32,000 nucleotides of DNA from Horticoccus luteus (GTDB taxonomy: Bacteria > Verrucomicrobiota > Verrucomicrobiia > Opitutales > Opitutaceae), in the NCBI RefSeq assembly GCF_019464535.1, contig NZ_CP080507.1, positions 1,350,001 to 1,382,000 of the forward strand, read 5' to 3'. Every line of letters begins with the position of its first letter. Positions within the stretch are counted from its first letter, which is position 1. The notes below the pieces were generated by a model. That model was given only the letters and a program-made list of their open reading frames with translations. It was not told where the DNA came from and searched no databases. Shown here piece after piece: positions 1 to 32,000 of this stretch. The position numbers were made by a program, and so were the translations under genes.

Positions 1-543
1 AAGACGGGCGACGAGGAGATCGATCTCGTGGTCTACAACCCGGCGTGGTCGCGGGAAGCGCGCCGGCCGGATTTTTTCCTCTTCGCGAGCGAGCTGCCGT
101 TGATCCAGCGCGCGGTGGTGTCGATCAAGCCGTGGCACACGAATGTGTTTACGCCCGGCATGCTGCGCAGCAGTCCGGAGATTTTCGCGTTTCTCGCGGC
201 GCAGGTGCAGAAGGAGGCGACGCGGTTCTTTTCGGCGGCATCGATCGAGGCGGAGGGCGGGGAATTGCTGAAGGTGCTCGTGCTGCCGAGCCTGCCGACG
301 GCGGAGCCGTTTCGCTCGCAGAGCGTGGAGTTGCTGAAGGAGCGCGGTGTGGACGCGATCATCTCATTTCGCGCGATGTTGCTGGACCTGCTGGAAGCGG
401 TGGAAGTGAACCAGAATTACAGCAAGAGCGACACGTTGCAGGTGTTGCGGCTGTTGAAGAATTACGACCTCGTGAAGGACGTGCAGCTCGACATGTTTCC
501 GGAGCGGGCGGCGCGCAAACCACGACCGCAAATTTCCCCATGA
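1..543 (+). CDS. hypothetical protein, 3' part of a gene starting upstream of the window
   Basis: Frame 1 is open from base 1 (KTGDEEIDLVVYNPAWS...) to TGA 541-543. The stop overlaps the lpxA ATG (ATGA 540-543). No family recognised by eye. Confidence 0.5.
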   Translation, partial: KTGDEEIDLVVYNPAWSREARRPDFFLFASELPLIQRAVVSIKPWHTNVFTPGMLRSSPEIFAFLAAQVQKEATRFFSAASIEAEGGELLKVLVLPSLPTAEPFRSQSVELLKERGVDAIISFRAMLLDLLEAVEVNQNYSKSDTLQVLRLLKNYDLVKDVQLDMFPERAARKPRPQISP

Positions 544-1292
544 TTCATCCTACGGCGATCATCGAAGCAGGCGCGCAATTGGGCGCGGAGTGCGAAGTGC
601 AAGCGTATGCCGTGGTGACGCGGCACGCGGTGCTCGGCGATCGCGTGATCGTGGGGTCCTTTGCGGTGATCGGCGGCGATCCGCAGCACCTGACCTTTGA
701 CCGGAGGATGGCGACGCAAGCGATCATCGGCGCCGGCACGGTGTTGCGGGAGCACGTGACGGTGAACCGCTCGATCTACGCCGATGGTCGCACCGTCGTG
801 GGCGAGAATTGTTATCTGATGACGGCGGCGCACGTCGCGCACGATTGTGTGATCGGCAACCATGTCGTGGTGGCGAACAACGTAATGCTGGCGGGCCACA
901 CGAGCGTGGGAGCGCACACGTTTGTCGGCGGCGGGGTGGCGGTGCATCAATTCACCCGCATCGGCGAGGGCGCGATGATCAGTGGCGTGGCGCGCGTGGC
1001 GCGCGATGCGGCGCCGTTTACCATGGTGGCGGAGCGCGACGAAGTGATCGGGCTGAATCTGGTGGGACTGCGGCGGCGGGGCGTGCCGCGCGCAAGCGTC
1101 GCAGAGTTAAAAACGGCGTTTCGCGAGGTGTATTTCACGGCCGGTAACATCCGGGAGACGGCGGCGCGGGCGCTGGAACAGGGGACGTATCAGACGCCGG
1201 AAGCGAGGCGGTTTCTGGAGTTTTTCACCTCGGGGAAGCGGGGCTTTGCGCGGGCCCGGCGGGAAGGTGGCGAAGAAGAGGCGCAGGAATGA
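540..1292 (+). CDS. lpxA: acyl-ACP--UDP-N-acetylglucosamine O-acyltransferase
   Basis: ATG 540 (MIHPTAIIEAGAQLG), 250 aa. Hexapeptide left-handed beta-helix repeats throughout (VIVGSFAVIGGDPQ, VIGNHVVVANNVMLAGHTSVGAHTFVGGG). LpxA-type C-terminal helical part (GLNLVGLRRRG...AFREVY). ATGA overlaps on both sides. Confidence 0.9.
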   Translation: MIHPTAIIEAGAQLGAECEVQAYAVVTRHAVLGDRVIVGSFAVIGGDPQHLTFDRRMATQAIIGAGTVLREHVTVNRSIYADGRTVVGENCYLMTAAHVAHDCVIGNHVVVANNVMLAGHTSVGAHTFVGGGVAVHQFTRIGEGAMISGVARVARDAAPFTMVAERDEVIGLNLVGLRRRGVPRASVAELKTAFREVYFTAGNIRETAARALEQGTYQTPEARRFLEFFTSGKRGFARARREGGEEEAQE

Positions 1293-2230
1293 GGCGCGTG
1301 GATTCGGGCGTGCAACGACTGGTTTTCACGTGTGGCGATCCGGCCGGTGTCGGGCCGGAGATCATCGCGGCGTGGCTGCGTGCGCATCCCGCGGAGGCGG
1401 CGGACGTGGCGGTGGTGGGTCCGGCGAAGTGGCTGGAGACGTTGCCCGGGTGTGGGGCGAAGATCACCGTGGGGTTGCCGGAATTTCACGCGACGCCGGG
1501 CGTGCCCACGGGGGAAGGCGCGCTCGTGGCGTGGGCGGCGATGGAACGCGCGGCGGCGGGGTGCAGCACAGGGGAATTCGCCGCGGTCGTGACGGCGCCA
1601 GTGAGCAAATTGCAGTTGGCGGAGATCGGTTATCCGTATCCGGGGCAGACGGAGTTTTTCGCCGCGCGCTGGGGGGGGGAGCCAGTCATGGCGTTTTGCG
1701 GTGGGCAGCTGCGCGTGGCGCTGGCGACGTGGCATGTGCCGCTGGTGGAAGTGCCGCAGTTGCTGGGGCCGCAGATGTTGCGGCGAACGATTGCGGCCGC
1801 GGATGCGCTGGCGCGGGCGGAAGGCGTGGCGGATCCGCGAATCGGCGTGTGCGGGTTGAATCCGCACGCCGGCGAGGGAGGCGTGCTGGGCAGGGAGGAA
1901 TGCGAGCTGATCGATCCGGCGTTGGATCAGATCCGGCGCGATTTCCCGGGTGTGTCGCGCTGCCAGCCCGGCGATACGTTGTTCGCGCGCCAGTTGCGCG
2001 GGGAATTCGATGTGATCGTCGCGCTTTACCACGATCAAGGGCTCGCGCCGTTGAAGGCGGTGGATTTTGACGAGGCGGTGAACGTGACGCTCGGCCTGCC
2101 GTTTGTGCGGACGAGTCCGGACCACGGGACGGCGTTTGGCCTTGCGGGAAAGGGCGTGGCCTCGGGCACGAGTTTCAGCAACGCGGTGCGCGTGGCGCGG
2201 CGCTTGCTAAACGCGAGGGCCGCGGGTTAG
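1289..2230 (+). CDS. pdxA: 4-hydroxythreonine-4-phosphate dehydrogenase
   Basis: 313 aa with PdxA motifs GDPAGVGPEI, GQTEFF, NPHAGEGG, LYHDQGLAPLK and TSPDHGTAF. The ATG overlaps the lpxA stop. Confidence 0.9.
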   Translation: MRRVDSGVQRLVFTCGDPAGVGPEIIAAWLRAHPAEAADVAVVGPAKWLETLPGCGAKITVGLPEFHATPGVPTGEGALVAWAAMERAAAGCSTGEFAAVVTAPVSKLQLAEIGYPYPGQTEFFAARWGGEPVMAFCGGQLRVALATWHVPLVEVPQLLGPQMLRRTIAAADALARAEGVADPRIGVCGLNPHAGEGGVLGREECELIDPALDQIRRDFPGVSRCQPGDTLFARQLRGEFDVIVALYHDQGLAPLKAVDFDEAVNVTLGLPFVRTSPDHGTAFGLAGKGVASGTSFSNAVRVARRLLNARAAG

Positions 2231-2242
2231 TTCGCGCGTTCC

Positions 2243-2629
2243 ATGGACTCTGTTGACGCCGTCACGCCGCCGCCCGCCGCTCCGCTTTATCGCGAAGGGA
2301 ACGAGAATCTCGTGCGGTTGACGCCGGAGGCCGGCGGGAAGGTGCGGGCGTTGATCGCGCGGGAGCAGCAAGGTGGGTTTTTGCGGATCGCGATCACTGG
2401 CGGTGGGTGCAATGGGCTGAGTTATAAATTGAAATTCACGCCCGAGGCCCGGCGTGGCGACATCCTCGTGCGTTCCGCGGAAGTGCCGGTGCTGGTCGAT
2501 TCAAAGACCGCGTTATACCTCAAAGGGACGGTGCTGGATTATTCCAACAAGCTGATAGCCGGCGGGTTCAAGTTCACTAATCCGAACGCCAAGGCGAGTT
2601 GCTCCTGCGGGGAGAGTTTTAGCGTCTGA
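2243..2629 (+). CDS. HesB/IscA-family iron-sulfur cluster insertion protein
   Basis: 128 aa with ITGGGCNGLSYKL and C-terminal CSCGESF (three conserved Cys ligands of A-type carriers). Confidence 0.85.
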   Translation: MDSVDAVTPPPAAPLYREGNENLVRLTPEAGGKVRALIAREQQGGFLRIAITGGGCNGLSYKLKFTPEARRGDILVRSAEVPVLVDSKTALYLKGTVLDYSNKLIAGGFKFTNPNAKASCSCGESFSV

Positions 2630-2719
2630 TGCGTGAATCCGGGAAAGTCCGGCTAAATAAGGATTGTCAACCCACACTTCCCCGGCGAGAACCGCGCACC
2701 TAATTCCACTCCAGACTTA

Positions 2720-3376
2720 TTGATGGCCAATTCTTTTCCTTCCGCTGGCGGCAACCGACCAGGGCATTATCAGCGCCGTAACACCGATCCGTTTGCGAAC
2801 ATCCGGCGCAATCATCGGATCAAGATTCCGCAGGTGCGCGTGATCAGCCCCGAGGGCAAGCAACTCGGGATCTTGGATACGTCGAAGGCGATCAACCTCG
2901 CGCTGGAGGTGGGCCTCGACCTCGTCGAGGTGGCACCCAACGCGACTCCGCCCGTCTGCCGGATCATGGATTTCGGCAAATACGTTTACGAGGAGCAGAA
3001 GAAGCACTCGAACGTCAAAGCGACGGCGAGCAAGATCAAGGAGATCGAGTTCACCGCGCGCATCGCGGACGGGGATTTTTTCACGAAGCTGCGTCACGCC
3101 GAACAGTTTCTTTCCCACGGCAACAAGGTGAAGCTGCGCTTGAAGTTTCGCGGCCGCGAGATGGCGCACACGGAGATTGGTTTCGCCGTCATGAAGCGCG
3201 CGCTCACGGAGTTGGAGGGCATGGGCCATCCGGATTCCGAAGCGAAGCTGATGGGCAAGCAGATCAACGTAATGGTCACGCCGCATCCGCCGAATAAACG
3301 TAAGCCCAAGTTCGATCTGGAGGGCGACTCAGCCGAGGAGGTTGAGGAAGAAGGCGGCGACGCCGAGCAGGAATAA
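2720..3376 (+). CDS. infC: translation initiation factor IF-3
   Basis: N-domain INHRIKIPQVRVISPEGKQLGI. C-domain KEIEFTARIADGDF...LKFRGREMAH. Acidic C-tail. Start is TTG 2720 or the adjacent ATG 2723. Confidence 0.9.
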   Translation: MMANSFPSAGGNRPGHYQRRNTDPFANIRRNHRIKIPQVRVISPEGKQLGILDTSKAINLALEVGLDLVEVAPNATPPVCRIMDFGKYVYEEQKKHSNVKATASKIKEIEFTARIADGDFFTKLRHAEQFLSHGNKVKLRLKFRGREMAHTEIGFAVMKRALTELEGMGHPDSEAKLMGKQINVMVTPHPPNKRKPKFDLEGDSAEEVEEEGGDAEQE

Positions 3377-3386
3377 GCAGACCGGG

Positions 3387-4439
3387 ATGGGGGCGGTGCC
3401 GCGGCGACTTCGTTCGCTCGCCTTTGGGCTGATCGGGGCCGCGCTGGCGCTGGTCGGCGCGCTGACGGCCACCGCAGCGCGCGCACCGGCGAGCCTGTGG
3501 CTGGACAAAGTCGAATATGTCGATGCGGCGTTGTTCGGGGCGAGTTTCGGCCTGACGTATCGCGAGACCAGCGCGCGGGAATTCTCGCTCACCAGCCAGT
3601 GGACGACGATCAAGGCCGAGGTGGGTTCGCGCGAAAGCGAAATCAACGGGCAACGGGTGTTCCTTGGCGAAGCGGTGCGCGTGAACCGCGGCCGGCCGCT
3701 TTTCAGCCGCATCGATGCGGACGCGTTGTTGACGCCCGTGCTGCGGCCGGGTGCAGATCAGGCGCGGATCCCGCGCGTGAAAACGATCGTTCTCGATCCG
3801 GGCCACGGCGGGCGGGATTCCGGCAAGGTGAACCCGCGGGTGAAGGTGCAGGAAAAAACGCTGGCGCTCGACACGGCGCAACGGGTGCAGCGCCTGCTCG
3901 CGAAGGACGGCTATCGCGTGGTGTTAACGCGGAGCAAGGATCGCTTCGTGGAGTTGGGCGACCGGCCGGACTTGGCGCGGCGGGTGCGCGCGGATTTGTT
4001 TATCAGTCTTCATTACAACTCGGTCGAGAGCGGCGCGGACCGCGTGACGGGTGTCGAGGTGTTCACGATGACACCGCAGCACCAATATTCGACGAGCGAT
4101 TCCGGACGGGATGACGATGCGTCGGCGCGGCAAGAGAATGCGGGCAACGCGAACGACCATTGGAACGCGTTGCTCGGCTACCGGGTGCATGGAGCGATGA
4201 TCGAAGCGCTCAAGGTGCCGGATCGCGGACTCAAGCGCGCCCGTTGGGCGGTGTTGCGGCTGGCGCCTTGTCCGGCGATTTTGATCGAGAGCGGATATTT
4301 GTCCAACGATGCCGAGGCGCGACGGATTGCCGACCCGGCGTATCGGCAGCGGATTGCGGTGGCGATCGCCACGGGGATTCGCGCTTACGCGAGAGTGCTC
4401 GACGGCATTGGGGCGCCGGGCCAAGCTCGGCGTCCATGA
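3387..4439 (+). CDS. N-acetylmuramoyl-L-alanine amidase (Amidase_3 type), secreted
   Basis: ORF 3342-4439. ATG 3387 was chosen because it lies after the infC stop at 3376 and gives a signal-like N-terminus (MGAVPRRLRSLAFGLIGAALALVGALTATAARA). Motifs IVLDPGHGGRDSG, DLFISLHYNS, PAILIESGYLSN. Confidence 0.85.
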   Translation: MGAVPRRLRSLAFGLIGAALALVGALTATAARAPASLWLDKVEYVDAALFGASFGLTYRETSAREFSLTSQWTTIKAEVGSRESEINGQRVFLGEAVRVNRGRPLFSRIDADALLTPVLRPGADQARIPRVKTIVLDPGHGGRDSGKVNPRVKVQEKTLALDTAQRVQRLLAKDGYRVVLTRSKDRFVELGDRPDLARRVRADLFISLHYNSVESGADRVTGVEVFTMTPQHQYSTSDSGRDDDASARQENAGNANDHWNALLGYRVHGAMIEALKVPDRGLKRARWAVLRLAPCPAILIESGYLSNDAEARRIADPAYRQRIAVAIATGIRAYARVLDGIGAPGQARRP

Positions 4440-5554
4440 CCTCACGCATGTTTCGGTGGATCGGTGTAATCGCTGCCGGCCTCGGTTTGGCGGGCGCGCT
4501 TCGGGCTTGGGATTACGAGGGCCACCGCATCGTCGAGCAGCTCGCGTTGACGGCGTTGCCGAAGGATTTTCCGGCGTTTGTGCAAGAGCCGGCGAATGCG
4601 GCGCGGATTGCATTCCTGGCCGGTGAGCCGGACCGCTGGCGCAACGTCGCGGATCTGCCGCTGCACCACGTGAACGGCATGAATCATTACCTCGATCTTG
4701 AGCAAGTGCCGGAGGCGGGACTCGACATCGCCACGCTGCCCTGCATGCGCTACGACTTCGCGCTGGCGTTTGCGGCGGGCCGCGCCGCGCACCCCGAAAA
4801 TTTTCCGCCGATCGACCCTGAGAAAAACACCGACCACTCGCGCGAATGGCCCGGTTTCGCACCGTGGACCATCGCGGAGTATTACGGCGAGTTGAAGTCG
4901 GTGTTTTCGTATTTGAAAGTGATGGAGGAGCTCGGCACGCCCGAGGAAGTGGCCAACGCGAAGGCGAACGCCGTGTATGTCATGGGGGTGATGGGACACT
5001 ACGTCGGCGATCTCGCGCAGCCGCTCCACACGACGATCCATCACAACGGGTGGGTGGGCGACAATCCCCAAGGCTACAGCCGCTGGCCCGGAATTCACTC
5101 GTGGATCGACGGCGGGTTCATTGCGAAAGCCAAGGTTAACACGGCGGAAATCGCGCCGCGCGTGCAGACCGTGGAACCGGTGGCGATGGCCGCGCGGGAA
5201 GACGGACGGGATCCGATGTTCGTGGCGGTGATGGATTTTCTCGTGGCGCAAAACAAGCTGGTCGAACCGCTCTACCAGTTGGAAAAGGAAGGGAAGCTCG
5301 GCCATGGCACGCAGCCGATCACACCGGAAGCCCGGGCGTTTATCGAGGGCCAGCTGCTGAAAGGCGGCGAAATGCTCGGCGCGGTGTGGCTCACGGCCTG
5401 GCGGGAAGCGGTGCCGGATGAATACCTGCGCGGACAACTCCTGAAGCGGAAGGACAAGCCGACGGTGGGAACACCGCGACGGGGAAAGCGGCGGCCGCGC
5501 GGCGCGGCGTCGGCACCCGCGCCGGCGGAGGTGCCCACGCAGCCGGGAGTTTAG
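4436..5554 (+). CDS. secreted S1/P1 nuclease-like (zinc phospholipase C fold) hydrolase
   Basis: ORF 4160-5554. ATG 4436 overlaps the amidase stop (ATGA). Signal peptide MTSRMFRWIGVIAAGLGLAGALRA is followed by a mature N-terminal Trp (WDYEGH). GHYVGDLAQPLHT resembles the HFxGDxxQPLH zinc site of S1/P1 nucleases. Basic Pro/Arg-rich C-tail. Confidence 0.65.
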   Translation: MTSRMFRWIGVIAAGLGLAGALRAWDYEGHRIVEQLALTALPKDFPAFVQEPANAARIAFLAGEPDRWRNVADLPLHHVNGMNHYLDLEQVPEAGLDIATLPCMRYDFALAFAAGRAAHPENFPPIDPEKNTDHSREWPGFAPWTIAEYYGELKSVFSYLKVMEELGTPEEVANAKANAVYVMGVMGHYVGDLAQPLHTTIHHNGWVGDNPQGYSRWPGIHSWIDGGFIAKAKVNTAEIAPRVQTVEPVAMAAREDGRDPMFVAVMDFLVAQNKLVEPLYQLEKEGKLGHGTQPITPEARAFIEGQLLKGGEMLGAVWLTAWREAVPDEYLRGQLLKRKDKPTVGTPRRGKRRPRGAASAPAPAEVPTQPGV

Positions 5555-5616
5555 TCTTGAAGCAGGGCGGGGCGGCGTCTGCTTTCGCGGGCGTGTCTGC
5601 CACCCAACCACTGTTG

Positions 5617-6477
5617 ATGCTCGGGCTGCCGAAAGGCAGTTTGGAGGAGTCCACCAAAAGCTTGTTTGCGAAAGCCGGCTGGAAAATCACGACCAGTTCG
5701 CGTTCGTATAAGCCGTCGATCAACGATCCGGAGCTGGATGGTCGCTTCATTCGCGCGCAGGAGGTCAGCCGTTACGTGGAGCACGGCTTCTTCGATTGCG
5801 GCCTGACGGGTTACGACTGGATTCAGGAAAACGGGTCGGACGTCGTTGAGGTGTGCGATTTGGTTTACAGCCGGGCCTCGGTCCTGAAATCGCGCTGGGT
5901 GCTGTGCGTGCCGGAGGCCTCGGACATCACGAAGCCGGAGCAGCTCGCAGGGAAGCGGGTGGCGACGGAGCTCGTGGGCACGGTGAAACGGTATTTCGAA
6001 AAGAAAGGCGTGTCCGTCGACGTGGAGTTTTCCTGGGGCGCAACCGAGGTGAAAGTCCCCGACTTGGTGGATGCGATCGTCGACATCACGGAGACGGGGA
6101 ATTCGATTCGCGCGAACAAGCTGCGCATCATCGATACATTGCTGGAAACGAACACGAAACTGATCGCGAACAAGGCGAGTTGGGCGAATCCGGCGAAGCG
6201 GAAAAAGATCGAGACGATCGCCCTGCTGTTGCGCGGCGCGTTGGAGGCCGAAAGCAAGGTGGGGCTGAAGATGAATCTGCCGCGCACGGCGCTGGATGGC
6301 GTCGTGAAGGCGCTGCCGTCGTTGCGCAATCCGACGATTTCTCAATTGAGCAATGTCGAATGGGTCGCGCTGGAGACGATCATCGACGAGAATGTGGCGC
6401 GGGAAATCATTCCGCAGCTCAAAGAACTCGGAGCGGAGGGAATTGTTGAATATCCGCTGAACAAGGTCGTGTATTAA
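5617..6477 (+). CDS. hisG: ATP phosphoribosyltransferase (long form with C-terminal regulatory domain)
   Basis: ORF 5557-6477. ATG 5617 gives the typical MLGLPKGSLEE start. Motifs DCGLTGYDW, DAIVDITETGNSIRANKL, and a HisG_C-like tail ending GIVEYPLNKVV. Confidence 0.9.
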   Translation: MLGLPKGSLEESTKSLFAKAGWKITTSSRSYKPSINDPELDGRFIRAQEVSRYVEHGFFDCGLTGYDWIQENGSDVVEVCDLVYSRASVLKSRWVLCVPEASDITKPEQLAGKRVATELVGTVKRYFEKKGVSVDVEFSWGATEVKVPDLVDAIVDITETGNSIRANKLRIIDTLLETNTKLIANKASWANPAKRKKIETIALLLRGALEAESKVGLKMNLPRTALDGVVKALPSLRNPTISQLSNVEWVALETIIDENVAREIIPQLKELGAEGIVEYPLNKVVY

Positions 6478-6480
6478 GGC

Positions 6481-7425
6481 ATGAAAAAGAGACGCACGAA
6501 TCTGCCGGGTGGCGCGGCCTACAGCCGGCCGGCGGTGGCGACGAAAACGGTCAAGCTCGGGCTGTTGCAACACGCCTGCTCGGGGGATGCGGCGGCGAAC
6601 TTGAAGACGACGCTCGCGCTGGCGGAAAAGGCGGCGAAACAAGGCGCCAACATCATCTGCACGCAGGAGCTGTTTTGTTCGCAGTATTTCTGCCAGAGCG
6701 AGGATCACGAAAATTTCAAACTGGCGGAGCCCATTCCCGGACCGAGCACCACGGCGTTTCAGAAGATCGCGAAAAAATATGGCGTGGTGATCGTGGCGTC
6801 GTTGTTCGAACGGCGGGCGAGCGGGCTTTATCACAACACCGCGGTGATCATCGATGCCGACGGTGCGCTGCTCGGCATTTACCGGAAGATGCACATCCCG
6901 GACGATCCGCTCTACTACGAGAAATTCTATTTCACGCCGGGCGACACTGGGTTTCGCGCGTGGGAAACGAAATTCGGCAAGATCGGCGTGCTCATCTGCT
7001 GGGACCAGTGGTATCCGGAAGGCGCGCGACTGACGGCGATGCAAGGGGCGGAGATTCTGTTCTATCCGACCGCGATTGGCTGGCATCCCGGCGAGAAGGC
7101 GGAATACGGCGAAAACCAGCACGGCGCATGGGAAACGATTCAGCGCAGTCACGCCGTGGCGAACGGTTGTTTCGTCGCGGCGGTGAACCGCATCGGCACG
7201 GAAGTGCTGAAGCCGGTGGGCGGCCCAGGCATCGAGTTCTGGGGGCAGAGTTTTGTCGCCGGCACCAGTGGCCAGATTCTCGCCAAGGCCAGTGCGGACA
7301 AAGAAGAAGTGCTGATCGTGCCGATCGAGCTCGGCAAAGTTGACGTGACGCGCACGCATTGGCCGTTTCTGCGCGACCGGCGGATCGATGCTTACGGCGA
7401 TCTGACCAAGCGTTTTATCGACTGA
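6481..7425 (+). CDS. aguB: N-carbamoylputrescine amidase (carbon-nitrogen hydrolase family)
   Basis: 314 aa. Nitrilase-superfamily E-K-C context (ICTQELF, YRKMHIPDDP, GVLICWDQWYPE). Highly AguB-like stretch YYEKFYFTPGDTGF. Followed directly by aguA. Confidence 0.85.
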   Translation: MKKRRTNLPGGAAYSRPAVATKTVKLGLLQHACSGDAAANLKTTLALAEKAAKQGANIICTQELFCSQYFCQSEDHENFKLAEPIPGPSTTAFQKIAKKYGVVIVASLFERRASGLYHNTAVIIDADGALLGIYRKMHIPDDPLYYEKFYFTPGDTGFRAWETKFGKIGVLICWDQWYPEGARLTAMQGAEILFYPTAIGWHPGEKAEYGENQHGAWETIQRSHAVANGCFVAAVNRIGTEVLKPVGGPGIEFWGQSFVAGTSGQILAKASADKEEVLIVPIELGKVDVTRTHWPFLRDRRIDAYGDLTKRFID

Positions 7426-7501
7426 GAATTTGCGGCGTCGGAACACCGGTGCGCGTGCGAACGCGTCCGGGCGGCCGCTGCAGACTCGCGTGCAACACTC
7501 C

Positions 7502-8569
7502 ATGGCAACTCGAAACTCCCGGCCCCGAAAATCAACCGCCACGCCGGCCGCGCTCGGCTTTCGCATGCCGGCGGAATGGGCGCCGCAGGCGGCCGTCTGG
7601 TTGTCGTGGCCGCACAAGCGTGCTTCGTGGCCCGGACAGTTTCGGCCCGTGCCGTATGCGATGGCGAAGATCGTCGCCGAGATCTCGCGACGTGAGGACG
7701 TGCGGATCAACGCGGCGGCGGCGTTGCACGCACGAGCGAAACGGTTGTGCACCGCAGCCGGAGCAGACATGGCGCGGGTGACGTTTTACGATCATCCGAC
7801 GAACGATGCGTGGTGTCGCGATCACGGCCCGATTTTCGTGAAGCACACGAAGACCGGGGAAGTGGCTTTGACCGACTGGCGCTACAATGCTTGGGGCGAC
7901 AAATATCCGCCTTACGATTTGGATAACGAGATCCCACCGAGCATCGCGCGGGCGTTGGAATTGCGCCGGTTCGAGAACGACATGGTGCTCGAAGGCGGGT
8001 CGATCGACGTCAACGGGGAGGGGCTGCTGCTGACGAGCGAGCAATGCCTGTTGAACAAGAATCGCAACCCGCAGCTCACCCGCGAAGAGATCGAGCAGAA
8101 CCTGCGCGATTTTCTGGGCGTGCAAACTGTGCTCTGGGTCGGCGATGGCATATTAGGCGACGACACGGACGGACACATTGACGACATCACGCGTTTCTTC
8201 CGCGCGGACGGTTTTATCACGTGTGTCGAAGCGAACCGGCGCGACGCCAATCACAAGATTCTCGAGGAGAATCTGGAGCGGTTGCGCGGTTTCCGGACGC
8301 CGGCGGGGAAGCGGTTTGAGATCGTCACACTGCCGATGCCGAAGCCGCTCGCGTTTCAGGGGCAGCGGGTGCCGGCGAGTTACGCGAATTTTCTGATCAT
8401 CAATGGCGCGGTGCTGGTGCCGACGTTCCAACAAAAGAAGCGCGATGCGGAAGCGTGCGAGATCATCGGTGACTGTTTTCCCGGGCGCGAGGTCGTGCCG
8501 ATCGACTGTTACCATTTGATTTGGGGCCTCGGGACCTTGCATTGTCTTTCGCAACAACAACCCGCCTGA
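7502..8569 (+). CDS. aguA: agmatine deiminase
   Basis: ORF 7430-8569; ATG 7502 chosen (MATRNS...MPAEWAPQ). Motifs WCRDHGPIF, EGGSIDVNGEG, DTDGHIDD, SYANFLIINGAVLVPTF, and catalytic Cys in GTLHCLSQQ. Confidence 0.9.
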   Translation: MATRNSRPRKSTATPAALGFRMPAEWAPQAAVWLSWPHKRASWPGQFRPVPYAMAKIVAEISRREDVRINAAAALHARAKRLCTAAGADMARVTFYDHPTNDAWCRDHGPIFVKHTKTGEVALTDWRYNAWGDKYPPYDLDNEIPPSIARALELRRFENDMVLEGGSIDVNGEGLLLTSEQCLLNKNRNPQLTREEIEQNLRDFLGVQTVLWVGDGILGDDTDGHIDDITRFFRADGFITCVEANRRDANHKILEENLERLRGFRTPAGKRFEIVTLPMPKPLAFQGQRVPASYANFLIINGAVLVPTFQQKKRDAEACEIIGDCFPGREVVPIDCYHLIWGLGTLHCLSQQQPA

Positions 8570-8571
8570 CC

Positions 8572-9060
8572 ATGCGCGCCTTATCGTTTCTCAGTGTTTG
8601 CTGCATCGCTTTTTTGTATGCCGGCTGCGAATCGGTATCGAACCGTGTCGCGCAACGTTTCACACCGGCGACCCCGCAGGTGAGGGATTACGCCAAACCG
8701 GCGCGCGACGTGTTTGAGGCGGCGCAACAGGCTTTCAAAACGTTGGACTTCACCGTGACACGCGCGGGGCAGGCGCAGGGCATTATCGAGGCGCACAGCC
8801 GCTTGTTGCCCGGCGCGGATTTCGGGAGCCACCGGCAGTTCGTGTTCAAGGTGCGATTCACGTCGCTCGAGCCGGCGCTCACCCGGGTCTCGGCGGTGCT
8901 CCAGCGGGATGAAGATGATCGGACCGCCTCAGGAGCCAACAGCGAAGATTTAAGCGTACACGGGTTGTATGATTCGTTTTTCGCGGCGCTGCAGCAGGAG
9001 CTGGGCGGTGCGCAACCGGTGGTCGGTCCAGGGGACAACCCGGTGGCGCAAAAAGACTAA
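8572..9060 (+). CDS. hypothetical lipoprotein
   Basis: ORF 8521-9060. ATG 8572 gives MRALSFLSVCCIAFLYAGC, i.e. a signal peptide plus lipobox (L-Y-A-G-C). No family recognised. Confidence 0.6.
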   Translation: MRALSFLSVCCIAFLYAGCESVSNRVAQRFTPATPQVRDYAKPARDVFEAAQQAFKTLDFTVTRAGQAQGIIEAHSRLLPGADFGSHRQFVFKVRFTSLEPALTRVSAVLQRDEDDRTASGANSEDLSVHGLYDSFFAALQQELGGAQPVVGPGDNPVAQKD

Positions 9061-9247
9061 CGGGAAAACGCGGCGCGGGTGGGGGACGGGTGCCGCGGAT
9101 GGCGGCGACGGCGGCGGCGCGGCAGAATTTGCGCTTGCGAGGCGGCTTTGACGCTGGGACGCTGACCCTTCGCGGTAGTTTATTGGTCGAGCTGGCGTCG
9201 CCGCGATGCTCCCGCCAGTTCATTCGTTAGTCCAACCGTTAACCCAC

Positions 9248-9269
9248 GGCTCCGCTTAATGGCGGAGTC
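9248..9269 (+). promoter_or_regulatory. stem-loop in the rpsA 5' leader (GGCTCCGC-TTAATG-GCGGAGTC)
   Basis: Hand-folded 8-bp stem (one G-U) with a 6-nt loop, about 55 nt upstream of the rpsA ATG. The core sequence recurs upstream of rpsB (11354-11372). Confidence 0.4.
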
Positions 9270-9323
9270 ATTTCCGGGGGAAGCGGCGCTCTGGAGCAGG
9301 CGTCGGTTTCGCCGGTTTCGCAC

Positions 9324-11000
9324 ATGAGTTCAGTAATGCAAGAGCTGCTCGCTCAATCGTCCTTCGACAAGTTGAAGGAAGGCGCGATTGTGCCGGGCGT
9401 CATCACCGAAATCCGCCAGAACGAAGTCGTCGTTGATATTGGCGGCAAGTCCGAGGCGCTGATCCCCGCGTCGGAATTCATCGACATCGGCGAGCTGCAA
9501 ATCGGCTCAACGATCGAAGTCCTGCTCGAAAAGTTGGAGGACAAAGGCGGCAACCCCGTCGTTTCCTACGACAAAGCCGAGCAAAAGAAAAACTGGGACA
9601 ACATCCTGACCCGCTTCCCGGAAGGCTCCGTCGCCACCGGCCGGGTGAAGGCCAAGGTCAAGGGCGGCCTGATCATCAGCATCGGCGTCGATGCGTTCAT
9701 GCCCGCGTCGCACATCGACGTGCAGCCCCCGAAGAACCTCGATCAATACGTGGGCCAGACCTACGATTTCAAGGTTCTCAAAATCAATCTCGAGCGGAAG
9801 AACATCGTTCTGTCCCGCCGCGAGCTCATCGAGCAGCAACGCGCCGAAAAGCGCCGTGCCTTGCTCGAATCCATCCAGCCCGGTCAGGTCCGCAAGGGCG
9901 TGGTCAAGAACATCACCGATTTCGGTGCGTTCATCGATCTCGACGGCATGGACGGTCTCCTCCACATCACCGATATGTCGTGGGGCCGCATTTCCCACCC
10001 GAGCGAAATGCTCAAGCAGGGTGAAGAAGTGCAGGTCATGATCATCGAAGTGAACCGCGACAAAGAACGCGTTTCCCTCGGGCTCAAGCAGACCACGAAA
10101 AATCCGTGGGACGAGATCGATCGCAAATTCCCGGTCGGTGCGAAGGTCCACGGTAAAGTGGTCAACCTTGTGCCTTACGGCGCGTTTGTGGAAATCGAGC
10201 CCGGCGTCGAAGGCCTCGTGCACATCACCGAGATGTCTTGGACGAAGCGCATTTCGAAACCTTCCGAGCTCCTCAAAGTGGGTCAGGAAGTCGATGCGGT
10301 CGTTCTCGGCATCCAGAAGGACGAGCAAAAGATTTCGCTCGGCCTCCGCCAGCTCGAGCCGAATCCGTGGGACATGGTTCGCCATAACTACCCCATGGGT
10401 GCGCGCGTGCGCGGCAAGGTGCGCAACATGACCACCTACGGCGCTTTCATCGAACTCGAAGAAGGCATCGACGGCATGGTGCACGTCTCCGACATGAGCT
10501 GGACCCGCAAGGTCAATCACCCGTCGGAAGTCCTCAAGAAGGGCGACGAAGTCGACGCGATCGTGCTCGACGTGGATTCCAACCAGCAGCGCATCAGCCT
10601 TGGCATGAAGCAGCTCGCGCAGGATCCGTGGTCCGACATCGACGCCGTCTTCCGGATAGGCGACGTGGTGAAGGGCACCGTGACCAAGATCACCTCGTTC
10701 GGCGCCTTCGTGGAGCTGAAGGATGGCATCGATGGTTTGGTGCACATCTCGCAGATCAGCGAAGACCGCATCGACAAGGTGAAAGACGTCCTCAAGCCCG
10801 GTCAGGAAGTGACGGCGCGCGTGATCAAGATCGACCGCGACGAACGTCGCCTCGGCCTCTCGATCAAGGCGGCCAACTACTCCGATCAGGAACTCGCGGC
10901 GGAAACGGCCAGCTACGATGCGATGAACCGCAGCGGCGGCGCCGGCTCCGACATGATGAACCTCGGCGACATTCTCGACGAGGCCGCCAAGAAGGAGTAA
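9324..11000 (+). CDS. rpsA: 30S ribosomal protein S1
   Basis: 558 aa with six S1 OB-fold repeats (recurring G.V....FGAF..L..G..GL.H.S pattern, e.g. VKNITDFGAFIDLDGMDGLLHITDMSW). Confidence 0.95.
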   Translation: MSSVMQELLAQSSFDKLKEGAIVPGVITEIRQNEVVVDIGGKSEALIPASEFIDIGELQIGSTIEVLLEKLEDKGGNPVVSYDKAEQKKNWDNILTRFPEGSVATGRVKAKVKGGLIISIGVDAFMPASHIDVQPPKNLDQYVGQTYDFKVLKINLERKNIVLSRRELIEQQRAEKRRALLESIQPGQVRKGVVKNITDFGAFIDLDGMDGLLHITDMSWGRISHPSEMLKQGEEVQVMIIEVNRDKERVSLGLKQTTKNPWDEIDRKFPVGAKVHGKVVNLVPYGAFVEIEPGVEGLVHITEMSWTKRISKPSELLKVGQEVDAVVLGIQKDEQKISLGLRQLEPNPWDMVRHNYPMGARVRGKVRNMTTYGAFIELEEGIDGMVHVSDMSWTRKVNHPSEVLKKGDEVDAIVLDVDSNQQRISLGMKQLAQDPWSDIDAVFRIGDVVKGTVTKITSFGAFVELKDGIDGLVHISQISEDRIDKVKDVLKPGQEVTARVIKIDRDERRLGLSIKAANYSDQELAAETASYDAMNRSGGAGSDMMNLGDILDEAAKKE

Positions 11001-11049
11001 CGATCCACGACAGCTCGTGCGCCGTCCGGCGTGCGAGTGAAAATTCCCA

Positions 11050-11079
11050 GGCGCCCGGAGTAATCCGGGCGCCTTTTTT
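11050..11079 (+). terminator. rho-independent terminator of rpsA
   Basis: GGCGCCCGG-agtaat-CCGGGCGCC perfect 9-bp GC-rich stem followed by TTTTTT. Confidence 0.75.
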
Positions 11080-11127
11080 GCGTCTCCGCGTCGAGCGATG
11101 GAGAACGGCGCCGCCGGGCGGATCGGC

Positions 11128-11163
11128 AAAACAAAAACGCCGCCCGAGCAGAGGGCGGCGTTT
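11128..11163 (-). terminator. rho-independent terminator downstream of tRNA-Met
   Basis: On the minus strand: AAACGCCGCCC-tctgctc-GGGCGGCGTTT followed by a T-rich run (TTTTTGTTTT). Convergent with the rpsA terminator. Confidence 0.6.
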
Positions 11164-11168
11164 AAAAT

Positions 11169-11245
<77 letters not shown>

Positions 11246-11283
11246 ACAAATGGGACGCGGAAGGTGCGTGCCGTGTTTTCCAC

Positions 11284-11310
11284 TGTCAACGTGTTTTTAA
11301 TTTTTTCCCC
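11284..11310 (-). promoter_or_regulatory. possible promoter of the tRNA-Met gene (-35 TTGACA plus A/T-rich UP-like tract)
   Basis: The minus strand reads GGGGAAAAAATTAAAAACACG-TTGACA, with 38 nt between the hexamer and the mature tRNA 5' end. No convincing -10 hexamer was found. Confidence 0.3.
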
Positions 11311-11353
11311 AATTCACTCTTGCCTCGCACGCAGCGCACCTCTGTTTTGGCCC

Positions 11354-11372
11354 GCTCCGCTTTTGGCGGAGT
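11354..11372 (+). promoter_or_regulatory. stem-loop in the rpsB 5' leader (GCTCCGC-TTTTG-GCGGAGT)
   Basis: Hand-folded 7-bp stem (terminal G-U), about 86 nt upstream of the rpsB ATG. Shares GCTCCGCTT and GGCGGAGT with the rpsA leader hairpin. Confidence 0.4.
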
Positions 11373-11457
11373 TCAATCAGTCAAACGTCACTAACCCACA
11401 ACTCACGATCGCAAGGCGGCCCGTTGGCCGACCTGTGTCGGAAGCACATAGATCAAC

Positions 11458-12351
11458 ATGAATATCACACCTAAAGACCTGCTCGATGCCGGCGTCCATT
11501 TCGGACACCAGACCAAGCGCTGGAATCCGCGCTCCAAGCCGTTCGTTTTCGATCACCGGCAGGGTATCACCATCATCGACCTCGGCAAGACCTACGATGC
11601 CTTGCAGAAGGCGACGTCCTTCATCGAGGACACCGTGGCCAACGGCGGCAACGTGCTCTTTGTCGGCACCAAGCGTCAGGCCCAGGAAATCGTGCGTGAA
11701 GCGGCCAACGCCACCGGCATGCCGTTCTGCGTCGACCGCTGGCTCGGCGGCACCTTGACCAATTACGAGACGGTCAAGCGTTCGATCGCCAAGTTTAAGA
11801 AATATCAGCAGATGGAAACGAGCGGCGAACTCGCCAAGCTGTCCTCGAAAGAAGAGGCGTCCATCAAGCGCGAGATGACCCGCATGCGGCGTAATTTCAG
11901 CGGCATCGTCGACATGGGCGGCCTGCCGTCGGCGATGTTTGTGGTCGACGTCAGCCATGAGAAAATCGCGGTCGCCGAGGCGGCGCGTTCCGGCATTCCG
12001 TGCGCCGCGATCGTCGATACCAATTCCGACCCCAGCACGGTTTCGCATCCGATCCCGGGCAATGACGACGCGGTGAAATCCGTGCGCATCATCGTCGAAG
12101 CGATCACGGCGGCGGTCCAAAGCGGCCTCGCCCAGCGTGACACGCGCCGGGCGGCGCGGGGCGCCTCCGATCTGAAAGCGGCGACGGCAGCAGTCGCCGC
12201 GGCGGCGGGGATCGAGCCGACGGCCGAAGGAGAGGCGACCGCCGACCAAGCGGTCGAAACCTCCGAGGACGCCGAGACCGAAGTCACTGAGACCACGGTT
12301 GCCAAAAAGAAAACCACCCGCGCGAAGAAGGCGCCCGTCAAGGCCGAATAA
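11458..12351 (+). CDS. rpsB: 30S ribosomal protein S2
   Basis: 297 aa. LLDAGVHFGHQTKRWNP, GGNVLFVGTKRQA, DRWLGGTLTN, IPGNDDA. Ala/Glu/Lys-rich C-tail. Confidence 0.95.
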   Translation: MNITPKDLLDAGVHFGHQTKRWNPRSKPFVFDHRQGITIIDLGKTYDALQKATSFIEDTVANGGNVLFVGTKRQAQEIVREAANATGMPFCVDRWLGGTLTNYETVKRSIAKFKKYQQMETSGELAKLSSKEEASIKREMTRMRRNFSGIVDMGGLPSAMFVVDVSHEKIAVAEAARSGIPCAAIVDTNSDPSTVSHPIPGNDDAVKSVRIIVEAITAAVQSGLAQRDTRRAARGASDLKAATAAVAAAAGIEPTAEGEATADQAVETSEDAETEVTETTVAKKKTTRAKKAPVKAE

Positions 12352-12369
12352 ACGGCCGAATTTTATTAC

Positions 12370-12963
12370 ATGAGCTCACCTATTTCCGCTCAAATGGTGG
12401 CCGATCTTCGCGAGAAGACCGGCGCCGGACTGCTCGACTGCAAAAAGGCTCTCACCGAGGCCAACGGCAACGTCGAGGAAGCCGTCACGATCCTGCGCAA
12501 GAAAGGCGCCGCTTCCGCGGCCAAGAAGGCCGATCGCATGACCAAGGAAGGCCTGATTCACAGCTACATTCACGTCGGCGGCAAAGTCGGCGTGTTGATC
12601 GAGGTGAATTGCGAGACCGACTTTGTGGCGCGCAACGAAGACTTCAAAGCGTTCGTCAACGACATCTGCCTGCAGATCGCGGCGGCCAACCCGCTTTACG
12701 TGAATCGTGAGCAGGTGCCGGAAGCTGACCTGCAAAAGGAACGCGACATCGCGGCCGCGCAGGTGCAGGGCAAGCCGCCCGCCGCCGTGCAAAAAATCGT
12801 GGAAGGCAAGATCGAGAAATATTTCTCCACGGTCTGCCTGCTCGATCAGCCGTTTGTGAAGTCGCCGGAGAAGATCGTTAAAGATCTTGTGACCGAAAAA
12901 ATCACGAAGATCGGCGAGAACATCCAGCTCCGCCGTTTCACGCGCTACCAACTGGGCGCCTGA
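12370..12963 (+). CDS. tsf: translation elongation factor Ts (short form)
   Basis: 197 aa. UBA-like N-terminus [37 protein letters not shown], then [20 protein letters not shown]. Canonical rpsB-tsf order. Confidence 0.95.
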
Positions 12964-12988
12964 GCCAAACGCATTTGCGCTTTTGTCC

Positions 12989-13020
12989 ACGCTTCACTCC
13001 TCTGGGGTGAAGCGTTTTTT
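12989..13020 (+). terminator. rho-independent terminator of rpsB-tsf
   Basis: ACGCTTCAC-tcctctgg-GTGAAGCGT 9-bp stem followed by TTTTTT (through 13020). Confidence 0.75.
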
Positions 13021-13428
13021 ATGCATGTGACTCGAAGCCAGATCATCCAGCGCGGATTCACCCACCGGTGCCCCAATTGCGGCGGCCGCACCCTGTTTCG
13101 GGCAGGAACGATGTTCAAAGTAAACCGTGCGTGCACCGCCTGCGGACTGCCGATCGAGCGCGATGAAGGTTCCTTTCTCGGCTCCATGGCGCTCAATTAC
13201 GGGGTGACGGTGTTGGTATATCTGCTGCCGCTGGTCGTGCTGGGCGCCACGGGTGTGTTGAGCGCGAAGGTGGCACTGATCGCGGGCCTGGTCGGCGCGT
13301 TCGTCTTTCCGGCGCTTTTCTACCGCTCGTCGCGGAGTTGGTGGATCATGTGCTATTATTTTTTTCTGCCGCAGCATTTGCCGGCCAATCGCAGGGCAGT
13401 GCGTGCGGACGAAGATGAAAATATCTGA
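13021..13428 (+). CDS. DUF983-like zinc-ribbon membrane protein
   Basis: 135 aa. CPNCGG...ACTACG zinc-ribbon followed by two hydrophobic helices ([35 protein letters not shown]). Family assignment is from memory of the DUF983 architecture. Confidence 0.55.
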
Positions 13429-13491
13429 GCGGCGCCGGTAATTTCAGCTTCCGTTTTTTGGCCGCCGCCGTAGGTTGCGCGATTCCGGTTC

Positions 13492-13579
13492 GGAGAGGTG
13501 GCAGAGTGGTCTAACGCGCCTGACTCGAAATCAGGTGTGCCGCAAGGCACCGGGGGTTCGAATCCCTCCCTCTCCGCCA
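13492..13579 (+). tRNA. tRNA-Ser (anticodon CGA)
   Basis: 88 nt. Acceptor GGAGAGG/CCTCTCC, anticodon loop CTCGAAA, long variable arm (TGTGCCGCAAGGCACC), T-loop TTCGAAT, encoded CCA. Confidence 0.9.
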
Positions 13580-13610
13580 AGTCGATCCAGCCGGATGGAC
13601 GAGAGGTTCA

Positions 13611-16600
13611 TCAACGTGATTTTTGCAGGGCGTGATGAAGGATCTTCAGCAACGCTTCGGCGGAATAGGGCTTGGGCAGAAAATCGGTGATGCCTGCGGC
13701 CGCGACCTTTGCAATGTACCCATTGGCGTTGAGACCGCTGGCCGCCACAATCAGCACCCGGGGATTGATCCGTTTCAGCGCGACGATCAGCGTAGGACCA
13801 TCCATCACCGGCATCATCATATCGGTGAGAACGACACTGATCTTGTCGCGATGCGTGGCGTAGATGCCGATGGCTTGGGCTCCATCTTCCGCCGTAAGCA
13901 CGCGGTAGCCGAATGCCTCTAGTGTTTGCTGAGTAATGCTCAGAATAGACACCTCATCATCAACCACCAATACCACCTCGCCTTGGCCGCGGATCAGTGC
14001 GTCTCGGGCCGACGAGCCGGAAGACTGTTCGGCATCTTCGCGGACTTGGACCGGGAGGTAGATTTTGAACGAGGTTCCATGGCCGACTTCGCTGTAGACG
14101 TTGATGATCCCGCCATGGCTGCGAACAATACCCAGCGCCGTGGAAAGCCCCAAGCCGGTGCCGCGACCGGTTTCTTTCGTGGTATAAAACGGTTCGAATA
14201 TGCGTTCGAGCACGTCGGGAGGCATACCGCATCCGGTATCTATAAAATTCAGGCAGACATATTGGCCGGCCGTCATTCCTGGGCTCATGACGGCATACTG
14301 TTCATCGATCTTCACCGCTTCCGCTTGGATAGTAATATCGCCGCCCGAAGGCATCGCGTCCCGCGCATTGACGGCCAGATTGAGGATGACCTGGTGCAAT
14401 TGCGTCGGGTCGCCTGTGATGAGCGGCAAATCAAGGGGCAGCTTGGTGTGACAGCGAATATTTTTTGGAAAAGTAACCTCAATCAGGCTCTGAACATCGC
14501 GCACGATATGGTTGAGCTTAACGGCGATGCGCGCTCCTTCGACCCCGCGGGCGAACGATAAAACCTGTTTGACCAGATCGGTTCCGCGCCGGGCGCTTCG
14601 CTCGATGCTACCGATGACCATGGCAGTATTTTCGTTTTGAGGGCCCATGCGGAGTAATTCCACCCCCATCAAAATGGGAGAAAGCAGATTGTTAAGATCG
14701 TGGGCGATGCCGCCGGCCAAAGTGCCGATGCTTTCCATCCGCTGGGCCCGCAAAAATTGCTGCTCAATTTTCTTCTGGGCCGTGATGTCGACGTCGATCG
14801 TGAGAATGGACTCAATCTTGCCTTGGTCGTTCTTTTGACCGCGCCACTGCCCAGCGACGACGACGAGTTCTCCCGCTTTATTTTGCTTTTTTACTTCGCC
14901 ACTCCAAGCGCCCTGCTGCTCGATTTGACGAATGGCTTCTTCGTACACGGAGGGCTCGGGCTGCAACAGTTCAATCAAAGACTTACCGATCGCCTCCTCT
15001 GCTCGCCAGCCGTACAGATGTTCCGCGCCTTTGCTCCAGAATTTAAGCCGGTGATTCGGATCTTGTACAATAATCGCCACAGGCGCCGCATCGATCAGGG
15101 CCGCCTGCTCCGACAGGCGCGCGTGATTGCGCCGGCGTTCGGTCACGTCTTGTGCCAGAGCCAGGCGCGCCGGTCGGCCGTTGAGCACGACCGGTTCGGA
15201 GGAAACCTCCACCGCAATAATGTCGCCCGATTTTTTGCGGTGCATGCGCAAGCCCCGCAAATGGCCCGCGTTGATGAGTTTTTTGGTCGAAGATTCTAGC
15301 TCCGACGAATCTTCCGGCGCGCGGATATCAAGCACTGTCATTTGCAGGAATTCATCCCGCGTATAGCCATAGTGGCCAATTGCAGCGTCGTTCACGTCAA
15401 GAAAGCGCAGCGTGGCCATGTTATAGGTCCACATCGGCAGCGGATTACTGACAAAGAGCAGGCGATATTGCTCTTCGGAACGACGCATTTGCTCCGTCGC
15501 CCTGATACGCTGCATCGACGCGGATAAGTTTTCCGCGACGATTTCCATGTTATGAAAGGCGGACTCGGTGAAAGCATCGACCTGTTGGGCGCCTACTTGG
15601 AGCAAACCCAGAGCAATCGGGCCGTCATGTAACGGAATCAACATCAAGGCGTGCACACCTGACTTCAGCGTCGCAACCGTGTCGACTCGCTCGTCCGGCC
15701 GGTCCGCCCGCCAGAAGATTGATTGAAGCGTGGTTAAGACGATGCTTGCAGGCCCTTCCGTCCGAGGGCGGCGTCCATGCAGGGTCGGCTCCAGCAGCCC
15801 TGTCGCCGCGAGACAGGCCAATTCGTCGCCTTCCACAAGTTCAATGGAAACTCCGTCGACGGTTAAGAAGTCAGTCACTCGTTTCACCACCAATTTCAGC
15901 AGGTCCTCTAACGAGATATTGCCGTGCGCGATCTCCTGGAGAATGCCGACGATTTTGATCAGATCCTCGTGCGAGCGGCTGAGCTCCAGTTCCGTTCGCT
16001 TGGCCTGATCGATATCCTGAACGGCGCCTTGGATTTTAGTAATTACGCCTTCTTGATTGCGCACGGCCTCTCCAGAGGTGGAGATCCAGATGCTCTTTCC
16101 AGTGGCGGCCGTGATTTGCAGCTCGAGTTCGAACGGATCTCCATGCTGGCGACACGACTCGATCGCCTGACGGATAACGGGCCGTGCTTCCGCCGCGTGA
16201 TAGTTGATCACTTCGTCGAGCGTAGGCTGATGGCCCGGCGGTTGTCCGTGGAGCGCGCATACTTCCTCCGACCAATAGCAAAAGCGTTGGCCGAGCGAGA
16301 GGGACCAGGCACCGACTTTGGCCAAACGACCGGCCATCCTCATTTGCGAATGCTGTGAGCGGATCTTTTCTTCGGCCATTCTTCGATCGCGAACGTCATC
16401 GAAATAGCAAAGCAGGTAGGATTTCTCGTCGTGCGTGAAGGGAACGAGCCAGCAGTGCAGCCATATCTCGCGGCCGAAGGAATTCAGTGATCGGATTTCC
16501 AGGTCCGTTGTCTGGCCGGTCGTCAGCACGGTGAGCGCCGCCGCAGGGAGTTCGGTTTGCTTCCAGACTTCAATACTATGAAAATTTTGGCTCTTTAATG

Positions 16601-17738
16601 CCGCCACGTCGGGAGCGCCGAGCACCTGCGCACTGGCGTCATTGGCCATCACAATTTCCCCCGAGGCCTTGCAGACAATAATCGCCAACGGCGAGGACGC
16701 GAACAGCGTCTGACTGAATCGCAGGGCTTCCTCCGCGAGGCGCTCGGTCTCTTTGCGCTGCGTGATGTCCTGACAGGTGCCGACGGCCCTTACCGGGGCG
16801 TCTGCATCATCAAACTGCACGCGCCAGATTTCCTCCACCATCTTGGTGCGGCCGTTCCGCAGGAGAATGCGATGTTCGATCGAATGGCGATCGGCGGTCG
16901 TGAACGAAGAGCGGAGGGCGTCATCCACGCGCTGGCGGTCATGCGGGTGCACCAGGGCGAGAAAGTCCGCGTGCGTCGGCTGGAATTGATCGGGGCGTGT
17001 TCCAAAGATGCGGTGGGTTTCCTCCGACCAAACGACGGTCATCGTCGCTATATCCGTTTCCCAACTTCCCACTTTGCCCACTGCCTGAGCCTCGGCCAGC
17101 CGCTGCGCGAGGCGTCGTTGCCCCTGCTCTTGTTCGCGAAGTTGGATTTCGGTGCGATGTCGTTCCGTTATATCCACGTGCATCACGACCACGCGGGCAC
17201 GGTCGCCTGCGTCCACGGGACTGACCACGAGGCGAAACCACATTGTCTGAGCGGGCGTTTGACAGGGGTATTCAATCGAAAAGCCCGCCATGGTGCCTTC
17301 CATTACAGCGCGGATTCCGCGGGCGACCGCGGGTGCTTCCGCCGCGTGCGGGTCTGTCGCCAGATCGCAAATCTTGAGGTAGTCAGCGCCCAAGCCGAAG
17401 TCCGGCATCTGCAAGCCGTTGGCTCGACCGAACGTGCGCCACGCTTCGTTGACCACGAGAATTCGGCCGTGCGCGTCGAGCAAAGCGATGTGTGCGGGAA
17501 AAGAATCGAGGATGCTTGTCAGCGTCTGAGAGGACAACCCCTGCAAAAATTGGCCATTGACTGGCTTACGTTGCGCGGCCGCCAGCAACAGGGGATGGCT
17601 TTGGGGGGCCGAAACGGCATCGACTTGCTTTCCAATGTAATTTTGCAAGGCCGCTTCCGCGTCGGCGAGTTGCTGCATCAGTTTTGCGAGGGTCTCGTCG
17701 GCTGCGCCCGCGGAATCGTTGGGGAGGGCGGAGTTCAT
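13611..17738 (-). CDS. multi-PAS/GAF hybrid sensor histidine kinase with C-terminal receiver
   Basis: 1375 aa. N-terminal coiled-coil. At least six PAS-like modules (e.g. WETDIATMTVVWSEETHRIFG, AWSLSLGQRFCYWSEEVCALHG, YGWRAEEAIGKS). One GAF-like segment. H-box GGIAHDLNNLLSPI. ATPase boxes NLAVNARDAM, DTGCGM, GTGLGLS. REC domain VLVVDDE...VLTDMMMPVMDG. The ATG overlaps the kaiB-like stop. Confidence 0.9.
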   Translation of the reverse strand: MNSALPNDSAGAADETLAKLMQQLADAEAALQNYIGKQVDAVSAPQSHPLLLAAAQRKPVNGQFLQGLSSQTLTSILDSFPAHIALLDAHGRILVVNEAWRTFGRANGLQMPDFGLGADYLKICDLATDPHAAEAPAVARGIRAVMEGTMAGFSIEYPCQTPAQTMWFRLVVSPVDAGDRARVVVMHVDITERHRTEIQLREQEQGQRRLAQRLAEAQAVGKVGSWETDIATMTVVWSEETHRIFGTRPDQFQPTHADFLALVHPHDRQRVDDALRSSFTTADRHSIEHRILLRNGRTKMVEEIWRVQFDDADAPVRAVGTCQDITQRKETERLAEEALRFSQTLFASSPLAIIVCKASGEIVMANDASAQVLGAPDVAALKSQNFHSIEVWKQTELPAAALTVLTTGQTTDLEIRSLNSFGREIWLHCWLVPFTHDEKSYLLCYFDDVRDRRMAEEKIRSQHSQMRMAGRLAKVGAWSLSLGQRFCYWSEEVCALHGQPPGHQPTLDEVINYHAAEARPVIRQAIESCRQHGDPFELELQITAATGKSIWISTSGEAVRNQEGVITKIQGAVQDIDQAKRTELELSRSHEDLIKIVGILQEIAHGNISLEDLLKLVVKRVTDFLTVDGVSIELVEGDELACLAATGLLEPTLHGRRPRTEGPASIVLTTLQSIFWRADRPDERVDTVATLKSGVHALMLIPLHDGPIALGLLQVGAQQVDAFTESAFHNMEIVAENLSASMQRIRATEQMRRSEEQYRLLFVSNPLPMWTYNMATLRFLDVNDAAIGHYGYTRDEFLQMTVLDIRAPEDSSELESSTKKLINAGHLRGLRMHRKKSGDIIAVEVSSEPVVLNGRPARLALAQDVTERRRNHARLSEQAALIDAAPVAIIVQDPNHRLKFWSKGAEHLYGWRAEEAIGKSLIELLQPEPSVYEEAIRQIEQQGAWSGEVKKQNKAGELVVVAGQWRGQKNDQGKIESILTIDVDITAQKKIEQQFLRAQRMESIGTLAGGIAHDLNNLLSPILMGVELLRMGPQNENTAMVIGSIERSARRGTDLVKQVLSFARGVEGARIAVKLNHIVRDVQSLIEVTFPKNIRCHTKLPLDLPLITGDPTQLHQVILNLAVNARDAMPSGGDITIQAEAVKIDEQYAVMSPGMTAGQYVCLNFIDTGCGMPPDVLERIFEPFYTTKETGRGTGLGLSTALGIVRSHGGIINVYSEVGHGTSFKIYLPVQVREDAEQSSGSSARDALIRGQGEVVLVVDDEVSILSITQQTLEAFGYRVLTAEDGAQAIGIYATHRDKISVVLTDMMMPVMDGPTLIVALKRINPRVLIVAASGLNANGYIAKVAAAGITDFLPKPYSAEALLKILHHALQKSR

Positions 17739-18034
17739 CGAGAGAGCAGATTCAGCCCTAAAATGGTTCGGGGTTTGTCGGGCTCAACCAAACGACCGAT
17801 AAAGTTTACAACCTGCGAGAAACCCGCGCGGACCAAGATCGGCGTGACGAGGATGTCGCCGCGCACGGCTGCTTCGATCCGCAGCAGCAGGTCGATGGAT
17901 TTGGTTCTCTGTTTTCCGGGCATGTTACGCTCGTCAAACGCGTGCAGATTGCCTTGCGCCAAGCCGGGGTTCGGGCCGCCTCCGGCGATGAACAGCCGGA
18001 AATGATAAAAGGGTGTTGGCCGGGCCCAAGTCAT
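17735..18034 (-). CDS. KaiB-like (thioredoxin-fold circadian clock protein family) protein
   Basis: ORF 17735-18229; ATG 18034 gives 99 aa. It aligns by eye along the whole length with cyanobacterial KaiB: YHFRLFIAGGGPN vs YILKLYVAGNTPN, SIDLL vs VIDVL, DILVTPILVR vs KILATPTLAK, IGRL...ILGLNLL vs IGDL...LIGLDLL. The stop overlaps the kinase ATG (ATGA 17735-17738). Confidence 0.75.
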   Translation of the reverse strand: MTWARPTPFYHFRLFIAGGGPNPGLAQGNLHAFDERNMPGKQRTKSIDLLLRIEAAVRGDILVTPILVRAGFSQVVNFIGRLVEPDKPRTILGLNLLSR

Positions 18035-18304
18035 TGTCTTCAGAGATGCTCGCGAATTTCTCAGCGCCAGATGTCGCTTCGTCTCACGTGAATCAAAGCG
18101 CCGTTTTAATAACCGAGAGCAATCAAAGGAGTCAAACAGCATAACGGACTGGGAAACATGATTTGGACACGAGCGAATACGCTCTATAAGGAAGAACCCT
18201 TCGTATCGCCTGAGGTGCCTTTGCGACATGGCGCGTTGATCACCCGGCTGGAAGCCCGTAAGTTGAAAGGGTCGGTGGGGCCACCCTTTGTTCCGCGCGG
18301 GAGG

Positions 18305-18327
18305 AACATTGGTTCGTGACCAATATT
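18305..18327. promoter_or_regulatory. inverted repeat AACATTGGT-tcgtg-ACCAATATT upstream of the kaiB-like gene
   Basis: 9-bp arms with 8/9 complementarity and a 5-bp spacer, about 270 nt upstream of ATG 18034 within a 438-nt lower-GC intergenic region. Confidence 0.3.
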
Positions 18328-18472
18328 CCGACCGACCACACCGTCATTGACGTGCGCGGTCCGCTTGACGGATTAAACAATATTTCTTGCTGAATTCCGG
18401 CATGGCCCACTTTTGCGTCATTCGGCCGGCCGACAACCGGTGTGCCGGCCGATGAATTGTGCTTCAGTCACA

Positions 18473-20167
18473 TTACGCTTCGGCAAGTCCGTCGGAATCG
18501 GTCTCGGACCACGTTTCGGCAAGGTGTTGTTTTATGCGCTCTGCGGGCAAACGGAAAACGTAGGCCAGCCACATGACCAACGCCGAAAATACAGCGATGA
18601 CGGGGATGGCGGTGTCCATGCCGAGCCAGCCGAGGTTGCCGGCGTGCTGCGCAGGACCGGGGTAGGCACCGAGCCAACTGATCAGTGCGAGGCCGCCCAG
18701 CCACGGAATGACCCAAAAGCCGGCGCGAAATTCCAAACTCGGCGTGCGTTTGCCGTAGAGCGACTCATGCACGAAGAGCACGATCAAACCCAGCACCACC
18801 GCCAGCGACAGCTTCCACTCCGTCTCCCAACCGGACCAGTAAACGATCAGATTGGACGAGAGAAACGCCAGATACGAAATAATCAGCGCGCCGGGCAGGC
18901 GGAACGGTCGCGACTGGCCGGGCAATTCTTTGCGGAGAGCAATCAACACCAGCGGGCCGGAGCCGAACGACAAGACGGTCGCGGACGTCACAAATCCCAC
19001 GAGCTTTTGCCAGCCAGGGAAGGGGAGGAAGAAAACCAGGCCGACGACAAAACTTAGAATCACGCTGACCCAAGGCACGCCATGGCGGTTGACCTTGGCC
19101 AGGCTGGCGGGGGCATTGCCATTGCGCCCCATGGCGTAGGAGAGGCGAGCCGTGACGGTCGTGTAGATAAGCCCGGTGTCGGCTGGAGAGACGAAGGCGT
19201 CAATATAGAGCAGCAAGGCGAGCCACGTGAGGCCCATGGTGGTTGCGAGCGTGGCGAGCGGGCCGAAGGCGAGGGCTTTGTCGCTGATGCCGCCGCTGAA
19301 CGTGGTGCCAATGTGCGCCCAGCCGTTGGCCAATGCGGACGTGGGCAGCGCGCCGATGAACGCGATCTGCAGTCCAATATAAATGACGGCGCACAGACCG
19401 ATGGAACCGAGGATGGCGATGGGGACGTTGCGACTGGGGTTGTCGGTTTCACCGGCCAACTCGACGCCTTGGCGGAAGCCGAGATAGGAGAAAATGATGC
19501 CGGCCGTGGCGATGGACGAGAACACGCCGTGCCAGCCGAAAGGCATGAAACCACCCGCGGCGGCGGTATGAAAATGAGCGGCTTTGAAATCGGTCAGGAG
19601 AAAGGCGCCGACCACCACGCAGATGATGGCGAGTTTCCACCACACGAGGGCGTTGTTCAACCGGGCGAACCAGCGGATGCCGATCACGTTGACGAGGCTG
19701 AACAGAAACATCATCCCCGCCGCGACGAAATAGCCCGGCGTGGTGAGCACCGGGACGCCGTCCTTCAACACTTGCAGCCAGGGAACGTAATTGGAGCCGT
19801 ATTGGAGGGCGGCTTCCACTTCGATGGGGGCCGTGGACGCGGCGGCGAGCCACGTAATCCAGCCGGTTGTGTAACTGGCAAAAGAGCCGAACGCAAAATG
19901 GGGGAAGCGCACCACGCCGCCCGAGACGGGAAACATCGTGCCCAGTTCGGCATAGGCGAGGCCGATGAACAGAATCATAATGCCGCCGATCAGCCACGAC
20001 AGGATCGAGGCGGGGCCGGCTTGCTCGGCGGCGTTGAGCGCACCAAACAGCCAGCCGGAACCGATGATGGACCCGACGGCGGTGAACAGCAGGCCGATGA
20101 CGCCCACGTGGCGCTTCAACCGTTGCTGGGGAGCGGGGCTAGGGACTGGGTTTGAGCGTGAAGCCAT
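18473..20167 (-). CDS. APC-superfamily amino acid permease
   Basis: ORF 18473-20383; ATG 20167 (MASRSNPVPS...). GVIGLLFTAVGSIIGSGWLFG and YAELGTMFPVSGG are signatures of amino-acid permeases. Hydrophobic helices are seen by eye along the whole length. Confidence 0.85.
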   Translation of the reverse strand: MASRSNPVPSPAPQQRLKRHVGVIGLLFTAVGSIIGSGWLFGALNAAEQAGPASILSWLIGGIMILFIGLAYAELGTMFPVSGGVVRFPHFAFGSFASYTTGWITWLAAASTAPIEVEAALQYGSNYVPWLQVLKDGVPVLTTPGYFVAAGMMFLFSLVNVIGIRWFARLNNALVWWKLAIICVVVGAFLLTDFKAAHFHTAAAGGFMPFGWHGVFSSIATAGIIFSYLGFRQGVELAGETDNPSRNVPIAILGSIGLCAVIYIGLQIAFIGALPTSALANGWAHIGTTFSGGISDKALAFGPLATLATTMGLTWLALLLYIDAFVSPADTGLIYTTVTARLSYAMGRNGNAPASLAKVNRHGVPWVSVILSFVVGLVFFLPFPGWQKLVGFVTSATVLSFGSGPLVLIALRKELPGQSRPFRLPGALIISYLAFLSSNLIVYWSGWETEWKLSLAVVLGLIVLFVHESLYGKRTPSLEFRAGFWVIPWLGGLALISWLGAYPGPAQHAGNLGWLGMDTAIPVIAVFSALVMWLAYVFRLPAERIKQHLAETWSETDSDGLAEA

Positions 20168-20399
20168 GGGAAGAAAAGCGGGTGCGGCGAACGACGTGGC
20201 GTGGGGGACGCAGAATTTTTTGGCGGGGCGAAAGGAAAGCGGGCCGGCGCGGGTGGCCTGACCACAAAGCGCGAACACGCTGGGGAGGCGAGGCGGATTT
20301 TTGAAGCGCTGGGGCGGTCCGCTGCGGCTATCGCCGATCGGACGACGCGGCGGAGAGTGAGCTTGGCGTCGCTTGCACAGCACGGATAGATCTTGGCGG

Positions 20400-21524
20400 A
20401 TGAACGGTGACGCCTTCGGCGAACTCCAAGGTCGCGTGGTAAATCTGCTGGCGCGCGCGCGGACAAATCATCCGCTCGGCGTGATCGCTTACACGCCGGC
20501 GGCCGAGGGCGAAGCGTACCCCGCGCTCTATCTGCGCGACTTCACTTACATGGCGGAGTCCGCTTCGGAGTTCATGCCGCTCACCGAGGTACGCGCCGTG
20601 ATTGCGTTGCTCGTTGCGCACCTTTCGCGCGAAGGCCTCTGCCCCGAGCGCATCACCAATCAGGGGGAAGTCGTTTATGTGTGCCACGGCGCCCGCCCGG
20701 CGGTCGACTCCCCGCTTTTTCTGGCGAAATTGTGCGCGGCTTATGCGCGACACGGTGGTGAGCGGGTGTTTCTGGCGGCCGTTTTTTCTGACGTCTGTCG
20801 CGCCGTGGCTACGACGCCGACCGAAATCGCCACCGGTCTGGTGTGGGTCGATCCGGCGGCGCCGCACACCGCCTACGGGTTTACCGACACGATCGCGATC
20901 ACCGGTCGCCACCTGTTTTGTTCGCTGTTGCTTTTTGAAGCGTGCGAGATTCTCGCGGCCCTCGCTCACGATTTGGAGCGGCCTGCCGACTCCGTGCGTC
21001 TGCGCGAGCAAGCCGCCAAAATTCGCGCCAACCTCGATCTCCTCTGGTCACCGGAGGACAACCTGTTTTTCGCGGGCTCCGAGGATTGCCGGCAGGCCGA
21101 TGTGTGGGGTTCCGCCTACGCCTGCGTCATCGGCGCGGTGGATGACGCGCGTCGCCACACCATCGCGCGCACGCTGCTGGACCAACGCGAGCGTTTCGTG
21201 CTGCGAGGGCAAATCCGCCATCTTCTCCGGCCGGCGTTTTGGCACCGTCTCATCGTCGAGAGCGAGTGGACTTCGGCTGGGTGTTTTCAAAACGGACCCT
21301 ATTGGGGCACGGCGACCGGTTGGTTGGCGGAGGTTTTTGAAATGGCGGAGCCGGGCTGCGGTTTCGCTCTGTTGCGCGAACTCGTCGCCGACTTTGCTGC
21401 GCATGGCGTGTGGGAATGTATCGGGCCGGGAGGCTACGCCCGTGTCGCCAATAATCTTTCGTCCGTGTGTCTGCCGTACGCAGCTTGGAAAAAGCTCCGG
21501 GCGTCTGCGGCCTCAGCGCGGTGA
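20400..21524 (+). CDS. hypothetical protein, (alpha/alpha)6-barrel glycosidase-like
   Basis: ORF 20373-21524; ATG 20400. LYLRDFTY, GFTDTIAITG, ADVWGSAYACV and FQNGPYWGTATGW resemble six-hairpin glycosidase motifs. The family could not be pinned down by eye. Confidence 0.5.
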   Translation: MNGDAFGELQGRVVNLLARARTNHPLGVIAYTPAAEGEAYPALYLRDFTYMAESASEFMPLTEVRAVIALLVAHLSREGLCPERITNQGEVVYVCHGARPAVDSPLFLAKLCAAYARHGGERVFLAAVFSDVCRAVATTPTEIATGLVWVDPAAPHTAYGFTDTIAITGRHLFCSLLLFEACEILAALAHDLERPADSVRLREQAAKIRANLDLLWSPEDNLFFAGSEDCRQADVWGSAYACVIGAVDDARRHTIARTLLDQRERFVLRGQIRHLLRPAFWHRLIVESEWTSAGCFQNGPYWGTATGWLAEVFEMAEPGCGFALLRELVADFAAHGVWECIGPGGYARVANNLSSVCLPYAAWKKLRASAASAR

Positions 21525-21672
21525 GGCAACGCTGACTTTTCGGTTCGCGGTCTCGGTTTGCGCGTCGCAGGCAGCGCCGCTAAATTTTTGGAGGCGGGCG
21601 AGAAGACGATCTGCGCGGGGGAGTTCGGACTTCGATGAGTGCGAACGGCGGTCGAGGCGGAGACGAGCGCGC

Positions 21673-22104
21673 TTACATTGTCGCGCAACTCAACATCCAC
21701 TCGTTTCCGTAGCGATCAATCACGCTGCCCCAATATCCGCCCCAAGGCATTTCCGTTGGCGCATACTCGACGATGCCTCCTTCCTTCAGCGCGGCGAACA
21801 GGCGATCGAGCTCGGCGCGGCTGTCGGGTTCGAGGAGCAGCGTGACGTTGTTGCCTTGAATGCGCTCGCCCATCGACGCCGGGGCGTCGTTGCCCATGAT
21901 CACGTGGCCGCCCAGGATGGGCAGGGAGATGTTCATGACCATTTGGGTTTGCTCCGGTGGGCAAGGCGGCTGGCCCGGTTGGCACGGCAGATCGCCGAAG
22001 CGTTTAATCGGGCCGAGGAATTCCGTTTGGAAAACGGATTTATAGAAGTTGAAAGCTTCCTCGGCATTGCCGGCGAAGTGAAAGTAAGTGGAGACGCGAG
22101 CCAT
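21673..22104 (-). CDS. VOC-family (PhnB/YjdN-like glyoxalase fold) protein
   Basis: ORF 21673-22182; ATG 22104 (MARVSTYFHFAGNAEEAFNFYKSVF). MPWGGYWGSVIDRYGNEWML C-terminal motif. Confidence 0.8.
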   Translation of the reverse strand: MARVSTYFHFAGNAEEAFNFYKSVFQTEFLGPIKRFGDLPCQPGQPPCPPEQTQMVMNISLPILGGHVIMGNDAPASMGERIQGNNVTLLLEPDSRAELDRLFAALKEGGIVEYAPTEMPWGGYWGSVIDRYGNEWMLSCATM

Positions 22105-22381
22105 GATGGGAGAGAAGGTATCGTTGGGTGAGAGAAAGGGCCTGGACTTCATTCGACGAACGAAACTGCGAAAATCGGACACGAGCGCCGAATATTTTTC
22201 GATCGCGGTGAAAGGGCGACGGACGAGTTAGGACGGACGCCAGCGCGAAAGGGCGCGGGGAGACAGAGGGTCGGCATCAGGCAAATGGAATGGGCTGGTG
22301 GAGATCACCGGCGACCGCGTGATGAAGATTGTCAGCCGCGTTGCCTTTGCCGATTACCTGTCATCCTCGTCATTTCTCTTC

Positions 22382-23053
22382 ATGAGCACCTCATCCCGGC
22401 GGCCCAAGCTTCGCGTCAACTGTTTCAGCGTCTCCCTTGACGGCTACGGCGCCGGGCCGCGGCAGGATCTCTCGAATCCGCTCGGGGTGGGCGGCATGGC
22501 GTTGCCGGAATGGTTTTTCCCGACGCGCACGTTTCAGACGACGGTCCTGGGCGCTGCGGACGGGGCGAGGGGCATTGATGATGATTTTGCCGTGCGCGGC
22601 ATGGCTGGACTCGGCGCGTGGATTCTCGGCCGCAACATGTTTGGCCCCATCCGTGGCGAGTGGCCCGACGACCAATGGAAAGGGTGGTGGGGCGAAACGC
22701 CTCCCTACCATGTGCCCGTGTTTGTGCTCACGCATCATCCGCGCGCTCCGCTCGTGATGGCGGGCGGCACTACGTTTCACTTTGTGACTGGGGGGATCCA
22801 CGAGGCGTTGCTGCGCGCGCGCGAAGCAGCACAGGACAAGGATGTTCGCGTCGGTGGCGGCGTCGCGACCGTGCGACAATATCTGCAAGCCGGATTGGTC
22901 GACGAACTACATCTGGCGATCTCGCCGGTCCTTCTCGGCGAAGGTGAGAATCTGTTTGCGGGTCTCGATCTGCCCAAGCTCGGCTACGAACGCACCGAGC
23001 ACGTGCCTTCGGCCAGCGCGACACACGTAGTCTTCACGAAACGCGCAACGTAG
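22382..23053 (+). CDS. dihydrofolate reductase-family (RibD C-terminal domain) protein
   Basis: ORF 22298-23053; ATG 22382 (MSTSSRRPKLRVNCFSVSLDGY). ILGRNMF, VFVLTHH, GGGVATVRQYLQAGLVDELHLAISPVLLG. Confidence 0.8.
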   Translation: MSTSSRRPKLRVNCFSVSLDGYGAGPRQDLSNPLGVGGMALPEWFFPTRTFQTTVLGAADGARGIDDDFAVRGMAGLGAWILGRNMFGPIRGEWPDDQWKGWWGETPPYHVPVFVLTHHPRAPLVMAGGTTFHFVTGGIHEALLRAREAAQDKDVRVGGGVATVRQYLQAGLVDELHLAISPVLLGEGENLFAGLDLPKLGYERTEHVPSASATHVVFTKRAT

Positions 23054-23103
23054 TTCACGTGTGAGCTCTTGGTTTTTGCGAACACACGTCAGGTCGCGTG
23101 CCT

Positions 23104-25239
23104 TCAGTCGAGTGAGGGCGGCCGCAGTGGGAGGTCGATGAACGCGACTCCGATGTCGCGGCCCATGTGACTGAAGTCACGGTGATCGTTGCCGTCGTAG
23201 AACACCGCAAGCCGTGAACCCACCGGAACGACGGTCGGCATCCCGATCGCGGATTTCGCCCACGTGCTCCGCGTCGCATCGAGGACGATGGCTTTGTGCG
23301 CGGGATTCCACTGCGTCGGATCCGCCGACCAATAGACCCACACGGCGTCGGTGAATTCGCCATGGATCGCGTCGATTCCGATATGGTTGGTGAAAAGAAA
23401 CCAGAGTCCATTTGCCGGCTCATAGTAGAGGCTCGAGTTCTCGATTTGCTCCGTGGGAGGCAGCAGCGGTTGCGCGGAGATCGTCCAAGGTCCGTTGAGA
23501 TTGTTCGTGCGGGCCAACCCGAGCGTGCGCAAGAACGCAGATCCGGCCTGGGCTGCGCCGCTGAAGAATTGTAGATATTCGCCTCCCTGAAAGATGATGT
23601 GTCCCGGCGAGGCTGTCGCGGCGTAGTAGGTGCCAGGGACGAGGTCCCACGGGACGACCGCCGGCTGCTTGGTCCAAGGCCCGAGGGCGGAAGGCGCCGT
23701 CGCCGTGCGCGTCAAGTAAGGCGAGGAAGGAACCAGCGCAGGCGGGGCCGTGCTGGTTGGGGTGGCGAGATAGAACATGTGCCACGCGTCGGCCGCCTGA
23801 ATTATCCAAGGCGAGCAGGCGCCTCCCGCATCGATCGCGCCTGCATTGCCGAGCTGCAGGATCGGGCCGTTTTTATGCCAGTGAATCAAATCGCTGCTCA
23901 GCGCCTGACAAGCCCGCCAGCCGATCGCGCCGCACCCATCGTAGTGCATCAAATATTGACCGCCGCCGAGGTCGGTGACGATCGCCTCCCGCGCCCCGTT
24001 CACGTCGCTCGCAGCGGGTCCGTCGCCATGGCGCAACACTACTCCAGCGTCCTCGACGTCGACCGCCCAACTCGCGGCCGGGCGACCATCGGTGAACGCC
24101 TCGGGAAAAATTCGAAAAAAGCCGGAGGACGTTGCCGGTGGGCCGGCGAGAGTGGGAGCCTTGCTCCAGCGAAACGAGCCGTGGGTCTGTCCGGACACGA
24201 CGCCGATGCGATCGTTCGCGGTATCGTCACTGCCCCATTGATACGTGAACGTGCCTCCGCCGAGATCGGTGAACGTGAGCGTGGCCACTTCGCGGATCAC
24301 TGTGGCGGCTGCGCCGATCGTGGTGAGGGATGCAACCTTGGCGGAATTGGCCGCCGTCTTGGTGTAACGCGGAGCGATTAACCAGCCGCGCGAATCAACG
24401 ACGCCGGCGCGTCCGCGCTGGATGTCCGGCGTGCCGGTGCTGACCCAAGTTAGCTCGAGAGTCGCAGCCGTGAGACTGGCAGGCGTCGCACCAGAAGGCA
24501 GATTCCACTGGAACGGCGTGTCGAAGCTCAGTTGGAGTGTGCGTCCGCTGGATTCATCGACCGCCGCGATCGGCGCGAAGCCCTCGCGCGTCGGCGTGTA
24601 TCCGGTTTCCGGCGCCTGACGGACACGCCATGACGGCGGGATCGGATCGATGTTTGCGTTCACCAGATAGACTTCCACCAGCCCGACGCCGGGCGTGTCG
24701 TCGTCCGGCGCGAGTTGGACGGTGTAGTTGCCAGGTGCGAGCTCGACGTAGAGGGCCGCATCGTCGTCCGAGGAGAGGGGGAACGCGCCGATCTGGGCCA
24801 TGACGGTGGTCACGACATTCGATGGTCCGCCGCTGGCGGTGTAGTTCTGGGCGCCGGTGGCATCGCTCCACGCGGGAATGGCAGTGCGCCAGCTCGTATT
24901 GACCGCGAGCGGGACACCCGCGCTGTCGAACAACGATAGGCGGGCGCGCGCGAGGGGACTGCGGACGCCCAAGCTGCCAAGTGACGGCCCGATGCCCCGC
25001 AGGAGGACATTGGAGCGGTGTTCGACGACCAAGCCGTTAATCAAAATGTTTTCACCACGGTCCACGCGACCGCGTGCGGAGAGATTGAGAAACGCGTTGG
25101 GTTCGGCGGCGATCCCGGCGGAGACGAGTCCCAGCGCCAGCGCGCAGCGGATCGTAGCACCGAGGCGACGAGACCAGGCAGCGAGTTTCACTGCCCGCGC
25201 TCTTTTTCCCCGGCCGTCATACGAGGTGCCTGTTTTCAT
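23104..25239 (-). CDS. secreted multidomain protein with C-terminal five-bladed beta-propeller glycosidase-like domain (GH43/32-like)
   Basis: 711 aa. Signal-like AALALGLVSAGIAA. N-terminal module NLSARGRVDRGENILINGLVV...LLRGIGPSLG...PGNYTVQL...GVGLVEVY. C-terminal repeats HWHKNGPIL, WHMFYLATP, GEYLQFFSG, LWFLFTNH, VWVYWSADP, RLAVFYDGN. Confidence 0.65.
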   Translation of the reverse strand: MKTGTSYDGRGKRARAVKLAAWSRRLGATIRCALALGLVSAGIAAEPNAFLNLSARGRVDRGENILINGLVVEHRSNVLLRGIGPSLGSLGVRSPLARARLSLFDSAGVPLAVNTSWRTAIPAWSDATGAQNYTASGGPSNVVTTVMAQIGAFPLSSDDDAALYVELAPGNYTVQLAPDDDTPGVGLVEVYLVNANIDPIPPSWRVRQAPETGYTPTREGFAPIAAVDESSGRTLQLSFDTPFQWNLPSGATPASLTAATLELTWVSTGTPDIQRGRAGVVDSRGWLIAPRYTKTAANSAKVASLTTIGAAATVIREVATLTFTDLGGGTFTYQWGSDDTANDRIGVVSGQTHGSFRWSKAPTLAGPPATSSGFFRIFPEAFTDGRPAASWAVDVEDAGVVLRHGDGPAASDVNGAREAIVTDLGGGQYLMHYDGCGAIGWRACQALSSDLIHWHKNGPILQLGNAGAIDAGGACSPWIIQAADAWHMFYLATPTSTAPPALVPSSPYLTRTATAPSALGPWTKQPAVVPWDLVPGTYYAATASPGHIIFQGGEYLQFFSGAAQAGSAFLRTLGLARTNNLNGPWTISAQPLLPPTEQIENSSLYYEPANGLWFLFTNHIGIDAIHGEFTDAVWVYWSADPTQWNPAHKAIVLDATRSTWAKSAIGMPTVVPVGSRLAVFYDGNDHRDFSHMGRDIGVAFIDLPLRPPSLD

Positions 25240-25573
25240 GCGTGAATTGCGTGGGAATGGAACCGAAGGCCGGACTGTTTTGAGGACATTGGCTTTCGTC
25301 AGCCCGGATTTATTATCCGTTAAATTCAGGCTAACCGCGCCAATGCCAAATCGGAAATATCGTCAACGGATGAACGGGTTCGATGGCTCGTTGAGCGACG
25401 CTTGGCTGGTGTTGCCTCGCCTGCGTTTCGGTCGGTCCGGTTGTTAAGACTGCGCGGCGAACGTTCCGCGGGGCAGGTTTATGGGGTGGCGGCCCTGCGC
25501 GGCGGCAAAACGTCCGCCGACTGCCTTGGATGACGCGTTGATTTCCGCGCCGGAAACACTTTCGCTCTGTTTA

Positions 25574-26791
25574 ATGTCGCGGCGAAATTCGGTGGGAATA
25601 ACCGGGATGATAGTATTCGCAATCGCGATGCTCGGCGCGACTGCGTGGTCGCAGTCGCAGGCGGAGCGCGAAGGGATGCGGCTGGTGCAGGAGGCGCAAA
25701 GCACGGGCGACACGACGCAGGCTTTGCGGCTTCTCGACGCGATGGTTCAGGACTCTCCAGCACTGGCGTCAGCCTACAGCCAGCGAGCCCGCGCGCGCTG
25801 GGCTGCCGGCGACAAACCCGGTGCGATTGAGGATCTCGGCCGAGTCATTCAGCTGAATCCCGAGTTGAAAAGCACCTATGCGCTCCGCGCGCGCTGGCGC
25901 AGGGACAACGGGGATTACGTCGGGGCGATCGAAGATGCAGGCAAGGCTGGCGAGTTTCCCGAGAACGTGGAGACGCGCGGTGAGGCGCGGCTGGCCCTCG
26001 GGCGTTATCAGGAGGCCTTGGAAGATTTTAAATATCTTCGCAGCGGCCGTTTTGGCCCTTACACGCGAGCCCGTTATCCGCAGGCGGTCTGCTTGATGGC
26101 GCTGGGCGAGACCGCGGAAGCGGTGCAATGGTTCAAGGCCGACTACGACGACGGCGGCCGCATCGACGCGCGTGCCTGCATGAACCTCGGTTATTGCCTG
26201 CTCGGGCAATATGCGGACGCCGAAAAGGATCTCTCGGCCTGGGTCGCGGCGGGTGCGGCGAAGACGGTGGACGAGTCGGACTACGACCGGGCCGTGCGGG
26301 AAAGTCTGCGCGAGAGCGTCGACAATGCCCAATACCTCTTGGGCGTGGTGCGTTTCGCGCAGGAAGATTTCGACGGGGCTGCGGCGGCCATGGCGAAAGT
26401 TCCGGCGACGAGTTCGTTCCACGACTACGCTCAACTATGGCGTTATCTCGCGAAGTTGCGCGGCAAACGCGCGGAAGAACTCGCCAAGGCGTGGGCGGAT
26501 TTTCGCGATCCATGGGCCGCGCAGCTCGGTGCCTTTCTGCGTGCTGAGATCGATGAGAAAAAACTCTTTGCGGCCGCGGCCGAGTCTGAGGATGCCGCGG
26601 AGCGGCGCGCGCGAGAAGGTGAAGCGGCCTTTTATGCAGCGCAGAAGCGAATCATCGCGGGCGACGCCATGGCAGCGACGTGGCTTTTCGAAAAAGCGGT
26701 GGCGACGGGATCTGTGGAGTCGGTTGAATACACGCTGGCAAAGATCGCGCTGAGACCGAAGCGGACGGTCTCGGTCAATGGTTCACTGTAG
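25574..26791 (+). CDS. TPR-repeat protein, secreted or membrane-anchored
   Basis: ORF 25481-26791. ATG 25574 gives a signal/anchor (MSRRNSVGITGMIVFAIAMLGATAWSQ). Repeated 34-aa TPR-like units (AYSQRARARWAAGDKPGAIEDLGRVIQLNP, TYALRARWRRDNGDYVGAIEDAGKA). Confidence 0.7.
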   Translation: MSRRNSVGITGMIVFAIAMLGATAWSQSQAEREGMRLVQEAQSTGDTTQALRLLDAMVQDSPALASAYSQRARARWAAGDKPGAIEDLGRVIQLNPELKSTYALRARWRRDNGDYVGAIEDAGKAGEFPENVETRGEARLALGRYQEALEDFKYLRSGRFGPYTRARYPQAVCLMALGETAEAVQWFKADYDDGGRIDARACMNLGYCLLGQYADAEKDLSAWVAAGAAKTVDESDYDRAVRESLRESVDNAQYLLGVVRFAQEDFDGAAAAMAKVPATSSFHDYAQLWRYLAKLRGKRAEELAKAWADFRDPWAAQLGAFLRAEIDEKKLFAAAAESEDAAERRAREGEAAFYAAQKRIIAGDAMAATWLFEKAVATGSVESVEYTLAKIALRPKRTVSVNGSL

Positions 26792-26929
26792 CCCTCTTCG
26801 ATCCGGTGTCATCGCCGGCTGGGCACAGCGTTATCGAAGCAGCGAGATTGAATCGTTAATACCCGGCGCCCTTTCGCCAGCGGCGGAGAGTGCCGTGGAG
26901 GGAGCGAGCCGCGAACGGCGCCTGCGCGG

Positions 26930-27829
26930 CTAACGCGCCACGCCGTCGCGGCGGAATAGCGCAAACCGTTCCAACCGTTCCGCGTCGGCGCGGGCGAGCA
27001 ACCGGGCCGTGTCAGGAGCCTGGGCCGCGTCCAAGACGCAGGTTGTCTCCATTATTTCTCGTCGCATGGCAGTTCGGAAAAAAACGTGCAACAGAGCTCC
27101 GACTTCCGGCCCATGAGCGGCGCCACCGGGCGCACGCGCGAGCACTTCAAGATACGCAAGCGAACCGTTGGACCGCACCAGCACGATCGCGGTTGGCGCG
27201 CTCAGGGGACCGGCGACGAACGAGAGCTCGGGATCGAAGCCATCTTGGTCGCCACGGGCCAGGACGACGCGATCGGGCGTCAATAACCCGTGTGCGGCGC
27301 AGATGGCACGCACGGCGGGCAGCGCCGTTTCGTCGAGCGGGCGGACATCGATTGGGCGGCGTATCAGCGCGCGCTCAATCGCAGCGTGGCGACGTTCGAA
27401 ATTGGAGGAAAACGGGACGCGCCAGACCTCGTGGGTTTTGCACTGAACAAAGCCCTGCGCGGCGAGCCACCGCGCGGCGGGCGTGTCGAGTGTCGTCTGC
27501 ATCTCGATCGCTTCAATGCCCAGCGTAGCGGCGTGAGCGACCGCGGCGCCGAGGAGCGCCTCTGCCGGAGGGGCCGACTGGCACCACGCGGTCAGCAAGG
27601 CCAGATCGAGGCGACCGTCGGGGCGGGACGCCGTTCCTGCCGGATCGCGCTCGGCTAGCGTGATGGCGCCTACGATGCGTTCGAATTCGCCGGCCACGAG
27701 TATCCACATCCAGTGCCGGCGGGCGCCGGGTCGGTTCATCGGCTCGCGCAGAGCGGCAGGTAAGCGGCCGATCTCGTCGGGCCACGGCAGGCGCACTTGC
27801 CAAGGTTGATCAGGAAGCGAGGGGGTCAT
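26930..27829 (-). CDS. tandem GNAT-like acetyltransferase-fold protein
   Basis: ORF 26930-27931. ATG 27829 overlaps the sulfotransferase stop (ATGA). Two halves each resemble GNAT cores (IVGAITLA...LLGAAVAHAATLGIEAIEMQT...AARWLAAQGF and AIVLVRSNGSLAYLEVLA...LLHVFFRTAMRREI). Assignment by eye only. Confidence 0.55.
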   Translation of the reverse strand: MTPSLPDQPWQVRLPWPDEIGRLPAALREPMNRPGARRHWMWILVAGEFERIVGAITLAERDPAGTASRPDGRLDLALLTAWCQSAPPAEALLGAAVAHAATLGIEAIEMQTTLDTPAARWLAAQGFVQCKTHEVWRVPFSSNFERRHAAIERALIRRPIDVRPLDETALPAVRAICAAHGLLTPDRVVLARGDQDGFDPELSFVAGPLSAPTAIVLVRSNGSLAYLEVLARAPGGAAHGPEVGALLHVFFRTAMRREIMETTCVLDAAQAPDTARLLARADAERLERFALFRRDGVAR

Positions 27830-28524
27830 GCGCGACGGTGGCGTGGGAGGTCCGGATGGATCGCGCCAGCCATGGCCTCGGGGCGGCGCAGGCGCTCGGG
27901 CCCGAGGAAGGCCGTGAGCCGCGCAGCCCATTCGGCGGGATGGCGGCGCAGTTCGTTGAACGGGACTTCCAGCACGTCGAAGGCGGAGTCGGCACGCGCA
28001 GCGGCGAGGCGTTCGGAGGCGCGACGCGCGAGTTGTTCCGCTGCCTCCGCGGGAAGTTCCTTGCCCAGCACCGTCGCTTGCGAGCGGGCTATTTCTTCCG
28101 GATCCCGCGTGACAAAGAGGACGCGATAACGGCGATCGCGCGGCAGATGAGAAAGGGCGTCGGCAGGAAGTTTGAGCGCGTGGTTGGCGGCTTCATCGAT
28201 GAGCCGGGGCGCGACGTGCAGGCGAGCCGCGGGAGCCCATTCGAAATATCCGAGCGGATTGTGGACATCGGGCGGGCGACGACCGTCGGTGAGCACCGGA
28301 TACCCGCCAAAGGCCAGCATGCGTAAGAGCAGGGAAAGCCCGGCGCGGGGCAGGCCGGTGACAATCGTCCACACCGCGTTGGCCGGTATCGCCGGCGATC
28401 CGTCCTTGAACGGGACCGGGGCCTGCCCGGCGCGTCGCGCCGTCCGACTGGAAAGGAAGTTTGCGCGGAGGGCGGCGTAAGTGCGACGGTGGGTCTCGCG
28501 CAGTTCGGCCTGTTCCAATAGCAT
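27826..28524 (-). CDS. sulfotransferase-family protein
   Basis: ORF 27826-28860. ATG 28524 is preferred because it lies 58 nt after the P450-like stop; TTG 28611 is the alternative. PAPS 5'-phosphosulfate-binding loop VTGLPRAGLSLLLRML and RVLFVTRDPEEIARS (3'-PB-like). Confidence 0.7.
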   Translation of the reverse strand: MLLEQAELRETHRRTYAALRANFLSSRTARRAGQAPVPFKDGSPAIPANAVWTIVTGLPRAGLSLLLRMLAFGGYPVLTDGRRPPDVHNPLGYFEWAPAARLHVAPRLIDEAANHALKLPADALSHLPRDRRYRVLFVTRDPEEIARSQATVLGKELPAEAAEQLARRASERLAAARADSAFDVLEVPFNELRRHPAEWAARLTAFLGPERLRRPEAMAGAIHPDLPRHRRA

Positions 28525-28582
28525 ATCCCAGTCGGGCAGTTCGGAAGCTGCGGACCGGCGTCCACGACGCGCGGCGATGAGT

Positions 28583-29632
28583 TCAAGAATGATTCGCGGA
28601 TGAGGGCGCAAGTCGCCGAGTTGGATCGCGGTGCGCGCCGTTTCCGCGATTGGCAGAGGCGAGGAGAGCGCAGACGCGCTGACCGGGAGGCACGTGCACT
28701 CCGCGAATCTCTCTCTCGGCCGTGGCCACGCGTAACGTCGCCTGCACCGGGCTGGTGTAACGCAGCAGCTCCTCCACCGCGGTCTCCGCCCCGACGTCAC
28801 CCTGCCGCCAGCGCGCGGTCTCCTCCGGGTTTTCCAGTAGCGCGAGCAAAGAGCTGCCAAGAAACGTCACCGTGGTCTCCACGCCGACCATGAAGATGAA
28901 ATAAACTCGTGCGGCGAGGTGCCGATCGGAAACCGTCGCCTCGCCGTCTTCCTGGCGAAGCATGCGGGTGAGTCCGTCTTCGCGTGGCCGCGTCCGGCGC
29001 TCGCGAAAGAGCGACTCAAGATGGTCGAGGGCCAAGGCGATCTGCGAGTTGAGCTGGACGTATTCGGTGCGCGAACAATGGCGACGGAACAGGGCGACCA
29101 CCACGCGCTCGCAGCAGTCCATCAGAAACGGCACGTCCGTTCGCGGGACCCCGAGGAATTCGGCCATGAAGTGGAAGGGAAGCAGATCGGCGAAATCCTT
29201 TACGAGATCGAAGCCGCCGCGCGCGCGCGCATCGGCGAACAACTCGGTGACCAGGCGCTCGGCGAGTGCGCCGGATTCGCGCATCGTGCGCTGGCCCAGC
29301 ACCCGCGCAAAATCACGGCGCGCCAATTGATGCCCTTGGCCGCTCTGCAGAAGCACCGTGGCGTCGAGGGCGGATTGGATCGCCGGCAGGTGAGTATTGC
29401 CCGGGCCGGCATGGATCGAGACGGACGCGGCCAGGTCGCAAGGGATGAACGCCGGATCGCGCAGGATCGCCTTCACGTCCGCATGGGTGGAACAGACGAG
29501 TTCGCCATCGAGGAGCGGTTCGCGGTGCACCGGGGCGTGGGCGCGCAGTGCGGCGTAGACCGAAAAAGGATCGCGATAAAAGCCCCAGGACTGGGGATCG
29601 TAGCGCAGCGGAACCGGCGACGAAACGGGCAT
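28583..29632 (-). CDS. cytochrome P450-like protein, C-terminally truncated (no heme-ligand Cys loop); possible pseudogene
   Basis: ORF 28583-29644; ATG 29632. P450 landmarks in order: FYRDPFSVYAALR, LPFHFMAEFLGVP, I-helix MVGVETT, K-helix EELLRY, ASANR. The ORF then ends 20 aa later with no FGxGxHxCxG in any of the three frames down to the sulfotransferase gene. Confidence 0.7.
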   Translation of the reverse strand: MPVSSPVPLRYDPQSWGFYRDPFSVYAALRAHAPVHREPLLDGELVCSTHADVKAILRDPAFIPCDLAASVSIHAGPGNTHLPAIQSALDATVLLQSGQGHQLARRDFARVLGQRTMRESGALAERLVTELFADARARGGFDLVKDFADLLPFHFMAEFLGVPRTDVPFLMDCCERVVVALFRRHCSRTEYVQLNSQIALALDHLESLFRERRTRPREDGLTRMLRQEDGEATVSDRHLAARVYFIFMVGVETTVTFLGSSLLALLENPEETARWRQGDVGAETAVEELLRYTSPVQATLRVATAEREIRGVHVPPGQRVCALLASANRGNGAHRDPTRRLAPSSANHS

Positions 29633-29648
29633 GCGCGAGAACAATGTT

Positions 29649-29662
29649 TTCGTTGCAACGAA
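29649..29662. promoter_or_regulatory. perfect 14-bp palindrome TTCGTTGCAACGAA in the P450-like / DUF1398 divergent region
   Basis: Self-complementary over all 14 bp. Lies 17 nt upstream of the P450-like ATG (29632) and about 120 nt upstream of the DUF1398 ATG. Confidence 0.35.
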
Positions 29663-29784
29663 GGCAAGGGGCGAGTGGCGGCGAAAACGCTATTGGGACG
29701 ACCACACCGCGCGCACGGGCAGATCTGCAAAAAAGCCGTTCGTTTTTGTCACACGGGTGGCGACTAAATTGTCCAACCCAGCGA

Positions 29785-30198
29785 ATGAACATTGATCTTA
29801 TCCAATCAACGGCGGCGCGCGTCCTGGCGGGTGCGGCTAGCTTTCCCGAAGTCGTGCACCACCTTCTCGCGGCCGGCGTCGAGACTTACCACGTGGACTA
29901 CGTGGCGCGGCGAAAAACGTTTTACGCCGGCGGCAGTTCCGAGATCGTGGTGACTCCGATCGATTTCCCGGAACTGCCGGAGATCGCGCCCGACTTCGAC
30001 AAAAATGCAGTGAAGGCGGCAATTGTTGCCAGCCAGCGCGACGGGCAGTCCTACCACGACTTCACGCGCCGCGTGCTGGTGGCGGGCGTGCAGGGATACT
30101 GCGCGTTTTTGCGCGGGAAACGCGTGATCTATTTCGGGCGCCAGGGGGATTTGCACACGGAGTGGTTTCCGGGAGCGCAAGCGGCGTCTCGCCTTTGA
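29785..30198 (+). CDS. DUF1398-family protein
   Basis: ORF 29548-30198; ATG 29785 gives 137 aa. Two-repeat pattern FPEVVHHLLAAGVETYHVDYVARRKTFY and YHDFTRRVLVAGVQGYCAFLRGKRVIYFGRQGDLHTEWFP matches my recollection of DUF1398. Confidence 0.6.
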   Translation: MNIDLIQSTAARVLAGAASFPEVVHHLLAAGVETYHVDYVARRKTFYAGGSSEIVVTPIDFPELPEIAPDFDKNAVKAAIVASQRDGQSYHDFTRRVLVAGVQGYCAFLRGKRVIYFGRQGDLHTEWFPGAQAASRL

Positions 30199-30202
30199 TT
30201 CG

Positions 30203-31090
30203 ATGCGCGGCATGGTTGTTGGAATGCCATCGTCCACGCCGAAGCTGCGTCCGCTTTTGGCGGCCGATCCGCAGGAGGCGGTGTGGGTGGCGGAAGCGAA
30301 GGCGGGAAACTTTGAAGCACTGGACCAACTCTTGCGGCACCACCGGCCTTGGGTGTTCAACCTCGCATTGCGGATGGTCTGGCGACGAGACGTGGCGGAA
30401 GATGCAACCCAGGAAATTCTGATCAAGGCGGTCACCCATCTCGCCTCGTTCGAGGGCCGCAGCGCCTTTCCCACGTGGCTCTATCGAATCGCGGTCAATC
30501 ATCTGCTCAACGTGCGGAAATCGGAAATGGAAGAGTCGCGGATGACGTTTACGGACTTGGAGCGCTCGCTCGACGCGTGCGAAGACGCGGATTTGCCCGA
30601 CGAGTCTTTGCTGCCGATCGGGCACGCGCTGCTCGTGGAGGAGGCGAAGCTCGGGTGCGTGACGGCGATGCTCATGTGTCTCGATCGGCGGCAACGGCTG
30701 GCGTTCGTTTTGGGCGAGATCTTTGGCGTCACGAGCGATGAGGGGGCGGCGGTAATGGAGGTGACGGCGGCGAATTTCCGGCAGTTGCTCGCGCGAGCGC
30801 GGCAGGACCTGTATCAGTTTATGCAGAACAAATGCGGTCTCGTGAACACGGCGAACCCATGTCGCTGCACGAAGAAAGCAGGCGCGTTCATGCGGAATGG
30901 GTGGCTCGATGCGAAGGAGCGTCGGTTCACCGCGCACCGTCTCGCGTCCGTGCGTGACGCGGCGCCGGGACGACTGGAGGAGTTGCAGGAATTACAGCGC
31001 GCTCACGCGGAGATCTATCGCGCCGCGCCGTTCACCGATGCACCGGAGCTACTGGAGCGGGTGCGCCGGGTATTGAGCGCTCAGGCGTGA
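30203..31090 (+). CDS. ECF-type RNA polymerase sigma factor with ~90-aa C-terminal extension
   Basis: 295 aa. Region 2 (DATQEILIKAVTHLASFEGRSAFPTWLYRIAVNHLLN). Region 4 (LDRRQRLAFVLGEIFGVTSDEGAAVMEVTAANFRQLLARARQDL). Then an extension starting KCGLVNTANPCRC (C211-x8-C220-x-C222). Starts 4 nt after the DUF1398 stop. Confidence 0.85.
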   Translation: MRGMVVGMPSSTPKLRPLLAADPQEAVWVAEAKAGNFEALDQLLRHHRPWVFNLALRMVWRRDVAEDATQEILIKAVTHLASFEGRSAFPTWLYRIAVNHLLNVRKSEMEESRMTFTDLERSLDACEDADLPDESLLPIGHALLVEEAKLGCVTAMLMCLDRRQRLAFVLGEIFGVTSDEGAAVMEVTAANFRQLLARARQDLYQFMQNKCGLVNTANPCRCTKKAGAFMRNGWLDAKERRFTAHRLASVRDAAPGRLEELQELQRAHAEIYRAAPFTDAPELLERVRRVLSAQA

Positions 31091-31192
31091 ACGTCGAGTG
31101 CCGAGGCGAAGGATGCGGAGTCCGAACGGCGGCGCACGCGGAACGCAGGAGGTGGTGACAGGCAACGTGACTCGGCGCGCTGGCGCTCCCAG

Positions 31193-31654
31193 TCAGATGT
31201 TTTCCCAGGCGCGAGTGGCGACGGGGTCGCGGCCTTCGTCGTATTCGATGTGGTCGATGATGGTCTCGATGGGTTTGCCTTCGAGACCGCTGTCGTGGAT
31301 GCGCTGGGGCAGGACGGCGGTGCGTTCGTCGCGCCAGCCGAGCTTCAAGATGAAGCGATTCCACATGTGGCACTCCTCGTCGGTGCGGAACGTGCCGTGC
31401 GCATGAGCCCACGCGAGCAATTCCTCGTCGGTGCCGCCGGTGAGCGTGCGGGCGCGCAGCTCGTCGTAGTTGATGCCGAGGAAACGGCAGCAGCGACCAT
31501 CGAGCGTGTAGAACTGTGCCGTGCCGAGATTGGCGACGTAGTCGGCGGGGAGCTGGCCAGCGGCATGCAGGCGGATTTTGTCGAGCATGCGGCCGAAATA
31601 TATCAGGCGGCCGACTTTCGAGTAGACGCTGCGCAAACCAGGAACGTGGGGCAT
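31193..31654 (-). CDS. DUF5069-like protein
   Basis: ORF 31193-31870; ATG 31654 gives 153 aa. VPGLRS...VGRLIYFGRMLDKIRLHAAGQLPADY...DGRCCRFLG...TDEELLAW...WNRF..LGWRD matches my recollection of DUF5069. Confidence 0.55.
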   Translation of the reverse strand: MPHVPGLRSVYSKVGRLIYFGRMLDKIRLHAAGQLPADYVANLGTAQFYTLDGRCCRFLGINYDELRARTLTGGTDEELLAWAHAHGTFRTDEECHMWNRFILKLGWRDERTAVLPQRIHDSGLEGKPIETIIDHIEYDEGRDPVATRAWENI

Positions 31655-31884
31655 GGGGGAGCGGTGTTGAGGGATGCGAAGCAAACGGAACGGAGACGAT
31701 TGAACAAGGCCTTCCGGCGTGCGCGACCGGTGCAGCGAAGTTCTCTTTGCAGCACTATAGCCACTCGCCTTCGGCTCCGCGGTGCGGGCGAGACTACGAA
31801 CCTCGGCCTCGCAGGCATTGAAAACACCGCGTGAATAGAAAAAGCCCTTGCTCGCACACATTGGCGGCATCCAGCATCCAGATA

Positions 31885-32000
31885 ATGATTACTCCCCGCG
31901 TCACCCTGCTTCAGTCTGCGAAGGCCTTTATTGCGAAGTCAGCTAAAGTGGCGGCCGTGATCGCCCCGCTCGCGGTCGCAGTCCTGCCGACCGAGGCCGA
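31885..32000 (+). CDS. possible 5' end of a secreted protein gene running off the window
   Basis: ATG 31885, open to the window end (MITPRVTLLQSAKAFIAKSAKVAAVIAPLAVAVLPTEA...), with a signal-peptide-like hydrophobic stretch. Only 38 codons are visible. Confidence 0.3.
   Translation, partial: MITPRVTLLQSAKAFIAKSAKVAAVIAPLAVAVLPTEA

Follow-up and report, generated by a model that had tools for sequence, protein, structure and literature searches.

A 99-codon relative of kaiB lies directly upstream of, and overlaps by four bases, the gene for a 1375-residue hybrid histidine kinase in Horticoccus luteus (Opitutaceae), a soil verrucomicrobium. The pair was analyzed within a 32-kb stretch of genomic DNA, hereafter called the window. 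The kinase carries an N-terminal module that is elsewhere usually encoded behind kaiC and kaiB; here kaiC is absent from the window and the KaiB relative is strongly diverged. We consider it probable that the pair is a lineage-specific offshoot of the widespread kaiC-kaiB-PAS/histidine-kinase operon that has no kaiC at the locus and in which KaiB acts as a KaiC-independent subunit of the kinase. Its evolutionary identity as the tail of a kaiC-kaiB-kinase operon is, on sequence comparison, very probable; the continued function of the small protein as a partner of the kinase that acts without KaiC is a tentative proposal.

The kinase (hybrid sensor histidine kinase, WP_220164763.1) is encoded at positions 13611-17738 of the minus strand, on which all features described below are located, and was delineated from its open reading frame and Pfam matches. 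Residues 1-75 (17514-17738) form a Kai-type element that is common to proteins encoded after kaiB elsewhere, and consist of a long helix (residues 9-35) followed by the stretch GKQVDAV...PLLL and a linker; the AF2 model contains the same helix and a weak hairpin at residues 41-51. The first PAS domain (FPAHIALLD...VNEAWRTF, residues 77-195, 17154-17510; Pfam PAS_4) is modeled at pLDDT 86-96, and together with residues 1-75 it makes up the module that is linked to kaiC-kaiB. Foldseek searches with this N-terminal module returned generic PAS, LOV, PYP and FixL matches only. A PAS_3 domain (Pfam, residues 235-321, 16776-17036) and more PAS domains precede a GAF domain (Pfam, residues 609-740, 15519-15914), and two PAS domains recognized by Pfam and NCBIfam (residues 752-986, 14781-15485) adjoin the catalytic core. 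Across the protein, Pfam identifies several copies of PAS_3, PAS_9, PAS and PAS_4, and 7 stretches fit the NCBIfam PAS S-box model. The core (residues 1005-1231, 14046-14726) comprises the Pfam domains HisKA (1005-1065), with the H-box AHDLNNLL read from the translation, and HATPase_c (1109-1231). It is followed by a receiver (Response_reg, residues 1256-1367, 13638-13973; Pfam E 1.5e-21) that keeps its acceptor aspartate in the translated motif VVLTDMMMP and is therefore not a pseudoreceiver. A preliminary description of this DNA, made from the letters and a list of open reading frames, had called the protein a giant multi-PAS/GAF hybrid kinase with its own receiver, and the domain matches bear this out.

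The KaiB-like gene occupies positions 17735-18034, as delimited by its open reading frame and its homology to KaiB, and consists of 99 codons and a TGA stop. The TGA (17737-17735) and the kinase ATG (17738-17736) have four bases in common, the ATGA at 17735-17738, so the coordinates agree with the overlap noted earlier. In the NCBI annotation the gene is a 135-aa hypothetical protein (K0B96_05580, WP_220164765.1) that starts at an ATG at 18142; UniProt names the product (A0A8F9TVW3) "KaiB domain-containing protein". A sister strain (L001, L002) is 99.3% identical and retains both the reading frame and the overlap, but neither of the upstream ATGs in the preceding spacer is conserved: that at 18142 is put out of frame by a 2-bp insertion, and that at 18229 reads GTG. 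The gene caller used for the sister-strain contigs also gave 99 aa. The probable 99-aa start is independently supported by this comparison, and the annotation is corrected accordingly in length, to 99 codons rather than 135, and in identity, from hypothetical protein to KaiB relative. Promoter, terminator and Rfam scans of the region yielded nothing informative.

Similarity between the 99-aa protein and KaiB is full length and specific to KaiB, but it lies below every curated threshold. The protein resembles cyanobacterial KaiB (PF07689; 4KSO, 2QKE, 5JYT) at about 33% identity over its full length, with shared motifs; BLASTP against Synechococcus elongatus KaiB gave 33% identity over 92 residues. 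The Pfam model PF07689 scored it at 12.4 bits (E 0.14) against a cut-off of 27, and the NCBIfam KaiB models (TIGR02654 / NF006798) at 26.3 bits against 110 and 22 against 145. A whole-length alignment with KaiB had been proposed by eye; the homology stands, whereas a match at the level demanded by the curated models was not obtained. The preliminary description had named the lack of a significant KaiB HMM match as an outcome that would refute it, and in part this outcome was observed. A phmmer search of 1.84 billion representative proteins (E<=1e-3) returned 77 matches: a relative of 98% identity, 73 KaiB-sized or tandem-KaiB proteins, a 162-aa protein with a KaiB-like C-terminal part, and two repeat proteins (P0002 and P0045) that were discarded as spurious. 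A word-indexed search found a single relative, again 98% identical. KaiB as a family has no stretch of 7-10 alignment columns conserved well enough to anchor a scan for loci. All 30 other members of alignment A1 (29 phmmer matches and S. elongatus KaiB) are Pfam KaiB proteins, and all 10 PDB matches, which cover residues 9-97, are KaiB. Every credible match among the 1.84 billion representatives and in the PDB is thus a KaiB, and the kinship first suggested for the small protein is upheld. Its nearest bona fide relatives (P0308, P0260 and P0267) are all encoded in kaiC-kaiB-kinase or kaiC-kaiB-PAS operons with 4-nt overlaps. AF2 modeled the protein at a mean pLDDT of 59, with beta1-alpha1-beta2-alpha2 at 65-75 and residues 62-99 at 38-58; Foldseek searches with this weak model gave KaiB as the top PDB matches, fold-switched forms first, all at E > 1e-3.

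The pair had also been likened to a split SasA, a SasA-type kinase whose N-terminal KaiB fold would now be a polypeptide of its own. SasA is not known to have PAS, GAF or receiver domains, all of which the H. luteus kinase has. Both systems pair a KaiB-type fold with a histidine kinase: SasA has a KaiB-like domain fused to its kinase (PMC6769508), and in H. luteus a KaiB-like gene directly adjoins a kinase gene. The resemblance goes no further than this arrangement: the fold is a separate polypeptide in H. luteus, the kinase architectures differ, no sequence link was found, and the PDB matches of the small protein are KaiB chains only, never SasA. Furthermore, the N-terminus of the kinase is a conserved helix/PAS module of its own, one that dozens of kaiC-kaiB operons encode behind kaiB, and many PAS domains and a genuine receiver follow. 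The KaiB-only matches and the N-terminal module together argue for descent from a kaiC-kaiB-kinase operon as opposed to fission of a SasA, an origin that we regard as very improbable.

A kaiB gene placed directly before a kinase gene had been taken as unusual, yet the family as a rule has both this order and the 4-nt overlap. The kaiC-B-PAS/HK operon has already been described in Rhodopseudomonas palustris and Rhodobacter sphaeroides (PMC4794148). Among 80 metagenomic loci encoding the kinase N-terminal module, kaiC-kaiB was directly upstream in 61; 4 had kaiB with too little upstream DNA to judge kaiC, 3-4 had kaiB without kaiC, and 9-10 had neither. An NTGA overlap was present at 61 of 69 kaiB-kinase junctions. 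An HMM of the module (helix, GGQVDAV stretch and PAS), built from its homologues, matched the H. luteus kinase over its full length (positions 7-134) at 114 bits, which is lower than the range of the 61 kaiCB-linked members (124-204). Kinase homologues behind kaiC-kaiB include one of 2361 aa in an Opitutaceae MAG and one of 954 aa in another genome. The H. luteus locus shares with these operons a kaiB directly upstream of, and translationally coupled to, a PAS kinase with a homologous N-terminal module. Because the family carrying this module usually follows kaiC-kaiB and shows the same overlap, the pair would represent the tail of a kaiC-kaiB-kinase operon. The preliminary description had counted it against its own proposal if a kaiC lay elsewhere in the genome and the genes were just the tail of already-described, dispersed kaiBC-kinase operons, and as far as homology is concerned the pair does correspond to the tail of kaiCB-kinase operons. 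A 92-aa ORF before the homologous kinase P0093 was considered as a second diverged KaiB and rejected, as it has no KaiB similarity.

What sets the H. luteus locus apart from these operons is first the absence of kaiC from the 32-kb window. Its canonical position is taken by a 438-bp spacer (18035-18472) with no KaiC similarity, and the next gene upstream encodes an amino-acid permease (18473-20383; Pfam AA_permease_2, E 3.6e-43), as the preliminary description had it. Neither kaiC nor a remnant of it was detected in the window: Pfam on the large ORFs gave none, three KaiC proteins used as tblastn queries reached at best E 0.35, and a KaiC HMM applied to ORFs in all six frames also found none. 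The statement that neither kaiC nor kaiA is nearby was thereby confirmed, for kaiC by three methods across 32 kb. The kinase and KaiB-like pair is lineage-specific: at the tsf locus of six Opitutae MAGs rpsB-tsf-DUF983 alone is conserved, and neither the kinase nor a KaiB-like gene is found there. Single-protein scans of genome and metagenome contigs gave no confirmed match among the 600 matched stretches to which each was limited.

A dispersed Kai system would also account for such a locus. KaiC would then be encoded elsewhere in the 4.32-Mb genome, the KaiB-like protein would work through it, and the kinase would read the KaiC-KaiB complex. In a genome survey, bacterial and archaeal KaiB occurred only together with full-length KaiC (PMC5520375), a pattern that favors this arrangement. 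The 3-4 other kaiB-kinase loci without adjacent kaiC point the same way: they encode canonical KaiBs (139-168 bits), so separation of kaiC and kaiB does occur. In H. luteus, however, positions with little or no variation among 67 KaiC-linked KaiBs carry other residues (C to D34, P to I53, S to P23, E to K45 and R to A55), and the protein is further from the kinase-linked KaiBs than is the cyanobacterial clock KaiB. Losses of this kind are not expected if KaiC binding is still under selection. Additionally, no second H. luteus kinase appeared among the 120 best homologues, many of which are nameless entries. We consider a dispersed system unlikely. The stricter form of the preferred reading, in which H. 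luteus is altogether free of KaiC and its fast-evolved KaiB relative has become a dedicated, KaiC-independent kinase subunit, is itself doubtful, although a KaiC-independent role of the protein is possible.

The second difference from kaiC-kaiB-PAS/HK operons is the extent of divergence, in which none of 67 kinase-linked KaiBs comes near the H. luteus protein. An HMM of these 67 proteins scored it at 49 bits, compared with 113-175 for the kinase-linked KaiBs themselves and 92 for S. elongatus KaiB, and its median identity is 24.5% as against 55% among the others. Of the 36 positions with a conservation of 80% or more, the protein differs at 18; 8 of the 18 changes are conservative, mostly swaps among hydrophobic core residues. 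Structural Gly, Pro and Asp residues are retained, as are the beta1 motif FRLF.AG, PN, A..NL, D48, TP.L, G.L and the C-terminal LGL.LL. Three prolines of KaiB (P63, P70 and P72 in T. elongatus) undergo an isomerization that limits fold switching (PMC11665890). Two of these three are replaced in full-length alignments, in which P65 corresponds to P63, and F72 and Q74 correspond to P70 and P72; local BLASTP disagrees, and instead aligns EPDKP with the canonical EPRP across a 13-residue gap.

Such divergence could mark a decaying relic or translational leader, an ORF kept only for starting the kinase through the ATGA, or one that has had too little time to be disrupted. Comparison of the two strains lends this some weight: the KaiB-like gene has changed at 4 of 297 sites (2 synonymous and 2 non-synonymous changes), which is as fast as the intergenic spacer (7/438) and about 3-4 times the density in the flanking genes (13/3678 for kinase and permease together; Fisher p 0.03). 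These small counts fit relaxed constraint on the KaiB-like gene. Further points against a working partner are the mean pLDDT of 59, the existence of kinases without adjacent kaiB, and the ease with which open frames arise in DNA of 60% GC; a 377-aa antisense ORF is present in this same region. The low model confidence, especially at residues 62-99, and the failure to reach any curated KaiB threshold also favor a relic, and a scan of 13300-18700, kinase start included, showed no sigma-70-like promoter. Since the kinase family functions without adjacent kaiB in 9-10 of 80 loci, the kinase is not strictly dependent on kaiB. The reading frame itself argues otherwise. The full-length alignment with KaiB requires only a 2-residue gap, so no frameshift has occurred since divergence, and neither frameshift nor stop is present even though cyanobacterial and kinase-linked KaiBs have diverged less from each other. 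Core changes are mostly conservative, the structural G, P and D residues and TP.L are preserved, and all detectable similarity is specific to KaiB and extends over the full length. On balance, a relic or leader appears improbable.

Under the preferred reading, a derivative of the operon in which KaiB assists the kinase without KaiC, the 99-aa gene would be the former operon kaiB, and kaiC would have gone from the locus. KaiB would then have been altered at half of its conserved positions while keeping its reading frame, core residues and ATGA coupling. The protein would be made alongside the kinase through translational coupling, would serve as a small accessory subunit bound to the N-terminal module, and might bias the kinase/phosphatase balance without KaiC. 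Signals would be supplied by the six or seven PAS domains and the GAF domain, and output would leave through the kinase's own receiver to a further partner.

Direct binding of KaiB to signaling proteins has precedents in S. elongatus. CikA combines a GAF domain, a kinase and a pseudoreceiver, and KaiB binds to the last of these. In KidA, the N-terminal PAS domains are bound by fold-switched KaiB (PMC9478674). In the H. luteus kinase, too, PAS domains stand at the N-terminus and a receiver at the C-terminus, with a GAF domain in between, although this receiver, unlike that of CikA, keeps its acceptor aspartate. The cyanobacterial contacts act within a KaiC-based oscillator, whereas the H. luteus locus is without KaiA and local KaiC. 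A second parallel comes from the kaiC-histidine kinase modules of Pseudomonas, where KaiC binds the N-terminal PAS of the neighboring kinase (bioRxiv 10.1101/2022.01.26.477890). These too combine a reduced Kai module with a two-component kinase, and use an N-terminal PAS as docking site, but the reduction is reciprocal: KaiC is kept and KaiB absent in Pseudomonas, whereas the H. luteus locus retains KaiB and lacks KaiC.

About 85% of the loci with the N-terminal module also have kaiC-kaiB, which makes the module a probable Kai docking element in many phyla. For the relay from non-cyanobacterial KaiC-KaiB timers to their adjacent kinases, a locus with KaiB and kinase but without KaiC offers a simple place for tests, and could show whether KaiB touches the kinase directly and what it does there. 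If the genome truly lacks KaiC, the locus would be an exception to the pattern of KaiB occurring only with KaiC (PMC5520375). The KaiC-free reading, if true, would make this the first KaiB to work outside any KaiC system, and would be a direct sign that KaiB contacts the N-terminal modules of kaiCB-operon kinases.

The kinase is encoded on the minus strand by a 1375-aa ORF (13611-17738) and is identical (100%) to WP_220164763.1 of Horticoccus luteus (Opitutaceae, Verrucomicrobiota). Directly upstream lies a small gene of 99 codons (17735-18034, minus), whose TGA stop overlaps the kinase ATG in an ATGA (17738-17735, minus). The next gene upstream, on the same strand as the small gene and separated from it by a 438-bp spacer, encodes a 636-aa amino-acid permease by Pfam (18473-20383, minus). 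Downstream of the kinase are a convergent tRNA-Ser, a DUF983 gene, tsf and rpsB, with 32 nt between the end of the kinase gene and the tRNA gene (13492-13579; region 13429-13611). The preliminary description of the gene pair was confirmed in its coordinates, ATGA overlap, domain content and permease neighbour. On the opposite strand, a 377-aa ORF (16872-18005, plus) overlaps the kinase and small genes; DNA of 60% GC is expected to contain such long spurious ORFs, which are not to be read as genes.

The NCBI model of the small gene, K0B96_05580, is a hypothetical protein of 135 aa starting at 18142. In two contigs of a sister strain (L001 and L002, 99.3% identical), permease, small ORF and kinase occur in the same order, with a 2-bp insertion near 18105, between the NCBI start and the ATG at 18034, that shifts the N-terminal extension of the 135-aa model into another frame. 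Both contigs have GTG where the window has ATG at 18229. Together these differences indicate that the 99-codon ORF is the conserved one, and that the NCBI model is probably too long (region 18035-18229). Opitutae metagenome-assembled genomes (MAGs) have only rpsB-tsf-DUF983 in common with the window. Because synteny extends no further than DUF983, the segment with the kinase, KaiB-like and permease genes is possibly lineage-specific, and may be an insertion or rearrangement beside the tRNA gene. Orthologous pairs for comparison come from the sister strain only.

The small protein was compared with curated KaiB models, on which it scored below every threshold tested: 12.4 bits for Pfam (cut-off 27) and 26.3 bits for NCBIfam (cut-off 110). 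In a BLASTP alignment covering 92 residues it is 33% identical to Synechococcus elongatus KaiB. When 1.84 billion representative proteins were searched exhaustively with phmmer (E values of 7e-9 to 1e-3), the matches were one close relative, 73 KaiB-sized or tandem-KaiB proteins, and one 162-aa protein whose C-terminal part resembles KaiB; two further matches were repeat proteins and were read as spurious. In an alignment of the small protein with 29 phmmer matches and S. elongatus KaiB, all 30 other members were Pfam KaiB proteins. A PDB sequence search gave ten matches, all KaiB, covering residues 9-97, with no SasA or thioredoxin among the ten. An AlphaFold2 (AF2) model built from a 115-sequence alignment had a pLDDT of 59, with a reasonable N-terminal beta-alpha-beta-alpha portion and poor modeling of residues 62-99; its best Foldseek matches were KaiB, fold-switched forms first, none reaching an E value of 1e-3. 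The small protein thus belongs to the KaiB superfamily but has diverged strongly and is not a canonical KaiB. The relationship to KaiB proposed earlier holds, at a lower strength than was stated, and UniProt already names the protein "KaiB domain-containing protein".

No KaiC domain was found by Pfam in any large ORF of the window, tblastn of the window with three KaiCs gave a best E value of 0.35, and a KaiC HMM had no match among its six-frame ORFs. The earlier observation that kaiC is missing nearby therefore stands for the 32-kb window. A kaiC elsewhere in the H. luteus genome is an alternative to outright loss, favored by a genome survey in which KaiB occurred only alongside full-length KaiC (PMC5520375).

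The genomic context of relatives points to where the pair came from. On long contigs, the canonical KaiBs closest to the small protein are all found in kaiC-kaiB-X operons with 4-nt overlaps at the junctions, X being a PAS/GAF histidine kinase, a PAS protein or a HisKA_3 kinase. Among homologues of the kinase, one in an Opitutaceae MAG (2361 aa) follows kaiC-kaiB, a second genome has kaiC-kaiB and then a 954-aa kinase, and a third homologue on a long contig stands alone. Metagenome contigs were then scanned with the N-terminal module of the kinase, and six-frame ORFs at 80 loci among the matches listed were searched with KaiB and KaiC HMMs; because these loci resemble the window more than any others do, the fractions give an indication and not an unbiased estimate. 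At 61 of the 80, kaiC-kaiB lies directly upstream of the kinase module. Four have kaiB with too little upstream DNA to judge kaiC, 3-4 have kaiB without kaiC across the 7-12 kb examined (L112, L113, L157 and, in part, L104), 9-10 have neither gene, and at one (L156) the module is at the contig end with its upstream side not assessable. Among the loci listed, the kaiB stop and kinase start form an NTGA overlap at 61 of 69, as do the kaiC stop and kaiB start at 49 of 61. A KaiB directly before a sensor kinase, previously presented as unusual, and the ATGA coupling are thus norms of this family, and the kaiC-B-PAS/HK operon has been described in R. palustris and R. sphaeroides (PMC4794148).

Several survey loci varied in other ways. 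L104 has only about 450 bp upstream of kaiB, and L113 has receiver-domain-like ORFs at the expected place of kaiC, as judged from N-terminal sequences only. L137 carries two tandem kaiC-kaiB pairs before the kinase (3474-7956), and in L130 an additional kaiB lies at the edge of the contig (2-262 and 5975-8001). In L110 (5666-7666), otherwise canonical, kaiC occupies two adjacent ORFs (5666-7117 and 7121-7666), which could reflect an in-frame stop, a sequencing error or a pseudogene.

The best-supported reading of these data is that the window pair is a kaiC-less derivative of a kaiC-kaiB-kinase operon. The same ancestry contradicts the proposal of a split SasA-like module, in which the KaiB-fold part of a SasA-type kinase would have become a separate polypeptide, and rules against that part of the preliminary description. 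As the tail of such operons the architecture is already known; the window locus differs from them in lacking kaiC upstream and in its exceptionally diverged KaiB, and it is this combination of local kaiC loss and divergence that is new, along with recognition of the Kai-linked N-terminal module of the kinases.

The extent of divergence was gauged with an HMM of 67 kinase-linked KaiBs, on which the small protein scored 49 bits, as opposed to 113-175 for members and 92 for S. elongatus KaiB. Its median identity to the 67 was 24.5%, versus 55% among themselves, which by sequence makes it an extreme outlier; the KaiBs of the other kaiC-less loci are canonical (139-168 bits). At positions at least 80% conserved, 18 of 36 are changed, with radical replacements including C to D34 and P to I53 (both otherwise invariant), S to P23, E to K45 and R to A55, and 8 of the 18 conservative, mostly hydrophobic-core swaps. 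Residues F12, R13, L14, A17, G18, N22, A26, N29, L30, D48, A56, T64, P65, L67, G80, L82, L92 and G93 are kept. Fold switching of KaiB is limited by cis-trans isomerization of P63, P70 and P72 (PMC11665890). The counterparts of Thermosynechococcus elongatus P70 and P72 are F72 and Q74 in the full-length alignment; local BLASTP chose another register for the C-terminal half, pairing "EPDKP" with "EPRP", so this replacement depends on the alignment.

Alternatively, the small gene may be a relic whose ORF persists as a translational leader of the kinase. Between the two strains it has 4 substitutions in 297 nt (2 synonymous, 2 non-synonymous), compared with 7 in 438 nt plus an indel in the spacer, 9 in 2166 in the kinase and 4 in 1512 in the permease. 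Its rate is therefore near that of the spacer and above its neighbors (Fisher p = 0.03, from small counts and two strains), and the gene may be in a recent slide into decay. Evidence against pure decay is that the small protein aligns with KaiBs over its whole length and with one gap of 2 residues, which indicates no frameshift since divergence. That divergence exceeds the divergence between cyanobacterial and kinase-linked KaiBs, and core positions have changed conservatively. We read this pattern as a fold that stayed under selection while the surface was released or retargeted.

The kinase contains multiple PAS domains (seven stretches matched by the NCBIfam PAS S-box model), GAF (609-740), HisKA (1005-1065), HATPase_c (1109-1231) and receiver (1256-1367) domains, and its translation shows the H-box, ATP-lid motifs and receiver Asp. 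An N-terminal motif, a helix followed by "(E/Q)(V/I)DA(V/I)", is common to it and to proteins encoded after kaiB. Many homologues have the whole module, "I..LV..L...E.EL..LTGGQVDAV....G..YLLR.AQ" followed by a PAS domain with "ILNALPAHIALLD..G.I..VNEAWRRF". On a module HMM the window kinase scored 114 bits versus 124-204 for kaiCB-linked members, low yet clearly intact. AF2 predicted a helix (9-35), a weak hairpin (41-51) and a confident PAS domain (70-190), and Foldseek returned generic PAS matches only. No description of the module (helix, "GGQVDAV", "YLLR.AQ", PAS; 17154-17738 in the window) was found in the literature consulted. The module is a candidate site for the docking of Kai proteins.

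If the pair derives from a kaiC-kaiB-kinase operon, the retained ATGA coupling would allow the KaiB-like protein to be made together with the kinase and to act directly on it, the most plausible site being the helix/hairpin/PAS module at the kinase N-terminus, by which Kai-linked kinases are recognized. We infer that it may bind the kinase, alter its function and do so independently of KaiC. Precedents for contact with N-terminal PAS domains are KidA, whose N-terminal PAS domains are bound by fold-switched KaiB (PMC9478674), and Pseudomonas KaiC, which binds the N-terminal PAS of a neighboring kinase (bioRxiv 10.1101/2022.01.26.477890).

Other features were recorded in passing. In the first PAS (kinase residues 77-195; window 17154-17510), Y120, C124, E156, Y157, C159, W167 and H187 are invariant or nearly so in this kinase family, which has a conserved stretch, "EYPCHSPTE.RWF"; the window kinase keeps both Cys residues and has Q in place of the His after C159. 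These residues hint at a cofactor or redox-sensitive site. The MAG L008, labeled "Akkermansia muciniphila", has Tsf and RpsB 73-79% identical to those of the window and the same rpsB-tsf-DUF983 order, and its label looks doubtful. Elsewhere in the window, an agmatine deiminase gene (PAD_porph, 7430-8569) adjoins a carbon-nitrogen hydrolase gene (6481-7425) in what looks like a putrescine-synthesis pair, unrelated to the KaiB-kinase finding.
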